From Bdellovibrionales bacterium (GTDB lineage: Bacteria > Bdellovibrionota > Bdellovibrionia > Bdellovibrionales > UBA1609), in assembly GCA_965200875.1 (NCBI GenBank), contig OZ241456.1:1600001-1664000 (forward strand): a stretch of 64,000 bases of DNA, written 5' to 3'. The translations under genes and the position numbers were made by a program. The notes beneath the pieces are model-generated. The model was not told where the DNA came from, ran no database searches, and saw nothing but the letters and a program-made list of their open reading frames with translations. Shown here in pieces: positions 1-64,000 of the stretch; the first letter of the stretch is position 1, and every line of letters begins with the position of its first letter.

Positions 1-83
1 TCCTCAATAAGAGAAATTTCTGTATGAGTTAACTCTGTTAAAGCCGGAAAATTTATTTTATACAATTATAATAATCCTTATTT

Positions 84-287
84 TTATAGCTTCTTATATC
101 TATATTTGTTTTTGATATTTGCACTAAAGTATTTGCCATGTGATTCTGCATTCATTAAGTTCGTATGTTCGTCTTTTGGCACATCAAAATATTGATAAAC
201 ACTTCCATCTTTAAACTCTATTTCTAAAACTTGTTCTTCATGTCCTATTGATTCCAAGTTTGAAGATTCCACTTGTTGTCTTTGCAT
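84..287 (-). CDS. KTSC domain protein
   Basis: MQRQQVESSNLESIGH...LEIEFKDGSVYQYFDVP...AESHGKYF is the typical KTSC pattern. RBS GAAGGAGG precedes the ATG at 287, so the start is shortened from the ORF track. Confidence 0.9.
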   Translation of the reverse strand: MQRQQVESSNLESIGHEEQVLEIEFKDGSVYQYFDVPKDEHTNLMNAESHGKYFSANIKNKYRYKKL

Positions 288-785
288 CTTTATACCTCCT
301 TCATTTGCGATAACCAATTATCTTTATTATTAATTTAAACATTATTTTTCTTTAATACTTTTAATAAATCCCTCTGTATCAAAATCAATTCATTTGAAAT
401 GGTAGACTGTTTTTAATTCATAATATTACCTCCTAAAGTTTTATTTACACTTTTTTTTTCACTTTGAACAAATAGCGTTATTCTCAGTAAAATTTTGTCG
501 TAAAAGATGTTTTTTCTGGATTTCCTGCTTTCATGTGAAGACAGGAGATTTTAAATTCCTCGTTTCAGTAAAAGTAAAGAGCAAACAAATAAAAGATATG
601 TATTTTTTATTTCTGAATTTTGAAAAACTCTTTCTTTGTATATTTTTTAAACTGTTACTGTTTCAGTTATTGTTTTTCCTTTTTCATGTAGAGTTTAAAC
701 AATTTCTAAAGAAGTTTCCAAGGAAAAAGCTGTTAACACATTTGAACATTTACAATAATGGCATCATAATTCTTCCCTTTGACTC

Positions 786-1112
786 TTAGTCACCACTCTT
801 AAGTTTTTTAATTTCTTCTTCGGAAAGCCCCGTGCCTTTGCAAAGAACATGCAAATCCACTCCAGTTTTAAGTAATTTTGCAATCAGCTCTTTTTGACCT
901 TCCTGACGGCCTTGTTGCATGCCTTGTTGCATACCTTCCTGTATACCTTCCTGCCGGCCTTGTTGCATGCCTTGTTGCATACCTTCCTGTATACCTTCCT
1001 GCCGGCCTTGTTGCATACCTTCCTGTATACCTTCCTGACGGCCTTGTTGCATGCCTTGTTGCATGCCTTGTTGCCTAGCTTCATCATACGAAGATTTTAA
1101 TAATGGCATCAT
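786..1112 (-). CDS. Putative internally initiated small Rpn protein (RpnS-type antitoxin, 108 aa)
   Basis: In-frame ATGATG at 1112 is preceded by GAGGAGG, at the domain boundary just before the repeat tract. Confidence 0.6.
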   Translation of the reverse strand: MMPLLKSSYDEARQQGMQQGMQQGRQEGIQEGMQQGRQEGIQEGMQQGMQQGRQEGIQEGMQQGMQQGRQEGQKELIAKLLKTGVDLHVLCKGTGLSEEEIKKLKSGD

Positions 1113-1841
1113 AATTCTTCCCTCCTCTTTCACTGTGGCTTGTTCAATCTCTTTTACAATCTCCCAATTAAATGCTGGATCATATCGCCGTATATAATCT
1201 ACTGCTCGACCGATCAATGCCTCTCGCTCACTGGAACTAAGACCCTGACCTATCGTAAAAAGCTCCTTCACTTTTGATTCATCAAGTCGCCAGATATGTT
1301 TTAGAATATACAAAATAGGACGAGTTGTCAAATCCCTGGCCTCCTTTGACACATCTAAAGACTGAATATTCAAGACCCGCGGACGAAAATTCAACACATT
1401 ATCTGCAAATCTCTCTTTTAATTCACCTTGGAAATTATACAGGTACTCGTGAAAATCAAGAGGCCATTTACCTGTCTTTGTTGCACTCTGGTTAATAAAC
1501 ACAGGGAGAATAGGATTTCGTGTATCTTGATAAATCCCTACCTGATATATTAAAAACTGTCTCATCAAATCTTGGTCGTATTGGCTTTTGTGTTCCATTA
1601 AGAATAATATTCTAGCAGGTTTTTGAGAGCTTTTAAGCAGAGCTGAAACCAAGAGGTCCATGCGTTTTTCTTTTGCGGATTTGTCAATAAAAGTTGTGGC
1701 TTCTGTTTTAAGGGTGTTCCAATCAAAAAGTTTCATTTCCTCTTTTGAGAGAACGAGGCTTAGGATATCCACACAATACTTGGTTTGTGAGTAAACCTCT
1801 TTGAATAAATGATCATGTAAAAAATTTCTTTTTGTTTTCAT
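786..1841 (-). CDS. Rpn/YhgA-like PD-(D/E)XK recombination-promoting nuclease (putative anti-phage toxin)
   Basis: HDHLFK N-terminus, RMDLLV...FLMEHKS nuclease motifs, C-terminal (QQGM/QEGI)n repeats and a terminal TGLSEEEI HTH. Confidence 0.9.
   Translation of the reverse strand: MKTKRNFLHDHLFKEVYSQTKYCVDILSLVLSKEEMKLFDWNTLKTEATTFIDKSAKEKRMDLLVSALLKSSQKPARILFLMEHKSQYDQDLMRQFLIYQVGIYQDTRNPILPVFINQSATKTGKWPLDFHEYLYNFQGELKERFADNVLNFRPRVLNIQSLDVSKEARDLTTRPILYILKHIWRLDESKVKELFTIGQGLSSSEREALIGRAVDYIRRYDPAFNWEIVKEIEQATVKEEGRIMMPLLKSSYDEARQQGMQQGMQQGRQEGIQEGMQQGRQEGIQEGMQQGMQQGRQEGIQEGMQQGMQQGRQEGQKELIAKLLKTGVDLHVLCKGTGLSEEEIKKLKSGD
895..1075 (-). repeat. 12-bp unit tandem repeat within Rpn (QQGM/QQGR/QEGI/QEGM)
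   Basis: Repeated ccttgttgcatg / ccttcctgtata units are directly visible. Confidence 0.95.
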
Positions 1842-1896
1842 AGCTCTGGAAAATGGAATATAAAAAGATTTTTGTCAATAGAATTTGTATATTTTT

Positions 1897-4404
1897 CTAT
1901 TTTAATCTTTTTTCTGCTAATCTTTGGTTTTGTATAGAAAAACCTAATAGACTAGCAATTTTTTGTTTCTTCTTATATTTAATAGGGTGCATATAAATAT
2001 ATTGTGCCACTATATGCTTTAAAAGACATATAGCCTGAGTATTTTTTTCATCCTGTAGCTCTTTATACAGAATCCTGATTCTATCAACATCTAAATCTTT
2101 TTTATGCCAAGTATGAATATACAAATTAATTAACTTGGAAGCCACTGTGTTACTCTCTGTGTTTACAGAGTTAGCAATATCAACAATTTTATAGTATCCT
2201 ATAGAGTGTATAATTTTGTGTAACCATCCCCATAAAATACCATAAGACATCTGATCCACTATCACTTTACTGATTTGTTCTATTTTCTCTGGAGATGATT
2301 CTTTTTTGGAAATTTGTTCCAATCTAGATTGGATAAACTTTTCAATTATCGTTCTTTCATTTAACATGAATTCCATAAAACTTTTTAATAATCTCAATCC
2401 GACATTTTGAGCTTCTTTAAATAAAATTTTTAACTTTTCTTTTTCCAATGATCCGTATTGATTTCTAAGAATCTGTCCAATTATTTCCATCGTTCTTGCA
2501 GATTTTTTAATTTCAATTAAAGTGCTATTTTCAGTGTTCATCTGTTCTGCGTCAGTATCATTCGTAGAGCGTTGTTTATCTTTGATTTCCAATTCTTTAC
2601 TTCGTTCTTTTTCTACACTATGAGTAGATCCAGGTAATGTAATATTATTAAAAATACTATGCAGTTCTTTGATAAATCCTTTTTCATCCCCTGATAAAGA
2701 CGCTTCCTTATATTGGCTAAATATATTATGAGTATAATCAGTAATATTTTCTATTAAATTTTTATCTTTTGTATGATGAGTGATAAAAACTAAAATATTA
2801 GCACTGTCTTTTTGATACACTTTAGATATTAATTTATTAATTACTTCTTTTTTGTTGTTAATATTTTCTGCAATATACTTGGCAACAAAATAATAATATA
2901 TATATATGTATCCAAAATTGTATAAATTATTTTTCTCTCTTAATATATTTGCACTTACTAAAATTTCTGAAAAATTGCGCCCGCGAGGTACAATAAACTT
3001 TTTCCCATATTTTTTTAAAAAATCCTGTAATTGAGTATCGGAGATATTTCTTACATTATTGTCAAACATCCAATACGCAAGGTGTGTAAGGAAATTAAAA
3101 TAAGAGTCTATCTCTTCTACTATAATATGTATTTTAGAGAGTGATATAGTTATCATTGCTTGATAACAATGACCATAAGAGGTTTGTTGTAAGTCTTGAT
3201 TGGGACTTATCAGCTCAATAGAATTAAAAATAGATAAAATAAAAAAAGGGTAGCTTGGAACAATATTATGACCAATAATAATGTTAATAGAACTAGTGCA
3301 TTGATCCAATCTGTTTAAATGCTGTTTGTTTTGATAATCAAAATCTGTATCTTCATGTAGGGAGATACACTTTTTGATAAGTTCTTCTCTTTTTTTATGT
3401 CCAAAAACTAATATTGAATAGCTTTTAAAATATTTATATTTTGATTTTTCAGATGGTATATTTGTTAATTGATTAGCTAAAAGAATTGCACCTTGAAAAT
3501 GATCTCGAATGGATAAAATAAATTTATCGAAATCTTCTTTGGTTATTTTCTTTCTTTCATCTACATCATCAATAATTAAAATTCTTTTTTCTTTAGGAAC
3601 ATGGATCGACCCTGAAAATTGGTTTTTATATTCTTTTTGTGTAGCTTTTTTCAAAGCTCCAGATTTAGGAATTTTATTGCCTTCCATGAGGACTGGATAA
3701 AAACCGGCCTTCATATATCGCAAAAATAAAATATGAGCTAGGGCTGTCTTTCCACTTTGTTCTTCTCCATAAAGTAAAATATATGGATTATCAAATGTAT
3801 TAATTGCTATTAATTTTTCAGAATTTATTTCGTTATGCTCTAAATTTACATCAGCAGTTTTGTCTTTTGTTGTAATGTCTGGATACACAAACTGTTTATC
3901 TAATGGTGTTGTATCAAAAGAGTTTTTCAGTAATTGATTTTGAAAATCTGGGTTTATTTCAGGTTTTGAGATTTTATCAACAACATGTTTTATACCTTCA
4001 TATACATTTTTCCAAGCTGAGTCTTTATCATTCCATTTAGTTATAGCTTTGCCATCTTTTGGCAAGGCTTGAATGTTTTTTAAAACAGTGTCTTTCTATG
4101 CACAGTCTCTTAAAATTACCGGAATCACAATAGTATTTTTTTTGTCTTTTAAATTTAAAGCAATATTCATCTCTTTCTTACAATTATTAGAAGCAAGGAA
4201 ATCTGGGCTGAGTAATAACAAAATAATATGGGCTTCTTTCATTTTTTTTTCTATTACAGGATCCCATTCTTCACCTGCTTGGATTTCTTTGTCTGACCAG
4301 TCAGATATTTTACCTTCATCTCTTAAAAGAGTAAGGTGTTTTTCTAAAGAGTCTTGATGTTTTGCATCTATATGTGTATAGCTGTAAAATAAACGAATGT
4401 TCAT
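1897..4404 (-). pseudogene. TIR domain - STAND-type NTPase fusion interrupted by one in-frame TAG (4096-4098)
   Basis: ORFs 4096..4404 and 1897..4065 share a frame and read through as VILRDCA*KDTVLKNIQALPKDGK. TIR motifs: FYSYTH, WSD..I.AG, LLSPDFLAS..C..E. Walker A GEEQSGKT, Walker B ILIIDD. Confidence 0.8.
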
Positions 4405-4606
4405 AATGAATGTTACCTAGTTAGATTTATTTTAGATTCTCAAAAGAGAATCGTTATAATATATTTCATTCAGTACTTTTATGCAAATAAATTTTTATAT
4501 AATTTTTTGAAGATGTACTGTGTTGTTTACGATGTTCCATTTTTTACAGCGAGATTGTCCAAAAAATTGTGATGGTTAAGAGATTGTTCAAAGACTTTTA
4601 TGTAGA

Positions 4607-5200
4607 TTAGTCCCAGGTTGTTTTAGCCCAGCAAATACCAATGATTTTACCTTTGTATTTGTTTTCTCTTAGAAAGTCCGATATGGCCCGCAAATGTGAT
4701 CCGGTGGTTATCACATCATCCAAAATATATAATATTTTAGGTTCTTTGTTTTTAAACCCTTTCCAAATATAATTTTGCTTAAAAAATTCAGGGTTTCTTT
4801 CCCCGGAAAGATGAACAGACTCTTGATCCTCTTTTATTTCAACAGGCCATTCAACCAACCACCCTAGCAGTGATTGTAAAAGTTCCCTAAATAAATCTTC
4901 AAATCTATTATTATATTCAGGATGAGATTTTGTTTTAGAACTTGGAACAGCAGTTAACACCCAACCCTTTGGGTTTGTTTTTAGTAACAGTTCAACATCT
5001 TCTTTAAATTGCTTAATAGCTTTTTCACGATATGACCATTCTGGCGTGCATCTTTTGGAAGGGGATTTTTTAAAATTCAAAATCAGAGAATTTGTTGGAC
5101 CACCTTCATAGCCCGTACTGGATTTGTATTCTCTCGCATATACCCAAATATCGTCAGGTTTTATATGAGGTAAATGTTGTTCTTTAAATTTATTCCACAC
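4607..5200 (-). CDS. Phosphoribosyltransferase-fold protein (partner of DprA; DprA+PRTase/ShosTA-type defence)
   Basis: AVPSSK and ILDDVITTGSH PRPP-binding loop; overlaps the end of the DprA-like gene. Confidence 0.8.
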   Translation of the reverse strand: MWNKFKEQHLPHIKPDDIWVYAREYKSSTGYEGGPTNSLILNFKKSPSKRCTPEWSYREKAIKQFKEDVELLLKTNPKGWVLTAVPSSKTKSHPEYNNRFEDLFRELLQSLLGWLVEWPVEIKEDQESVHLSGERNPEFFKQNYIWKGFKNKEPKILYILDDVITTGSHLRAISDFLRENKYKGKIIGICWAKTTWD

Positions 5201-6152
5201 TGGACTGATGATCTATATGTTTTAAAATATCTGAGGTTTCTTTTACTCTGATAGCTCCTCGTTTTTCATAAGTGGAGGGCCATTTGATGTTTAGATTGTC
5301 AAAACAGGAGTCCATTATAAATAGTTTTTTGTTTTGCCTAAAACATTCCCTCGCCTGAACAAGAGATCCACTTGTATCTCCCGCTTCCACAATGACAGTG
5401 GCTTTTGAAATAGACGCCATTGTTTTGTTCCTTCTTGGGAAATGAAATTTACGATAATTAAAAGGTTCTTTAGCGTATTTGTAAAAAGGGACCTGACTGA
5501 TCAGTAAAAAATCCTTTGCAATTTTATCCTGTAAATTTTTATTTTCTTTAGGATAATATTTGTTGATAGGGGTACCTATAACTCCTATAGTGAGCTTATT
5601 ATTATCAATAGCCGATTGATGGGCTACTGTATCAATCCCTAAAGCTAAACCTGACACAATGGTAAATCCCTCATCTGACAATTCTTTGGATAAATTTCTG
5701 GCGTTTTTGATTCCTTCAGCAGAGGGTTTTCTTGATCCCACTATTGAAATGCAGGGAGTTTCTAATATATCCAAATTTCCTTTGCAATAAAATAGTCCTA
5801 TGGGGTATTGACTTCTTAAATTCTCCGGGTATTGAAAAGCTTTATTTACAACTATTGAAAAATCTCTCATTCCATCACAAAATGCAGTATCTAAAAAGCC
5901 TTGCACTTCATTTTTTATTTGGTCAGGAGTCTTTTTAAATGAAAAAAGATCCAGCTGATGTGGTATTTGTTTTAACGCTTCAGAAGGAGTGTTATTAACA
6001 AACATTTCCTGTAAAGCTTTTTCTTTTAAAGTTTTTTCTTCATTGCTGTGGATAGCCCATAGCACTTCATAAGCAAGCATCTCCTTTGAAGGAGAGATTA
6101 CATTTTTTTCTATAAAACTTATTATATCCTGCATATTAAAGAATACTGCCAT
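5190..6152 (-). CDS. DprA/Smf (SLOG) family protein, defence-type
   Basis: SIVGSR, IVSGLALGIDTVAH, FPRRN, IVEAGDTSGSL motifs; no C-terminal winged helix as in competence DprA. Confidence 0.88.
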   Translation of the reverse strand: MAVFFNMQDIISFIEKNVISPSKEMLAYEVLWAIHSNEEKTLKEKALQEMFVNNTPSEALKQIPHQLDLFSFKKTPDQIKNEVQGFLDTAFCDGMRDFSIVVNKAFQYPENLRSQYPIGLFYCKGNLDILETPCISIVGSRKPSAEGIKNARNLSKELSDEGFTIVSGLALGIDTVAHQSAIDNNKLTIGVIGTPINKYYPKENKNLQDKIAKDFLLISQVPFYKYAKEPFNYRKFHFPRRNKTMASISKATVIVEAGDTSGSLVQARECFRQNKKLFIMDSCFDNLNIKWPSTYEKRGAIRVKETSDILKHIDHQSSVE

Positions 6153-6182
6153 TAAGTTATTAACAAGTCAAAATAACACACC

Positions 6183-6272
6183 GCGAGGCGAGTTCGGCTT
6201 TGAGCACGGAGCTGGCGAAGACTGATCCGTGGCAAAACACCTATGTTTTCGTCCTAGCGATGAGGTATGAAC
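6183..6272 (+). repeat. Palindromic element family A, diverged copy
   Basis: gcgaggcgagttcggctttgagcac...gtggcaaaac...gaggtatga matches 11539-11629 and the reverse complement of 9407-9521. Confidence 0.8.
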
Positions 6273-6507
6273 AAAGTAAACCGGTCATATAAAAAGACTT
6301 TTTGTTGCTTGCGATTATTTGTATCCTGATTTCTTCTGTGAAAAATCCCTATAATGTGGAAAAACCCCCGTAATGCCTTGTTTTGAACTACATAGTCTTT
6401 TGACTTTTCATCAACAACCTATTATTTTGTGCGTTATTACTTTCCGTTTTTAAAGAAATATGTCAAATATTTCCTAAATAGTACTAAAAACATACAAAAA
6501 TATAAAA

Positions 6508-7317
6508 ATGCTTAAGCCTTATTTTTCAGAAGATTCTTTCAAGCTCTATCATGGGGATTGTCGTGATGTTTTGAACACTATTCCTGCGAACAGCGTGGAT
6601 ATGGTTTTTGCAGACCCCCCTTACAATTTGTCAAACGGTGGATTTTCTGTCAAAGCTGGAAAAAGGGTCGATGTTCATAAAGGAGACTGGGATCAAAGCC
6701 TTGGCACAGATAAGGACTTTGCTTTTCATTTAAGTTGGATTAAAGCCTGCCAGCGGGTGTTAAAGCCGGAAGGCACAATTTGGATCAGCGGAACTTATCA
6801 TTCCATTTATCAATGCGGTTTTGCACTTCAACAGTCCGGTTTTCGGATTCTTAATGATATCGCTTGGTATAAACCAAACGCCGCTCCAAACATTGGTTGT
6901 CGCTGTTTTGCGGCAAGCCATGAAACCCTGATATGGGCTTGTAAGGATCCAAAGGCAAAATACACATTTCATTATGAAGACATGAAGAACGGTTCTTGGG
7001 AAAAAGACTTTATTAAAAAACCAAGCAAGCAAATGCGCTCTGTTTGGGCTGTCAATACTCCAGCCTCTTCTGAAAAAACATACGGCAAACACCCTACACA
7101 AAAACCTTTGGAACTTTTAAAACGAATTGTCAGAGCTTCTTCCAATAAAGGAGATATAATATTGGATCCTTTCACCGGAAGCTCCACAACCGGAATCGCC
7201 GCTTATCTTTCAGAAAGGTCTTTTATCGGTATTGAGAAAGAAAAAGCTTTTTTGGAGCTATCCATCCATCGCTTTCAGGATTTAAAAAACTCTTTTCAAT
7301 TAGAACTTTCCCCTTAA
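6508..7317 (+). CDS. Amino (N6A/N4C) DNA methyltransferase, beta class (DpnA-like)
   Basis: ADPPY motif IV precedes HPTQKP and LDPFTGSSTT motif I. Confidence 0.92.
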   Translation: MLKPYFSEDSFKLYHGDCRDVLNTIPANSVDMVFADPPYNLSNGGFSVKAGKRVDVHKGDWDQSLGTDKDFAFHLSWIKACQRVLKPEGTIWISGTYHSIYQCGFALQQSGFRILNDIAWYKPNAAPNIGCRCFAASHETLIWACKDPKAKYTFHYEDMKNGSWEKDFIKKPSKQMRSVWAVNTPASSEKTYGKHPTQKPLELLKRIVRASSNKGDIILDPFTGSSTTGIAAYLSERSFIGIEKEKAFLELSIHRFQDLKNSFQLELSP

Positions 7318-7323
7318 AATACT

Positions 7324-8106
7324 ATGGCACAAGCAAACAACAAATCTTGGAAAAAAATATTCAATAAATACAACATTCACAAACATTCTTTTGATAAAGC
7401 ACCCTTTCCTATTTCAGCGGAACAAATTAAAAAAGCCTGTCAGGAGTTCGAAAAAACCGTAGCAAAAGAAGTTCGTATACTTTGTACACAAACCTGCCAA
7501 GAAGATCGCCCTGATATTTTTAAAGAAAAAGGACTTTTTTTATTACCTGTTAAAAACGGCCAATATAATATCATAAAAGGTGAGGGTTATATTGATATTC
7601 CAGCTATTATGGCTACTAAAGATTACACATCAAAATTGGATTTTGAGTTGGATACAGCAAAAGTTGGTCAATCAGAGATGCAACATCTTGACTATGCTTA
7701 TGCTTCAAGCCTTATAAAAACATTCATAGGAGATGAAAACCTTGTTTTAACCATTCGAGGCAGGAAATATACAGAAAGGCCGTTTGAATTTTTTGTTAAC
7801 AAACACCGGATCCAAGTCTGTGGAGTACAGACGGAAGTGGATGCTGGTTATGAAGGGAGAAATACTGTTGTTTTAGTGGAAGCGAAAAACAGACAAACGG
7901 ACAATGTGATTATCAGACAACTTTATTATCCTTTTAGAAAGTGGCAACAAGAAACCAATAAAAAAGTCATAAATTTATTTTTTCAGAAAGATTCTAAAAC
8001 TGGTGTTTTCTCTATTTGGCAATTTGGATTTGATTGCAAAGAAAACTATAACAGTATAAAACTGGAAAAATCAGAAAAATTTAATATTTATAATGCAAAT
8101 AAATAG
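7324..8106 (+). CDS. Putative type II restriction endonuclease (PD-(D/E)XK)
   Basis: QTEVDAGYE...LVEAK...IRQLYYPFR catalytic-type motifs; 6 bp downstream of the MTase. Confidence 0.7.
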   Translation: MAQANNKSWKKIFNKYNIHKHSFDKAPFPISAEQIKKACQEFEKTVAKEVRILCTQTCQEDRPDIFKEKGLFLLPVKNGQYNIIKGEGYIDIPAIMATKDYTSKLDFELDTAKVGQSEMQHLDYAYASSLIKTFIGDENLVLTIRGRKYTERPFEFFVNKHRIQVCGVQTEVDAGYEGRNTVVLVEAKNRQTDNVIIRQLYYPFRKWQQETNKKVINLFFQKDSKTGVFSIWQFGFDCKENYNSIKLEKSEKFNIYNANK

Positions 8107-8135
8107 GTGAAAGGAGGGGTTTCACGCTCGACAAA

Positions 8136-8474
8136 TTAGAGCTTTAAGCTTTCCTGTAGCTCTTTAATTTTCTCTGCTGATACACCAGTGATTTCAATGA
8201 TATCAGAAATCTGCATATTTTTTTGGAGCATATTCAAAGCTATTTGTTCCATGCCTGTCTTCAAACCTTTCTCCATGCCTGTCTTCAAACCTTTCTCCAT
8301 GCCTGTCTTCAAACCTTTCTCCATGCCTGTCTTCAAACCTTTCTCCATGCCTTTGTTAAAAGCATAAGCTTTCTCTGCACGCTGATCTCTTAAAAACTTC
8401 TCTCGTGCTTCCTCTTCTCGGCGCAAATCCTCATCCTGGGACAAATCTTTTAAATGTTCCATTGCTCTTCTCAT
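8136..8474 (-). CDS. Putative internally initiated RpnS-type protein (112 aa)
   Basis: In-frame ATG at 8474 is preceded by AAGGGGGAAGAG. Confidence 0.5.
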   Translation of the reverse strand: MRRAMEHLKDLSQDEDLRREEEAREKFLRDQRAEKAYAFNKGMEKGLKTGMEKGLKTGMEKGLKTGMEKGLKTGMEQIALNMLQKNMQISDIIEITGVSAEKIKELQESLKL

Positions 8475-9158
8475 CTCTTCCCCCTTACTCGTTGATAATA
8501 TATCCCACTCTCTTTTTCCTATGTGGCAGGACTCTTTTAAAAGATAGCACCATAAGTCCCGCAAATCAACTATCTCCTTCAGACTCTCTGGCCTCGCTCT
8601 CATAAACTTACTTAATTCCACAAACACTATCTTTTCATCATCGATCAAGGAAGAATGTGGATCTTTATCCGATCGCAAAGAAAAGGAATTGATAAAATCT
8701 CTATACTTTTTTACCGGAAGAACATCAAAGTCTGTGAAAACCAAAGAATATGCAGGGCAAATACTGCTGTAATCTGCTGACTTCTTTAAACTCTCCGTGT
8801 AAAGTCTAGACCAATAAAAAAGCACTCTTTTCAAAAAACCTATTTTTAAGACAGACTGTATTTCCACATTCACAGTTTCTCCGGTACTGAGTCTTATTCT
8901 CAAATCCAGAACAATTTGCTTGTTGTCTGCCAAAGAGGGATAAAGGGAGCTATCTAAGAGAGTTAATGTTTCTTCATCAACAAGGGAATCCAATGCTTTT
9001 TTATCTCCTATAAAGGATATATCTTGCACTTTTTGATTGGGATGAAGGGGTAAAAAGGCATTTAAAAGAGATTTCAGGACTTCTTTGTTTTTGGAGAAAT
9101 AGGTCTTGAACATGAGGTCCTGGCTTAAGTTTAGAAATTTGCTACGATTTGTTTTCAT
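8136..9158 (-). CDS. Rpn family PD-(D/E)XK nuclease/putative transposase
   Basis: DLMFKTYF, LDLRI...VNVEIQ...R..FYWS.LY, FVELSKF; C-terminal (GMEKGLKT)n repeats and IAxNML...ITGVS HTH. Confidence 0.92.
   Translation of the reverse strand: MKTNRSKFLNLSQDLMFKTYFSKNKEVLKSLLNAFLPLHPNQKVQDISFIGDKKALDSLVDEETLTLLDSSLYPSLADNKQIVLDLRIRLSTGETVNVEIQSVLKIGFLKRVLFYWSRLYTESLKKSADYSSICPAYSLVFTDFDVLPVKKYRDFINSFSLRSDKDPHSSLIDDEKIVFVELSKFMRARPESLKEIVDLRDLWCYLLKESCHIGKREWDILSTSKGEEMRRAMEHLKDLSQDEDLRREEEAREKFLRDQRAEKAYAFNKGMEKGLKTGMEKGLKTGMEKGLKTGMEKGLKTGMEQIALNMLQKNMQISDIIEITGVSAEKIKELQESLKL
8248..8352 (-). repeat. 24-bp perfect tandem repeat x4.4 within the second Rpn
   Basis: tccatgcctgtcttcaaacctttc is repeated four times plus a partial copy. 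Confidence 0.95.
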
Positions 9159-9206
9159 GTGTAAAGCTCCTTTAAAAAAAGTGGTTTATTGTTAATAAAT
9201 AGTTTA

Positions 9207-9279
9207 TGCAAAATCCGTGCCAAACTGATTTCAGCTGACATTTTTCCTGTAAAAATAGTCCTTGCAAAATCCGTGCCAA
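9207..9279 (-). promoter_or_regulatory. Two tandem sigma54 (-24/-12) promoter consensus sites upstream of Rpn
   Basis: TTGGCACGGATTTTGCA on the minus strand at 9207-9223 and 9263-9279. Confidence 0.75.
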
Positions 9280-9373
9280 AATGATCTCAGCGGATAGTAT
9301 GGATTATGAATAAGAGGGTTTGATATTGCCAAACACGATTTTTACGGGAGATTTGGCAAACGTATTATCTTAA

Positions 9374-9752
9374 GAGGCCCGTGAAAAAGAGTGTTTATAT
9401 GTACAGCTTATTTGCTCATACCTCACCGCTCGGTCTCAAACATGCGTTTTGCCACACACGCGTCTTTCAGTCGCGGTGTGCTCAAAGCCGAACTCGCCTC
9501 GCGTTGGGTATGAGCAATAAGTTTTTTACATTTTTCCGGCAAACAAAGTGTTTCGTTATAAAACTTTGCAAGTATTTTCCGAACTAACAAGTGGCTCGTA
9601 AAAAAGCCAAGTTGTTGGTTTTTCAGTCCCGTGAAAACGGGAATTTTGTTGAGTTTTAGGCAAATGTTCCATCCATTTTCCTTAAAAAAATGTACTTTTT
9701 CACGCCTGATTAAAAAGTGATCATAATGTGTTAAAAACTTTTTCACAGGGGA
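9374..9752. mobile_element. MITE-like composite of family B containing a nested family A element
   Basis: Ends ccgtgaaaaag ... ctttttcacagg; internal tcagtcccgtgaaaacgggaat shared with other family B copies. Confidence 0.55.
9407..9521 (-). repeat. Palindromic element family A, complete copy
   Basis: Terminal inverted repeats cttat(t)tgctcatacc / ggtatgagcaataag; the interior matches 11524-11629. Confidence 0.85.
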
Positions 9753-10221
9753 TTATCTTAGAGAGTGTAAAATTTACATACATTCATATTTATTTCTATA
9801 AAGCCGTTTTTTTTAAGGGCAGGGTCTTGTCATTGATTCCAGTTTTGTATTATAAAAGTGTAATAGTATTTTCTTGAAAAACATTTGTTTGGGATATCCA
9901 CAGGTTGTTATGGTTCAAACAGCATCATAACTACAGGAGCTTGCTTTTATACTTTGGGTTCAAAATTGTAGGATATATCACAATAAATGTTGTGGGTTTA
10001 CTGAAGCTTTTAAAGTATAAAAAGTGTAGAGTATAAAGAACTACAACAGTATGGAAAACAAGCAACATAAGAATTTTTGAATGAAAGCTGGGAAACAGCA
10101 AGAAACATAAACAAGCAATATGAAGTTTAAAAAACAGCAAAAAAAATGAAAGCTGAAAAAACAGCAAAAAAATAAAAAACAGGAACAAAACAAATAAAAA
10201 ATCTATAAGGAGGAAACAAAG

Positions 10222-11181
10222 ATGAGAACAGGAAACAATGTGTATGTAAATGATTGTACAATTTCAAGTGCTGGTAAAAGAGCGCGTTGCTTTGGAGATA
10301 CTCACTTAATTGGTCGGTCTTTTTCCCACCTGATTGTTAAAAATCTTTTGAAAACTGTTGGTTTGTCTTTTTCGTTGGTGCTTTTTTCCTTAAGTGTTTT
10401 CGCTGAGATAAATTTTTTTGCCTGTAATGATATAACTCAGCAAAGCTATAACGAATATAAACTTGTTTATGAAAATGATCCGGGAAATGTGAGGAAAATT
10501 TACAACATGAGTATAGAGGCAATTTGTTTGGGAAAAATGGATGAGGGGATGACTTTGTTGGAACGATCTTCTGATGGAGGACATGTGGAAGGTTCTTTCT
10601 ATATGGCTGTTTATTATAAAACAGATAAGACTTTTGATACTAACAGAGGAACAACCAGAGATCCGGAAAATTTTAATGCTTCTTTATTTTACTACAAAAG
10701 GGCAGTAGCTCAGATTGAAGAAAATCCCAACTATCCTGAAGATACTTACAGCAATATACCTTGGTTGGAAGAACATAACCAAACCAGTGTGGAGGTGTTT
10801 ACAATGATACCTATGATGTATTATAGAGGGTATATTAACGCTGTTAATGATATGCTTAACAATGTGGATAGAGTAGTGTATATAGACACTTTGGAAGCTT
10901 TGGAAAAAATGAAACAAACCAGTGAACAATGCCTTGAGCGACCTTCTCTTCCGGTATGGAAAGAGAAACAAGAGCACGCCTATAAAGTGATGCAGGTGCA
11001 TTGTCAGGCCATGCGGGATTTTTCTATACATGTTTATCCCTTGGAGCAGAAGAGAATAAGAATAGCTGAAGAGTGTGTTGGTTCTTTAAAGGATTGCTCT
11101 GAACATGGTAATATTTTAAATAATGAAATTGCTCCTTTAATGGAAAATATGATGGCAAGATTACATTCTGTTTCTCTTTAG
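10222..11181 (+). CDS. Secreted helical protein with a Sel1-like repeat
   Basis: Signal-like segment ending SVFAE; GMTLLERSSDGGHVEGSFYMAVYY...SLFYYKRA resembles a Sel1 repeat; RBS AAGGAGG. Confidence 0.6.
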   Translation: MRTGNNVYVNDCTISSAGKRARCFGDTHLIGRSFSHLIVKNLLKTVGLSFSLVLFSLSVFAEINFFACNDITQQSYNEYKLVYENDPGNVRKIYNMSIEAICLGKMDEGMTLLERSSDGGHVEGSFYMAVYYKTDKTFDTNRGTTRDPENFNASLFYYKRAVAQIEENPNYPEDTYSNIPWLEEHNQTSVEVFTMIPMMYYRGYINAVNDMLNNVDRVVYIDTLEALEKMKQTSEQCLERPSLPVWKEKQEHAYKVMQVHCQAMRDFSIHVYPLEQKRIRIAEECVGSLKDCSEHGNILNNEIAPLMENMMARLHSVSL

Positions 11182-11209
11182 AATGTACAAAAAATAGATT
11201 TTAGCCACT

Positions 11210-11330
11210 TTACACAGCAGACGGAGCTTAAAGACGCGTGCGCGAAAAAGTGCATGTTTGATTATTCCAAACGGGGAAGTATTAGTAAGAGCACTTATCC
11301 ACTAAACGGACTTATTCAAGATCGACTATT
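11210..11330 (+). repeat. Family A degenerate copy with duplicated flank
   Basis: aaagacgcgtgcg...tgtttga...gaagtattagtaagagca...cactaaac.ga.ttattcaa recurs about 340 bp downstream. Confidence 0.65.
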
Positions 11331-11410
11331 GAGTCACCTGTGAAAAAGTATGTTATTTTTTTCTGGATTTCCGTTTTCACGGGACTGAAAAGGATTTTTC
11401 ACGGCTGAAT
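11331..11410 (+). repeat. Family B MITE-like copy
   Basis: ctgtgaaaaagtatgttatttt..ctggatttccgttttcacgggactgaaa...tttttcacgg. Confidence 0.8.
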
Positions 11411-11523
11411 AAATAATAAAGCATTGTTATTACTTGATTTTTTTTATAAAAGGTTCGGAAAAAATTGCAAGGTCTTACAATACAACCTTTATTTTCTTGC
11501 AAAAAGTATCAGTGAAAAAGATT

Positions 11524-11629
11524 TTACCAATACCCATTGCGAGGTGAGTTCGGCTTTGAACACGTCGCGACTGAAAGACGCGCGCGTGGCAAAACGCCTG
11601 TTTGAGCCCGAGCGGTGAAGTATTGGTAA
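11524..11629 (+). repeat. Palindromic element family A, complete copy
   Basis: Ends ttaccaatac / gtattggtaa; the interior is close to the reverse complement of 9407-9521. Confidence 0.85.
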
Positions 11630-11787
11630 GAGCATACTCTCACTAAACAGATTTATTCAAACCCAACTATTTAGGCCGGCTAAAGTTTTGGGACGCTTTG
11701 TCTGATGGTTTTTTACAAAAAAACTTTTAAGAAAAAAGTATTTTAACCGATAATATTGCTAAACCTGCTTTTAATGGGAGGCTGGAT

Positions 11788-12540
11788 ATGCGTATTATCT
11801 TTTTTATGCTTTATTTTCTAAGTGTTTCATATACAGAAAATAGTAGTAGTTCTTGGGATAGTGTTGCAGACCAAGAAAAACCAAAGGAAAATACCCGAGA
11901 CCGTAATACTTGTGAACAGAAAGAAGACAATTTAGAATTGAAACATAATAATACGCCCGTGCCTCTTAATTGCAGTTGTAAGTCGAAAGGTAATAACGAA
12001 ACACTGGTTGAACAATGTTTCAACACATATATTTGCAAGGAAAAGTGTAAAGATTATATCAGCGATAATGCAAACTTTTGTGATAACATTCCCAACAACA
12101 GGAACAATGAGAATGCTCTTTGCCAAAGAAGCTGTAATGAAGATCCTCCTAACTTCATGACACCATCTTCCGCAGTTTCCCAGGCTGTAAATAACTGTGA
12201 TCAGAAAAATAGAAGAAAGCTACAAGACCAGTTAGTTGAAAACTGTCGGAGTAGAATAAACAACATTGAAAGATCGCCACCTCATACTGGTGCGACATTG
12301 GTGTGTCCGGGTAGAGCCGGCTGTGAAAGGTATTGCCAAAGCAAGGCTCAGGAACAAATCAATGGTATGCGAAGCAATTGCGAAGTGAAAACTAAAGGTG
12401 GTTTCAGGCTGTGTGAGTACAATTTGAATAATCGGTTACGCCATGTTCTTCTACAAAATTCTGGCCAATTACCTCAGGTTTTCACGGGACTAAAAGCCAA
12501 CAACTTGGCTTTCAGTTTCCAAGAGAGACCTTTCACATAA
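11788..12540 (+). CDS. Secreted Cys-rich hypothetical protein; C-terminus runs into a repeat element
   Basis: RBS GGGAGG, signal peptide, many CxxxC motifs; the last codons overlap family B sequence. Confidence 0.6.
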   Translation: MRIIFFMLYFLSVSYTENSSSSWDSVADQEKPKENTRDRNTCEQKEDNLELKHNNTPVPLNCSCKSKGNNETLVEQCFNTYICKEKCKDYISDNANFCDNIPNNRNNENALCQRSCNEDPPNFMTPSSAVSQAVNNCDQKNRRKLQDQLVENCRSRINNIERSPPHTGATLVCPGRAGCERYCQSKAQEQINGMRSNCEVKTKGGFRLCEYNLNNRLRHVLLQNSGQLPQVFTGLKANNLAFSFQERPFT

Positions 12541-12613
12541 ACAGATAAATCACTCACTTAAACAGAGGTTTTTCACGGCGGACTAAATAAGTAAAAAACT
12601 TATTGCTCATACC
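12476..12613 (+). repeat. Family B remnant followed by a family A terminal arm
   Basis: gttttcacgggactaaaagccaacaacttggcttt matches the reverse complement of 9600-9640; tttttcacgg; cttattgctcatacc at 12599. Confidence 0.7.
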
Positions 12614-12727
12614 ATACCCGTTCTTCGATTGATTTTCAGGAGTTATGGTGTTATATTTTAAAGAAGTCAAACAGTATAAAAAAACAGCTATGGTGTATTT
12701 ACATAAGTTTTCATTAGAGGAGCAATA

Positions 12728-13735
12728 GTGGAAAAAGTGTCTTTAAGTTTACAAAATTTGAAAAAAAAACTTTCCAATAAACAAATATCCCCTCTTTATT
12801 TTATTATAGGGCCGGAAGCTTTTTTAATGAAAGAAATCTTACAGGCAATAAAGTCTTGTGTGCTGTCTCCTGAAACAGCTGACTTTAACTGTGAAATTTT
12901 TAAAGCTGGTGAGGGAGAAATGGAGCGAATGCGTGAGGCCATGGAAACACTTCCTGTGTTTTCCGAAAGAAGAGTGATTGTCTGTGAATCAGCACACAAA
13001 CTGAAAGAATCGGACTGGAAAATTCTTTTACCGATCGTGAAAGCACCAGTGGAAACCTGTGTGCTGATTTTTGTCTCTTCAGCACCGGATAAAAGAAAAA
13101 AAATAATCAAGGAGCTTATATCTTACTCTGAAATTTTGTCGGCTGAAACTCCCAAGGACAAAGAATGGATAATGTGGCTTAAAGAGATGGGAAAAAAAGA
13201 AGGGCTTTCTTTTTCGGATTCAGCTATCGCACTTATTAAAGAATATGCTTGTTATGACTTAATGAATTTAGACACGGAAATTAAAAAACTGAAAAGGTTT
13301 CTGGGGTCAAAGAAACACATTTCTGAAAAGGATGTGTTGGCTGTTGTTCCTCGTGTTCGTCCTGAAAATATTTTTGCTCTGTCAGAAGCTATTGGTCAAA
13401 AGGATATGCCCTCCGCACTTATGTGTTTGGCACGGCTGTTGGAGGACAATCAAAATGAAGTGGGAGCTTTAGCTTTAATCAGTCGCCATATTCGTATATT
13501 GGCTCGTGTAAAAGAGGGGCTTAAAAAAGGCAACACAGAGAAGACGATTTGTCATAAAACCGGTGTGCCTTATTTCTTTATTCAAAATTATATTCAGTCA
13601 GCTAACCTATGGACAGAGAAAAAAATTGTTTCCGCGCTTTCAGCACTGAAAGCCACAGATAAAGCCCTTAAGTCCTCACCTGTTTCTGCACATATATGGT
13701 TGGAAAATTTTATTATTAAAACCTGTTCTGCTTAA
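12728..13735 (+). CDS. holA: DNA polymerase III delta subunit
   Basis: PLYFIIGPE, LPVFSERRVIV, EIKKL, IFAL, LKATDKALKSS pattern. Confidence 0.92.
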   Translation: MEKVSLSLQNLKKKLSNKQISPLYFIIGPEAFLMKEILQAIKSCVLSPETADFNCEIFKAGEGEMERMREAMETLPVFSERRVIVCESAHKLKESDWKILLPIVKAPVETCVLIFVSSAPDKRKKIIKELISYSEILSAETPKDKEWIMWLKEMGKKEGLSFSDSAIALIKEYACYDLMNLDTEIKKLKRFLGSKKHISEKDVLAVVPRVRPENIFALSEAIGQKDMPSALMCLARLLEDNQNEVGALALISRHIRILARVKEGLKKGNTEKTICHKTGVPYFFIQNYIQSANLWTEKKIVSALSALKATDKALKSSPVSAHIWLENFIIKTCSA

Positions 13736-13801
13736 AAAATATGGATGAAAAACCCTAAAAAATGTGTTAAAATCTATTTTATAGACTTTTTTGTTATTAT
13801 A

Positions 13802-13860
13802 TAGTGGTCTGTGAAAAAGTATGTGATTTCCCTGGATTCTCGTTTTCACGGGACTAAAAG
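13802..13860 (+). repeat. Family B partial copy
   Basis: tagtggtctgtgaaaaagtatgt...ctggattctcgttttcacgggac is near-identical to 31663-31717. Confidence 0.85.
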
Positions 13861-13949
13861 ATTGACTGTGTTTTATTGTCTTGATAATAACTCTTTTTAT
13901 CACCCTGATCTACAAATCCAGGCAGGGGTACTATGGCGAGGGTACTATA

Positions 13950-15095
13950 ATGAATAATTTTCTTTTTACGAGTGAATCTGTTTCAGAGGGCCACCCCGAT
14001 AAAATTGCTGATCAAATCAGTGATGTTTTGTTGGACGCTTTTTTAAGGCAGGATCCTCAAAGCCGGGTGGCTTGTGAAGTGATGTTAACAAGAGGACTGG
14101 TTGTTGTGGGTGGAGAGATTACCACCAGTGGATATGTGGATATTCAAAATGAAGTCAGACAGGTTATCCGAAAAATTGGGTATGATCACGGAGACAAGGG
14201 TTTTGACTATAAATCCTGTTCTGTTTTAACAGCTATTGATTCTCAAAGCCAGGATATTGCCCGCGGAATTGGCCAGGGAGAATCACAAGGAGCTGGCGAT
14301 CAAGGTTTGGTATTTGGTTATGCCGTGGATGAAACAGAAGAATATATGCCTTTAAGTATTTCTCTTTCTCATAAATTAATGAGAGTTTTGGCGGATTTCA
14401 GAAAAAAAGAAGAAAGACATATATGGCCGGACAGTAAAAGTCAAGTGACAGTGGAATACAGAAACGGAAAGACAGCTCATATTCCTTCTGTGGTGCTTTC
14501 CACTCAACATGCTCCTGATATTAAAATAGAGGATTTAAGAGAGTTTATTATTGAAGAAGTTATCAAAAAAGTAATACCGGAGAAATATTTAAAAGAGAAA
14601 CATAAATTTTACATTAATCCCACAGGGCGTTTTGTAATCGGAGGCCCTTCAGGAGATTGTGGTTTGACCGGAAGGAAAATCATCGTAGATACTTATGGAG
14701 GACATGGTGCTCATGGAGGTGGCAGTTTTTCCGGAAAAGATCCTTCAAAAGTGGACCGCTCAGGAGCTTATGCCGCCCGCCATATCGCCAGAAACATTGT
14801 GTCTGCCGGGTTGGCTCGAAAATGTCTTGTTCAAATAGCTTATGCCATTGGTGTGGCCAAACCGGTGAGTCTTTCCATTCAGGCTTATGGCACCTTAAAA
14901 GTACCTGAAGAAAAACTGACAAAAGTGGTGCAAAAGCTCTGGGATCTGAGGCCATCGGCAATAATTACTCAATTTGATTTATTAAAGCCTATATACTCTA
15001 ACACAGCGGTTTATGGGCATTTTGGAAGAAAAGAATTGGGCTTTACCTGGGAAAAATCAGATAAAGTGGAAGAACTGAAGTCTGAATTTCCTTAA
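13950..15095 (+). CDS. metK: S-adenosylmethionine synthetase
   Basis: [35 protein letters not shown]; start moved to the ATG at 13950. Confidence 0.98.
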
Positions 15096-15144
15096 AACAG
15101 TTTAACCAGCTTTGCCTCTGGTGGCTACATTATATAAGTAAACC

Positions 15145-15360
15145 ATGAAGACCAAAAGAAAAATAACCACCACTGTTTATCTTACAGAAGAGCAAAACAC
15201 TTTGCTTAAAGAGCTTAGGCAACGATCCAAAGTGCCTGTTGCTGAGTATGTTCGGCAAGGAGTGGATTTGATACTGCATAAAAACGCCCACCTTATACCT
15301 GGTCAGCTTTCTTTTACTTTGGATAAAAAAAATGAAAAACCGGGTCGTGGACACAAATGA
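15145..15360 (+). CDS. Ribbon-helix-helix protein, Myxococcus CdbA-like
   Basis: RKITTTVYLTEEQ...KVPVAEYVRQGVDLIL...PGQ resembles the CdbA-type RHH as I recall it. Confidence 0.75.
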   Translation: MKTKRKITTTVYLTEEQNTLLKELRQRSKVPVAEYVRQGVDLILHKNAHLIPGQLSFTLDKKNEKPGRGHK

Positions 15361-17264
15361 CTCCGAAAAAAAATCACCAAGATCAGGACTCTCCGGCTCA
15401 AAGCCGAATACGCAATTTTTCCATAATTGCCCATATTGATCATGGTAAATCCACCTTGGCGGATTGTTTTTTGGAGTTCACCAAAGCTGTGGATGAAAGA
15501 CAAAAAAAAGAACAGTTTTTGGATCAAATGGAACTAGAAAGAGAACGGGGAATTACCATTAAAGCACAAACCGTGCGCCTTTCTTATAAAGCAAAAGATG
15601 GTTTAGTGTATCAGCTGAATTTAATAGATACTCCAGGTCATGTTGATTTTTCTTATGAAGTGTCCCGCTCTCTTTCCGCTTGTGAAGGGGTTTTGCTGGT
15701 GGTGGACGCATCACAAGGAGTGGAAGCGCAAACAATGGCTCATGCCTCTTTGGCTTTAACCAAAGACCTGATAATTATTCCCGTATTAAATAAAATTGAT
15801 CTTCCTGCTTCTCAACCGGATGAGGTTTCTCTTCAACTGGAAGAGCTTATAGGAATCAAAAAAGAAGAAATTATTTTTGTCAGTGCCAAGGAGAAAATCG
15901 GCATTCAAGATATATTGGAAAGAGTGGTTCGTGATATTCCTCCACCTTCTGCTCTTAACTTGAGTACTCCTGAAAATAAGAAATCATCCGGTAATCAAAT
16001 CATGGATCATTCCCCCTCCTCCCCGATAGCGGAAGGCTTTTTACGCGCTTTGATTTTTGATTCTTGGTTTGACAGCTATCAAGGGGTGGTGATTTTATGT
16101 CGTGTGGTTGAAGGGCGAATTAAAGTGGGGGATGAAGTGCGTTTTATACAGGGCCGAAAAGAAAGCACGGTATTGAAATTGGGAGTTTTTACCCCTTTTC
16201 CTTATAATTTGAAAGAGCTTAAAACCGGAGAAGTGGGTTTTGTGATTACAGGCATTAAAGGTATAAAGGATGTTATTGTGGGGGACACTTTAACCCATAC
16301 CGAAGCACCGGCTTTGTCTCCTCTGGCTGGTTTTAAAAAGCTTAAACCTCTGGTGTTTTCCAGTTTGTTTCCTTCTGATTCCAAGGATTTTGTTCAGCTG
16401 AAAACCGCTTTGGAAAAACTGGTTCTCAATGATTCCTCTTTGGTTTTTGAAACAGAAAACTCTCCTGCTCTGGGTTTTGGCTTTCGATGTGGTTTTTTGG
16501 GATTACTGCATCTGGAGATTATTCAAGAACGGTTGGAAAGAGAATTTAATCTGAATCTGATTATCACAGCCCCCTCTGTTATTTATAAAGTGTTTACAAA
16601 AGCAGGAGAAGTTCAGAAACTGGATAACCCCTCTGCTTTACTTGATCCTTCCAAGATTGAACATATTGAAGAACCTTTTGTTCGCGTTGATATTCATTCT
16701 CCTAGTGAATATGTAGGGGGTATTTTAAAACTTTGTGAAGAAAGAAGAGGAGAGCAGATTCGAATGGAATACAGCTCAGGAAACAGAATGATTATAGAGT
16801 ATCGTCTTCCCATGAGTGAGATCGTAATGGATTTTCATGATCGTTTAAAGTCTGTTTCGCGCGGTTATGCTTCGATGGAATATGAGTGGATGGGCTTTTC
16901 TCCCTCAGAGCTGGTGAAATTGGATATTTTATTAAATGGAGAAAAAGTAGACGCGCTATCTGTGATTTTGCATCGTTCAAAAGCACAAAAGAAAGGCCGT
17001 GCTCTGGTGAAGAAATTAAAGGAGCTTATTCATAGACAACAGTATCAGATAGCCATTCAAGCTGGCATAGGTTCCAAAATTATTGCGAGGGAAACTATCA
17101 GTGCTTTAAGAAAAGATGTGACAGCCAAGTGTTATGGAGGGGATATTACCAGAAAGAGAAAACTGTTGGAAAAACAAAAAAAAGGAAAAAAAAGGATGAA
17201 AGCCATTGGGAAAGTGGATGTGCCTCAATCTGCTTTTATGGCTGTATTAAAAGCAGATGATTAA
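15357..17264 (+). CDS. lepA: Elongation factor 4 (LepA)
   Basis: IRNFSIIAHIDHGKSTLAD, GFRCGFLGLLH, KDVTAKCYGGDITRKRKLL. Confidence 0.98.
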   Translation: MTPKKNHQDQDSPAQSRIRNFSIIAHIDHGKSTLADCFLEFTKAVDERQKKEQFLDQMELERERGITIKAQTVRLSYKAKDGLVYQLNLIDTPGHVDFSYEVSRSLSACEGVLLVVDASQGVEAQTMAHASLALTKDLIIIPVLNKIDLPASQPDEVSLQLEELIGIKKEEIIFVSAKEKIGIQDILERVVRDIPPPSALNLSTPENKKSSGNQIMDHSPSSPIAEGFLRALIFDSWFDSYQGVVILCRVVEGRIKVGDEVRFIQGRKESTVLKLGVFTPFPYNLKELKTGEVGFVITGIKGIKDVIVGDTLTHTEAPALSPLAGFKKLKPLVFSSLFPSDSKDFVQLKTALEKLVLNDSSLVFETENSPALGFGFRCGFLGLLHLEIIQERLEREFNLNLIITAPSVIYKVFTKAGEVQKLDNPSALLDPSKIEHIEEPFVRVDIHSPSEYVGGILKLCEERRGEQIRMEYSSGNRMIIEYRLPMSEIVMDFHDRLKSVSRGYASMEYEWMGFSPSELVKLDILLNGEKVDALSVILHRSKAQKKGRALVKKLKELIHRQQYQIAIQAGIGSKIIARETISALRKDVTAKCYGGDITRKRKLLEKQKKGKKRMKAIGKVDVPQSAFMAVLKADD

Positions 17265-18312
17265 AAAGTTCACCGGCTTTTTTGCCGGCATTTTTATTTT
17301 TATTTGGGTGATTTTGATTGCTCTTTTTTTAAGATGGAGCATGTTGGAAGTGTATGTTCTACCCTTTCATGGAATGATGCCCACTCTTTTTCCAAACGAT
17401 CATGTTATTGTGAATAAAATGGCTTATGGTTTGCGCTGGCCTTTTTCCTCTCGTTATGTTTCAAACTGGTCTGAACCAAAAAGAGGGGAAGTTATTGTCT
17501 TTCGATCTCCTTTTGATCCGGATTCGCTTTCCATACGCAGAGTGATTGGCATTCCAGGAGATCGCATATTTTTTGAAAATGGCAATTTGTACATAAATGA
17601 AAAAAAAGTTATTAAACGTCTGCCCTCTCTTCGAAAAAAAGATTTTTCCTGGGTCAGAGATGAGGATTTTTCGGATGGAGGCAAAACAGAAGATAAAAGC
17701 CATTATGTTCATTGGGAGGAGACTCTTTCCGATTCCTCTTACAGTATTTTACTGAAAAAGAGAGAAAAAAATTACTTGATTTTTGGCCCTTATCGCGTCC
17801 CACCCCGGTATTATTTTGTGATGGGAGATCACAGGGATCAGTCTCAGGATAGCAGGACCTGGCCAGCGCGCATTCAAAAAGCAAAAGGAATGGTGACTTT
17901 TTCCCGTTTATCTGCTGGAGATGAAACTATTTCCATTCCCAAGAGCACTTTGGTTCGAACAGGTGATTTGAAATTGCCGGAATATTTTGAAACTAAGCAG
18001 GATACTTTACTAAAAGGACCTTTTGTGGAGGTGAAAGTATCCGCGAAAAAAGCAGGTTTGGCGGGGAATGTGTCTGCTGGGCAGATAAATGTTATTGAAG
18101 GGAAATTATCCCATCATCTGAGTGTGAATAATGTAAAGGCTCTCAAAGGAGGCTTAGATGAGAATCTGGTGTTGGAATCGGATATTTTAGGTAAAGTCAT
18201 TCGGGTTTGGTTTAGCTGTGAAAAAACTTTAACAGGTGTTCCCTTTCTTTGTGATCCCCGATATATGAGATGGAATCGCACTTTTTTCCCCATTCACCAG
18301 AAAAATATTTAA
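17257..18312 (+). CDS. Signal peptidase I homologue lacking the catalytic Ser/Lys, with a baseplate-J-like insertion
   Basis: S26 boxes are present but degenerate: PFHGMMPTL, SIRRVIGIPGD, FVMGDHRDQSQDSR. About 95 aa are inserted after DSRTW. Confidence 0.85.
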   Translation: MIKKFTGFFAGIFIFIWVILIALFLRWSMLEVYVLPFHGMMPTLFPNDHVIVNKMAYGLRWPFSSRYVSNWSEPKRGEVIVFRSPFDPDSLSIRRVIGIPGDRIFFENGNLYINEKKVIKRLPSLRKKDFSWVRDEDFSDGGKTEDKSHYVHWEETLSDSSYSILLKKREKNYLIFGPYRVPPRYYFVMGDHRDQSQDSRTWPARIQKAKGMVTFSRLSAGDETISIPKSTLVRTGDLKLPEYFETKQDTLLKGPFVEVKVSAKKAGLAGNVSAGQINVIEGKLSHHLSVNNVKALKGGLDENLVLESDILGKVIRVWFSCEKTLTGVPFLCDPRYMRWNRTFFPIHQKNI

Positions 18313-18512
18313 TTCTTATTGGTTTAGTGGTGATGAAACATTTTTTAATTTGCTTGTTTCATGTCATCCTGATAAAGTAAGACATCAGTGTTTGTTCAAA
18401 AAAATACTTTAAACTGAGTCGGTTGGGAAGTAATTGTGGTTCTTTTTTCATCTGCTTTAGTATGGTGGCCAAGCTGTGGAGATTTACAAAATTCAAGCCG
18501 AAGGAGAATAAT

Positions 18513-19481
18513 ATGGAAAAAAAATCCCCCTCAAACAAAAAAACACTTTTAGGTATAGACGATTTATCCACTAAAGATCTTGAGTTCATTCTTCAGACAG
18601 CCGGGCTGTTTAAGAAAGAATTTTATAAAACTGGTCGCATTATTCATTGTATTGACTCTGAACAAACAAAGGGCATGGTGGTTCAGCTGTTGTTTGCTGA
18701 ACCCAGCACACGCACCCGCGCCAGTTTTGAAGTGGCTTGTGGAAAACTGGGAATAGCAGTGACTTCTTTATGGAATCTGCATTTTTCCAGTATGGCAAAA
18801 GGGGAAACCCTAGAGGATACTCTTCAGTGTCTTATTGCTTTAAAACCCAATATGATTGTGATTCGTTGTGGAGATTTTAAATCTGCGGAGAATTTTTTAC
18901 GCTCAAGTCCCATACCTGTTATTAATGCAGGACTGGGGGCTATGGAGCATCCTACTCAGGCTTTAGTGGATGCCTTTACCATTAAAGAGAAAAAAGGAAA
19001 AATAGAAAATGAAAAAGTGCTAATTGTTGGAGATGTTTTACACTCCCGTGTGGCCAATTCCAATTTAAAATTGCTTGCTCGTCTTGGAGCTAAGCTTGGA
19101 ATGTGTACTCCTGAATCATTAAGCCCCGCAGATAAACAAGCTTGGAAAGATGTGGTTCGTTTTGATTCATTGGAAACCGGTATTAAGTGGGCAGATGTCA
19201 TAATGTGTTTAAGGGTACAAAGGGAAAGACATTCTTTGCGCAACATTGGTTTCTCTATGGCTGAGTACAGGGACAATTATCGAATTGGGCAGGAGGAAAT
19301 GGATGTTTTCCATCCTGATGGTGTGCTTTTACACCCTGGTCCGGCAGTACGAGGTGTGGAAATTTCAAATCAGGCTTTAGATGATTCACGCTGTCATATT
19401 GTGACTCAAGTGGAAAACGGCTCACATGTTCGTTCAGCTATCATAACCCTCATGTTGAATTTGGAGATAAAATCATTATGA
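18513..19481 (+). CDS. pyrB: Aspartate carbamoyltransferase catalytic subunit
   Basis: FAEPSTRTRASF, HPTQALVD, VGDVLHSRVA, HPGP; RBS AAGGAG precedes the ATG at 18513. Confidence 0.96.
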   Translation: MEKKSPSNKKTLLGIDDLSTKDLEFILQTAGLFKKEFYKTGRIIHCIDSEQTKGMVVQLLFAEPSTRTRASFEVACGKLGIAVTSLWNLHFSSMAKGETLEDTLQCLIALKPNMIVIRCGDFKSAENFLRSSPIPVINAGLGAMEHPTQALVDAFTIKEKKGKIENEKVLIVGDVLHSRVANSNLKLLARLGAKLGMCTPESLSPADKQAWKDVVRFDSLETGIKWADVIMCLRVQRERHSLRNIGFSMAEYRDNYRIGQEEMDVFHPDGVLLHPGPAVRGVEISNQALDDSRCHIVTQVENGSHVRSAIITLMLNLEIKSL

Positions 19482-20578
19482 ATCAGACAGAACCTGCTTC
19501 AAAAACAGAGGCTGGATTTCTTGTTCTGGAAACAGGTGAAGTATTTAGCGGGCGATTCCTTGGAGGTACAGAGCGCGCAGGAGAAGTGGTGTTTAACACT
19601 TCCCATAGTGGTTATGAGGAAATGGCCACAGATCCTTCTTATTTTAATCAAATTTTAGTGATGACAGCTCCCATGCAGGGAAACTATGGAGATAGTGATG
19701 AGGTTTGGGAATCTTCCCGCATTCATATTCAGGCATTGGTGTGCATGGAAATGCAGGATAATCAAAAAAATTCCGGATGGAAAAACAAATTAATTTCTTA
19801 TGGTGTTCCGATTTTATCAGAGGTGGATACCCGGTCTCTTGTATTACTTTTAAGAAAAAAAGAGGGGCTTTGGGGAGCTTTAGTAAGAGGGTCGGACTGG
19901 CAAAAGGCTAAAAAGCGGGCTGGTCATTTTATTGTGGCCGGTCAGAAAATGGAAAAAGATTGGCCTTTCATGGTAGCGAGAAAATCACCAGAGGAAATAA
20001 AAGGGAATAAAGCCAAAGGGCCACGCGTGGCGGTTATGGATTTTGGCTGTAAGCAAAATATTATTCGAGAATTGGTGAAAAGATGTAGTGCTGTTTGTGT
20101 ATTTCCTCCTCGTGTTTCCGCAAAGGAGATTATGGTTTGGAAACCTTCCGGTCTTCTGCTTTCCAACGGACCTGGAGATCCTGCGCAGGTAAAACAAGCC
20201 GTAGACACAGTGCGCACACTTTTGGGGGAGATTTTTATTTTTGGAATTTGCATGGGTCATCAGATTCTGGCTTTGGCTTTAGGAGGGAAAACCTATCGTT
20301 TGAAATTCGGGCACAGGGGAAGCAATCATCCCGTCCGAGATGAGTTACTGAAAAAAATTTATGTGACCAGCCAAAATCATGGTTACGCCGTAAAAAAGGA
20401 AAGTCTACCTTCTTCCATTCAGGTGACTCATACCAATTTGAATGACAACACTGTGGAAGGTTTTTTTTCAAAGAAAGAGAACTGCCTAGGGATTCAATTT
20501 CATCCTGAAAGTCATCCCGGCCCCCGTGAAGCTAAAGACCTGTTTGATTTTTTTATAAAATCCCTGAAGAGAAAATAA
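19478..20578 (+). CDS. carA: Carbamoyl-phosphate synthase small subunit
   Basis: GEVVFNT, TDPSY, SNGPGDP, GICMGHQ, QFHPE. Confidence 0.97.
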   Translation: MNQTEPASKTEAGFLVLETGEVFSGRFLGGTERAGEVVFNTSHSGYEEMATDPSYFNQILVMTAPMQGNYGDSDEVWESSRIHIQALVCMEMQDNQKNSGWKNKLISYGVPILSEVDTRSLVLLLRKKEGLWGALVRGSDWQKAKKRAGHFIVAGQKMEKDWPFMVARKSPEEIKGNKAKGPRVAVMDFGCKQNIIRELVKRCSAVCVFPPRVSAKEIMVWKPSGLLLSNGPGDPAQVKQAVDTVRTLLGEIFIFGICMGHQILALALGGKTYRLKFGHRGSNHPVRDELLKKIYVTSQNHGYAVKKESLPSSIQVTHTNLNDNTVEGFFSKKENCLGIQFHPESHPGPREAKDLFDFFIKSLKRK

Positions 20579-20605
20579 GCCGTCGTACACAATAAAGTGT
20601 AAACA

Positions 20606-22066
20606 TTATCTTCTGTGAGTGCGCAAATTTCTTCTCAGAAACAAGACAAAAGAACCTAGAACAATCAATAAAGAACCAAAGTATTTTATGAATCTCCCGG
20701 GATCTTTATTTATGGAAAACACACTAGCCACCGGCACACCTCTTTCATCTTCTTCAAAACCAGACTGATAAATGGTGTAACCAGCAAACTTTAAAGGATG
20801 ATTCATGGAAATAATTTTTGTATTTTCTCCCTGATTCACTTGCACCTCACTTTCGTAACCTTCAGCTTTAAAACTGGAAGGGTACCTGACCACTTTAAAA
20901 TTCTTTAACCGTAACTGAAAACCTAGGTCTTTTCTTTCGTTAATGTAGGCCACTATATATACTTTATCCTCATCAAAGAAAAACAAATGTGAGTTAAGCC
21001 CCATCCACTTTTTTTCGCCTTTAAACTCCACCTGAATGGCTGAATGAGTCCGCTCACTCACTCTTTTTTGAGGGATGAATAAAGTATCCGGCAACGCCTT
21101 GGGCAAATACTCCAGCAAACGAAATTCAAAATCCATCCAACCGGTTTTTATACGACTGAGAGCTGAAATATCCTCTCTTAAATTCTCTTTTTTCAGACCC
21201 GCATCCCGCAAAGCGGAACCCGTTTGCAAAAAACCTTCCTGGTGTTTTTTCGATCCTGGTTTTTGTAGTCTGTATTTTAGTTTTTCCCCTTCGGGTGACA
21301 ACAAAAGCCGAGGCAACTCTCTCTTTCGTGTGGCAGATTGACTCTTAAGCTTTTTCTCTGGTGGCAAAGATTTTAATAAAATAATTTCTGCAGGTCCCAA
21401 AGGTAATTTTACCTGATCCATCCAAGGAGGCTTAAACATCCATTTTACTATCTGCGTCTGACTTCCGACTATCTGAAAACGCAAAGCCGGCCCTCCCCTT
21501 AAAGCCGGCTCATACTTTTCACGAGCCAAAGCAGAAGGATAAAAAGCAGTTATTTTCAGCATATCAGCACCTATTTGCGCGATATGAGGTTTTCCCGGAC
21601 GAGGAGGACTGCGAAAAAAATAAACCTGTTTTCGATACAATTCCGTTAAATTTTTTGCGTCAAAAGAGGAGTACATCATAAGCAAAGCGGATTCTGTGAC
21701 AATTTGCGATCCCTCTTCCTCCAAAGCCAACCTTAAATTGCCATCCACACCGTAAAACCGGGTGATTACAGACCCTGTAAGCACAAATATAATGCCAAAA
21801 TGCGCCAGTAAAAAAGCAATATGTTTTTTTTTCCACGGCCAACGATCAATCATTACAGCAATAATATTGAGAGCCAAAAGAGAGGCAAGCACTGTCATCC
21901 AGGTAGAACGATAAATAAGCTCTTGAGCGGCAACACGTCCTTGAGCCGACTCATAAAAAGTGCCCACAGCAAATAACAAAACCAATGCTGACAAAGTCAA
22001 AACAGCCAACTTAAGGGAACAAAAAAAGCTATATATATAAGTTAGGAAGTTTATTATAAATTTCAA
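20606..22066 (-). CDS. ResB/Ccs1-like cytochrome c biogenesis protein
   Basis: SLKLA + three TM segments with HFG, ISMNHPLKFAGYTIYQSGF, DPG + final TM. Confidence 0.8.
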   Translation of the reverse strand: MKFIINFLTYIYSFFCSLKLAVLTLSALVLLFAVGTFYESAQGRVAAQELIYRSTWMTVLASLLALNIIAVMIDRWPWKKKHIAFLLAHFGIIFVLTGSVITRFYGVDGNLRLALEEEGSQIVTESALLMMYSSFDAKNLTELYRKQVYFFRSPPRPGKPHIAQIGADMLKITAFYPSALAREKYEPALRGGPALRFQIVGSQTQIVKWMFKPPWMDQVKLPLGPAEIILLKSLPPEKKLKSQSATRKRELPRLLLSPEGEKLKYRLQKPGSKKHQEGFLQTGSALRDAGLKKENLREDISALSRIKTGWMDFEFRLLEYLPKALPDTLFIPQKRVSERTHSAIQVEFKGEKKWMGLNSHLFFFDEDKVYIVAYINERKDLGFQLRLKNFKVVRYPSSFKAEGYESEVQVNQGENTKIISMNHPLKFAGYTIYQSGFEEDERGVPVASVFSINKDPGRFIKYFGSLLIVLGSFVLFLRRNLRTHRR

Positions 22067-22856
22067 AAATCACCTTACTTAGACGCTGTTTTACCGGTTC
22101 TGCTTTTTCAGGAACAATTTGTTTACTGCTTTCATTCATATACAACTTGCGATTCAGCTCAATCATTAAAGCCTGCCGGCCATCCTTCGGGCAACCGTAT
22201 TTTTCCACAATAGTTCCTCCTGTATAAGGGTGATTTAAACATACTTCAAAACCCTGATTCCGATAAGCCGTTATCACCTGCTCCGTCCATTCGGCTGTGG
22301 CAGTTTTTCCTTTTTCGTTTCCTATAACTATATCGGCTCTGTATTCACCAGGATCTCTGTGCGCGTTTGTTCCTTGGGAGGGCATACTGTGAATATCCAA
22401 ATGATAAATATTTTCGGCACCAGTTTTATTCAAGCTTTCGTAAAGGGAGTCAATATCGCGAAAAAAACCTTCATAATATTTTTTCAAAATATTTTCGTGT
22501 AACTGCCGGCTTAAAGGGTTTTTAAATAAAACATAACCAGCTGTTGTTTTTCTCCAATGAAGTCCTGTGGGATGAGAACCGGAAGGATTGCCACTACCTT
22601 CCAAGGAATCACAGTCTACATCCGTGGGCCAACGGTTGCAATCCACCACATAACGATGATATGGAGTGACCACTGTTGGTATTTTATGTTGATCCAAAGC
22701 TGACTGATACATATCAGCCACAAAGCGATCCACATCATACATTAAAGTCACTTCATCCAGCTCTTTAAGCCAAGGACATTCTTCCACTACCTGTTCCCCG
22801 TTATGGGGAATGCTGACTAAAATCGATTTTTTGCTTAAAGCGTGTTCTTTACTCAT
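22029..22856 (-). CDS. N-formylglutamate amidohydrolase family protein
   Basis: SIPHNG, VDCNR, LDIHSMPS, ADIVIG, NHPYTGG, IELNRKLY. Confidence 0.9.
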   Translation of the reverse strand: MSKEHALSKKSILVSIPHNGEQVVEECPWLKELDEVTLMYDVDRFVADMYQSALDQHKIPTVVTPYHRYVVDCNRWPTDVDCDSLEGSGNPSGSHPTGLHWRKTTAGYVLFKNPLSRQLHENILKKYYEGFFRDIDSLYESLNKTGAENIYHLDIHSMPSQGTNAHRDPGEYRADIVIGNEKGKTATAEWTEQVITAYRNQGFEVCLNHPYTGGTIVEKYGCPKDGRQALMIELNRKLYMNESSKQIVPEKAEPVKQRLSKVIFEIYNKLPNLYI

Positions 22857-22874
22857 ACTCAGCTCCTTATTCCA

Positions 22875-24251
22875 CTATTTTGAAATAGAAATTGTTTTTA
22901 CATTCATAAATTCATAAAAACCAAAACTGGATAATTCCCGACCGTATCCTGAATCTTTAATACCACCAAACGGAAGTGCCGGATGAGAATGCAAAGCCTG
23001 ATTTACCACACATGCCCCTGCTTGCAAATAATTACGCGCCCATTTTTCGGCTTGTTCCATATCCCTGCTGAAAACCGCCGCTCCCAAACCATAAGGAGAA
23101 ATGTTAGCTTTCCGCAAAGCAGACTCTTCATCCGGCACAGTAATAATCCAAGCCACAGGACCAAACAGTTCTTCCTCAAAAACGCACACATTATCAGTAG
23201 TAGCATCGCTCTTCAAGACAGTAGGCGGATAAAAATATCCTTTTTGCTCAGGCAACTGCGCACCTAAAACCACCTGCGCGCCCTTTGCCTTTAAAAAAGC
23301 TACCTGACTTTGCAAATGTTCCCTTAAGTCTTTGCGAGCCAAAGGCCCAAGAAGAGTATCGGGTAAAACAGGGTTTTCCATTTTATAGGACTTCATTTTT
23401 TCCACCACAAGAGCCGTAAATTTTTCCGCATTTTTTCTGGTGACTATAAAACGCTTGGCAGAAATACAACTTTGCCCGCTGTTATTCATCCGAGACAAAA
23501 CACACTCTCTACTGGCCAATTCCAAATCCGCTGAATCCAAAATCACATAAGGATCGCTCCCTCCTAATTCCAACACACTTTTTTTTAAATAACGACCCGC
23601 CAATGCAGAAACCACTCGACCAGCTTTTACGCTTCCGGTTAGAGAAAGCCCCCGTACGCGCCGATCGGCAATTATTTTTTCTGTTTGTTCTATGGAGATA
23701 GGTAAATTCTGGTACACTCCCAAAGGAAAACCAGCCTTAATAAACAGTTTTTCCAGTTCAGTCGCACACAACATAACATTAGGAGCATGTTTCAAAAACA
23801 CAGTATTACCCCCCAACAAAACAGGTAGCGCGAAACGAAGCACCTGCCAAAAAGGAAAATTCCAAGGCATAATACCTAAAATAATCCCCAGAGGCTGAAA
23901 ACTAACATAAGAGTTTTCAGGAGCAGAGGGCAGGTTGGTTTTATCCGCCAAAAAAACAGGAGCTTGTTCAGACACATATTCACAAAGCTTGATACACTTT
24001 TCCACTTCCGCCAATGACTGTTGAAGAGGTTTACCCATTTCATGGGTTATAAGAGTCGCCAAAGTTTTTTTTTCGGATTTTAAAAGGTTTTTTAAATTTT
24101 GAACAAAAACAATTCTTTTATGGATATCCAGAGCACTCCAGCTGGACAAAACACGAGTGGAAAAAGAAAATTTTTTCTCCAGTTCCTCATCAGACAGAAA
24201 AAGTGTCTCACCAAATTCTTCTTCTGTAAAAGGATTGATTGATCGAAACAT
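22875..24251 (-). CDS. NAD(P)-dependent succinate-semialdehyde dehydrogenase-like ALDH
   Basis: IMPWNFPFWQ, LTGS, LELGGSD, GQSCIS, EELFGP, PFGGIKDSGYGRE. Confidence 0.9.
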   Translation of the reverse strand: MFRSINPFTEEEFGETLFLSDEELEKKFSFSTRVLSSWSALDIHKRIVFVQNLKNLLKSEKKTLATLITHEMGKPLQQSLAEVEKCIKLCEYVSEQAPVFLADKTNLPSAPENSYVSFQPLGIILGIMPWNFPFWQVLRFALPVLLGGNTVFLKHAPNVMLCATELEKLFIKAGFPLGVYQNLPISIEQTEKIIADRRVRGLSLTGSVKAGRVVSALAGRYLKKSVLELGGSDPYVILDSADLELASRECVLSRMNNSGQSCISAKRFIVTRKNAEKFTALVVEKMKSYKMENPVLPDTLLGPLARKDLREHLQSQVAFLKAKGAQVVLGAQLPEQKGYFYPPTVLKSDATTDNVCVFEEELFGPVAWIITVPDEESALRKANISPYGLGAAVFSRDMEQAEKWARNYLQAGACVVNQALHSHPALPFGGIKDSGYGRELSSFGFYEFMNVKTISISK

Positions 24252-24259
24252 TTTTTATC

Positions 24260-24979
24260 TTAATGAAAAGAAGTGTCCAAAGAAAATGGCCCTGGAGTAA
24301 AAGGGCGAGATTTTGCCAGCTGTTTCCGTTTTAAAATCAACCACAACCAAGCCAGCTGAGAGTCCATTTCAATCAAACCTTCAGCTGTAATAGATCCACG
24401 CGAGTTTTCTTCCTGTACAGAATCATGGGAAGGACTAATCAAAATACAGCGATCAATTTTACACATTTTTGCCACGCTTTGAAAAGTATTTTTTTTGGAT
24501 TTTTCTGAAAAATACAATAATGTAAATTTGGCAACTTTGCCCTGTTTCTTTTTATATACACTCAAATAGTTTGAATTGTACTTCTTGCTACAAAAAATTT
24601 TCATTATATTTTTTTCAAATGTTCCCACTTTTGCTGACACCAAGAGAGCACGGGAAGACCCCATTAAAAAGTCTGGAAGACCTGTAAGCCTGACCATGCG
24701 ATCGTATAAACCCAAACTGATTAAAAAAGACATTAACTTCAAATGCACGGGAGAATCAAAAGTTTCCCCTTTATTCGTTAAACCAAACATCCAAGCGGGT
24801 GGTTTTACTTTATATTTCTTTAAAATTTCCCGAGCTTTGGCCACACGCACCGCTACATCCGGGATTCGTAAGCAGTGAATAAACATCTCATTGGATTCCA
24901 GAACAAGATCATTAAAAACCGCTGCAGTTTTATGATATTGAACATCTTTTTTTGCCGGCAATTCATTTTTCTTACGCAT
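24260..24979 (-). CDS. Hypothetical protein
   Basis: 239-aa ORF with upstream AAGGAG, co-oriented and abutting the ALDH gene. Confidence 0.6.
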   Translation of the reverse strand: MRKKNELPAKKDVQYHKTAAVFNDLVLESNEMFIHCLRIPDVAVRVAKAREILKKYKVKPPAWMFGLTNKGETFDSPVHLKLMSFLISLGLYDRMVRLTGLPDFLMGSSRALLVSAKVGTFEKNIMKIFCSKKYNSNYLSVYKKKQGKVAKFTLLYFSEKSKKNTFQSVAKMCKIDRCILISPSHDSVQEENSRGSITAEGLIEMDSQLAWLWLILKRKQLAKSRPFTPGPFSLDTSFH

Positions 24980-25317
24980 CGGATAAATTCTCCTTAAATT
25001 ATATTTTGTCGTTCAAGCGGTTCATGGCAACTCAAATAGATTATTATTTTCTCCTGATGAGTTTCAACAACAAAATATTAAAAAAAGCAACAAAACATTT
25101 AAAAAAACAACAAAACAAGTTACATTTTTACATCACTTTGAAAACATTTCACTTATCAGACTTCCAAATATCCTTATCTGAGGTGCCACTCCTTTCTGTT
25201 TCCAAGCCAATCACCCGGAAAGAAGTTTGCTACAAAAAAAGCAAACAGGACCTTGGTTTGTTCCAAAATCCGCTAAAAATATTGTGAAGGAGCTTTTGCC
25301 CTGATAAGCTTTTTTCA

Positions 25318-26301
25318 ATGAAAAGTTTATTTTGGCATTATCCCCGTAAATGGGGTTTATCCGTTTTTAGATTTTTATCCGCCAAAAAATACTGGCTTTT
25401 GATCCTGACAGGAGCTTACTGTATTGCAGACTTGGTTGTGATTAGTTTACATCCTGTCTTCCTGTTGGATAAAGCTCCTCTGCCTGTCCTTAGCCGTTCT
25501 TCACGACAAAAGACTGATGGAGTAGAATCACAATATATGCCTATATGGGACTTAAATATGTTCCACAACGAAGAAATACCTATTGAAGACATTGTGCAAA
25601 ATGACACACCTCAAAAGTCCCGCCTGCCTCTCCAGCTAAATGGCGTTATTGTTTACAGAAACTCAAACTACTCCATCGCCAGTATCACGCTAAAAGACCA
25701 AAATTTATCTGGAGCATACCGCGTAGGGGAACAAATAGAAAAAACAGATACTATAAGCAAAGCGTCTAAAGTGCTGGCCCGCATCACAAAAATAAGCCCT
25801 GACAGAGTGTATTTTATCAATTTCATGAATAATCAAAGTGAATATATAGAGTTAAAAAAATCGCGTCAAATGACATTTGATTCAAAAACCACTGCTAAAA
25901 ACACCAGTAACAGTTTCTTAAAACCAACCGGAGATTTTCAATTTCAGGTTAAACGGTCCGATGTAAATAAGCATTTGCGCAACTTGGACAACATACTGCG
26001 GGATGCCAAAGTAGTGCCTCACAGGGAAAATGGACGATTAATCGGCTGGCGATTTGAATATATCAAGAAAGGAAGTATTTTTGAAAAGTTTGGCTTTCAG
26101 GAATCTGACATACTAACATCCGTCGCCGGCGAATTGCCAAAATCTCACATACACGCCGCAGAATTGTTTCATAAGTTTAGCAACTCCCTTTCAAAATTGG
26201 ATATAATGGTTCACAGAAAAGGAAAGGATATTCCGTTTTCTTGGAATGTTAATGAAGATGTCGCGAAAGAAAAACCGCCAGCCAGCCGTTATATTTACTG
26301 A
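25318..26301 (+). CDS. gspC: Type II secretion system protein C (TM, HR, PDZ)
   Basis: TM segment, LQLNGVIV...ASI...YRVGE HR domain, PDZ (IKKGSIFEKFGFQESDILTSV); upstream of the secretin. Confidence 0.85.
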   Translation: MKSLFWHYPRKWGLSVFRFLSAKKYWLLILTGAYCIADLVVISLHPVFLLDKAPLPVLSRSSRQKTDGVESQYMPIWDLNMFHNEEIPIEDIVQNDTPQKSRLPLQLNGVIVYRNSNYSIASITLKDQNLSGAYRVGEQIEKTDTISKASKVLARITKISPDRVYFINFMNNQSEYIELKKSRQMTFDSKTTAKNTSNSFLKPTGDFQFQVKRSDVNKHLRNLDNILRDAKVVPHRENGRLIGWRFEYIKKGSIFEKFGFQESDILTSVAGELPKSHIHAAELFHKFSNSLSKLDIMVHRKGKDIPFSWNVNEDVAKEKPPASRYIY

Positions 26302-26404
26302 CAAATAAATAAGGATGGGAAGTTTTTGGCACTCATTATAAATAAGTGTGGTCTTTGGGGTGTAAATGCTTTACGCTCATTAAAACAGCAAGGATGCTTT
26401 CAAT

Positions 26405-29086
26405 ATGTGCACTATATTTTTTAAAAACCGCAGTTCCGGTATGTTCCTAGCCAAGGGTATAAGGTCAAAACACTCGCCTTTTTCCAAAAAATCCATTTGG
26501 TTTGTTGCTCTTTTTTTCACTTTTTTCACAGCAAAAGCCTACTGTCTGAAAGGGGATATAATCAAACTTCCCGGTAAACGCCCCCCTATTACTGGAGAGA
26601 AAACAGGTGTGGAGATTTCCAAAGCAAAAGTGGAGAATATTACTTCCCAAAATTACCCCGGCCTGATTGAAAGTTTTGAATTTAATGCTCCGTTAAGAGA
26701 TGTTATAAAAACCATGAGCAAGTTTTTAAACATGAATATCATTCTTGGCCCTAGTATAGGTGCTGAAAGAATCGAAATTATCTCCCACTCCCCTATTACT
26801 GTCGCGGAAGCGTATAAGGCGTTTCTTTCCGCTTTGGCTATACAAAATTTAACAATAATCAAAAGTGGTTCCTTTCTTAAAGTCATCAAAAAGGAGTTCG
26901 CCCTCAGAAGCAACTTAAGAGTATACAAGGGTAAAAAAAGCATCAACGCGGATCAATTTCTCACGAGAATTATCAAATTAAAACATATTGACGCCAGCTC
27001 TTTACAGGACAAAATGAAACCATTTATTGATGACAAGGCTGTAAGCTCCCTGATTTTTTATCCTCCCTCAAACACAGTAATTATCTCCGGTTATGGTTCA
27101 AATGTGGAAAAAGTGAGAACAATTATTACAGGCATTGACACTCCTAGTGAGGATTTTACCCTTCGGGTTTTTCGTCTAAGAATCGCACAGGCAAATACAA
27201 TAGCAGAAATCATTAAAGACATTATTAAAAATCTGACACCAACAGGTTCCAGGAGAAGATATTATGGTTCCATGAAAAACAAAAGTCAGGGTATAAGCCA
27301 GTTGCTAAATATCCAATCTGTATCCCACGATGAAAGAACAAACTCCATTATAGCGATGGGACATCCAACAGCTCTTGAAAAACTAGGAGCACTTATAAAG
27401 ACACTGGATTCCGATGAAAATACCAAAATGTCAGCGCAGATTCATGTATACAAGGTAAAATACGGCAAAGCGGGAGAATTATCAAATACCTTGAACCAAA
27501 TATTCCGGGAGAGTTCTTCTTCCAAAGATAAAAGCACCACAAAACTAAAATCCGGGAGTTCCAAAAAAGGTAGCTCAGCCAAGCCTAATACTGTCTTGGC
27601 ACAGGCTTTTAAAGATGTAAAAATCATCCCGGAAGAAAACACAAACAGCCTCTTTATTGTATCCAACACAGCTAATTATGAAGTGGTGAAAACAATTTTA
27701 AATAAAGTGGATATTTCAAAAAATCAAGTGTTTGTAAAAGCTATCATCATGGCATTGAGCACAGATCGAAGTAATGAGTGGCAAATGGCCAATTACTTCT
27801 TTCCAAAAGATGACCAGGGAAAGGGAATCGCTCGTATTGGATATGGCCTCAGCAATTTAGCGGATGTGTTTTCCTTCAGCGAAGGAGCCACTTTGTTTTT
27901 TCCTTTATCATTGTTCTTTAAGGGGAATCTTTTTGGAACAGCTACTGACAGCAGAACAGATATTTCTTCCTTATTCAGAATGAACAACTCGGCAAATGCC
28001 GGTGTCAGCTCTCCACAAGAAATAAAAGTGCCATCTTTATCTTCTTTCGTAAAGTTTTTGCAAAGAACAGTTGGAGCCAATATCCTTTCCACTCCACAAA
28101 TCATGGCCTTGGATCATACACCGGCAGAGGTCTCAATAACAGATAAAATCCCTAGCTATGGCTCAAGACCAGCTACAACATCCAACGTATTTGGTCAAGT
28201 ATCTCCAAATATCGAGTATCAGGATGCTGAAACCCTCCTGAAAATCACTCCTCATATTGCTCCTGATGTGGACTCCATACAGCTGGATATTGAACAAAAA
28301 ATTGATAGCGTAGTAGGATCAGCAAATATCCCTGCTGATCTTAAAAACACCAATATAGCCATCAAAAAAAGGACAATCAAGACTTCCATTACTTTAAAAG
28401 ACAGAGAAACCGCGGTTTTAGGAGGTATGGTTAAAGAGGAAAGTACCAAAACCAACTCAAAAATTCCCATTTTAGGAGATCTTCCCCTTATTGGATGGTT
28501 ATTCAAAAACTCCTCTACGGACATAAAAAAATCCAATCTCATCGTTTTTATTACGCCTCATATTATCCACTCAGCAGAGGAACACCAGACTATCTTAAGC
28601 AGTAAATTAAAGGAAAGAATGAAATTCATCCGTCAATTTACCGGTAATGCAGATCCCTATCAGGAAATCACTGAAAAAATGCTAAAGAAATCAGAGGATT
28701 CAATACAGGAAAGAGACGACCCTCTTCCTGAGTTTGAACAAGACGAAAACTCCATTTATGAAGATCCTGGCGCGAATGCGGAAGAGGTACCCACGACAGA
28801 AGAAACGAAACAGTCAGAAAATTATTATTATTATGATGACGACGAGTATTACAGTGAAGATGAATACAGTGAAGAAACGAAACAGGACAATTATGGCAAT
28901 ACCCCTAAAGACAACTTTTCTCCAGAGACGGAAAATAATATAACATCATCCCGGCAGAATATTGAGCAAAATACCGAAGAACCGGCAGAATCCGAAGAAG
29001 AAACTCCAGACTCTATAGAAATAAAAGGAGATTGGGGACCTATGAAGACAGAACCTGTTACAGAAGGAGTGGAGGAGCTTGAATAA
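26405..29086 (+). CDS. gspD: Type II secretion system secretin with a long acidic C-terminal tail
   Basis: N0-N3 domains (DERTNSII), QVFVKAII, NILSTPQI, KIPILGDLPLIGWLF, LIVFITPHII. Confidence 0.93.
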   Translation: MCTIFFKNRSSGMFLAKGIRSKHSPFSKKSIWFVALFFTFFTAKAYCLKGDIIKLPGKRPPITGEKTGVEISKAKVENITSQNYPGLIESFEFNAPLRDVIKTMSKFLNMNIILGPSIGAERIEIISHSPITVAEAYKAFLSALAIQNLTIIKSGSFLKVIKKEFALRSNLRVYKGKKSINADQFLTRIIKLKHIDASSLQDKMKPFIDDKAVSSLIFYPPSNTVIISGYGSNVEKVRTIITGIDTPSEDFTLRVFRLRIAQANTIAEIIKDIIKNLTPTGSRRRYYGSMKNKSQGISQLLNIQSVSHDERTNSIIAMGHPTALEKLGALIKTLDSDENTKMSAQIHVYKVKYGKAGELSNTLNQIFRESSSSKDKSTTKLKSGSSKKGSSAKPNTVLAQAFKDVKIIPEENTNSLFIVSNTANYEVVKTILNKVDISKNQVFVKAIIMALSTDRSNEWQMANYFFPKDDQGKGIARIGYGLSNLADVFSFSEGATLFFPLSLFFKGNLFGTATDSRTDISSLFRMNNSANAGVSSPQEIKVPSLSSFVKFLQRTVGANILSTPQIMALDHTPAEVSITDKIPSYGSRPATTSNVFGQVSPNIEYQDAETLLKITPHIAPDVDSIQLDIEQKIDSVVGSANIPADLKNTNIAIKKRTIKTSITLKDRETAVLGGMVKEESTKTNSKIPILGDLPLIGWLFKNSSTDIKKSNLIVFITPHIIHSAEEHQTILSSKLKERMKFIRQFTGNADPYQEITEKMLKKSEDSIQERDDPLPEFEQDENSIYEDPGANAEEVPTTEETKQSENYYYYDDDEYYSEDEYSEETKQDNYGNTPKDNFSPETENNITSSRQNIEQNTEEPAESEEETPDSIEIKGDWGPMKTEPVTEGVEELE

Positions 29087-29293
29087 ACAACTTAATGAGT
29101 AATAATATTCACTCTTGCTATGTAAATATTTCAATTTCTAAAAAAAACCATAATTATCATTGTTCCCACACTCAATGGTTGCATAAAAAACACAGTTACA
29201 ATACAATCCAATAAAAACCAAACTGATTTTAATCCCCGGTTTTTAAGCTGGCTCTTCCTGAGATAAAGTTTAAGCCCAAAAAGGAGTTATATA

Positions 29294-30364
29294 ATGAAAT
29301 GTTTTTCACTAATTTTAATGATCGCATTCAGCCTGCTAAATGTGTCTTGCATACATAGCTTTCACCACAGAAAATATAAAAAAGACAGCCTAGCTGTGAT
29401 AGCTCCTGTAAATGGCAGTAAAGTGGAAGGTTGGGTACGTTTTCGCAAAATGGATTGTGGACAAACATTAATAAAAGCCAAAATTACAGGATTGACACCC
29501 CATAAAAAACACGGATTTCATATCCATAAATATGGGGATTGCCGGGAAAATGGCAAATACGCAGGTTCCCACTTCAATCCTCATGACTATGAACATGGTT
29601 CGCTTGATGATGAAGAAAGGCATCTGGGTGATATGGGAAATCTGATTGCTGATAAAAATGGAGTGGCTTTTTACAAGGAAATAGTGGATATATGCCCGCG
29701 AAAAATCACAGGTCGTTCAATCATTATCCACGCCAACGAAGACAATTTAACTTCTCAACCTACCGGCAATGCCGGTCCCTATATTGGCTGTGGTATCATT
29801 GGATATGTAAAACCGCTAAAACAAAAAGCAGAGCTATCCCAACAACAAAGTCATATCATCAAAAAAACAGGAGAATTTCAGTTTCAGGTTAATCGATCTG
29901 ATGTAAATAAGCATTTAACAAAGCTATCTGAAGTATTGAAAGATACAAAGTTAGTGCCCTACAAAGAAAAAAAACAAGTTATCGGTTTTCGTTTTGAATA
30001 TATTAAAAAAGGAAGTGTTTTTGATCAACTGGGGTTTAAAGAATCTGACATTGTTATATCCATATCCGGGCAAGAGATAAAATCTGCCTCTCAATTTGGC
30101 AAATTATTTAAAAAAGCTCAAAAACAGTCCAGAGTGGATATAGTAGTAAAAAGAGGTGAAAAAGAAATTAAGTTTTCTTGGTCTATAAAAGAAGATGTGT
30201 CAATAGTGACAGAACCAACATCATCGGACCAAGAATTGGAAGAAGAGTTAAACAAAGTGGAAGAACCTCAAACAACAATCCCACAAGTTAAAAAAACAAG
30301 TGCAAAAAGCCCAACAGAAAAATCCGAATCAGATACAAAACAAAAAACACCACCTCAAGAATAG
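29294..30364 (+). CDS. Cu/Zn superoxide dismutase lipoprotein fused to a GspC-derived PDZ region
   Basis: Lipobox NVSC; HGFHIH, GSHFNP, HG, RHLGD, IIIHA metal ligands; the C-terminal half resembles the adjacent GspC C-terminus. Confidence 0.88.
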   Translation: MKCFSLILMIAFSLLNVSCIHSFHHRKYKKDSLAVIAPVNGSKVEGWVRFRKMDCGQTLIKAKITGLTPHKKHGFHIHKYGDCRENGKYAGSHFNPHDYEHGSLDDEERHLGDMGNLIADKNGVAFYKEIVDICPRKITGRSIIIHANEDNLTSQPTGNAGPYIGCGIIGYVKPLKQKAELSQQQSHIIKKTGEFQFQVNRSDVNKHLTKLSEVLKDTKLVPYKEKKQVIGFRFEYIKKGSVFDQLGFKESDIVISISGQEIKSASQFGKLFKKAQKQSRVDIVVKRGEKEIKFSWSIKEDVSIVTEPTSSDQELEEELNKVEEPQTTIPQVKKTSAKSPTEKSESDTKQKTPPQE

Positions 30365-30394
30365 TGAGAGCTACTTAGTGGGTTCTGAATATTT

Positions 30395-31372
30395 TTATAC
30401 AGTAAAAAACAAATAGAAAAGAGGGATAGAGAGGTGTACTTGGCAGACATCGTAAAAATCAGTACATATATTGGTAATCTCTCTTATATTTAAATTGTAA
30501 TCACTTTCATCTTTTTTAGGACCACAATGCACAATTAAATAATTATCAGAGCAATATTCATCCTGAGTTCCGGATTTTTTATAAACTCCCTGAATTGTCT
30601 GTGTGTAATAAGAGCAACCATCTGGACAATATTTATCCTCCAAAGATGAATTGTCCATCAGTAAATCCTTCGACAAATCCGAAAAATCATCCAAAGAAAC
30701 ACAAAGGTTTTCAGAAGAGGTGTTTGCTTGCTGATCAACAGCTAAACAAGAGGGGATTTTTTTAAGATCTCTTTCACATTCACTGTTTGACCTTTTACCA
30801 CAATAAGCTATCAGTCTTTCATCATAAGACATATTTGTATATTCACACAAAATAAGTTTTCCTTTGTGCGCACGAACTTGAAAAGTTCTGGGGCTTTTGT
30901 CCGTAGTGGAGTAATCAGCATAAATCTCAAATACATCCTCTTTGTCTGAAACTCTTTCCACAGAGTCATCAATAGAGATAGCTTTAAAATCTATGGTTTT
31001 ATTTTTTTTACAGCTGTTTTCTTCCACAACAGCCGGATAAGAGGTAACCTGAAGGGTATAATTGTCTCTCCCAGCCTCCTGATACTCTGTATGCTTATCC
31101 TCAATACTGTTTGTTAAATCCCGATTAAAAAAAGACATGGTTTTAACAGATCTGATAACATCGTTAGACTGTAAGCTCGCGAACACATTGGTATTGCTTA
31201 TTTTTCTCAATAAATCATCTCTTTGCATGGCTGTACGCAAATCCGCATCGACACAGGCGATGTCACGAACTTCCTGGATAAGAAGGGGAGGGGCACATGT
31301 GTTGCCTCCAGCACTGCTTACAGACAATGTGCAAAATCCCATAAAAATATATATGTACACTTTATGACACAT
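30395..31372 (-). CDS. Secreted Cys-rich hypothetical protein
   Basis: 325-aa ORF, signal-like N-terminus, many Cys, hydrophobic C-terminal end; RBS GGGAG. Confidence 0.6.
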   Translation of the reverse strand: MCHKVYIYIFMGFCTLSVSSAGGNTCAPPLLIQEVRDIACVDADLRTAMQRDDLLRKISNTNVFASLQSNDVIRSVKTMSFFNRDLTNSIEDKHTEYQEAGRDNYTLQVTSYPAVVEENSCKKNKTIDFKAISIDDSVERVSDKEDVFEIYADYSTTDKSPRTFQVRAHKGKLILCEYTNMSYDERLIAYCGKRSNSECERDLKKIPSCLAVDQQANTSSENLCVSLDDFSDLSKDLLMDNSSLEDKYCPDGCSYYTQTIQGVYKKSGTQDEYCSDNYLIVHCGPKKDESDYNLNIREITNICTDFYDVCQVHLSIPLFYLFFTV

Positions 31373-31661
31373 AATTTTCGTACTCCCTAAAATAAACTAC
31401 AGGACATCAAACCTAATGAAACTTATCGGTAATTTTTCAACTTGGCTTTTAAAAATTTTCAACAACAAAAGTAAACTATCATATTGTCTGGGAAAAATGC
31501 CAATTTTGCTTTAAATTGTATCAAATATTTGACAATATTTCATATTGGACCTAAAAAATATCCCCTTTAATTAAGACTAAAGATGTATGCAGTTTTAAAC
31601 GAGAGGATATAAATGCCGGATTCAAACAAAGAACCAGTCACGCAAGCAGATTTTGCATTAT

Positions 31662-31790
31662 TTAGTGGTCTGTGAAAAAGTATGTTATTTTGACTGGATT
31701 CCCGTTTTCACGGGAATGACACCCCTTGGGAAAGTACATGAAAAAAGAGTGTGATAATTGAAATACAAAAGGTTTTTCACGGACTACTAA
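31662..31790. mobile_element. Family B MITE-like element, complete copy
   Basis: TIRs tagtggtctgtgaaaaa / tttttcacggactacta (15/17 match); internal ATTCCC-N8-GGGAAT at 31698-31717. Confidence 0.75.
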
Positions 31791-31791
31791 T

Positions 31792-32307
31792 TTAGTCGGG
31801 ACTGGCTGAAGGCTTATCTGGCTCTGACTTTTCTGCTGGAGTGGGTTTCTCAGGACTGGCTGAAGGCTTATCTGGCTCTGACACTGCTTCTGACTTGGGT
31901 TTTTCAGGACTGGCTGAAGGCTTATCTGGTTCTGACACTGTTGCTGGCTTGGGTTTTTCAGGACTGGCTGAAGGCTTATCTAGTTCTGACTTTTCAACTG
32001 GGGTCGGTTTCTTACCCTCTTCAGGAGCTTTAGATTCCTGCTTTGTATATTCATCCATCACACTTTCATCTTTTTTAGAACTGAGGGCCGCCAGATAAAT
32101 GGAAGTGAAGGCAAAAATAATGGCTGTCCATTTTGTCACATTGACTAAAAACTGATTGCCTCCTGTATTGCCAAAAAGACTTTTGGAACCTCCGCCTCCA
32201 AGCATTCCCAAGGCACCACCATCTCCTCCTTTAGGATCCTGGAGCAGGATAAATAACACCATAATAACGGAAACAATAATATGCACTATAGCCAAAAATG
32301 TAAACAT
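31792..32307 (-). CDS. secG: Preprotein translocase subunit SecG with a repetitive tail
   Basis: TM-LLQDPKGG...GGGGSKSLFG...TKWTAIIF-TM. Confidence 0.92.
   Translation of the reverse strand: MFTFLAIVHIIVSVIMVLFILLQDPKGGDGGALGMLGGGGSKSLFGNTGGNQFLVNVTKWTAIIFAFTSIYLAALSSKKDESVMDEYTKQESKAPEEGKKPTPVEKSELDKPSASPEKPKPATVSEPDKPSASPEKPKSEAVSEPDKPSASPEKPTPAEKSEPDKPSASPD
31795..32010 (-). repeat. 54-bp (18-aa) tandem repeat x4 in the SecG tail
   Basis: ggactggctgaaggcttatct at 31799, 31853, 31907 and 31961. Confidence 0.95.
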
Positions 32308-32437
32308 AGTGTGTTTATAGTGTTTTTTTTGAAAAAGTCAATGAATTTGAAAAAAGCAGATAAAATCCCCTGCCACTTTGCGGAGGGTGGTTTCTGGGCA
32401 ATACTCATCCCATCCGTTCACCGAGTAAAGTCACAGG

Positions 32438-33379
32438 TTAGTTTGTAAAGCGACTGGAAAACTCTTTCTTGGCTTTTTTTCTAAGATAAATGCAATCCCC
32501 ATAGCGAAAAGCATCGCTTATGTAATCCCATAAACCACCTTCCTGAAAAGGATTAAGAAATCCTATGGTAAGCATTTGAGGAGGAGTATACTCAATATCC
32601 TGAACAGATTTTAGATTTTTTATGGCCGGACCTTGCAACTTTATGCTGTCGCCGGTCTTTTCATTTTTTATAATAAGATAGAAAGTGTGCGGATCCTCAG
32701 GATTGGTAATTTTTTCCATACCAATATAAATACCATTTGATCCTTTGTACTCGTTTCGCCTGATTGCCTGTGATTCCCCACAAGATGACACACAAACAGC
32801 TTGTGCTTCTGTTTGAGAATCTTCGTTTTCCGGTTCTATAAAGTTTTCCCAGTTCAGTGTGCCTTTGGACAGAGTGTATTTGTTGTTTGTGGGATAGCCA
32901 CTTCCTTGATAGGAATAAAAAAATGTTTGTGAAAAATTACCTGTAACCGTCTCCCCTGTTCTCGTGTTTTTTAGTTGCAAAGCCAGGGAAAAAGCATCAT
33001 CTCCCCATTCGTCAAGGGATTCAATTCGCAGTTTTTGCAAATCCACATTTATCCCACTGGGAATGCCTTCAGGATTGTCTTTGGAATTGCTTTGGATCCA
33101 ACCCATCCAGCCAACGGAAACTTCCACCAAAACGAGAGCTTTATATGTTCTGCTTGCATCCATTTTTTCAAAAAGAGCGTAAGCTCGTTTATCCCGGTTG
33201 TTGTGATGATCTAATTCGGAACAACGATGATTAAAATGCAAATTATTGTTTGTATCAGCTAAGGTAAAACCTTTTAAAATAGAACAGGTGTTGGGGTTTA
33301 GATCTCTACAACCTCCAGCATGGCAAATAGAAGAGACAAATAAAAACATAAAAACCAAGAATATTTTTATCATATACAT
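32438..33379 (-). CDS. Secreted hypothetical protein
   Basis: 313-aa ORF with a signal peptide (…SSICHA). Confidence 0.6.
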   Translation of the reverse strand: MYMIKIFLVFMFLFVSSICHAGGCRDLNPNTCSILKGFTLADTNNNLHFNHRCSELDHHNNRDKRAYALFEKMDASRTYKALVLVEVSVGWMGWIQSNSKDNPEGIPSGINVDLQKLRIESLDEWGDDAFSLALQLKNTRTGETVTGNFSQTFFYSYQGSGYPTNNKYTLSKGTLNWENFIEPENEDSQTEAQAVCVSSCGESQAIRRNEYKGSNGIYIGMEKITNPEDPHTFYLIIKNEKTGDSIKLQGPAIKNLKSVQDIEYTPPQMLTIGFLNPFQEGGLWDYISDAFRYGDCIYLRKKAKKEFSSRFTN

Positions 33380-33493
33380 TCTTTATTATATGCCAATAAT
33401 ATCAAAAACAGAATATTTTTTATGACAGACTTGATTTTTTTTCGTAAAAATAGATAAAAACTGTAAAAATACAGGAAATAAAGGAACAAAAAT

Positions 33494-34858
33494 ATGAATA
33501 CTTTAATGGAACCTTTTAAAATCAAGTCGGTTGAACCTATCCAAATCAATACCCGTGAACAGAGAAAAAAAGTACTGGAAAAAGCACATTTGAATTTGTT
33601 TCTGATTCCCGCAAGAGAGGTGATTATTGATCTCTTAACGGATTCCGGTACAGGGGCCATGAGTGCGGTTCAGTGGTCATCTCTTTTAAAGGGAGATGAA
33701 TCTTATTCCGGGAGCGAAAGTTTTTTTCGCTTTCAAAAATCCATTCAAAATATTACAGATATGCCTTATGTCATTCCAACTCATCAAGGTCGTTCAGCGG
33801 AAAGAATTTTGTTGAAAAATTTAAAATCCAGAGGAGAATATGTAGTTTCCAATACACTTTTTGATACCACTCGTGCCAACGCGGAACTTCTGAGTTTTAA
33901 AATTTTGGATCTTCCCTGTAAGGAATCTTACGAAACACAAAGCCACTTCAATTTTAAAGGAAACATAGATTTACTGGCTTTAGAGCAAGCTCTTTTTGAA
34001 AAATCTGTCGCCTGTGTTGTATTGACCATTACCAATAACTCCGGTGGTGGCCAACCTGTTTCAATGGAAAACATACAGCAAGCGTCTGCCTTATGTAAAA
34101 AACATAATGTGTCCTTTGTTTTGGATGCTTGTCGTTTTGCTGAAAATGCTTGGTTTATCAAGCAAAGGGAAGAGCGGTATAAGGACAAATCCCCTTCGGA
34201 AATTGCAAAAGAGGCTTTTGCTTTAGCGAATATGTGCTTTGTGTCCGCCAAGAAAGATGGATTGGCTAATATCGGCGGATTTATTTGTCTGAGAGATAGG
34301 AAAATAACGGAAGAATGTAAAAAAGATGTAATTATTTCAGAAGGTTTTCCCACTTACGGAGGACTGGCCGGAAGAGATCTGGAAGCCATAGCTATTGGTC
34401 TTAAGGAGGCTTTGGAGGAATCTTATCTGCACTATCGCATTTCCTCTGTGGAATACCTGCATAAAAAACTGGAACAGGCAGGGCTTCCTTTGGTTCAACC
34501 ATCAGGCGGTCACGCAGTTTATATTGATGTGAAAAAAGCTTTACCTCATATTCCAGCTTCAGCTTATCCCGCGCAGTGTTTTGCCTCCGGGTTTTACGAA
34601 TTTTCCGGTGTTCGCTCTTGTGAAATCGGTTCTGTTATGTTTGGCAGGACAGGGAAAGCCGGACAGGAAATTCCCCACAGCCAAGAGTTGGTTCGTTTAG
34701 CCATCCCCAGACGGGTTTATACTTTTTCCCATTTGGATTATGTGTCTCAGTCTGCGGAAAAATTTATGAAGGAGTCAGCCTCTTCTTTAAAGGGAGTAAA
34801 AATAACCCACTCTGCGAAAGTGTTAAGACATTTCAGCGCGCACTTCAAATGGCTTTGA
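33494..34858 (+). CDS. tnaA: Tryptophanase (beta-eliminating lyase; tyrosine phenol-lyase not excluded)
   Basis: EPFKIKSVE, IDLLTDSGT, THQGR, SAKKD (PLP lysine), GFPTYGGLAGRD, RLAIPRRVYT. Confidence 0.88.
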   Translation: MNTLMEPFKIKSVEPIQINTREQRKKVLEKAHLNLFLIPAREVIIDLLTDSGTGAMSAVQWSSLLKGDESYSGSESFFRFQKSIQNITDMPYVIPTHQGRSAERILLKNLKSRGEYVVSNTLFDTTRANAELLSFKILDLPCKESYETQSHFNFKGNIDLLALEQALFEKSVACVVLTITNNSGGGQPVSMENIQQASALCKKHNVSFVLDACRFAENAWFIKQREERYKDKSPSEIAKEAFALANMCFVSAKKDGLANIGGFICLRDRKITEECKKDVIISEGFPTYGGLAGRDLEAIAIGLKEALEESYLHYRISSVEYLHKKLEQAGLPLVQPSGGHAVYIDVKKALPHIPASAYPAQCFASGFYEFSGVRSCEIGSVMFGRTGKAGQEIPHSQELVRLAIPRRVYTFSHLDYVSQSAEKFMKESASSLKGVKITHSAKVLRHFSAHFKWL

Positions 34859-34963
34859 AATATGTAAATCACGGGAAATTTTTAGCTCATTTCAAAGATG
34901 AATAGCCAGAGTTTGTTCGGGTTTGACCTGGAAAAAAAGACCAATATTTACAAGCCTTTTATC

Positions 34964-36488
<1,525 letters not shown>

Positions 36489-36634
36489 AATCAAAAATGG
36501 AAAAATTTTTCGATTCTTTAATAAAAAGATCTTATCAATTCCAAAAACTGACAAGTAATAGTAATTTCAGAAACTCATTGAAAAGGCATAACCTCTTCTT
36601 AAGCCCCCGAAACAAGACTTAACTGACTATTCAT

Positions 36635-36681
36635 TTTTCAAAGAGCGAAAATCAGTATAATTGTTTTTTTAGTCTGGTCAA
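36635..36681 (-). promoter_or_regulatory. rRNA promoter and boxA
   Basis: TTGACC-16 bp-TATACT (36681-36654) followed by GCTCTTTGAAAA (36646-36635). Confidence 0.75.
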
Positions 36682-36979
36682 TAGCTGTTTTTGCTTTTTT
36701 ATGAATTATTAGTGGTTCTGCTCATACATCTGCTCATACAGAAGAACAAAACATTCACCGCTAAATTTGCTTTAAAAGGCTTAAAGTATGAAAAAATTTC
36801 ATTAGTATCAAACCCGGAAACTTATGTAAACTATTAGAATTATAAAGGTTATTTCAAGTGTGTCAGAATGATACATTTTAAGACTTGATTCCATTTTAGT
36901 TGTTTGGTATAAGTTTATCTAAAGGTTAGATATTAATTTTCATTATATTTCATTTTTCACTAGTATACAGGAGGATTTT

Positions 36980-37486
36980 ATGGGATTTAAGGTTGGGGAT
37001 AAGGCTGTTTATCCAGGTCATGGTTTGGGACGTATTACAGCCATTGAAACAAAAGAAATTTCCGGGGCACGGCAGAAGTTTTACTCCATATTGCTTTCCA
37101 GTTCAGATATGAAAATTATGGTTCCAGAAAACCGAATGAAAGCAGTGGGTTTGCGTTCGATTATTACTCGTCAGACAGCAGAGGCTGTACTGGATATTAT
37201 ACAGGATCGTGAAACCAATTATTCTCTTGTGGAAATAGGAAAAAACTGGAGCAAGAGGTACCATGAATACATGAAAATCGTTAAAACTGGCAATACCATC
37301 AAAACCGCTCAAGTATTCAGAGAACTTCTGAATATAGAAGAAAAAAAAGGTTTGAGCTTTTATGAAAGGCAACTCATGCTTACTGTGTGCAAGATGCTTT
37401 TTGATGAAATATCTATGGTGATACCTGTTAGTGAGTTGAAAAAAACTTTTGATTTTTCCAGCACTTTGGAAAATCTGAAACAGTAA
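36980..37486 (+). CDS. carD: CarD/CdnL family transcription regulator
   Basis: FKVGDKAVYPGHGLGRI, KIMVP...VGLR, NWSKRY. Confidence 0.9.
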   Translation: MGFKVGDKAVYPGHGLGRITAIETKEISGARQKFYSILLSSSDMKIMVPENRMKAVGLRSIITRQTAEAVLDIIQDRETNYSLVEIGKNWSKRYHEYMKIVKTGNTIKTAQVFRELLNIEEKKGLSFYERQLMLTVCKMLFDEISMVIPVSELKKTFDFSSTLENLKQ

Positions 37487-37514
37487 TTTTTACCTCATTT
37501 AGGCAGTAAAGCAT

Positions 37515-38399
37515 TTATTTTTTTTTAACAACAAATCCACTTATAGTTAAATAAGTCGCCAAGGTCGGATCAATTTTCGCACCGCGCAAATTCGCTCCGC
37601 GTAACTTCGCACCGCGCAAATTCGCTCCGCGTAACTTCGCACCGCGCAAATTCACATTGCGTAACTTCGCATAGCTCAAATCCGCAAAACCTAACTTCAC
37701 CTCACGCAAATCCGCAGAACTTAACTTCGCACTGCGTAAATCCACCTGACGCAAATTCGCAGAACGCAAATCCACATAACGCAAATCCACCTTGCGCAAG
37801 TACGCACCCTGCAAATCTGCAGAACGCAAATTCTCATCAAACAAAATCGCAAAACGCAAATTCGCTCCCTGCAAATTCGCAGAACGCAAATCCGCACCAT
37901 GAAAAATTGCCTCGCGTAAATTCGCAGAACGCAAATCCGCCTTCTGTAAATTCGCTCCTTGTAAATCCGCACCATGCAAATTCGCAGAACGCAAATCCAC
38001 TTCGCCAGTCAAATCCGCTCCTTGCAAATCCGCAGAGCGTAACTTCGCACCACGCAAATCCGCAGAGTGTAACTTCGCCCTTTGCAAATTCGCGCGTTAT
38101 AAAATCGCAGAACGCAAATCCGCCTTCTGTAAATTCGCATCAAACAACTTCGCTCCTGATAAATTCGCAGAGTGCCAATTCGCGCCACGCAAATCCGCGC
38201 CTGATAAATCCGCATTGGTTAAATTGCAAGAGTGAGCAGACTTCTTTTTTATATATTCTCTATAATTTTTGATATTACATCCGGGAGTACTTGAACCCTT
38301 TGTATCCTTTGAACCCTTTTCATCCATTGAATAAATATTTGTTGTTTTACAGCTTACAAAACTCAAGCTTAAAAATAGTAAAATAAATATAATCTTCAT
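37515..38399 (-). pseudogene. Pentapeptide-repeat lipoprotein interrupted by an in-frame TAA (38097-38099)
   Basis: ORFs 38097..38471 and 37515..38087 share a frame (SAIL*RANLQRA); lipobox FVSC; A(D/N)LxX repeats. Confidence 0.8.
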
Positions 38400-38573
38400 T
38401 CGATATCCTTTTGTTGATTGTTTGAAAAATTTTACCAAAAAAACTAAAAGAAAAATAGCTTTCAAAGGCAATAGTGTAATCTTTTACCTTTTAGAGCTGG
38501 TTTTTTATTAGTGTTTCTTTTAAAATCCTGTTCTTGACCCCCAAAATTTGGCTACCTTCTAAAAGGAGGTAAA

Positions 38574-38960
38574 ATGGATAGATTTTCCAAAAAGGTTTCA
38601 AAAAATCAAAGATTTTTGATACTTTCAGAGCATTTTCAAGGTGGTCTCAGTATTTCCGAATTATCACGGAAGTATCAGATTCAAGCCGCAACTATTTATC
38701 AATGGAGGAGAGAGAAAATGCGCAGAGAAAAGAAAGCAACAGGATTAGACCAAGAGGAATTGCTTTTAGAGATAAATCGTTTAAAGGTGGAGAACTCTCG
38801 TTTAAAGCATACTGTAGCTGATCAAGCATTGGATATCACCACTCTTAAGCAATGGAATGAGTTTATGAAAAAAAAGTGGAGGGAAGAAAAACTGAATTTG
38901 CAAAAGAGTTTATCATCCACTGCTCAGCGATCTGCTGTAAAAAAAGATTTTGTGAGTTAA
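38574..38960 (+). CDS. IS3-family OrfA (HTH)
   Basis: SISELSRKYQIQAATIYQWR HTH followed by a coiled coil; A AAA AAG slippery site at 38870-38876. Confidence 0.88.
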   Translation: MDRFSKKVSKNQRFLILSEHFQGGLSISELSRKYQIQAATIYQWRREKMRREKKATGLDQEELLLEINRLKVENSRLKHTVADQALDITTLKQWNEFMKKKWREEKLNLQKSLSSTAQRSAVKKDFVS

Positions 38961-39760
38961 TAGGGATTCATCCAAAGTCTCTTTACAAAGTGAGTGAGAG
39001 GAGAAGTGTTAAGATGAAGATAAAGGATAAAGATAAGCAAATTTTATCAGGGATAAGAGCTGTGATAAAGGATCGTCCCACTTATGGTTACAAGCGTGTA
39101 ACGGCTCTTTACAACAAGGAGAGGGTTTTAAAGGGTTTAAGCAAGTATAATAAGAAGCGTATTTATCGTGTAATGAAAGAAAATGGCCTTTTGTTACCCA
39201 AAGCTGTCAGCAGAAGGGAAGGGCATAAGAGTACAGGAAAAGTGATGACATTGTATTCCAATACGAGGTGGTGTTCTGATTGTTTTGAAATTCATTGTTT
39301 TAATGGAGAGAAGGTGTATGTTTCTTTTGTGTTAGACACATGTGACAGGGAGATTTTAAGCTTTACGGCGTCGTTAAAGCCTCTTTTATCAGAAGACATA
39401 CAGGGTTTGATGATTAGTGCTGTAGAAGGGCGATTTGATGCTTGTCGAACAAATAGAGAGATTGAATTTTTATCGGATCGAGGGAGTATTTACAGAGCGT
39501 ATAATGTGCAGGTATTGGCCCGCCAGCTGGGTTTAAAGCCTTGTTTTACGAGGGCTTACAGTCCAGAGAGTAATGGTATGGCAGAGGCTTTTGTAAAGAC
39601 AATAAAACGAGATTATGTGTATGTGAATGACTGCTCCTGTGCTGAAGACACTATGAAATTATTAAAAGAATGGATATATGATTATAACCATAAAGCTCCC
39701 CATTCAGCACTTGGCATGAAGTCACCTGTGGAGTATATTAAATCAACACAAATGAGGTAG
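38876..39760 (+). CDS. IS3-family OrfB DDE transposase (-1 frame)
   Basis: PTYGYKRV, RWCSD, FLSDRGS, SPESNGMAEAFVKTIKRD, PHSALG. Confidence 0.93.
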   Translation: MEGRKTEFAKEFIIHCSAICCKKRFCELIGIHPKSLYKVSERRSVKMKIKDKDKQILSGIRAVIKDRPTYGYKRVTALYNKERVLKGLSKYNKKRIYRVMKENGLLLPKAVSRREGHKSTGKVMTLYSNTRWCSDCFEIHCFNGEKVYVSFVLDTCDREILSFTASLKPLLSEDIQGLMISAVEGRFDACRTNREIEFLSDRGSIYRAYNVQVLARQLGLKPCFTRAYSPESNGMAEAFVKTIKRDYVYVNDCSCAEDTMKLLKEWIYDYNHKAPHSALGMKSPVEYIKSTQMR

Positions 39761-39817
39761 CCAAAAATAGGGGCCACTCCAATCCGATCAAACAATAAAA
39801 AAAAGAGGAAATAAGTT

Positions 39818-40369
39818 ATGAAAGTTATAATTGCTTTACTGTTGTTTTTAAGCTTAGGTTTTTTAAGCTATGGCAATCAACCCCAGTGTAATATTGAGAA
39901 TTATAAAGACTATATCTATACACCAGGAAATCATCAGTGCAATTTGCTCTATGCGAATTTGCAAGATGCAGATCTGAGAGGGGCGAATTTGTACGAGGCG
40001 AATTTGTACGAGGCGGATTTACAAGGAGCGAATTTGGCCCAGATGAATTTGTTTGCGGGGATTTTTAAAAGGACAGATTTACGAAGGACGGATCTGCGAA
40101 GGGCGATTTTATACGGGGCGAATTTAATCACTGCGAATTTGAGCTTTGCAAATTTTGGCTTTGCGAATTTGAGCTTTGCGGATCTGAGAGACGCGAATTT
40201 GTACGGGGCGATTTTGAGAGATGCGGATCTGAGCGGAGCGGATCTGCGAAGGGCGATTTTGAGCGATGCAGATCTGAGCGAGGCGGATTTTACTAATGCG
40301 AAAGTTGATTCAGTCTTAGCGTCTTATTTAACCTCACAAGGTATAAGTGGTTTTGTTGTTAAAGAATGA
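39818..40369 (+). CDS. Secreted pentapeptide-repeat protein
   Basis: Signal peptide, A(D/N)LxX repeats; paralogue of 37515-38399. Confidence 0.9.
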   Translation: MKVIIALLLFLSLGFLSYGNQPQCNIENYKDYIYTPGNHQCNLLYANLQDADLRGANLYEANLYEADLQGANLAQMNLFAGIFKRTDLRRTDLRRAILYGANLITANLSFANFGFANLSFADLRDANLYGAILRDADLSGADLRRAILSDADLSEADFTNAKVDSVLASYLTSQGISGFVVKE

Positions 40370-40379
40370 CTAATTTATA

Positions 40380-40465
40380 TGGTGGAGAGAGTAGGATTCG
40401 AACCTACGTAGGCATAAGCCAACGGGTTTACAGCCCGCCCCCTTTAACCACTCGGGCACCTCTCC
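40380..40465 (-). tRNA. tRNA-Tyr(GTA)
   Basis: GGAGAGGTGCCCGAGTGG...GCGGGCTGTAAACCCGT...GGTTCGAATCC...CCACCA; long variable arm. Confidence 0.95.
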
Positions 40466-40477
40466 ATTCATTTTAAA

Positions 40478-40553
40478 TGGAGCTGGGTAAGGGAATCGAA
40501 CCCCCAACCTGCTGATTACAAATCAGCTGCTCTACCAGTTGAGCTAACCCAGC
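40478..40553 (-). tRNA. tRNA-Thr(TGT)
   Basis: GCTGGGTTAGCTCAACTGGTAGAGC...GCTGATTTGTAATCAGC...GGTTCGATTCC...CTCCA. Confidence 0.95.
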
Positions 40554-40712
40554 AAAAACCTTCCAATATATTCACCATCGTACATCAAAATTGCTCTGGT
40601 TTTAAGGGTTAAACCCTATTTTTACTGAAAAAACACTCATTCCGTCAATTATAATTGATTCAGGCCAGAAAAACACTGACAAACATAAAATTATTTAATA
40701 CTAAAGCAATAT

Positions 40713-41054
40713 ATGAGTTACGAAACATATAAATTAATCCATTTTTTTTCTATCATATCTCTTTTTTTGTCTCTAGGGGCTTTGCTGGTCTGTTCAGGCA
40801 ACAAAAAGAAAATCATGACTCTACATGGGCTGGCTTTATTGGTTTTGTTAGTCAGTGGTTTTGGTTTGATGGCTCGTCTAAAAATGTTCACTTTTCCTTT
40901 CTGGGTGATTTTGAAGTTGTGTATATGGTTCATCCTAGGAGTATTGATTCCCGTGATGATATCCCGCAAAGTTAATAAAAAATGGAGTTGGTTAATTGTA
41001 TTTGTTGGGGGTTTTGGGGCTGTTTGGTTGGCCGTACTAAAACCTTTTATATAA
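40713..41054 (+). CDS. Small four-TM membrane protein (SirB2/DUF2269-like)
   Basis: YKLIH...HG...LLVSGFGL...WVILKL...KPF pattern. Confidence 0.7.
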   Translation: MSYETYKLIHFFSIISLFLSLGALLVCSGNKKKIMTLHGLALLVLLVSGFGLMARLKMFTFPFWVILKLCIWFILGVLIPVMISRKVNKKWSWLIVFVGGFGAVWLAVLKPFI

Positions 41055-41078
41055 AATAGTCAGCTTCACAGAGGTTTT

Positions 41079-41336
41079 TTACTCTGATTGTTCCTTTTCT
41101 TTTAGTTTTTTTAAAATTTTTTTGTAAACTTCTTCCTGCAAAGATTTATAGCTAAAACGCGTCCTGTATTGGGGAAAGCTTTCTTGAACCTGTAATTCCT
41201 CTTTTTCCAAAATCTGCTTTTTTTCTTTGGAGATGATATTTTCTTCTTCTGAATCAACAGCTATACGGGCTGAAATAGCTGTACAAAACACAAAAAAACA
41301 CAGCAAAAAGAAAAATTTACTCATAATTGTTTCCAA
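41079..41336 (-). CDS. Small secreted hypothetical protein
   Basis: 85-aa ORF with a signal peptide, downstream of rplX. Confidence 0.5.
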   Translation of the reverse strand: METIMSKFFFLLCFFVFCTAISARIAVDSEEENIISKEKKQILEKEELQVQESFPQYRTRFSYKSLQEEVYKKILKKLKEKEQSE

Positions 41337-41357
41337 TTAAAAACTTTTGGGGTTTAA

Positions 41358-41579
41358 TCAAACCTTTCCCTCGCGTGGAATAAGACGAATATTGGAATAG
41401 GCAACCCATCCTTCTTTTTTTTGTATGCCTTCTTTTTTATCGAAGTGAGTTTGTATTCTGACTCCTTGCAGTCGCACTTTCAATTTATCAGAATCAATCG
41501 CAATAACTTTGGATTTTTTGCCTTTTTCCGAACCAGCAATAACCAGAACAGAATCCCCTTTTTTTATTTTTAATTTCAA
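41358..41579 (-). CDS. rplX: 50S ribosomal protein L24 (short form)
   Basis: KIKKGDSVLVIAGSEKGK KOW motif, EG.V.YSN; RBS GGAG. Confidence 0.88.
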   Translation of the reverse strand: MKLKIKKGDSVLVIAGSEKGKKSKVIAIDSDKLKVRLQGVRIQTHFDKKEGIQKKEGWVAYSNIRLIPREGKV

Positions 41580-41594
41580 GCTATATTCTCCGGT

Positions 41595-41930
41595 TTAATC
41601 TTTTTTTTGTGTTTCACTATGCGCAGTTTTTTTTCGATCTTTTTCACGGGTTTTATGCAATTTCTTTTCCATGCTTTTACGTAGCTTTAAAGCATGAGGA
41701 GAAAGCTGGTTTTTAGAGCATTTTATCAAAAAATTGTCAATTCCGCCAGATTTGTCTATAGATCTGACAGTGCTGGTCGCTACTTTCAGGCGAAAATTTC
41801 TCTTTAAACAAGGGCTATAAAAAGCTTTAAGCCGTACATTTGGAAAAGCTCTTGATTTTGTTTTAATATTGGAATGACTTACCAAATTCTTAACTACCGG
41901 TTTTTTACCAGTTAACTCACAATGGGGCAT
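41595..41930 (-). CDS. rpmB: 50S ribosomal protein L28
   Basis: CELTGK...VSHSNIKTK...FPN...IDKSGGID. Confidence 0.93.
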   Translation of the reverse strand: MPHCELTGKKPVVKNLVSHSNIKTKSRAFPNVRLKAFYSPCLKRNFRLKVATSTVRSIDKSGGIDNFLIKCSKNQLSPHALKLRKSMEKKLHKTREKDRKKTAHSETQKKD

Positions 41931-42082
41931 TATAAATACTCCTTATTCAACCTGCTAAAAGAAGCCACACAGTTTTTTACAGGCTATCGATTAGTAATGT
42001 ATCTGATCAAGGTTGATTCGTCAATAAATTGTGGTATAACAGCAAAATTGTGGTATAATAACAAAAATAAGGTATATGAATA

Positions 42083-42343
42083 ATGGAAGACAAATCCTTT
42101 AATAATAAAAAAAAACAACTGAAAATAGACTATAAATCGCCCGGGACTCTGTATCAGTTCATTTCAGAAGGTGGAAAAATCAGTCCAGCACGGATTACTG
42201 GTCTTAAACATTCAGAACAAAGAAAACTTAGAAATGCCGTAAAAAAAGCGCGCAGGCTTTCTCTTATACCTTCTTCAGCAAGAGCTTATGATGATTTTGG
42301 TTTCCCGGAACAAATATCTGCGGTTCCATTTGAAACAAACTGA
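42083..42343 (+). CDS. rpsR: 30S ribosomal protein S18
   Basis: IDYK...FISEGGKISPARITG...QR.L..AVKKAR.L.LIP. Confidence 0.93.
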   Translation: MEDKSFNNKKKQLKIDYKSPGTLYQFISEGGKISPARITGLKHSEQRKLRNAVKKARRLSLIPSSARAYDDFGFPEQISAVPFETN

Positions 42344-42360
42344 TCAGCCGGCCAGCCTCT

Positions 42361-42942
42361 TTAAAAATTAGCTTTTGTGCAAAACATGATTTTTTTATTG
42401 ATTTGTGAGTGCCATTCATTTAAAAAATCCGACCAGTATTTTTCAGTTATTTTTGTTTTTTGTATGTGTTCCTGTAGGTGAGTAAAAGAACCTGAAGGAG
42501 GATGAGTAAATATATTCATGCCAGCACCGATAATCAGTGTATGTACGGGGCCTTTGTTGACCACTTCTATAAGCAATCCTGCTATTTTTTTATTTTTAAT
42601 ATAAATATCATTTGGTTTTTTGATCGTAAAAGGGCATTCCTCCCAGGAATTTTTAAGGGCTGTATGTAAAGCCTGTCCCATTAAATCCACCGTAACAGGC
42701 TGTGGAGCTTTTTTAAGGGAATAGCTCCAACTTACCATCATATCGCTGTTGATCCATTGACGATTTTTTCTACCACGGCCTTTAGTTTGAAATTCAGCAA
42801 TGAAAAGAAGAGGTGTATATTGTTGGCTGTTTATTGAATGCTCTTTTGCTTTATCATTAGTGCTGGTGGTTTGATGGTAAAACACAAAAGGTAAGTCGGT
42901 TTTTTTTGCCCATTTTTTTGTCCATTGTGCGATGAGTGTCAT
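42361..42942 (-). CDS. birA: Biotin protein ligase, catalytic domain only
   Basis: STND, QTKGRGR..RQW, KKPNDI...KKIAGLLIE, GAGMN. Confidence 0.85.
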   Translation of the reverse strand: MTLIAQWTKKWAKKTDLPFVFYHQTTSTNDKAKEHSINSQQYTPLLFIAEFQTKGRGRKNRQWINSDMMVSWSYSLKKAPQPVTVDLMGQALHTALKNSWEECPFTIKKPNDIYIKNKKIAGLLIEVVNKGPVHTLIIGAGMNIFTHPPSGSFTHLQEHIQKTKITEKYWSDFLNEWHSQINKKIMFCTKANF

Positions 42943-42947
42943 GGATA

Positions 42948-44543
42948 CTATTCTTCATTATCTTCTACATTGTTTTCTGCATATTCGTTATCTAGGTTAT
43001 TCAATTTACTGTATTCATCAAAGCTTTGCAGAGCATCTAAATCTGGATCCTCGGCCAGCGGATCATTTTCGTTTTGGGGGCTTTGATTTTTTGGTGTTTT
43101 CTCTTGGTTATCATCCAGAGCTGAAAGAGGTGCTGGAGCCAGATCGTGCTCTTCTTCATTATCTAACAGCTGATTCAGTTTTTTTGTAATAAGCTTTTTG
43201 GATAATTCAGGCACTACTTGCCACACAGCTTTTTCCGCTATTTTCTGAATGATTCCCTGACTGCTTTGATCAAAAAGCGACTTTAACTGTGTTGTGACTT
43301 CTTTTTCAATTTGCTCTTTTTCCCACTGTTTAATATCTGTGATGATCTGATTTTTTAACTGAGTGATATCTTCATCAGGTAACATTTTTAAAGGCACACT
43401 TTTTGGTTTGAAGGCAGATATTTTTTTATCAGAAGAAGGTGGTGAACCTTCTGGAGTGTTCAGAATTTTTACATCGTCTTGCTTTGTTTTTTCTGCATTG
43501 GGGTTTTCAATCGTATTATGTGCAGGTTGATAGAGTATTTGATCAGACTGTTTTTTGTCATCTATCTGTGTTTCTCTAAGTCTTTCTTCGAGTTTGGTGA
43601 TATTGGTACCGGTAACAGGTTTAATACCTCCTGAAGTGGAATCTGAAGTGGGGGGGGAGGCAGGAGGGGCAGAAGAGGAGGCAGGAGGGGCAGAGGCAAC
43701 AGGGGCAGAAGGGACAGCAGGGGCAGAGGGTTGAGACACTTGACTGAAAACAGGAGCTTTTACGGGCGTTGAACTTTGCTCCGGGGCTGGTTCAAACTCC
43801 GGTGCTGTTTCAAACTTTGGTGCTGGTGGTGCTGGTTCAGAATCGGGTATGGTGAAATTGACATTGGTGATGGGTTTTATGCCTTCTTCTTCAGAGGGCC
43901 GATGTTCGGAGGGCTGATGAGGTGCTTGACTGAAAACAGGAGCTTTTACAGGTATTGAACTTTGTTCACTTTTAGCTTCAGTGAATTCAGCAACAGGCTT
44001 TATACCCCCTGGCTTTATACCCCCTGGCTTTATACCCCCTGGCTTTATACTTCCTGCCGGTGGTTGCTGAGTGCTTTGCATTGTATAGAGGCTATCTTGC
44101 TGAATATTTACTGTTTTTTCAGACTGATCACCTTTAGCTTCCACAAAATCAGGAATAGGTGGAAATTTTAAATGTTTGTTTAGTATATTTCTTTTTGCCT
44201 TTGGCACAAAGCGAGTGACCAAGTTTCGCAGTTTATCCGCTGAAATAGGCTTTTGCAAAAAATCCCGCGCGGAGCTGGCTTGTAAAGCTTCCGGGTTTAA
44301 CTCTGTTTTTGCCATTAAAATAACAGGAATATTTTTAAATCTCTCATCACCCAATTGTTTTTTTATATCCTGTGAAAAAGTGAAGTCTATAAATATGATA
44401 TCAGGTTTATTATATTGTATTTTTTCCACCAGCTTGGAAGTATCGTCTATTCTATGTACTGTTGGTCTATAATGGTACAAAACATGATGAAAAATCTTTT
44501 GAACAACAGGAGATGAGTCGTATAAAATAATTTCAATTCCCAT
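42948..44543 (-). CDS. RomR-like response regulator (receiver, Pro-rich linker, conserved C-terminal helix)
   Basis: N-terminal receiver (PDIIFID, FLQKP), long Pro/Ser linker, AEKAVWQVVPEL motif resembling the RomR C-region. Confidence 0.75.
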   Translation of the reverse strand: MGIEIILYDSSPVVQKIFHHVLYHYRPTVHRIDDTSKLVEKIQYNKPDIIFIDFTFSQDIKKQLGDERFKNIPVILMAKTELNPEALQASSARDFLQKPISADKLRNLVTRFVPKAKRNILNKHLKFPPIPDFVEAKGDQSEKTVNIQQDSLYTMQSTQQPPAGSIKPGGIKPGGIKPGGIKPVAEFTEAKSEQSSIPVKAPVFSQAPHQPSEHRPSEEEGIKPITNVNFTIPDSEPAPPAPKFETAPEFEPAPEQSSTPVKAPVFSQVSQPSAPAVPSAPVASAPPASSSAPPASPPTSDSTSGGIKPVTGTNITKLEERLRETQIDDKKQSDQILYQPAHNTIENPNAEKTKQDDVKILNTPEGSPPSSDKKISAFKPKSVPLKMLPDEDITQLKNQIITDIKQWEKEQIEKEVTTQLKSLFDQSSQGIIQKIAEKAVWQVVPELSKKLITKKLNQLLDNEEEHDLAPAPLSALDDNQEKTPKNQSPQNENDPLAEDPDLDALQSFDEYSKLNNLDNEYAENNVEDNEE

Positions 44544-44760
44544 AACTTTAAAGATATAAACTGTTTTTGCTTGATTGAGTCAAGAAGTTTAAACAAGTGG
44601 ATTATGAAAAAACGAGTTATATATGAAAAAAGCTTGTAATTTTGAGCAGGTGTCATTTGGTGACACTTTTTTGAAAAAACAAGCAGATATTTAAAACTCT
44701 CTAAAAAAGTGACTTCTTGAGTATTTCCTGATAAATGTTTTTAAGGGAGGAAGTCTGATT

Positions 44761-45360
44761 ATGGCTGTATTGAAAATCTTGAAATTTCCCAATCCGTGTC
44801 TAAGACGCAAATGCGCTCCTATTAAGAAAATAACAGATGATTTGGTAAAATTAGCTGATGATATGCTGGAAACCATGTATGCCTCTCATGGAATAGGGCT
44901 TTCTGCCATTCAGGTTAATCATTTTGTGCGGGTTTTAACGGCAGATACACGGGCACTTTATTCCAGTGGCAGTGAACGATATGAAAGTGTGGAAATAGGA
45001 AAGTATGAAAAATCAGTTGCCCAGCCCGTAGTTTTGTTTAACCCTGAAATACTCAGTCAGTCCGGGAAGATTCTTTTTAGGGAAGGATGTTTGAGTTTTC
45101 CTTCTTATTACGCGGAAGTGAAACGATCTGCCTTAATTGAAGTGCGAGGTATAAATAAATTCGGAAAAACAGTTTTAATAAAAACAGACGGAGTGCTGGC
45201 TGTTTGTATTCAGCATGAGATAGATCATTTGAACGGGAAATTGTTTATAGATCACTTAAGCCTTGTTAAAGCGGATCGTCTTCGTGCTCAAATAAAAAAA
45301 TATGGCTACCCTGCGCCAGATGACCCAGATTCAGATAAACAAAAAGAAGATATATTGTGA
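44761..45360 (+). CDS. def: Peptide deformylase
   Basis: GIGLSAIQ, EGCLS, QHEIDHLNG. Confidence 0.97.
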   Translation: MAVLKILKFPNPCLRRKCAPIKKITDDLVKLADDMLETMYASHGIGLSAIQVNHFVRVLTADTRALYSSGSERYESVEIGKYEKSVAQPVVLFNPEILSQSGKILFREGCLSFPSYYAEVKRSALIEVRGINKFGKTVLIKTDGVLAVCIQHEIDHLNGKLFIDHLSLVKADRLRAQIKKYGYPAPDDPDSDKQKEDIL

Positions 45361-46367
45361 AGCACCAAGTTTTTTCTGTTATATTTTTAGGCACAGATGA
45401 CATATCTCTTCAGGGTTTGAATCATCTGTTGCGACATCCTGAGTTTGAAGTAAAAGGAATTGTTACACAAAAGTCGCGCCGGCAAGGAAGAGGGATGCGT
45501 TTTCTGGATTCTGCCGTGGCTCAAAGAGCTAAAGAATTATCCCTTCCTGTATTGACACCAGATAACTTAAAAGATCCGGATTTTTTGTCTCAAGTAAAAA
45601 AATTGCAAGCAAAGTGGCTTGTTTTGATATCTTACGGAAAAATACTTCCTCCGGTTTTGTTATCCATGTTTCCTGAAAGAGCTTTGAATTTTCACGCCAG
45701 CCTGCTTCCCCGCTGGAGGGGATCAGCTCCTATAGAGCGGGCTATTATGGCCGGAGACAAAAAATTAGGCATGAGTTTGCAGGTAATGACTCCTCATTTG
45801 GATACAGGCCCTTTAATAGGAACACGCTCATTTGAAATGAATATGGAAATGGATTCCTCTTATGCTTTTAAAAAAATGACAGATTTGATTCAGGACCTTT
45901 TAACAGATTTACGGGAATACATGAAAGGTCGTCTTACTCCTGTTTTACAGGACGAAACTCAAGTGAGTTATGCTCAAAAAATTGATAAAAAAGAAAGTCG
46001 GATTATATGGAACGAGTCTTCTCTTAAGATTTTTAATAAAATCAGAGCTTTGGTCAAAGGACCTCAAGCTTACACCCTTTACAAGGGAAAAAGAATAAAA
46101 ATTTATAAAGCAAAATGGGATATTGAACACGAAACTTCGCCAAGTTTTCAATCTGACTTTGCTGTTTCCACTTCCAGCACTGAGTTAAAAAATGACACTG
46201 GTTTTTCTCCCGGACAAGTAGTGAAGACAGGTTCTGATCACTTTAAAGTGGCTTGTGGGGATTCCTCTCTTTCTGTTATTCAAGTGCATCCAGAGTCCAA
46301 AAAAATCATGTCTGCTGGAGAGTACATAAGAGGATATAATTTAAAAGAGGGGGATTTTTTTTCTTGA
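45357..46367 (+). CDS. fmt: Methionyl-tRNA formyltransferase
   Basis: FLGT, YGKILP, NFHASLLPRWRGSAPI, LDTGP; follows def. Confidence 0.96.
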   Translation: MKHQVFSVIFLGTDDISLQGLNHLLRHPEFEVKGIVTQKSRRQGRGMRFLDSAVAQRAKELSLPVLTPDNLKDPDFLSQVKKLQAKWLVLISYGKILPPVLLSMFPERALNFHASLLPRWRGSAPIERAIMAGDKKLGMSLQVMTPHLDTGPLIGTRSFEMNMEMDSSYAFKKMTDLIQDLLTDLREYMKGRLTPVLQDETQVSYAQKIDKKESRIIWNESSLKIFNKIRALVKGPQAYTLYKGKRIKIYKAKWDIEHETSPSFQSDFAVSTSSTELKNDTGFSPGQVVKTGSDHFKVACGDSSLSVIQVHPESKKIMSAGEYIRGYNLKEGDFFS

Positions 46368-47047
46368 ACTGGAAAAAAGAAATAATTTCAAGTAAAAATC
46401 AATTAGTGGCTCCCAGTATTTTATCGGCTGATTTTTCCCGCTTAGGGGAAGAAGCTCAGGCTTTGGAGTCTGCGGGCGCAGATCGACTCCATATTGATGT
46501 AATGGATGGACATTTTGTCCCTAATTTGACTGTAGGAGCTCCCGTGGTGAAAAGTCTAAAAAAAATCACCGCTTTGCCTTTGGATGTTCATTTAATGGTA
46601 AATGAACCAGGAAAAATGATTGCTTTTTTTGCGTCTGCGGGCGCAGACTCCATAACCATCCATATAGAATCCACTAAAAATCCTCGAGAGGTTTTAAACC
46701 AAATTCGCGAGCAAAAAGTATTGGCAGGTTTAACTTTAAAACCTGCCACACCTTTAGAAAAGCTATTCCCTTTTCTGCAGGAACTGGATTTAGTCTTGAT
46801 TATGACTGTTGAACCAGGCTTTGGTGGTCAGGACTTACTGTTGGATCAGGTTTCAAAAATCAAAGCTTTGCAGGAAGAACTGGCCCGGCAAGATCTCAAT
46901 AATGTATCTATTCATGTGGATGGAGGTGTGAATGATAAAGTTTTACATTTGTTATCTCATGCTGATGTGCTGGTTTCCGGAAATTTTATATTTAAACATG
47001 AAAGTAGCTATCAGTCGGCTATTTCTCTCCTCAAAGGAGAAAAGTAG
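46364..47047 (+). CDS. rpe: Ribulose-phosphate 3-epimerase
   Basis: APSILSADF, HIDVMDGHFVPN, MTVEPGFGGQ, VDGG. Confidence 0.97.
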   Translation: MNWKKEIISSKNQLVAPSILSADFSRLGEEAQALESAGADRLHIDVMDGHFVPNLTVGAPVVKSLKKITALPLDVHLMVNEPGKMIAFFASAGADSITIHIESTKNPREVLNQIREQKVLAGLTLKPATPLEKLFPFLQELDLVLIMTVEPGFGGQDLLLDQVSKIKALQEELARQDLNNVSIHVDGGVNDKVLHLLSHADVLVSGNFIFKHESSYQSAISLLKGEK

Positions 47048-47133
47048 TAAGCTCTTCTTTACGCGCACGAGAAATTTAATTTTTCCCTAGCACTTACTTG
47101 AAATTTTAAACAGAATACAGGAGTATAAATCTT

Positions 47134-48945
47134 ATGAAACCAAAAGAATTTATTAAAGACTTAAAACGCAGTCACTATTGCGGTGATCTTCGGGCTGAAC
47201 ATGCAGAAGAGATAGTGGTGCTTATGGGTTGGGTTAAAAAAATCAGAGATCACGGCGGATTATTGTTTATGGATTTGAGAGACAAAAAGGGATATGTACA
47301 GGTGGTGTTGGATCCTAAAAAAGAGGGTTTGGCAAAAGAAGTCTCCTCTTTTGGTCCGGAAAGTGTGGTGGCCGTTCAGGGTAAAGCATGTATGAGGCCG
47401 AAGGACATGGTGAGCGATAAAACACCAACTGGAGAAGTGGAAGTGGTGGCAAAAAGATGCAAACTGCTTTCCCGGGCAGATACACCACCGTTTGTGGTGG
47501 AAAGTAAAAATGTGTCTGAAAGCCTGAGTTTAAAATACCGCTATTTGGATCTGAGATCCAAGCGCATGCAAAAAAATATTCAGATGGCCCACGAGCTATA
47601 TCAGGAAATTCGAAAGGAGTTAAACCCTAAAGGTTTTATTGAGGTAAACACCCCAGTTTTATATAAGACCACTCCTGAAGGGGCGAGAGATTACCTAGTG
47701 CCTTCCCGTTTGCATCCTGGTTCTTTTTACGCTTTGGTGCAAAGCCCTCAAACTTTAAAGCAGATTTTAATGATCTCTGGAGTGGATCGGTATTTTCAAC
47801 TAGCTCGTTGTTTCCGGGATGAGGATCTGCGCTCTGACCGACAACCCGAGTTTACACAAATTGATATGGAAATGAGTTTCGTCAATGAAGAGGATATTTT
47901 GCAAATCAATACGGATCTATTGAACACATTATGGAAAAAATTCAAAAATCAGAAAGTGGGTGATATTCCTTCCATGTCCTACGAGCAGGCTATGAGGGAA
48001 TATGGGACAGACCGCCCGGACTTACGAAATCCCTTAAAGCTAAAAGATATCAGCCAAGTTGCCCGAGGCTCTGGTTTTGAAGTGCTGGAGAGAGTATTGA
48101 AAAAAAACGGAGTGGTCAGGGCTTTGTCGCTTTCAGGTTTTCAGGAGCATTTTAACACCAGCCGTTTGAAAAAAATCACAAATGAGGTCATCAAGCGAGG
48201 CTTAGGAGGATTGCTTTGGATTAAATCTTCCGAGGAAGGGAAGTTGAAATCCCCTGCGGAAAAATGGATGGATAAAGTCATATTGCAAAAAATTTTTTCA
48301 TCTGCCGGCGGAAGAGAAAATGGAGTTGTTTTGATATTAGCTGGTTCGCCAAGGGAAATCTCCCCTTCCGCAGATTTTTTAATTCGCACATTGGGAAAAG
48401 AAGAAGGTTTAATCAACACGAATCAGGATAAATTTGTGTGGATAAGAGACTTTCCCTTATTGGAATATGATAGTGGAAATCAGAGATGGAAGTCCTGTCA
48501 TCACCCTTTTACAGCACCTTTGGATGCAGATCTGTCTTTGCTTTTAGCGCAAAAGTTGGATGTTCGACCTTTACGGGCCAAAGCATACGATCTGGTTTGC
48601 AATGGCCAGGAGCTTGCAGGTGGCAGTATGCGAATACACAATCAGGAAACACAGTCAGCGATTTTTAAAGCACTGGCCTTGAGTCAGAAAGAATGCCAAG
48701 AAAAGTTTGGCTTTTTTCTGGAAGCACTTCGTTATGGAGTCCCTCCTCATGGTGGAATCGCCTGGGGCTTGGACAGATTGTTAATGCTCCTGAGTGGTAC
48801 GGATAATATAAGGGATGTGATCGCTTTCCCCAAAACCACGAGTGGCCTTTGTTTAATGTCATCCGCTCCTTCCGCTCCTGAAAGAGATCAGCTGTTGGAT
48901 TTGGGTATTCAGCTGATAAAAAAAGACTCAGGGTTGGATAAGTGA
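47134..48945 (+). CDS. aspS: Aspartyl-tRNA synthetase
   Basis: RSHYCG, TPEGARDYLVPSR, FRDEDLRSDRQPEFTQ, PPHGGIAWGLDR, IAFPKT. Confidence 0.98.
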   Translation: MKPKEFIKDLKRSHYCGDLRAEHAEEIVVLMGWVKKIRDHGGLLFMDLRDKKGYVQVVLDPKKEGLAKEVSSFGPESVVAVQGKACMRPKDMVSDKTPTGEVEVVAKRCKLLSRADTPPFVVESKNVSESLSLKYRYLDLRSKRMQKNIQMAHELYQEIRKELNPKGFIEVNTPVLYKTTPEGARDYLVPSRLHPGSFYALVQSPQTLKQILMISGVDRYFQLARCFRDEDLRSDRQPEFTQIDMEMSFVNEEDILQINTDLLNTLWKKFKNQKVGDIPSMSYEQAMREYGTDRPDLRNPLKLKDISQVARGSGFEVLERVLKKNGVVRALSLSGFQEHFNTSRLKKITNEVIKRGLGGLLWIKSSEEGKLKSPAEKWMDKVILQKIFSSAGGRENGVVLILAGSPREISPSADFLIRTLGKEEGLINTNQDKFVWIRDFPLLEYDSGNQRWKSCHHPFTAPLDADLSLLLAQKLDVRPLRAKAYDLVCNGQELAGGSMRIHNQETQSAIFKALALSQKECQEKFGFFLEALRYGVPPHGGIAWGLDRLLMLLSGTDNIRDVIAFPKTTSGLCLMSSAPSAPERDQLLDLGIQLIKKDSGLDK

Positions 48946-50210
48946 GTGTAAAGGGCTTCAAATAAAAAACCGGTTTTTTCCACCCCGGAAAGCTGATAAA
49001 CACCCATCAGTTTCCTTTCTCCATTGTATTTGCCCAGTACAATCAAATACTCAATACTGAGTACAATCATTTGTCTTATAGTGTAGGTATCCCAGGATGG
49101 AGCACCCATCTGCACCAGCATTTCCAGTCGCCAAAGAGCTTGTTTATGATCTTTGGCGTGAATAGTTCCCAGACTACCACTGTGTCCTGTTGCCAGAGCC
49201 ATAAGCAGATCTTTGGCCTCCGTGCCTCTGGTCTCTCCCATGATTATTCTGTCTGGTCTCATACGCAGGCTTTGTCTGACCAATTCGCTTTGATCAATAT
49301 TCAGGAGAGTGCTTGGACTGTTACTGTTCTCACGGGTCAGAAGTTTTGTACTGAAAGCATTGGGGAGGATAAGCTCACTACTGTCTTCAATAGTTATAAC
49401 TCGCTCTTTTGGGGGGAGGCATTGGAGGCAAGCATTTAATACAGATGTTTTTCCCGAACTGGTAGGACCTGCAATTAAAATATTTGTTTTTTCCTGAAGA
49501 AGTTTTTCAATCAGTTTAATGGCTTTTTCCGGTGCCCATCTCTGATCTTTAAGCCGGGAAAAACTCCACGGGTTACGAGGATGCCTTCTAAAGCTTAAGT
49601 GAAAGTCTGTTTGAACCACCGGTTGCCTAATCACATGGACCCTCCAACCTCTCCAGTTTCCATCCACAAAAGGCTTTTTCAGGCTAAGCACCATATCTGC
49701 TGATTCCAAGATACGGTGAATAAAATTATGAAAGGTGAGTTGGGAGAGGAATGTATCCGGTAAAAGATGAAGGCAGGTTTTTTGCTCGTAAAAAATCTGA
49801 TCTTTCCCGTTGATAATAATTTCTGAAATATCGGCGTTTTGCATAAGTGGCTCAACAGGGCCTAATCCAAAAAACTCTTCTTTGAGACGAGCATGGTACT
49901 GAGGGGGAGAAAGCTTTTCCAGTTTGGCTTTCATGTTGTTTATATAGGATTCTGTTGCCTCCTGCTTAAGAGAGCTTAACCGGGAAAAATCCATCTCTGA
50001 AAGCTCCTGGATTTTTTTAAAAACCCTGGCGAAAGCAAGTTTTAACTCTGGGTTTTCTGCTGGAGCTTCAGGTTGTAGCACCGATGCTTTTACGGGCACT
50101 TCAGGTTGTAGCACCGATGCTTTTACCAGATCTTCAGGTTGTAGCACCGATGCTTTTACGGGCACTTCAGTTTCCTGCACTGATGGTTTTACCAGCTCTT
50201 CAGGTTGCAT
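48909..50210 (-). CDS. cpaF: Tad pilus ATPase CpaF/TadA with N-terminal 11-aa repeats
   Basis: GLGPVEPL, GPTSSGKTS, ITIED, LRMRPDRIIMGETRG.E, TGHSG..GTIHA. Confidence 0.92.
   Translation of the reverse strand: MQPEELVKPSVQETEVPVKASVLQPEDLVKASVLQPEVPVKASVLQPEAPAENPELKLAFARVFKKIQELSEMDFSRLSSLKQEATESYINNMKAKLEKLSPPQYHARLKEEFFGLGPVEPLMQNADISEIIINGKDQIFYEQKTCLHLLPDTFLSQLTFHNFIHRILESADMVLSLKKPFVDGNWRGWRVHVIRQPVVQTDFHLSFRRHPRNPWSFSRLKDQRWAPEKAIKLIEKLLQEKTNILIAGPTSSGKTSVLNACLQCLPPKERVITIEDSSELILPNAFSTKLLTRENSNSPSTLLNIDQSELVRQSLRMRPDRIIMGETRGTEAKDLLMALATGHSGSLGTIHAKDHKQALWRLEMLVQMGAPSWDTYTIRQMIVLSIEYLIVLGKYNGERKLMGVYQLSGVEKTGFLFEALYTHLSNPESFFIS
50060..50210 (-). repeat. 33-bp tandem repeat (LQPEVPVKASV-like) about x4.5
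   Basis: cttcaggttgtagcaccgatgcttttac is repeated. Confidence 0.9.
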
Positions 50211-50238
50211 GTATTCTTTCCCCCTGTTTCCGGTTTGT

Positions 50239-51579
50239 TCATGGTGAATTTGCTTTTAACAAAATAGCCGTGATAAAAATATTCAAGCGGGTATGTTCTG
50301 TAATTTTTCCTTTAAAGGAGAGTAGTGGACCAGCTAAAGGCAGGCGAAAAATTTCCGCTGGGGCGGAGCGACTTTTCCCCTTTTGTCGCCGTATCAATTT
50401 GGAAAGCAGGAGACTTTGTCCACTCTTCATGGTTATAGAAGTGGTAATATTGCTACTTTTAAGGGAAGGGGCGGAACGAACAGAATGGGCATGGTCCACT
50501 TCCGAAATATTCGCATGAACCTTGATATTTATTTTATCTGTTTGATCCGCTTTAGCGTTGAAATTCAACCTTATTCCATAAGGTTTCCATTGGATTCCCT
50601 GAGTTCCACTTTCCGGATTAAAATGAGGAATGGGAACTTCTCCTCCAGAATGAAAATAAGACTCCTTTCCACTTTCACCAAGCAAAACTGCTGAGGATAA
50701 AATCTCAGCCTGGCCTTTGTCTTCCATAGCTTTAAAGGTGGAAAGCATATCTTTAAAAAGACTGCCATCCAACAGTCGGTTTATTGTTTTGTCTCCAAAA
50801 TCAATATGAGTTTGAAAAGAATGATTGTTACTACTTTCCACAAGAAGAATTTTTATTTTAATCAAGGGAGGAGTCGGCAGGAGAGAAGGATCAGGTTTGA
50901 CTGTTACGCCAAAGGGTTTTAGTTTTGTTTGGTACAGGTTTTTCAGAGAATCCTCATCAGGAACAAGAGCCGTCAAAGGTTTTTCCCAAAGCAGGACAGG
51001 ATGAAAAAGGCTTCCGATATTTTTGTAAATATATTCCTTTAGTTTAAGGCGCAAAGAAGGTGCTACTTCTGCTGAAAACCGATAGTTCAGATTAAGAGAC
51101 CTTGCCACTCGGGCAAGATCTCCAAAATCTTTTTCCCGGTAAAGGTGACCTTGAATATGAATATGGTCTTTTATAAATCGCGCTCTAAGGCCCATGCGAT
51201 TAGAAAGAAACTCATTTATAGCCATCAGGTTTTTCTTTTGCTCTTCGCTCAAAACATGAATGTGGTATAAACGGGAATCCAAACTTAAAAGCACCTCCCC
51301 TTCTTTTTTAGCACGAACAATTACAGCAGAACCTTTATCCTGAACAGAAACAATACCTGGTTTGCTCAACCATATTTTTTCAAAAAAAGGACTAAAAAGT
51401 TGAGTCATTTCTCCTCTTTCCAAGAGGAGAGTTTGCTTTTTTTCTGCGGGTTCTTTCGCAAAAGCTGTTGAAAATAAAATTGATTGGTTTTTACCTTTTA
51501 AAGAAAGCAAAAACGAACCAGCTATTTCAAGCGGAAGAATAATCATGGCAAACAAAAAAAGGCATAAATATTTCATCAA
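50239..51579 (-). CDS. cpaC: Tad secretin CpaC/RcpA
   Basis: FHSGGEVPIP...WKPYGIRL, LPLAGPLL, LNIFIT; adjacent to cpaF. Confidence 0.85.
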   Translation of the reverse strand: MMKYLCLFLFAMIILPLEIAGSFLLSLKGKNQSILFSTAFAKEPAEKKQTLLLERGEMTQLFSPFFEKIWLSKPGIVSVQDKGSAVIVRAKKEGEVLLSLDSRLYHIHVLSEEQKKNLMAINEFLSNRMGLRARFIKDHIHIQGHLYREKDFGDLARVARSLNLNYRFSAEVAPSLRLKLKEYIYKNIGSLFHPVLLWEKPLTALVPDEDSLKNLYQTKLKPFGVTVKPDPSLLPTPPLIKIKILLVESSNNHSFQTHIDFGDKTINRLLDGSLFKDMLSTFKAMEDKGQAEILSSAVLLGESGKESYFHSGGEVPIPHFNPESGTQGIQWKPYGIRLNFNAKADQTDKINIKVHANISEVDHAHSVRSAPSLKSSNITTSITMKSGQSLLLSKLIRRQKGKSRSAPAEIFRLPLAGPLLSFKGKITEHTRLNIFITAILLKANSP

Positions 51580-51588
51580 TAATCGTTA

Positions 51589-51604
51589 TGCAAACTTCGT
51601 GCCA
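51589..51604 (-). promoter_or_regulatory. sigma54 promoter consensus upstream of cpaC
   Basis: TGGCACGAAGTTTGCA on the minus strand. Confidence 0.75.
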
Positions 51605-51777
51605 TTTTCTATTTTTGGAAGTTGTATTGGCGAACTTTCAAATTATTTATCCAATAATATCAATAAATTAAAATTTTTTCGATAAAGTGTTGATACTTAC
51701 ACTTTCTTTTATCCAGCTTCTCTTTTGGTATCCTGCCCCTGAAAAACGCAACATAAAAAAACGGATTGACACACAGA

Positions 51778-51806
51778 TTGACAAAATTACTGCAACTCCG
51801 TATAAT
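51778..51806 (+). promoter_or_regulatory. Consensus sigma70 promoter
   Basis: TTGACA-17 bp-TATAAT upstream of ORF 51842. Confidence 0.75.
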
Positions 51807-51841
51807 TTCACAAATATCAAAAAACTTCCAAGTAACAAAGG

Positions 51842-52336
51842 GTGAAGATGTTAAACTTAAAAAAAATTATTAAACCAATCTCACTTTTTTTATTCAGCAT
51901 TTTTTCCGTTTTTTGTGTCACTGAAGGAAACGGAACAGGAGTTTCCTCTTTTGAGGACATACTTCCGGCAGGAACTCGTATGGTGATCCCGACAGAAATC
52001 ATGCAGGAATATCAGTTCGTCTCGAAAAAATGGGGGCATCCCTTCAATTATTTATCTCATTACTATTCCAGCCTCGGCCCTTCCACTCTCCATAAGGACC
52101 AGCACACCTATTATATTCCCTTAAGCCGAGAGGACAAACAAAACACAGAGCAACCAATCAGCAAAAAAGCAGTGATGGTGGATCTGATGAATGTGAAAAT
52201 GAATGAGGAAGGTACTGTTTTTACAGCTGTCAGGGATAGTTATATTATACAATGGAAAAATGTTTTTATTGCTATTGTTGATATCCCTGCTTGGAATCAG
52301 GCTGTTCATCCCTCTTTGCTCACAACCGATAAATAA
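51842..52336 (+). CDS. Secreted hypothetical protein sharing a duplicated domain with the next gene
   Basis: Signal-like N-terminus; about 95 aa near-identical to 52364..53131. Confidence 0.6.
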   Translation: MKMLNLKKIIKPISLFLFSIFSVFCVTEGNGTGVSSFEDILPAGTRMVIPTEIMQEYQFVSKKWGHPFNYLSHYYSSLGPSTLHKDQHTYYIPLSREDKQNTEQPISKKAVMVDLMNVKMNEEGTVFTAVRDSYIIQWKNVFIAIVDIPAWNQAVHPSLLTTDK

Positions 52337-52879
52337 AAATATCCACAACCACTTGTAGTCAAAATGATACTTTTCTTCGTCTGTATAATTCGCTTTATGT
52401 ATTTCCGATTTGAAATTTTGATAAATGGAAAAAGCAGGTCTTCTGAGACTCTTTCATATATTGATAGTATGAAGTATTTTGAGGGCCTTCCAAATTTAAA
52501 GTTGATTGAGTTTAAAAAATTTTGTTTTTCTGCGTTTATTTTTCTTCTGCTCTTCTTTTTTTCCATCGAAAACCACGCAGAACCTATCGCCAAATTTTCC
52601 TCTTTTGAGGACATACTTCCGGCAGGAACTCGTATGGTGATCCCGACAGAAATCATGCAGGAATATCAGTTCGTCTCGAAAAAATGGGGGCATCCTTTCA
52701 ATTATTTATCCCATTACTATTCCAGCCTCGGCCCTTCCACTCTCCATAAGGACCAGCACACCTATTATATTCCCTTAAGCCGAGAGGAGGACAAACAAAA
52801 CACAGAGCAACCAGTCAGCAGAACAGTAATGGTGGATCTGATGAATGTGAAAATGAATGAGGAAAGTACTGTTTTTACA
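51942..52879 (+). repeat. ~284-bp near-identical direct repeat (51942-52225 and 52596-52879)
   Basis: tttcctcttttgaggacatacttccggcagg...gtactgtttttaca occurs twice with few differences. Confidence 0.95.
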
Positions 52880-53868
52880 ACCAGAAACACTGTAAATATA
52901 AACAACCAGCCAGTTCAGTTGGCCACTGCGCGCTTCGCTAGGAAAAGTCCTTTTTTAATTCAGGAGGATACACAAACCGAAGCCGGCACAAACTGTATTA
53001 ATTGTGTAACGACTATTGCTTTTAATGATGACATTACTATAGTGAACAATCTACGACAATTAATCATGCCATCTCTGGAGAAAGAACCAGATTTTTCCAG
53101 GCTGAAAGTAGCTTTGGACCTTTTCAGATAAATACTCTGGGGAACGACTATAAAGGGCTTAAACAATGTAATGAAAGAGGAACAAATCAAGCTCCTAGGG
53201 TGGATCCAGAAGATCCTGAAAATATAAAAGAGGTTTGTCAACAGAACCATTACAGAACAATGAAAGGGCTTACCTGCAACCCGGAGTACAAACAAGATAT
53301 TGATAGTTCAAAAACCTGCCTTAATAATCCTTATTGTGGTTTTGAGGAGGCTTTACGCACGCTTAATTGCAAATGGCTTAACATACATAAAGACAAATGT
53401 GAAAAACCGACAAATGAAATAAAACCAGTTTGCAATGACCACGGCCACTATAACAATCACTCTCCAAAGATGCCAGATAAACCTTGGTCAGAAATGAGTA
53501 CGACAGAAAAAAACTTATGGAGATACACTATAATGGGTTATCAAACAGAAAGGTATATATCAGACGCAACACAAGCAATAATAAACATGTCTCCAGAGGA
53601 AATAAATGAAGCCCTAGGAATGAAAGCTGAATCTCTGGAAACTACAGACGAATCTCTGGAAACTACAAAACCAATATCTTCTTGGGATAAAACAAAAATA
53701 TATATTCTTAGGTTTTTTTGTATGAAAGGGAAAATACAAGGTGCTTGCATGAATATATCTTATGTGGAAAATATTACAGGTGATAAGCATGACAAAAATC
53801 CTTCTTATATTGACAAATGGAACGAATATAAGAAAAACAATGAAGTTAAATGTAACCAAACGGATTAA
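52364..53868 (+). pseudogene. Probable single secreted-protein gene split by a -1 frameshift (or two genes)
   Basis: The frame of ORF 53200..53868 is open back to 53032 and overlaps the end of 52364..53131. Confidence 0.45.
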
Positions 53869-53937
53869 AAAATGGGGTTTAGATTCTCTCCAATAATTGC
53901 TGATTTGTAAAAATTTAGTCCTGTTTTTTAAGGTCGA

Positions 53938-53970
53938 GCCAGGTTCACTTTGTAAACCTGGACTTTTTAT
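53938..53970 (+). terminator. Putative intrinsic terminator
   Basis: ccaggtt...aacctgg stem followed by ttttt. Confidence 0.5.
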
Positions 53971-54017
53971 ATTATGATCAGCTGTATTGATGGCTTTATT
54001 TTATCAGGTTTATAATT

Positions 54018-55526
54018 ATGCGTGTTTTCCGGGTATTGTTTTTTCTTTTCTTTTTAGCAGTTATAAATGATGTCAACGCCACTACCTGTAAATCAAAAGA
54101 ACCAACAGACGATGAAAAAACCACCTTTTGTTTTTTTTCCTTAAACAACCCAAAGGAAAAAAAGACATTCGCGAATCAATACCAAAGCAATCCCAATATA
54201 GAGGTAAAAGAGTTTTATGGAGACACCAACGCCGGCAAACCCGTTGAGGATCAATTTAAAGAAATGCTTAAAACCAGTGAATGTGATTCCTTGGTTATTT
54301 CCGGTCATCACACTGGGTATTTTTCCGGCAAGCAGACAACAGGGAATACATTGAAGTTGGATTTTATGGAGGATATATCTTGTGAACCAGGTTGTGCGGA
54401 ATGGTTTTCCAATGTGGAAAGTTTATTTTTGATGGGTTGTCAGACTGTCAAAAGCGAAAAGCATCTGAAAGCAGGCCCAAGTGCTGATCAGGAAAGCATC
54501 CGTATCAGTGAAGCTTACGAAGTAAAGGCTAATTCGGCTCATAGTTTACACAATCAGGCATTCAGCTCCACTTTGGCTGAAAACGATAAGCTAAGTCATC
54601 GTTATTTAAGAATGTTCCCAAACTCCTCTCTTTATGGTTGGGGAGCTATAGCTCCAGGTGAGAAATCTAGATCTGAAAGAAGCCTTCCAAACTTTATTAA
54701 TTTGGTAAGCAAACTGCATACGGCAGGCTCTGATGCAGATGATGAGACAGCAGACATACTGAATTTTTTGAATTTTATAAACAACGAAAGTAACCCCGCT
54801 TGCCATCAATATCTTTCCGCCAGGGCTTGGACAAAACATTGGACGAACAATGCAAGTGCTCCCACAGCTTGCTATATTAAAGATGAGCAGGAGGCCGACT
54901 TGCTGACAAAACAAAATCTGCAAAAATACCAAAAGCTTGGCTGTGATCTGAAACGCGCCCTTGAAACTGATAACCAACAAGCCATAACACAAGCAATAAA
55001 CAAAATTCTTCAAGAAGGTCCTTCTGCCATTGAAGCCAATTTTAATCGTTTAATGTCTCTTATAACCGATAAAGACAACAAAGATAAAAGTTGGTATAAC
55101 AGTGTGATAAATCAGCTGAAAGCAAATGGGGATCTTAAGGAAGTTCTCATTTCCAGCATTAAAGATTCAAAAACAGGTTTTACCCGCAAAGCTGATTATC
55201 TTTATTTTTATCAGGAAATGGGCTGGAACAAAGATACAAGTGATGAAGATATCAGTACCCCTTTTTTAGAACAATTAAGCCGGTTGTTTCAGGAGAGCAC
55301 ACAAAAAACTGGCGCAAATTCAATTATTACCAAATCCTTGCATTTGTCTCTTCTTGATAGCATTGCTGATAATAATCTGCAAAGCTTACTTTCGCAAAAA
55401 AGCCCCCAAACATTTAATAATTTTGTGAACGCTTATGAAACATATCCAGCAAACCCAGATCCGAATACATCTGCATTAGAATGGATCATTAATTACAAAT
55501 TAAAGCAGATGAGAGTACGCCAGTGA
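54018..55526 (+). CDS. Secreted hypothetical protein, possible clan CD (caspase-fold) peptidase
   Basis: Signal peptide; LVISGHH and LFLMGC strand-end motifs. Confidence 0.55.
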   Translation: MRVFRVLFFLFFLAVINDVNATTCKSKEPTDDEKTTFCFFSLNNPKEKKTFANQYQSNPNIEVKEFYGDTNAGKPVEDQFKEMLKTSECDSLVISGHHTGYFSGKQTTGNTLKLDFMEDISCEPGCAEWFSNVESLFLMGCQTVKSEKHLKAGPSADQESIRISEAYEVKANSAHSLHNQAFSSTLAENDKLSHRYLRMFPNSSLYGWGAIAPGEKSRSERSLPNFINLVSKLHTAGSDADDETADILNFLNFINNESNPACHQYLSARAWTKHWTNNASAPTACYIKDEQEADLLTKQNLQKYQKLGCDLKRALETDNQQAITQAINKILQEGPSAIEANFNRLMSLITDKDNKDKSWYNSVINQLKANGDLKEVLISSIKDSKTGFTRKADYLYFYQEMGWNKDTSDEDISTPFLEQLSRLFQESTQKTGANSIITKSLHLSLLDSIADNNLQSLLSQKSPQTFNNFVNAYETYPANPDPNTSALEWIINYKLKQMRVRQ

Positions 55527-55885
55527 CAAAACATTAATTCAACTGGTCCAGTAATGCCGAATGAAATAAAGTGGTTACACGAAGTAATTATATTTGGGCA
55601 TCTTAATCAGGTTTTAAGCTTGCTAAGGCAGATTTTCTCGGGCAAATAACTAATCAATGGTCGAGGTTTTTAAAGTTTTTTTTATCCCATAACAGAACAA
55701 AAGAGGTTTTATTTTCGATTTTGAATCAACTCCGCACACTTTCTTTGCTGTCAAGGCTTATTTTTTCAGAAAAATCATTTATACTTTAGTGGGATAATGC
55801 CGAAAAGAAAATCAGAGAGGATACCCAGCCAGTTATAAAGCCTCCATTTTCTTGGATAAGGAAAAAAGATTAAAATTGTAGAAAG

Positions 55886-58537
55886 GTGAAATGTAATATG
55901 CTCCAAAATAGTTTTTTAAATAAATTCCACTCTGGTCTTATCAGGGCTTTATTTTTTTTCATAACACTTTCTTTTTCAAATCCCACTCAAGCTTTCTATG
56001 CTCAGGGCGCACAGGCTAATTGTGCTTTACCTTTGTACCTAGCGGCCATGCAAGGTGGACTTTTTAACAAAGAAAAGAATTTTGGCGCGGAAAAAGCCAA
56101 ATTAAGAAATCAAGAGAAGTTACGAAGACGGCAACTAGAAAAGTCAGATGAGGCGATTAAAGAATTAAAAAGAGAGATCGGAAAACTTAGGGACGATATA
56201 GCAGAACGACTTGATGGTGATGATAGTGGTGTTGGTGATGATGTCGTGGATCAAGTCCTAGACTATATGAGAAAAGGAAGTGATTATCGTGATGAGTATG
56301 AATTTTGGTGTGGGGATGGTGATGACTATGCAATGCTGGATTATGACTTTGAGGATAAACCACAAATCAAAACCAGTATAGCCACCAGCTTTGTTGAGGC
56401 TTTAAAGCCACCTGATACACTGGTTCTTTACTTAAAAAAACTTTATACCCGCCTTTTCAGTGCCCTAAAAAACAAACCCCTTGATGTTGTGACCCCTTCC
56501 GCGGAAGCAACTGTTACACCAGACCAGAGAAATGAGATTTTAAAAAACATTCGAAACAAACAAAGCAACACTGAGATTGCTATTGATGATCAAGGTGTTG
56601 CATTTTCAGGAGCGATGGAAACACAAAGAAATCGCCGGGCCTGTCAGGCAAGTTGTCAAGGCGAAAACCAAAACTGTGTGATACAACCAGATGGTACCTA
56701 CAAATGTATGACTCAGGGAGCTATCAGAGCAACTAGAACATCACCAACACCAAGAACAACAAGCCCAAAAGCAACACTAGTAGTAGAAAAATCTAACTCT
56801 ATACCCAAGGGCTGTGAAGAGACTTGTAACAATAAACAGGGCTACAGGTGTTGTAATGATATATGTCAACGAAACGAAACATGTGATATGCTTGAAGTAG
56901 CACAACGCACCTCCTCCAGTGGTGCTCCTGATGGTGATGGTGGTCCTACTACTTCTGGGGGTGATGGTGCTCCTCCTACTGCTGTTGCTGATGATGCTGG
57001 TGGTACTCCTACTCCTGCTGATGATGCTGGGGGTGATGATGCACCACCCCCTCTCGAATTAAAAACAGACCTGACTTGTCCTAATACGCCGTGTCCAGCA
57101 GGTCAAATTTGTGTAAAAGGTGGTTCCTGCCAACCACAAAGAACAGCAAGAGTACTAGCGAATACGGGCGATAACCAACAAGACCCGGATTGTGCTTTAT
57201 GGAAACAATGGGGAAGGTGTGCCGGTTCAGAAGGGGAAATTAAAGATAAACTTTGCCGGAATCCCAGTGAGTGTGCTATCAAAAAAACAAAAAGATTTGA
57301 TAATTGGAAAGAGATTAAAGGAACCTCACTTCAAAGCAATTCAGACAGAGGTGGGAAAAGAGCTTGTAATGAAGCCTTAGGAGCATTGCAAGAATTAATT
57401 AAGGACTTAAAGAAAGAGGAAAAGAAAAGACATGATATTGTAAGTGAACTGGAAGGCATAGAAGAAACTTATGAAGAGATAGAAGAAGCTAGACTATATG
57501 GCACAGAAGCAGATAATTGTGATGATTGTTGGGAAAGACGACTTACAAGATTCAAAGAGATTGTAGACCCTGCCCCTTCCGGTTGGGAAGTCTTGGGCAA
57601 TGTGGTTGGTACTGTGGGTGCGGCCGCTATGGGTTATTATGGAATTAAAGAAGCAAATAAATTAAGAGACCAACAAGGTTTTGCGGCTCAACCTGGCCTT
57701 GCTATGGGCCTTGCTTACCCTTTTATTATGAAGGGGCTTTATGGTGGTGGACTGTTTGGCAGTTCCTCATCTTTGGCTTGCTCCCCCACTATGTACGGTG
57801 GCGGTAATCTATTTGGCAATCCCTTTATGTACCAAATGGCACAAATGCAACAAATGCGGATGATGGGCGGTATGATGGGTATGAGTGGTATGATGCCTGG
57901 TATGATGGGTATGAGTGGTATGGGTGGTATGATGCCCGGTATGATGGGTGGTGGTATGGCCGGTATGATGATTGGCGGTATGATGCCTGGTATGATGGGC
58001 ATGGGTGGTATGATGCCCGGTATGATGGGTGGTGGTATGGCCGGTATGATGATTGGTGGCATGATGCCCGGTATGATGGGCATGGGCGGTATGATGCCCG
58101 GTATGATGGGTGGTGGTATGGCTATGATGGGTGGCATGATGCCCGGTATGATGGGCATGGGCGGTATGATGCCCGGTATGATGGGTGGTGGTATGGCTAT
58201 GATGGGTGGCATGATGCCCGGTATGATGATGGCTGGTGGAATGCAGTCTTACATGCAATATCAACAAGCTTTAATGTCTTGGCGGATGTCACAGATGAAT
58301 AACTACATGCAAAGGCAACAAGCTGTAAGTGGCTTGCAACAGGAAATATGGCGTCTTCAAGCACAAATCCAGCAAACCCTCTACGGTGGAAGTGGAAATA
58401 ACTTTAACTTCAGCGGAGCTGGTGGCGGTGGTGATGATGATAGTGACGGAAGTGGCGTTGGTGCTGGTGGCAGAGAAAGAGAAGAAGACAGGAAAGATCA
58501 GCCAATAAACCGTGGCAGAATAATCCGCGGAATATAA
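55886..58537 (+). CDS. Large secreted protein with coiled coils, Cys-rich modules and a Gly/Met repeat
   Basis: 883-aa ORF; signal peptide (…PTQA); hydrophobic Gly-rich segments followed by (GGMMPGMM)n. Confidence 0.75.
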   Translation: MKCNMLQNSFLNKFHSGLIRALFFFITLSFSNPTQAFYAQGAQANCALPLYLAAMQGGLFNKEKNFGAEKAKLRNQEKLRRRQLEKSDEAIKELKREIGKLRDDIAERLDGDDSGVGDDVVDQVLDYMRKGSDYRDEYEFWCGDGDDYAMLDYDFEDKPQIKTSIATSFVEALKPPDTLVLYLKKLYTRLFSALKNKPLDVVTPSAEATVTPDQRNEILKNIRNKQSNTEIAIDDQGVAFSGAMETQRNRRACQASCQGENQNCVIQPDGTYKCMTQGAIRATRTSPTPRTTSPKATLVVEKSNSIPKGCEETCNNKQGYRCCNDICQRNETCDMLEVAQRTSSSGAPDGDGGPTTSGGDGAPPTAVADDAGGTPTPADDAGGDDAPPPLELKTDLTCPNTPCPAGQICVKGGSCQPQRTARVLANTGDNQQDPDCALWKQWGRCAGSEGEIKDKLCRNPSECAIKKTKRFDNWKEIKGTSLQSNSDRGGKRACNEALGALQELIKDLKKEEKKRHDIVSELEGIEETYEEIEEARLYGTEADNCDDCWERRLTRFKEIVDPAPSGWEVLGNVVGTVGAAAMGYYGIKEANKLRDQQGFAAQPGLAMGLAYPFIMKGLYGGGLFGSSSSLACSPTMYGGGNLFGNPFMYQMAQMQQMRMMGGMMGMSGMMPGMMGMSGMGGMMPGMMGGGMAGMMIGGMMPGMMGMGGMMPGMMGGGMAGMMIGGMMPGMMGMGGMMPGMMGGGMAMMGGMMPGMMGMGGMMPGMMGGGMAMMGGMMPGMMMAGGMQSYMQYQQALMSWRMSQMNNYMQRQQAVSGLQQEIWRLQAQIQQTLYGGSGNNFNFSGAGGGGDDDSDGSGVGAGGREREEDRKDQPINRGRIIRGI
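57859..58243 (+). repeat. Gly/Met/Pro low-complexity tandem repeat
   Basis: ggtatgatgcccggtatgatggg units are repeated many times. Confidence 0.95.
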
Positions 58538-58600
58538 CCTGACCCATACAGTGTTATACTGCCTATATAAAGGACAATCTCCTGATTTGTGGGATAAGCC

Positions 58601-58801
58601 ATGAAAAAATATATTAACAAAATTATTCATGACGATGCTCTTTGCTTTCTGCCAAAGTTAAAAAATAACTCCATAGATATTGTATTAACAGATCCCCCCT
58701 ACTTCCTAGATAAAATGGATCATAACTGGAGTGCCAAAAAAGTGCGTGGTCCTAAAAAGCCCTATGCTGTACAACACCTGCCGGCAGGTTGGTTTTTTTA
58801 A
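58601..58801 (+). pseudogene. 5' fragment of a beta-class amino DNA methyltransferase
   Basis: INKIIHDDAL...SIDIVLTDPPYFLD; ends after 66 aa against a convergent gene and has no motif I. Confidence 0.8.
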
Positions 58802-59994
58802 AAACCGATTTTTACTGTTGGCTTTTTTTCCGGCTTTGTTTTTTTATCTTTGCTTTCACTGAATATAAACACAGCTCCTAAAGCCACAGCCAAACCTGTA
58901 CCCAACCAAAGCCATTCCTCTTCCCACCATTCCTTGCTTTGTGCTGGTTTTTCCAACTCTTTTTCCACCATTTTTATTTCAGCCGGCAAAAGATTTTCCG
59001 ATAATTTAACTGACTCCACCAGAGGAAAACTCCATACACAAAAGTTGGGAAATAAAACCCGCACTCGCTTTCGCAAGGCTGGATTTAATTCTTTTAAATT
59101 TGTTTGTTGGCAGGAACCTTTTATGAGTGGTCGAGTTTTCACTTTTCTTGAAATGAGGCGAGATAAGGACAAAGTTTGCCTCCAACTTTTATGAGAAGAA
59201 CTAAAAGCTGTTACCCGATACATTCCGTAAGGAAGGGCAACTTTTTCTCTGTTGGAATAAACTTTGCCGTTAATCATCAAAATTTCATGGAGAGGAAAAA
59301 GCTGGCTTAGCTTAAGGCGCGTAAAACTGGCGGTTTTTTTAAGTTTTGAGTAAAGCCTGATCAATGGTGGTGGAAATATCTGAGTTTCCAGTTTAAGACC
59401 CATTTCGAAAGTTAAAGCTTCCTTTAAAAAGAGTTCTTGTTTTTGCGCGTTTTTTTCTAATTGGGCCAGACGAAACAAAGCATAGAAAATAATTTTTCTT
59501 TCCTCTGTATTCCAATCAAAAGAGTGTATGTTGTCGGCTATGATCTGAAAAGTCTTTTGGGAACGACTTGGTTCGGGTGACAAAAATTCCATTTGCGCTT
59601 TCTTTAAAAGGGCATTGAGTTTAACGGGTCTGGGGGTTTTTCTGTTTACCTCCAGCTGATATTTGGCATAAGTTTTTATCATCTCAGCTGTGGTGTAAGC
59701 AGAAAACTCCGTGGTGCTGGTTTCCACGGCTTGAATAAGTATGGGTGGTTGGCCTTTTGAATGAATGGTGGTGGTGGCCTCCTGATTTTGTATATTGCTG
59801 AAGGTGTTGGCCATGTTATGGGGATTATTTCCAGCTAAAGTGTGGTGGCCTGCCAAAGTCCCGCCGGTTAAAGGCACACCAGACGCAGAGAAGGGAACCA
59901 CTATTGATGTTTGAAAAACCGCCGAATATAAAAAACAGCTTGCAAGCAGGAGAGCTTTCTTTCGATACAGATTTTGGTTTTCTTTTTCAAACAT
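58798..59994 (-). CDS. Hypothetical exported protein with a C-terminal TM anchor
   Basis: 398 aa; signal-like N-terminus; WW..WLWLGTGLAVALGAVF near the C-terminus. Confidence 0.65.
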   Translation of the reverse strand: MFEKENQNLYRKKALLLASCFLYSAVFQTSIVVPFSASGVPLTGGTLAGHHTLAGNNPHNMANTFSNIQNQEATTTIHSKGQPPILIQAVETSTTEFSAYTTAEMIKTYAKYQLEVNRKTPRPVKLNALLKKAQMEFLSPEPSRSQKTFQIIADNIHSFDWNTEERKIIFYALFRLAQLEKNAQKQELFLKEALTFEMGLKLETQIFPPPLIRLYSKLKKTASFTRLKLSQLFPLHEILMINGKVYSNREKVALPYGMYRVTAFSSSHKSWRQTLSLSRLISRKVKTRPLIKGSCQQTNLKELNPALRKRVRVLFPNFCVWSFPLVESVKLSENLLPAEIKMVEKELEKPAQSKEWWEEEWLWLGTGLAVALGAVFIFSESKDKKTKPEKKPTVKIGF

Positions 59995-60050
59995 AAAAAT
60001 ACTTCTTAAAGTTTATATTGCACGATTAAAAATTTTTTCCTATTACTGCC

Positions 60051-60551
60051 TTAATTAAAAACAGATGAATTATCAAGCTCTATTACAATAGTTCTTTTTC
60101 TTTTTTTGCGTAAAGGCTGAATATAGGTTCTCTTTTTTTGCGAAGGATTTTGAATAACCGCATGAAAAGCTTGAAATCTTTGAATCAAAAAGCTGGCTTT
60201 ATCTTCCGGAACCAGTACGGCAAAATAAGATGGGTTTCGGGGTGAGCGTATAATTTTTACAGACTCTGCCACTTTTTCCGCTTTTTTACGGGCCGGATCT
60301 CCAGTATATAAATCCACCACTCCTTTGCTTTCCAGCAATCCATCCAGAGAAGAGCCATTGCCAATCTCTACCGGCACCAACACAAATCCTTCAGGGATAT
60401 ATGTGTCCAAATTGCGAGCACGGGGGTTTTCCTGAGTTTTCTTTTTACCGGGAAAGAGAGTGAAAAGCAGAGAAATTAAAATTAAAATAAGCCATATCTG
60501 CCAGCTTTTTTTATTTTCTGTAATCCATTTTTTTACTTTAAGCTGATTCAT
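60051..60551 (-). CDS. Tad-associated CpaB/RcpC-like protein
   Basis: TM segment then LDTYIPEGFVLVPVEI...VVDLY; within the Flp cluster. Confidence 0.55.
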   Translation of the reverse strand: MNQLKVKKWITENKKSWQIWLILILISLLFTLFPGKKKTQENPRARNLDTYIPEGFVLVPVEIGNGSSLDGLLESKGVVDLYTGDPARKKAEKVAESVKIIRSPRNPSYFAVLVPEDKASFLIQRFQAFHAVIQNPSQKKRTYIQPLRKKRKRTIVIELDNSSVFN

Positions 60552-60584
60552 TTTTCACTCCTTTTTAAAACCCCTTTATTTTTA

Positions 60585-60773
60585 CTAGTTCTGAAGTTTA
60601 TCTTTATAATTTTGAGGGTTCGTGTATTTTCCTCCCCTGCTTATGTGAATTTCTTTTTTCCCTTTTTCATACAGATGGGAAAGCAACGCCAAAAAAGCAC
60701 AGGAAAATAAAATAAGACAAAGTGCCTCCAACAGCAGTTGTCCTGCTTTATGATGAAGAAATGTTTTTTTCAT
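60585..60773 (-). CDS. Small TadE-like pseudopilin
   Basis: KAGQLLLE prepilin-like cleavage motif followed by a hydrophobic helix. Confidence 0.6.
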   Translation of the reverse strand: MKKTFLHHKAGQLLLEALCLILFSCAFLALLSHLYEKGKKEIHISRGGKYTNPQNYKDKLQN

Positions 60774-60799
60774 TTTTTACCCCTTTCTTTATGTGTTAG

Positions 60800-61534
60800 T
60801 CACAACCTGTAGCTTGCTTGAAAAGCACGAGCCGTGAGAGCGGTTTTCCACTTTCCACCACTTTTTTTTATGGTGGCTGAACAATTGTAGGCAGATAAAT
60901 AATTTTGAAAAAAAGCCCTCTTCAACCATGTTGGCAAAAACTGGTAAAGAGGCATTTTCCAAGAAAAAGATAAAATTTGCCGTAAAGAAAAATCAGACAT
61001 AGGGTGATAAGATGGAGCTATATCCCCTCTTGGTTTTGCTTCCACGGCCAAAGGAACAGGCTGAAGGTGATCTTTTTTTATATAGTTTGGATAAAGTTTC
61101 ATTATCTGTTGTTTGAAAGAGGTAAAACCCAGTTCCACAGACCCTACGGTTGAGTTTAAAATATTTTTTTGTTTTCTGTCCAAAAGCCGTCTTTTTTGTT
61201 TTATGATTTCTATTTTTGTCCGTAACGCGATGATAGTAGCAGGCTCTCTGGCTTTTAAGGCTTGCCGGTAAAGCTTTTCCAAATGCTTTTGCGTATGTCT
61301 CAGCTGATCTGCCAAAGGATTAAGGCTCAGCAGGAGCTTTAAAGCCTGTTTGATATGCTCCTGAGTTTGCAAAGTGTGTTTAATACAAATGCTTTGAGCG
61401 AGATCATGATTTCGGATACAAAATATAAGAGAGGTAAAAACCATCAGGCAGCTGATAAAAAGTGGCAAGCTGATTAAACACAAAACCATGATAAATCCTT
61501 TTTTGTTTTTCCGAAAATCCGAAAAAAATTTCAT
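60800..61534 (-). CDS. TadG-like pseudopilin
   Basis: NKKGF prepilin-like motif and a hydrophobic helix; in the Flp cluster. Confidence 0.55.
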   Translation of the reverse strand: MKFFSDFRKNKKGFIMVLCLISLPLFISCLMVFTSLIFCIRNHDLAQSICIKHTLQTQEHIKQALKLLLSLNPLADQLRHTQKHLEKLYRQALKAREPATIIALRTKIEIIKQKRRLLDRKQKNILNSTVGSVELGFTSFKQQIMKLYPNYIKKDHLQPVPLAVEAKPRGDIAPSYHPMSDFSLRQILSFSWKMPLYQFLPTWLKRAFFQNYLSAYNCSATIKKSGGKWKTALTARAFQASYRL

Positions 61535-61899
61535 AATAAAACTCCCTTCTTTAGCTGAAGTTTTTGTCTAAATTGGATGCGCCAAAATTTGGTGTTCCAA
61601 ATAAAAGAACCTTTCCATTCGTTTTCTTTTTTATAAAACTGGATATTTTGTAATCTTCCGGTCCATAAAAAAGTTTCTATTTTTTTCTCCATTTGATTTT
61701 CACAATGAGGCTTTGTCTGCCCCTTCGCCAGACAAACCAAAGACTGATAAAGCTGATGATCCATCCATAAATGTTGCGCATGAACATGAAAAAACAAAAA
61801 GCATAGGATAAAACAGGAAACTGCTAAAGGCAGTAACACCAAAGTTTCCCCTAAAGCCTGCCCTGATGGTCTTTTTTTGTTGTTTTTTATTTTTTTCAT
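61531..61899 (-). CDS. TadE-like pseudopilin
   Basis: SGQALGETLVLLPL motif. Confidence 0.7.
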   Translation of the reverse strand: MKKIKNNKKRPSGQALGETLVLLPLAVSCFILCFLFFHVHAQHLWMDHQLYQSLVCLAKGQTKPHCENQMEKKIETFLWTGRLQNIQFYKKENEWKGSFIWNTKFWRIQFRQKLQLKKGVLL

Positions 61900-61930
61900 A
61901 TTCTTTTCCTAGTTCTGTTTAAACAAATCA

Positions 61931-62398
61931 TTATTTTTTTTTGCTGGCAGCTCCATTCATAAAATTACTTAAGTCGCTTTTTTTGTAATCCTGTTCTTTT
62001 ACACTCTCTGTTTTTACTTTCTTGGGTTTCCCTTGAAGAGCGTACACCGCAGAGGCAAAACGAGCTTTAATGGTTTGATTTAATACTCGTATTATTCCAA
62101 TGGTGGCAACACCCATTAAAGCCACCAAAATCAAATATTCGATCAACCCTTGCCCTCTTTGTTTGTTTACACTTCGCCGGTTTGATGCCCCTTCCACTGT
62201 CTGATGCCCCCACTTGCTAGATTTATAATTCATTGCCTGAATCACCTTTTTCCATTTTGGTACTTTCGATCTTTTATAGGGATGATAGGGTGGCTGAGAG
62301 TCTCCCAGCAACGAAAGACCACTTGAATACCTAGCTTCTTTATTTATGGTTTGCCGACTTTCCGGTGTTTTTTTTATATTTGTGATATGTGTTTTCAT
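61931..62398 (-). CDS. flp: Flp/type IVb pilin
   Basis: RGQGLIEYLILVALMGVATIGII Flp motif; start uncertain (AAGGAG RBS before 62398). Confidence 0.88.
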   Translation of the reverse strand: MKTHITNIKKTPESRQTINKEARYSSGLSLLGDSQPPYHPYKRSKVPKWKKVIQAMNYKSSKWGHQTVEGASNRRSVNKQRGQGLIEYLILVALMGVATIGIIRVLNQTIKARFASAVYALQGKPKKVKTESVKEQDYKKSDLSNFMNGAASKKK

Positions 62399-62544
62399 AT
62401 CTTTCTCCTTTCTTTTTATTGAACTTATTTTTATATGTGCAAAACCAGAAGGGCTGAATAGACGCCCAAAAAGGTAGTTTTTTTAGAAAAAAAACCGGAT
62501 TTCGAATTTTTTCCGAATTATACATAGCATTATGTTTGATCCCC

Positions 62545-62670
62545 ACCAGCGCGGGACTGAAAAAAACCTGATTTTAATTTGATTCCCGGCTTGCAAGAAA
62601 CTGAAAAAAACCTGAATGGCCAGTGAAAAAGTCTTTATATGTGACCGGACTTATTGCTCATACCTCGGCG
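62545..62670 (+). repeat. Degenerate family B pieces and a family A terminal arm
   Basis: gcgggactgaaaaa, ccagtgaaaaag, cttattgctcatacctc. Confidence 0.55.
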
Positions 62671-62763
62671 AACGATGATTTATTTGAAAAAGTCGGGGAA
62701 TAATGTGTTGCTGAGCATACATTAGTTAAAAATATGTTGCTGGCATACAATTTTTAAAAGAGA

Positions 62764-63156
62764 TTATTCTTTATTCTGTTGTTGTAAAAGTATTTCATAC
62801 AACTTGGTAACATTCGTATTTGTGTCTTTGATAGATTCAGTCACTTCCACCCTAAAAGCATCAATCTTGTTATTGGTTTCGGCACTAAGAGTATCAATCC
62901 TCTGATTGGTTTCGGCGATCCTCTGATTGGTTTCAGTGATGATCCTCTGACTGGTCTCAGTGATCTTCTGGTTGGTTTCGGTGATCCTCTGATTGGTTTC
63001 AGTGATCCTATGGTTGGTTTCGGTGATATGATTAGTCAACAATTCTTTGATAGGGCTTATTTGAGCCTTCAACATCCAGTGTATAGCTCCAAAGAGAAGC
63101 CCTGTATAAAGAACAAAAAAAGTAAGAACTGGCGTAAATTCAATTATTTGATCCAT
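62764..63156 (-). CDS. Membrane-anchored coiled-coil protein with ITETNQR heptad repeats
   Basis: N-terminal TM segment, 21-bp repeats, RBS AAGGAGG. Confidence 0.75.
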   Translation of the reverse strand: MDQIIEFTPVLTFFVLYTGLLFGAIHWMLKAQISPIKELLTNHITETNHRITETNQRITETNQKITETSQRIITETNQRIAETNQRIDTLSAETNNKIDAFRVEVTESIKDTNTNVTKLYEILLQQQNKE

Positions 63157-63301
63157 ACACCCTCCTTCAATGAGTATAATCTTATCATATCAGGAGGCCA
63201 CGCGAGGGGGATGTAAACCAAGAAAGGAGGCGAAAAACGCGCCACCGGTTTTATAAAAATAACAATTTAATCAAGGACTTAAAAACTCTGAAAGCTTTTA
63301 C

Positions 63302-64000
63302 TTATCGGCATTTATCCCGAATAACCCGCTTCCTGAGATTTCTTTCCGAGACAGTCTGAAATCCTCTTTCCACAAAAGCCAGTTTCAGGGCCGCACTTAA
63401 ACTTTTCTCGCCTACCTTTGTATTAAACTTACTTATCAAATCCATCACATTGCTTCGAGCTTCGGCAGGCCATGTAACCATATCGTACCCATGTTTCGCT
63501 AAATCCAGTACAATATTTTCAGCAGTCGGAGTATTACCTTCAGTAGTGTTTCTAGTTATCTGTGATGTATTAATCGAAAACTTCACTATCGTTTGTATAT
63601 CCTCTGGACGAATTCCCTCTGAATTTTCTGCTTCTTTTTCTGCCACTTTTTCCGCCAGCATGTGCAGAGAACGCCCGATTTCTGGGTTGCGTGTGGCGGT
63701 TATAACTTTAAAAAGATTTGCTAATTGGTTTTGTGACAACTGGGGAACCATTTTTCTGCTCAAAATACCTATAATAGCTTGAGCTGTCGTCTCACTGATA
63801 GAAGGCGTTGATGTAACATCCATCAAACTATCAAGCACTCTAAGTGGGTTGCTTGATACTTGTCCAATCCGGACTAATTTAAGGTGTTCCTTATAAACAT
63901 CTTCTACACTACGAGACGTAGTAAACCAATTCACTGGATATCTGTTTTGAATATTCGTCACCATTTCAAATAAGTGGTATTGGGCTGAGGCGGATTCTTG
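63302..64000 (-). CDS. Hypothetical protein, 3' part (frame open to the window edge)
   Basis: No stop codon between 63964 and 64000 in the same frame. Confidence 0.6.
   Translation of the reverse strand, partial: QESASAQYHLFEMVTNIQNRYPVNWFTTSRSVEDVYKEHLKLVRIGQVSSNPLRVLDSLMDVTSTPSISETTAQAIIGILSRKMVPQLSQNQLANLFKVITATRNPEIGRSLHMLAEKVAEKEAENSEGIRPEDIQTIVKFSINTSQITRNTTEGNTPTAENIVLDLAKHGYDMVTWPAEARSNVMDLISKFNTKVGEKSLSAALKLAFVERGFQTVSERNLRKRVIRDKCR

Follow-up and report, generated by a model that had tools for sequence, protein, structure and literature searches.

Signal peptidase I is essential, an antibiotic target, and usually treated as a single-purpose enzyme. The gene that follows lepA in a 64,000-nucleotide stretch of a Bdellovibrionales genome (contig OZ241456.1, positions 1,600,001 to 1,664,000; hereafter the window, numbered from its first letter) raises the question of what such a protein can be for when its catalytic residues have been replaced and an additional domain lies within its fold. 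An initial annotation, made from the letters of the DNA, had described a catalytically dead signal peptidase in the canonical lepB position, carrying about 95 extra residues that follow the pattern of phage baseplate J proteins, and had tentatively suggested a role as preprotein-binding scaffold, as decoy or as adaptor of the envelope. The features considered here are the following.

15357..17264, plus strand: lepA (elongation factor 4), 635 aa, with Pfam matches GTP_EFTU, LepA_C and EFG_C
17257..18312, plus strand: lepB1*, an S26 signal-peptidase homologue, presumably non-catalytic, into which a barrel is inserted, 351 aa plus stop
17260..17337, plus strand: N-terminal hydrophobic helix, aa 2-27, presumed single membrane anchor (AlphaFold2 helix and sequence)
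17362..17388, plus strand: nucleophile box in degenerate form, PFHGMMPTL, aa 36-44 (aligned to E. coli SPase I without gaps)
17530..17562, plus strand: base box SIRRVIGIPGD, aa 92-102 (alignment to E. coli YIKRAVGLPGD)
17824..17856, plus strand: conserved box GDHRDQSQDSR, aa 190-200 (alignment)
17869..18162, plus strand: inserted beta-barrel domain, aa 205-302 (Pfam PF04865, PDB sequence matches and structure)
18163..18309, plus strand: C-terminal S26 strand (LVLESDILGKVIRVWFS) and tail (invariant columns of alignment A1)

The position of the gene is as the annotation had it: the reading frame 17257..18312 (+) is open, and its ATG lies 8 nt inside the 3' end of lepA in the junction sequence, so that the two genes overlap. 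In a survey of lepA-downstream genes, all 25 of 25 loci with the insert had the LepA C-terminus immediately 5' of the gene that carries it. The surroundings are of a housekeeping nature (holA, metK, an RHH gene, lepA, pyrB, carA and resB); within the window, no pilus, sortase or other client genes adjoin lepB1*, and a contractile-tail or injection-system cluster is absent from its neighbourhood.

The S26 core is readily recognized. Pfam Peptidase_S26 (PF10502) matches aa 14-211 with an E-value of 4.4e-35, TIGR02227 scores 123.4 bits against a cut-off of 47, and a sequence search of the PDB retrieves E. coli SPase I at an E-value of about 1e-20. In the AlphaFold2 model (mean pLDDT 91.0, pTM 0.83), residues 29-347 superpose on E. 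coli SPase I (1b12_D) with a Z of 21.0 and an rmsd of 2.9 A over 187 residues at 32% identity. LepB1* thus has the same fold, the same position after lepA and the same N-terminal membrane helix as E. coli LepB (1b12, 1kn9, 9nlo), and by analogy with the general topology of SPase I the remainder of the protein is probably periplasmic. The boxes MxPTL, RxxGxPGD and GDxRDxSxDSR are common to both proteins, whereas the segment between the base box and GDxRDxSxDSR is shorter than in E. coli LepB, which in turn is without the 98-residue barrel that LepB1* carries after the latter box. The GDNRxxSxDSR box is present as GDHRDQSQDSR, with G, D, R, S, D, S and R kept and Asn changed to His192; alignment A1 shows no variation at G190, D191, R193, D198, S199 and R200. 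Two cysteines in the tail, C321 (18217-18219) and C332 (18250-18252), are also invariant in A1, and the same pair is invariant in the second signal peptidase, lepB2 (alignment A2); the two probably form a disulfide.

The two replacements on which the reading of a dead enzyme rested are borne out by the alignment to E. coli. Gly39 (codon 17371-17373), in the box LPFHGMMPTL, lies opposite the second Ser of IPSGSMMPTL with no gap in between the two boxes' residues, and Phe37 stands in place of the Ser neighbouring the nucleophile; Arg94 (codon 17536-17538) replaces the general-base Lys of YIKRAVGLPGD. LepB1* is therefore a member of the S26 family by fold and profile that is without both the nucleophile Ser and the general-base Lys. 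Mutagenesis of Ser90 and Lys145 bears on the activity of E. coli SPase I, and, taken together with the missing residues, it suggests that LepB1* no longer cuts. His38 was considered as a replacement catalytic residue and rejected, as its position varies among H, Q, K, T, S, P and others in the homologues. Residues Y33, L35, M40, L44, V81 and I93 fall, in the ungapped alignment, at positions that would form the S1/S3 pocket of the E. coli enzyme; for M40, L44 and Y33, conservation reaches at least 90% both in the dead forms and in the intact ones.

LepB1* is not the sole SPase I of this genome, which is 94.5% complete and contains only two S26 matches. The search for a second, active lepB turned up lepB2 (G000:C1:536972-537601), in which IPSGSM, VKRVVG and GDNRDNSSDSR are all intact and which presumably does the preprotein processing. 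Many pseudoenzymes pair with or compete against a live enzyme, and one could speculate that LepB1* is a regulatory partner of LepB2 that pairs or competes with it, shields some cleavage sites, or tunes which preproteins are processed and when. At 8 of 12 related loci of the genus the intact lepB2 lies directly 3' of the dead gene, both proteins have the membrane anchor and the C-terminal Cys pair, and competition for the same signal peptides would require no direct contact. In the genome of the window, however, the two genes lie about 1.08 Mb apart, and E. coli SPase I is not known to need a partner; we consider such a partnership rather improbable. A predicted complex of LepB2 (aa 28-253) with LepB1* (aa 28-351), made without controls, gave a score of 0.00 and a mark of 0.32, and weighs neither way.

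The second departure from an ordinary signal peptidase is the 98-residue insert between GDHRDQSQDSRTW and LVLESDILGKV. Its proposed likeness to baseplate J proteins holds at the level of both profile and structure. Pfam Baseplate_J (PF04865) matches aa 207-302 with an E-value of 3.6e-8 and 33.5 bits against a cut-off of 21.1, covering only positions 21-112 of the 255 in the profile, and a sequence search of the PDB finds the baseplate J proteins 9g8s_C (E 8.2e-5) and 9euf_C (E 3.1e-4). Model residues 205-302 superpose on solved baseplate J structures, best on chain 9gb2_G of the phiCD508 baseplate (Z 15.5; 93 residues with an rmsd of 1.5 A and 31% identity), followed by chains from A-1(L) (Z 15.0), phi812 (13.8), Mu (12.6), AFP (10.3) and T4 (5iv5_A, 9.1); in all, more than 20 baseplate entries are matched, with Z from 15.5 to 9. 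This likeness is far beyond chance, and homology links the insert with the first globular domain in the Baseplate_J / gp6 / gp47-type wedge ('triplex') proteins (phiCD508 gp65 9gb2/9g8s, phi812 9euf, Mu 9ki1, T4 gp6 5iv5, AFP 6rao), with which it shares the motif around GNV..AG.I. The N-terminal helical part and the C-terminal half of these proteins are absent, leaving the barrel only; the insert is thus a domain relative, and LepB1* is not a baseplate protein. It is also the only match in the genome in a search for the Baseplate_J family. We did not equate the insert with the 'wing domain' of the phiCD508 triplex protein, since the passages of the paper available to us give no residue ranges.

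To place these features in context, we turn to the family. The 120 listed homologues comprise 57 dead forms, of which 48 carry the insert and 9 do not, and 60 intact forms, 13 of them insert-bearing; of the remaining three, two are truncated and one has His at the Ser position with the Lys kept. Of 384 genomes of the order, 25 carry the insert; they belong to a single family and are spread over six genera. In a phylum-wide sample it is present in 3 of 401 genomes, all of the same family. The 47 insert-bearing homologues of alignment A1, 38-88% identical to LepB1*, share 29 invariant columns. In the lepA-linked enzymes of four other genera that carry the insert, the Ser is kept in 7 of 8 loci and the Lys in 8 of 8. 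These intact-dyad LepB1 proteins (for example P0050, P0054 and those of loci L109 and L115) have the same lepA-linked position, insertion point and barrel at 43-47% identity and, unlike LepB1*, keep IPSGSM, YIKR and GDNRDNS; judged by these residues, they are presumably active. Genome sizes range from 1.3 to 2.3 Mb for dead forms versus 1.9-4.1 Mb for intact insert-bearing ones (the 1.9-Mb genome being 61% complete). The dead peptidase and the barrel, which the annotation had taken together as one invention, are in this light separable, given that the same insert sits in intact-dyad enzymes and that the 9 dead homologues mentioned above are without it. A contig search for loci related to A1, using generic S26 box patterns, kept 80 loci, 78 of which are ordinary signal peptidases of other phyla; the other two (L016 and L017, Bdellovibrionales) are tandem insert-less lepB genes joined by tblastn, and were informative on synteny only.

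In the 57 dead forms, the residue at the nucleophile position is G, E, D or A, and the base position is Arg in 86% of these proteins versus Lys in 60 of 60 intact ones; residue 192 of the conserved box is His in 91% of dead forms versus Asn in 100% of the 60 intact forms. Further residues characteristic of the dead clade are W71, F86, G142, T144, T201, P203, F215, P241 and Y243, which are at least 90% conserved there and below 60% in intact forms. Archaeal and eukaryotic SPases have His instead of Lys, and it is conceivable that LepB1* is a hydrolase with an unconventional active site, for example one in which Ser196, kept in the GDHRDQS box, acts together with the clade-specific His192, which no intact form has. 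We find this very unlikely: the change from Asn to His is confined to one clade and thus amounts to a single event, the nucleophile position varies and the neighbouring oxyanion Ser has gone too, and the eukaryotic His occupies the position of the Lys, where Arg or Ser stands here. The variable substitutions at the Ser position fit plain loss of function as well as they fit a new function.

A tree calculated in quick mode, with the insert columns left out, rooted on lepB2 and with its basal branches unresolved, places the dead forms of both genera in a single clade (SH-aLRT 99) that arises within lepB1 on a long stem; dead forms without the insert appear in at least three places within this clade. 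The order of events that the tree supports is that the barrel first entered an active lepA-linked enzyme of the family, that catalysis was lost later and only once, in the ancestor of the two small-genome genera, and that a few dead descendants dropped the barrel afterwards. Within the genus of the window, the barrel is missing from the dead form in 2 of 14 other genomes.

The loss of the catalytic residues, the small genomes and the long stem branch could all be expected of a functionless relic on its way to being lost, tolerated since lepB2 does the work. The selection data already contradict this reading, which we regard as hardly credible. For the closest pair of sequences dN is 0.045 and dS 0.506, giving a dN/dS of 0.09 (0.088 for the core, 0.094 for the insert), and the other 31 pairs listed fall at 0.10-0.27, at dS > 0.9. 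LepB1* is thus under purifying selection, core and insert alike; furthermore, its frame is intact in 13 of 13 carrying genomes of the genus, the new clade-specific residues are conserved, and the gene has persisted across two genera.

Where else the barrel occurs was addressed with the insert as query, which finds true baseplate J proteins and cellular Chloroflexota membrane proteins of about 500 aa at similar E-values. The true J proteins (P0133, P0135) match the Baseplate_J profile over positions 2-254, while the Chloroflexota proteins (for example P0128, P0134), 37-46% identical to the insert, match it only in part and display the barrel module after a membrane helix. For 11 of these carriers, NCBIfam gave no family for 9 and a sub-threshold TIGR02243 for 2, and a cluster look-up returned only 'hypothetical protein'. 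Domain 2 of GlxA of Streptomyces lividans (5lxz, 4unm; residues 148-256) has the same fold (Z 12.2). GlxA and the Chloroflexota carriers are, like LepB1*, extracytoplasmic cellular proteins, but the proteins hosting the barrel are unrelated to it. With the barrel also present in the Chloroflexota proteins and in GlxA, a domesticated phage domain, as the annotation would have it, is only one possible history; the direction of transfer is not given by matches that reach phage J proteins and Chloroflexota alike. The baseplate-J barrel is thus more than a phage part and behaves as a portable module of extracytoplasmic proteins; for annotation this means that a Baseplate_J match is no proof of a prophage or an injection system.

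This raises the possibility that the barrel itself carries the function, and that LepB1* is an envelope structural or anchoring factor in which the S26 core is only a membrane-tethered scaffold, the barrel binding a partner that is folded or not a peptide, for instance a component of the cell wall, the outer membrane or the surface. In favour of this, the barrel is conserved and selected, as the value for the insert in the closest pair attests, it is displayed after a membrane helix in the Chloroflexota proteins, and it is inserted in the extracytoplasmic GlxA. On the other hand, barrel-less dead forms persist both among the listed homologues and within the genus, the S26 core is constrained at least as much as the barrel, and no ligand is known for the barrel in any context, which leaves this an unlikely explanation. 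The 9 barrel-less dead homologues mean that the role of the dead core cannot depend on the barrel everywhere.

The best functional analogy for LepB1* is SipA (LepA) of Streptococcus pyogenes, described as an inactive, signal-peptidase-like pilus assembly factor (4n31, 4k8w; PMC4049620). According to the same report, SipA has an S26 fold without the catalytic Ser and Lys, in whose place stand Asp and Gly, retains its cleft, and occurs beside real signal peptidases (PMC4049620). The model of LepB1* superposes on SipA (4n31_A) with a Z of 14.4, and the sequence matches are weak. SipA comes from a Gram-positive bacterium, belongs to a pilus/sortase operon, is needed for pilus polymerisation and has no inserted barrel, while LepB1* is without adjoining client genes. 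The two lost catalysis independently and are not orthologues, as the dead clade is nested in the lepB1 group of its own family beside intact enzymes. A literature text search over titles and the beginnings of abstracts returned no description of a signal peptidase/baseplate J fusion, no paper pairing PF04865 with PF10502, and nothing relevant on the lepB signal peptidase of Bdellovibrio.

Guided by this analogy, the reading we favour, with slightly better than even confidence, is that LepB1* is a membrane-anchored, non-cutting S26 paralogue that binds extended peptide and serves as a holder, chaperone or adaptor, with the barrel as an added contact surface. Relative to E. coli, the hydrophobic residues of the cleft appear to be kept in kind while new clade-specific residues seem to have become fixed, and for these reasons peptide binding is most likely retained. 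LepB1* would then still bind an extended peptide, the cleavage region of a signal peptide or something similar, and leave it uncut, acting in the manner of SipA on certain exported or envelope proteins. The rigid barrel, inserted in the hairpin that leads from the GDxRDxSxDSR box to the last conserved strand, would provide an extra surface for protein contacts. In a more specific version, which strikes us as doubtful, LepB1* would be a signal-peptide receptor that binds without cutting, the barrel selecting or docking a limited set of clients that are held at the inner membrane by their uncleaved signal peptides until they are handed over to LepB2. If true, this would be a device for the timing or retention of secretion that combines a dead enzyme with a module also present in phage baseplates, in small-genome relatives of predatory bacteria.

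For the enzyme itself, the locus suggests that the conserved, lepA-linked copy has become a non-enzyme in a whole lineage, the cutting presumably being left to a second copy, and it establishes that signal peptidases can accommodate a barrel that is known elsewhere from contractile-tail baseplates. All four natural combinations of dyad (live or dead) and barrel (present or absent) are found in the family, which thus constitutes a ready experimental series on the roles of the barrel and of the dead peptidase.

The initial annotation had described the gene directly downstream of lepA as a dead signal peptidase I with a domesticated baseplate-J domain. We refer to it as the window's lepB1, after the lepA-linked group to which it belongs; it and the features needed to place it are as follows (window coordinates).

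15145-15360, + strand, RHH_3 gene of 71 aa between metK and lepA (RHH_3 match, E 1.6e-9)
15357-17264, + strand, lepA, 635 aa
17257..18312, + strand, the window's lepB1, an ORF of 351 residues
17830-17832, + strand, His192 codon in the third box (GDxRDxSxDSR) of the window's lepB1

The ATG of lepB1 lies inside the last codons of lepA, whose stop is at 17262-17264, and given this 8-nt overlap the two genes are probably co-transcribed. The neighbours are all housekeeping genes, in the order holA, metK, the 71-aa ribbon-helix-helix gene, lepA, lepB1, pyrB, carA and a ResB-like gene, and this order recurs, as metK-lepA-lepB-lepB-lepB-pyrB(-carA), in two public Bdellovibrionales contigs, one labelled Pseudobdellovibrionaceae. 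The 3' end of the RHH_3 ORF overlaps the lepA start; among ORFs of at least 120 aa, none lies in the metK-lepA gap of two related public contigs. LepA itself has 599 aa in two related contigs, the window's version being extended at the N-terminus and having additional sequence between the GTPase domain (to ~aa 195) and domain 2 (from ~aa 243). By word sampling of contigs, at most 0.51 of the sampled words of 15357-19481 were found, besides the probable source runs, in contigs from a second study's runs labelled sponge metagenome (run X3), which is only a lead to habitat.

The encoded protein matches Peptidase_S26 in Pfam with an E-value of 4.4e-35, and TIGR02227 with 123 bits. In an ungapped phmmer alignment with E. 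coli signal peptidase I, Gly39 falls under the second and Phe37 under the first Ser of IPSGSMMPTL, and Arg94 under the Lys of YIKRAVGLPGD; we take these positions to be those of Ser90 (nucleophile), Ser88 (oxyanion hole) and Lys145 (general base). Substitution of either Ser90 or Lys145 abolishes activity of the E. coli enzyme. The alignment thus bears out the loss of both nucleophile and base proposed initially: the protein belongs to S26 by descent and fold but lacks both catalytic residues, so that, judged by its sequence, it is no signal peptidase in the enzymatic sense. The third box reads GDHRDQSQDSR, with His192 replacing the Asn of intact enzymes, a change that is present in 91% of dead forms (both dyad residues replaced) and in 0 of 60 intact homologues (Ser and Lys kept) and that maps to a single evolutionary event. 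His192 may offset the Lys-to-Arg change or serve another role; that it forms a new active site with Ser196 we consider very unlikely. An AlphaFold2 model built on a 47-row alignment has a mean pLDDT of 91.0 and a pTM of 0.83, and its N-terminal helix (residues 2-27) is read as a membrane anchor. For the S26 part, superposition gave Z 21.0 against E. coli signal peptidase I (rmsd 2.9 A over 187 residues) and Z 14.4 against SipA, an inactive homologue.

Residues 205-302 have no counterpart in the E. coli enzyme. By both profile and structure, this insert proved similar to baseplate J, as the initial annotation had anticipated: Pfam places Baseplate_J at residues 207-302 (E 3.6e-8; 33.5 bits against a cut-off of 21.1), although the match spans only profile positions 21-112 of 255, a sequence search of the PDB returned baseplate J proteins at E 8.2e-5 and 3.1e-4, and Foldseek matched baseplate chains with probability 1.00. 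A second structural aligner gave the Z values listed below.

Structural matches to model residues 205-302.
phiCD508 9gb2_G: Z 15.5 (rmsd 1.5 A, 93 residues, 31% identity)
Cyanophage A-1(L): Z 15.0
Streptomyces injection system: Z 13.8
phi812: Z 13.8
Mu: Z 12.6
AFP: Z 10.3
T4 5iv5_A: Z 9.1

The aligned range well exceeds 95 residues in several of these chains (e.g. T4 102..317, AFP 121..389); the barrel of such chains carries further insertions itself. The same fold is found outside phages in the enzyme GlxA of Streptomyces lividans (residues 148-256, Z 12.2); according to a feature search, Pfam has a separate domain family for GlxA, PF21110. The window's protein and the Baseplate_J proteins have one domain in common but differ in architecture and gene context, and no other Baseplate_J match was found in the window's genome.

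While the relation to baseplate J holds, the phage origin implied by a "domesticated" domain does not follow. A full HMMER pass of the insert alone against 1.84 billion representatives returned 136 matches at E <=0.001, and, after the lepB1 family itself, these comprise three kinds of protein with comparable E-values (1e-8 to 1e-5). Some are additional S26 proteins carrying the insert. Others are genuine baseplate J proteins, ~350-380 aa long, which match the full profile and have their barrel at ~residues 80-180. The third kind consists of many proteins of ~500 aa with one predicted membrane helix, the barrel at ~residues 211-310 and the same partial profile match as the insert. This last family (P0128, P0134, P0129, P0153 and ~80 others among the 136) has an N-terminal cytoplasmic domain, the helix and a baseplate-type barrel outside the membrane; Pfam gives it a partial Baseplate_J match only and NCBIfam at most two sub-threshold TIGR02243 matches, and the feature search returned clusters with Chloroflexota as the commonest phylum. 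On these matches, "baseplate-type barrel" is a safer label than one that implies domestication from a phage.

A word-indexed search listed 120 homologues, which were all aligned together.

Dyad state and insert among the 120 listed homologues.
Dead (both dyad positions replaced): 48 with insert, 9 without, 57 in total
Intact (Ser and Lys kept): 13 with insert, 47 without, 60 in total
Other: 3 in total, two truncated and one that has His in place of Ser while keeping Lys and the insert

Within the order, the insert occurs in 25 of 384 genomes, all from six genera of one family (24 of its 108 other genomes plus the window's own), and an even sample across the phylum yielded it in 3 of 401 genomes, none of them outside this family. 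A survey of these loci found the LepA C-terminus directly upstream in 25/25. In all 13 insert loci of the window's genus, the nucleophile position is occupied by G, E, D or A and the Lys position by R or S, with a GDH third box in all 11 where the box pattern matched. A second genus with small genomes (1.3-1.5 Mb) has D or E instead of Ser in 4/4 loci and retains Lys in 3/4. In four genera whose genomes are larger (1.9-4.1 Mb, with the 1.9-Mb assembly 61% complete), Ser is kept in 7/8 loci, the exception having Gly, and Lys in 8/8. The dead gene lacks the insert in 2 of 14 other genomes of the window's genus, matching 1-205 and then 302-348 in one frame. Public records call the homologues plain "signal peptidase I".

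To order these changes we built a tree of 65 rows, insert columns removed, from a hand-thinned set of 55 of the 120 homologues and from 10 translated loci; trimming of some frames to the first Met removed the N-termini of two lepB2 rows. It was run in quick mode with SH-aLRT support only and rooted on seven rows of lepB2, the intact paralogue. The lepB1-lepB2 split has support 100. Within lepB1, a long stem leads to one clade of 25 rows (support 99) that unites the dead forms of both small-genome genera. Dead forms lacking the insert appear in at least three places within this clade, while intact forms with and without insert are interleaved and the basal branches poorly resolved. Our reading, from a tree that does not separate a single insertion with repeated loss from repeated gain, is that the barrel entered an active lepA-linked enzyme. 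The ancestor shared by the two small-genome genera would then have lost the nucleophile in a single event, Lys would have gone later, and the barrel would have disappeared several times. Two more nucleophile losses (P0059; genome G331) would have occurred among otherwise intact insert-bearing forms.

The window's gene is not the sole signal peptidase I of its genome (1.87 Mb, 2 contigs, 94.5% complete), which has exactly two S26 matches and no third copy.

G000:C1:536972-537601 (L001:1459-2220), lepB2 of the window's genome, intact S26 motifs
L109:2622-3296, L111:2763-3287, L115:2698-3300, L116:2698-3132 and L119:2789-3286, lepB3 of relatives, a third tandem S26 paralogue

LepB2 has 253 aa, contains IPSGSM, VKRVVG and GDNRDNSSDSR, and lacks the insert. 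It directly follows the dead gene in 8 of 12 loci of the genus (the window's locus and 11 from other genomes), but has moved ~1.08 Mb away in the window's genome. There it adjoins a 166-aa ORF on one side, with a partial 265-aa ORF beyond, and a large ORF on the other, the partial and large ORFs being, by eye, glmS-like and ftsH-like. Regulation of, or competition with, LepB2 by the dead protein is conceivable, and we judge it distinctly unlikely. In lepB3 of related genera the nucleophile position is A, H or L, Lys or Arg being kept in the CL[KR]RVV box in 4/5; with a second non-Ser paralogue, inactive signal-peptidase paralogues may be common in Bdellovibrionales.

Could the window's gene simply be a functionless relic? 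By pairwise Nei-Gojobori comparison of 12 coding sequences of the genus, the closest pair has dN 0.045, dS 0.506 and dN/dS 0.09 (0.088 for the core and 0.094 for the insert); the 31 further pairs listed range from 0.10 to 0.27, as a rough guide only since their dS of 0.99-2.5 is near saturation. An alignment of 47 insert-bearing homologues has 29 invariant columns, two of them Cys in the tail. W71, F86, G142, T144, T201, P203, F215, P241 and Y243 are at least 90% conserved in the dead clade and variable in intact forms, and four dead-versus-intact differences are near fixed (K to R94, N to H192, W to Y67, R to N303). Purifying selection and these new conserved residues make a relic scarcely credible: the gene is not decaying, and its protein is maintained under new constraints.

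What is maintained is a membrane-anchored periplasmic S26 fold without catalytic residues, with a well-packed barrel and a live paralogue. By alignment to the E. coli enzyme, Y33, L35, M40, L44, V81 and I93 are hydrophobic at positions that presumably line its S1/S3 pocket; since these positions are hydrophobic here too, the protein probably still binds extended peptide without cutting it. The barrel would supply extra protein-contact surface. The dead core survives without it in some lineages, and a function centred on the barrel seems to us unlikely, though worth keeping in mind. For the peptide-binding role the nearest precedent is SipA of Streptococcus pyogenes, and by analogy we think that the window's protein works like SipA, independently of which it arose. 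Text searches of titles and abstract openings, with subscription journals outside their coverage, found no publication describing an S26-Baseplate_J fusion. The dead S26 protein with a baseplate-type barrel is a real finding, to which this analysis adds insert-bearing relatives with an intact dyad, an order of events, selection estimates and cellular carriers of the barrel.

Follow-up and report, generated by a model that had tools for sequence, protein, structure and literature searches.

A Cu/Zn superoxide dismutase-family lipoprotein carrying a GspC-type PDZ domain behind gspCD in a Bdellovibrionales bacterium

Introduction

The Group 3a Cu/Zn superoxide dismutases (CuZnSODs) are represented by the Bacteroidetes enzyme BbCuZnSOD (7B4O/7B4P). 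They are exported enzymes that exhibit a Gly-Asp-Cys disulfide sub-loop, an electrostatic-loop proline, and a Gly150 equivalent (PMC8382915). The tetrad of the sub-loop is given as GDC[T/S] in the accessible part of that paper. Arg143 orients and hydrogen-bonds superoxide according to the accessible parts of two reports (PMC8247289, PMC12071975), and it is very highly conserved, with one Pro exception in the set described in the main text, supplements aside, of PMC8382915.

GspC (EpsC, PulC, or OutC) is a clamp protein of the T2SS (type II secretion system) that consists of a transmembrane (TM) helix, an HR domain, and a PDZ domain. The HR domain of Vibrio EpsC binds the secretin N0 domain, and its PDZ domain is needed for a subset of cargo via an Ig-fold signal in VesB (PMC12369372, available text). 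Removal of the PDZ domain in Dickeya left the OutC-secretin interaction that was tested unaffected (PMC9239104, available text). PDZ density at the secretin base appears as speculation only in the available text of two cryo-EM reports (PMC6882859, 10.64898/2026.05.07.723501).

Cu-type SODs that are held in the envelope have been described as the periplasm-tethered SodCI of Salmonella and the SDBC porin complex of Deinococcus, which has SOD activity. No PDZ domain is mentioned for these tethers in the accessible parts of the sources, unlike the protein described here, and the likeness is drawn as a functional analogy (10.1101/274878, PMC10828601). PulA and InvL are GspN-dependent surface lipoproteins exported by the T2SS. 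The protein described here likewise has a lipobox and is encoded next to T2SS genes, and its genome carries a GspN-like gene, but the protein is without the Gly/Ser- or Asn/Asp-rich motif of GspN-dependent cargo, a motif that was defined in Proteobacteria and may not apply (PMC12802150, accessible part).

The word superoxide does not occur in the main text of a survey of microbial PDZ architectures (PMC6411480). No paper on a SOD-PDZ fusion or on a natural clade with replaced Arg143 was found in the full-text and title-and-abstract literature, a coverage that mostly excludes subscription papers. In this work, we have analysed a window of 64,000 nucleotides (G000:C1:1600001-1664000) from a Bdellovibrionales genome of 1.87 Mb that is assembled in two contigs and 94.5% complete. 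The window encodes a real, selected, and lineage-restricted domain shuffle of which both parts are known and the pairing was not found in print.

Architecture of the fused protein

The ORF at 29294-30364 (+) encodes a protein of 356 aa that consists of a lipoprotein signal, a Cu/Zn-SOD domain, a GspC-type PDZ domain, and a low-complexity tail, in that order. The coordinates of these features and of the neighbouring gspC and gspD genes are shown in Table 1. The ribosome-binding-site-like AGGAG favours the start at 29294 over the internal start in database entry P0001. The lipobox-like motif is shared by the SodC proteins of all 15 genomes in the genus. A Gly/Ser- or Asp/Asn-rich T2SS sorting motif was sought after the lipobox Cys of the fused protein and none was found, the stretch being His/Lys-rich instead.

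Table 1. Positions of the features of the gspCD-sodC locus in the window.
Feature	Position	Strand	Basis
gspC (T2SS clamp: TM, HR, PDZ), 327 aa, donor of the duplicated domain	25318..26301	+	Pfam T2SSC 26-146
GspC C-terminal PDZ region, residues 200-323	25915..26286	+	BLASTP 51%/124 aa; tblastn; DNA alignment
gspD secretin, 893 aa, acidic C-terminal extension	26405..29086	+	TIGR02517, 405.7 bits, over cut-off; Pfam N0, Secretin_N x3, Secretin
AGGAG, ribosome-binding-site-like	29282..29286	+	Sequence; 7 nt 5' of ATG
Lipoprotein signal peptide, end LLNVS-C19, lipidation predicted	29294..29350	+	S-C lipobox-like motif
His/Lys-rich stretch 3' of lipobox	29351..29383	+	Sequence
Cu/Zn-SOD domain, residues 31-172, all Cu/Zn ligands and disulfide Cys	29384..29809	+	Pfam; 7B4O/7B4P; AF2
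Lys88, position of human Thr58 beside active-site channel	29555..29557	+	Genus alignment
Tyr163 replacing catalytic Arg143	29780..29782	+	Human SOD1 alignment
Duplicated GspC-type PDZ, residues 188-305, intact, helix 265-276 diverged and more basic	29855..30208	+	BLASTP, selection, AF2/Foldseek
Low-complexity tail, residues 306-356, plus stop	30209..30364	+	pLDDT <50 at 326-353

The Pfam family Sod_Cu (PF00080) matches residues 44-169 with 127.8 bits against a cut-off of 28.9. PDZ_2 and PDZ_6 match residues 235-295 with 26.2 and 24.9 bits, slightly below the cut-off of 27, and the NCBIfam model NF041515 matches residues 176-299 (E 1.4e-22). Residues 188-310 are identical to GspC residues 200-323 at 63 of 124 positions (51%, E 2e-39, BLASTP), and the matching DNA was located by tblastn at 29855-30223 and 25915-26286. 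The identity of the PDZ copy to gspC is 66% over 114 codons at the DNA level. A tblastn search of this genome for a third copy of the PDZ region returned only the fused copy and GspC.

The AF2 model of the full-length protein (22-row alignment) exhibits two folded domains with a mean pLDDT of 79.9 and a pTM of 0.52, so that no fixed SOD-PDZ packing is predicted. The PDZ domain modelled alone has a pLDDT of 86.4, and its three best Foldseek matches are EpsC and PulC PDZ structures, the top fold matches being 2I4S, 2I6V, and 5HJ1. In a second-look structural alignment, 2I4S matches model residues 1-113 (Z 8.6, rmsd 3.4, 100 aligned). DegP and DegQ PDZ domains reach Z 8.6-9.7, equal to or up to 1.1 above 2I4S, over ranges that are similar or shorter, 2I4S being the structure that spans most of the model. 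The ESM Atlas gave no usable match.

The SOD domain has its best sequence match among single-domain entries in Group 3a (E 8e-36) and its best fold match in 7B4O/7B4P (45% identity, TM 0.82 on target; Foldseek 7B4P E 2.7e-13). The disulfide sub-loop and export are common to both, and the electrostatic-loop proline (P156) and the Gly150 equivalent (G170) are invariant and nearly invariant, respectively, in alignment A3. The fused protein differs from Group 3a in its tetrad, which is GDCR (GDCS or GDCT in some genus members), in Tyr at the position of Arg143, and in its additional lipoprotein signal, PDZ domain, and tail. Compared with GspC, its PDZ domain is detached from the TM helix and HR domain, stands on an enzyme-family lipoprotein, has a diverged helix, and is more basic at its surface.

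Profile, fold, and ligands thus place the fused protein in the Cu/Zn-SOD fold family, and it is neither a standard SodC nor a second GspC. It is filed as a SodC-family variant because Arg143 of the standard enzyme is Tyr163 here. The NCBIfam SodC equivalogs also score below their cut-offs (NF047632, 53.7 against 250 bits; NF007628, 36.8 against 165 bits), both being models of other SodC subfamilies. It is not a second GspC because its match to GspC is limited to residues 188-310 and leaves out both TM helix and HR domain.

Reality and distribution of the fusion

The whole stretch lies on a single contig of run X1, which may be its source, and runs labelled as sponge metagenome have contigs that align to the region, mostly at >=95% identity. 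The SOD/PDZ junction is bridged by contigs of X3 (29732-29990) and X4 (29621-29930), which come from a second study, and the ORF is therefore not a chimera. The same architecture was identified in G012 (P0002, 477 aa) and in its cluster mate P0092 (566 aa, on another contig). P0003 exhibits it without the first ~27 PDZ residues, and the trimmed copy retains a roughly canonical PDZ core. A chimeric join of gspC and sodC in the assembly is already refuted by the bridging contigs and these homologues, and its probability is negligible. Its sole support is that the genome is metagenome-assembled, and two PDZ copies that are merely 66% identical in DNA also argue against it.

The earlier note, made from the DNA alone, had described a Cu/Zn SOD lipoprotein with all its metal ligands fused to a GspC-type PDZ region recognisable at the DNA level, and had regarded the duplication as local, old, and retained. 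It had named a junction not spanned by reads, or neutral evolution of the copy together with its absence from relatives, as grounds against this view. The description is confirmed by Pfam, by BLASTP, by the alignment of the ligands, and by the DNA identity given above. The bridged junction, the purifying selection reported below (dN/dS 0.32 against the genome's own gspC, strain pN/pS ~0.10), and the presence of the fusion in G012, P0003, and P0092 support an old, retained local duplication.

The genus set consists of 15 genomes of 1.3-2.3 Mb. The PDZ copy on SodC was identified in two of them (G000 and G012) and in two metagenome proteins. The other 13 genomes, including the sister of each fused genome, are without PDZ on SodC, and the fusion is optional, as the closest relatives of both fused genomes do without it. 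Only a few uncultured lineages have it. Fused relatives were counted by word-seeded searches that are not exhaustive, two of which missed P0002 and P0003. A scan of a genome collection with PDZ patterns returned two loci, matching G013 and G012, and none of 61 further proteins (P0031-P0091) contains a SOD domain. No PDZ remnant was found in any of the 10 unfused sodC genes searched. The unfused SodC proteins of the genus have tails of 13-236 aa that are mostly Lys-rich. The fused PDZ domain sits between the SOD domain and a tail of this type, and the fused tail is the counterpart of these variable tails.

Several other arrangements were observed in relatives. Many SodC proteins of the genus and of the sister genus g37 have long Cys/His/Lys-rich insertions after the lipobox (CxxC-like, CKK repeats) that are possibly metal-binding, for example P0017-P0020, P0023, L042:9667-10527, L047:7733-8584, L039:6786-7955, and several g37 loci. 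A second, divergent SodC-like paralogue is present in the g37 genome G058 (C24, L178:3904-4770), with motifs unparsed by the patterns used. An order-level relative exhibits two adjacent GspC-PDZ-like matches (G025:C6:72863-73792), possibly a separate tandem duplication of the domain.

Selection on the PDZ copy and its diverged helix

The comparison of the PDZ copy with its own gspC gave dN 0.35, dS 1.09, and dN/dS 0.32 (95% bootstrap 0.14-0.57) by Nei-Gojobori counts, which are rough at such divergence. The PDZ copies of G000 and G012 are saturated in dS, with dN 0.34. Strain variants in the PDZ copy consist of eight synonymous and three non-synonymous changes by single-base count (seven and three by codon), with pN/pS ~0.10 (binomial p 0.0003); they derive from contigs of depth 3-5, and six of the 11 occur in two or more runs. 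The SOD domain has five synonymous and no non-synonymous variants. P0002 and P0092 differ at four of 114 PDZ residues and at 10 of 140 SOD residues, and their tails are 151 and 240 aa long. Each copy retains 25 of the 34 GspC-conserved columns. These substitution patterns indicate that the PDZ copy is under purifying selection. Its branch lengths show that it evolves ~2x as fast as the GspC PDZ domain, which also fits relaxed constraint.

The divergence of the copy is marked in helix 265-276, which we take to line the PDZ ligand groove. One of the four near-invariant GspC columns of this helix is kept in both full copies, compared with 14 of 21 and seven of nine elsewhere. The net charge of the copies is +10 and +8, compared with 0 to +7 in 15 GspC PDZ domains. 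The changes shared by the copies (G to E, H to Y, and E/Q/H/N to K) run along AT-biased mutation, and the seemingly invariant G-to-E site is K in P0092.

Evolutionary history of the fusion

The three fused copies join in protein trees (94/92 with 20 rows; 95/97 with 46 rows, two of the three being marked as long branches in the latter), nest among the GspC PDZ domains of the genus, and have derived residues in common. The G000 copy is also without a one-residue insertion that the GspC proteins of G000, G009, and P0025 have. The DNA of the 3' half also groups them (97/97) and that of the 5' half does not. In the RpoB and GspD trees, G000 groups with unfused G009 (100/100) and G012 groups with unfused G003 (90/86 and 100/100), and both trees reject G000 and G012 as sisters. 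One origin would thus require two losses or more, with as many as five on the best RpoB tree.

Other signals relate each copy to its own lineage. In synonymous codon sharing corrected for codon usage, the own gspC ranks first of 16 for the G000 and G012 copies, the G000 copy scoring nearly equally with the G012 gspC. P0003 shares three rare residues with P0044, which is tentatively taken as its own GspC, but the own GspC ranks only 5th, 3rd, and 3rd of 36 in the overall rare-residue score. The AU tests of own-lineage placement gave p 0.19, 0.22, and 0.047 (0.11, 0.038, and 0.018 with a smaller set), and a test for mosaic breakpoints was of borderline significance (p 0.07, 0.29, 0.18, and 0.03 for four quartets). 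One origin with gene conversion and losses has about an even chance of being correct. Repeated duplications with convergence are a possible but less probable history, and the spread of one origin by transfer is quite unlikely.

The SOD domain and the replacement of Arg143

The Cu ligands (H76, H78, H93, and H146), the Zn ligands (H93, H101, H110, and D113), and the disulfide pair (C83 and C166) are all present. Y163 aligns to human Arg143. This position is Tyr in 14 of the 15 genus genomes and Phe in the remaining one (G004), and all 16 metagenome proteins of the clade likewise have Tyr. Arg occupies it in each of the 10 g37 rows and in 22 of the 25 rows from elsewhere in the family (three not parsed); these are the rows that patterns recovered from loci fetched for only some of the 63 other SodC-bearing genomes of the family. 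In a control of at least 80 metagenome SodC loci, the matches listed consist of 70 Arg, one Lys, and nine not parsed, with no member of the genus clade among them. The Tyr/Phe clade forms one branch (98/88) that is sister to g37. As judged from these alignments, the replacement is genus-wide and older than the fusion; the Tyr reported in the earlier note is therefore real but is not a feature of the fusion.

Position 58 is K, R, or Q in all 15 genus SodC proteins and Leu in 10 of 10 proteins of g37, which keeps Arg143; this pattern counts as one evolutionary event. Lys58 and Arg143 coexist in 11 of 79 metagenome and four of 25 family SOD rows. Lys88 of the fused protein may supply a charge in place of the lost Arg143. 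The SOD domain is probably a metal-loaded enzyme with reduced or retuned activity. The loss of Arg143 with K/R/Q at position 58 is a second oddity that is wider than the fusion and worth study by itself, and a genus that keeps all Cu/Zn ligands with Tyr or Phe for Arg143 offers a test of near-normal dismutation without the arginine.

Fe/Mn SOD was identified in 14 of the 15 genomes. A gate-keeper role for the Tyr hydroxyl was considered and is weakened by Phe in G004. Modification of the Tyr by a MauG-type enzyme was rejected, as the gene is missing from G000 and is retained in G004, where the residue is Phe.

The gspCD locus and its neighbourhood

GspC matches the NCBIfam model GspC_delta with E 1e-28 and 101 bits, below the cut-off of 150. 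The rest of the T2SS of this genome lies at C1:1.276-1.288 Mb (L135, C1:1275768-1287624), ~340 kb from gspCD, and consists of a pilin, gspE, F, G, two further pilins, J, K, an L-like gene, an unassigned ORF of 382 aa, and an N-like gene. GspE is over its cut-off and the GspN-like gene has 41.5 bits against a cut-off of 50. The gspE gene is present in 15 of 15 genus genomes with 74-91% identity to G000, and it is still within ~12 kb (G013) and ~7 kb (G004) of gspD. Among nine gspC loci from other family genera, gspC-D-E are contiguous in six, cut off in two, and split in one, and sodC lies beside gspC in none of them.

In 11 of the 15 genus genomes, sodC is the next gene after gspD and has the same orientation, with gaps of 71-562 bp. 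It is one gene from gspD in G002 and unlinked in G005, G008, and G010. In the five g37 genomes searched, a long distance separates sodC from gspD or the two lie on different contigs. The gspCD-sodC arrangement predates the fusion and is more widespread, which explains how the PDZ copy could arise.

A di-haem CCP_MauG-family gene lies directly 3' of sodC in eight of the 15 genomes and is present in 11 of them, compared with five of 94 other family genomes. A search of G000 (94.5% complete) for CCP_MauG or the catalase PF00199 gave no match. The CCP_MauG-family protein falls below the cut-offs of the MauG, MbnH, and His-Xaa-Ser MauG-like models. Its place behind sodC fits a peroxide-removing partner of SodC. 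Its members are 600-625 aa long, have two CxxCH motifs and an N-terminal hydrophobic segment, and are 67-81% identical across the genus (L032:11481-13319 in G012; orthologues in L035, L036, L038, L040, L041, L042, and L045).

Promoter-like sites number 22, compared with 15.3 +/- 4.4 by chance, and terminator-like sites number five, compared with 4.5; neither count speaks for or against co-transcription. LolA was sought in G000 and is present.

Proposed function and alternatives

The reading that we tentatively prefer, at close to an even chance, is that a local domain duplication has given an envelope SOD-family lipoprotein a cargo-type binding module of altered specificity. The proposed course would begin in a genus that has gspE to gspN elsewhere and sodC behind gspD, often followed by the di-haem peroxidase-family gene, where most other family genera have gspC-D-E contiguous. 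The variable Lys-rich ends of the genus SodC proteins would have offered a permissive spot, and a proximity of 3.9 kb may have let the 3' end of gspC be copied into it, between the SOD domain and such a tail. The copy has since stayed intact and under selection. GspC PDZ domains accept only some folded cargo proteins, so the copy probably binds a protein of the envelope or a cargo protein and keeps the enzyme near it. The first partner candidates would be Ig-like beta-sandwich domains, including the SOD barrel itself, whose fold class is presumably Ig-like. The SOD domain is probably loaded with Cu and Zn and would act on superoxide in the envelope at a lowered or retuned rate, Lys88 making up in part for the charge of Arg143. 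A GspC PDZ domain on a small beta-sandwich enzyme, with fused and unfused sisters and a diverged helix, is a ready-made comparison for cargo recognition. Several observations weigh against this reading: 13 of the 15 genus genomes do without the PDZ domain and the unfused sodC genes searched have no trace of it, the copy evolves faster than its GspC counterpart and its shared changes follow AT-biased mutation, no fixed SOD-PDZ packing is predicted, Lys58 coexists with Arg143 elsewhere, and G000 has no CCP_MauG or PF00199 match.

Alternatively, the PDZ domain could be a tolerated passenger in a permissive tail, a mere basic spacer that remains folded only since a misfolded insert harms the SOD domain. 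We consider this rather unlikely, although the PDZ domain is lost or was never present in the sisters of both fused genomes, is trimmed in P0003, and evolves faster than that of GspC, while unfused tails vary from 13 to 236 aa and low-complexity ends occur on 26 of the 1142 long ORFs of C1 (raw ORF calls). A stop codon at the end of the SOD domain is tolerated, as G007 and G010 with their tails of 13-14 aa show, so a useless PDZ domain could be shed at once; the copy has nevertheless persisted past dS >1, is still constrained among strains today, and between P0002 and P0092 is no less conserved than the SOD domain. The enzyme could also be something other than a dismutase, namely a copper store or chaperone with its channel plugged by the aromatic residue, which the PDZ domain brings to exported cuproproteins or other cargo. 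The superoxide-orienting role of Arg143 and its near-invariance elsewhere (70 Arg, one Lys, and nine unparsed among at least 80 loci), the Phe of G004, which means that the hydroxyl is not required, the His-rich and Cys-rich N-terminal extensions common in the clade, and the Fe/Mn SOD of 14 genomes all fit this. It is nonetheless improbable, as the metal-bridging His93, the complete Zn site, and both disulfide cysteines are retained, position 58 is K, R, or Q throughout the genus, and the peroxidase-family linkage in eight of 15 genomes fits a chain from superoxide to peroxide to water.

The earlier note had suggested a tether to the secretion machine and possibly a T2SS accessory, by which the fused PDZ domain would join the GspC cage or the secretin base and park a SOD or copper-handling domain there. 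The same-strand position of sodC directly behind gspD in 11 genomes, the complete T2SS with gspE in every genus genome, the possible PDZ density in the available text of the cryo-EM papers, and the rare residues shared with the own GspC, as co-adaptation to one partner could give, are in its favour. This suggestion has only partial support so far, and we regard it as unlikely. The HR domain, where the known secretin contact sits, was not copied, and the PDZ domain is assigned cargo selection in the accessible parts of PMC12369372 and PMC9239104. The GspC-conserved helix is altered in the copy, 13 of 15 genomes run the same machine without PDZ on SodC, three keep sodC far from gspCD, and the gaps of 71-562 bp give no sign of translational coupling. 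A quite unlikely further reading is that a T2SS-client lipoprotein has captured the PDZ domain, perhaps three times independently with convergent charge changes, and that the cis copy masks or replaces an export signal of the SOD domain and switches the enzyme between periplasm and cell surface, the channel of the clade having been rebuilt with Tyr143 and Lys58 instead of the near-universal arginine.

A complex prediction for the fused PDZ domain with GspD residues 72-345 scored 0.00 without control pairs and counts neither way. Co-assembly into a PDZ ring was considered and dropped, as the T2SS hub is PulE/L/M and not a PDZ hexamer in the available text of the sources.

Other features of the window

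GspD has an acidic low-complexity C-terminal extension of ~150 aa (28650-29086), and SecG at 31792-32100 ends in Pro/Ser/Lys repeats; many proteins of this genome have low-complexity tails. The ORF at 30395-31372 (-) encodes an exported-looking, Cys-rich protein of 325 aa that follows the peroxidase gene in G012 and G003, and the ORF at 24260-24979 (-), of 239 aa, is divergent from gspC across the family. Both are without a convincing Pfam or NCBIfam family and are syntenic with the locus in relatives. A 16S rRNA gene is located at 34975-36488 (-), with no 23S or 5S match within the window, together with two tRNAs (40383-40553 (-) region). Pentapeptide-repeat ORFs at 37515-40369 flank an IS3-like element at 38574-39760 (integrase core, HTH_21), and the frame at 37515-38087 may form a split gene with 38097-38471. 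Two Rpn/YhgA-like PD-(D/E)XK transposase-family genes are located at 786-1841 (-) and 8136-9158 (-).
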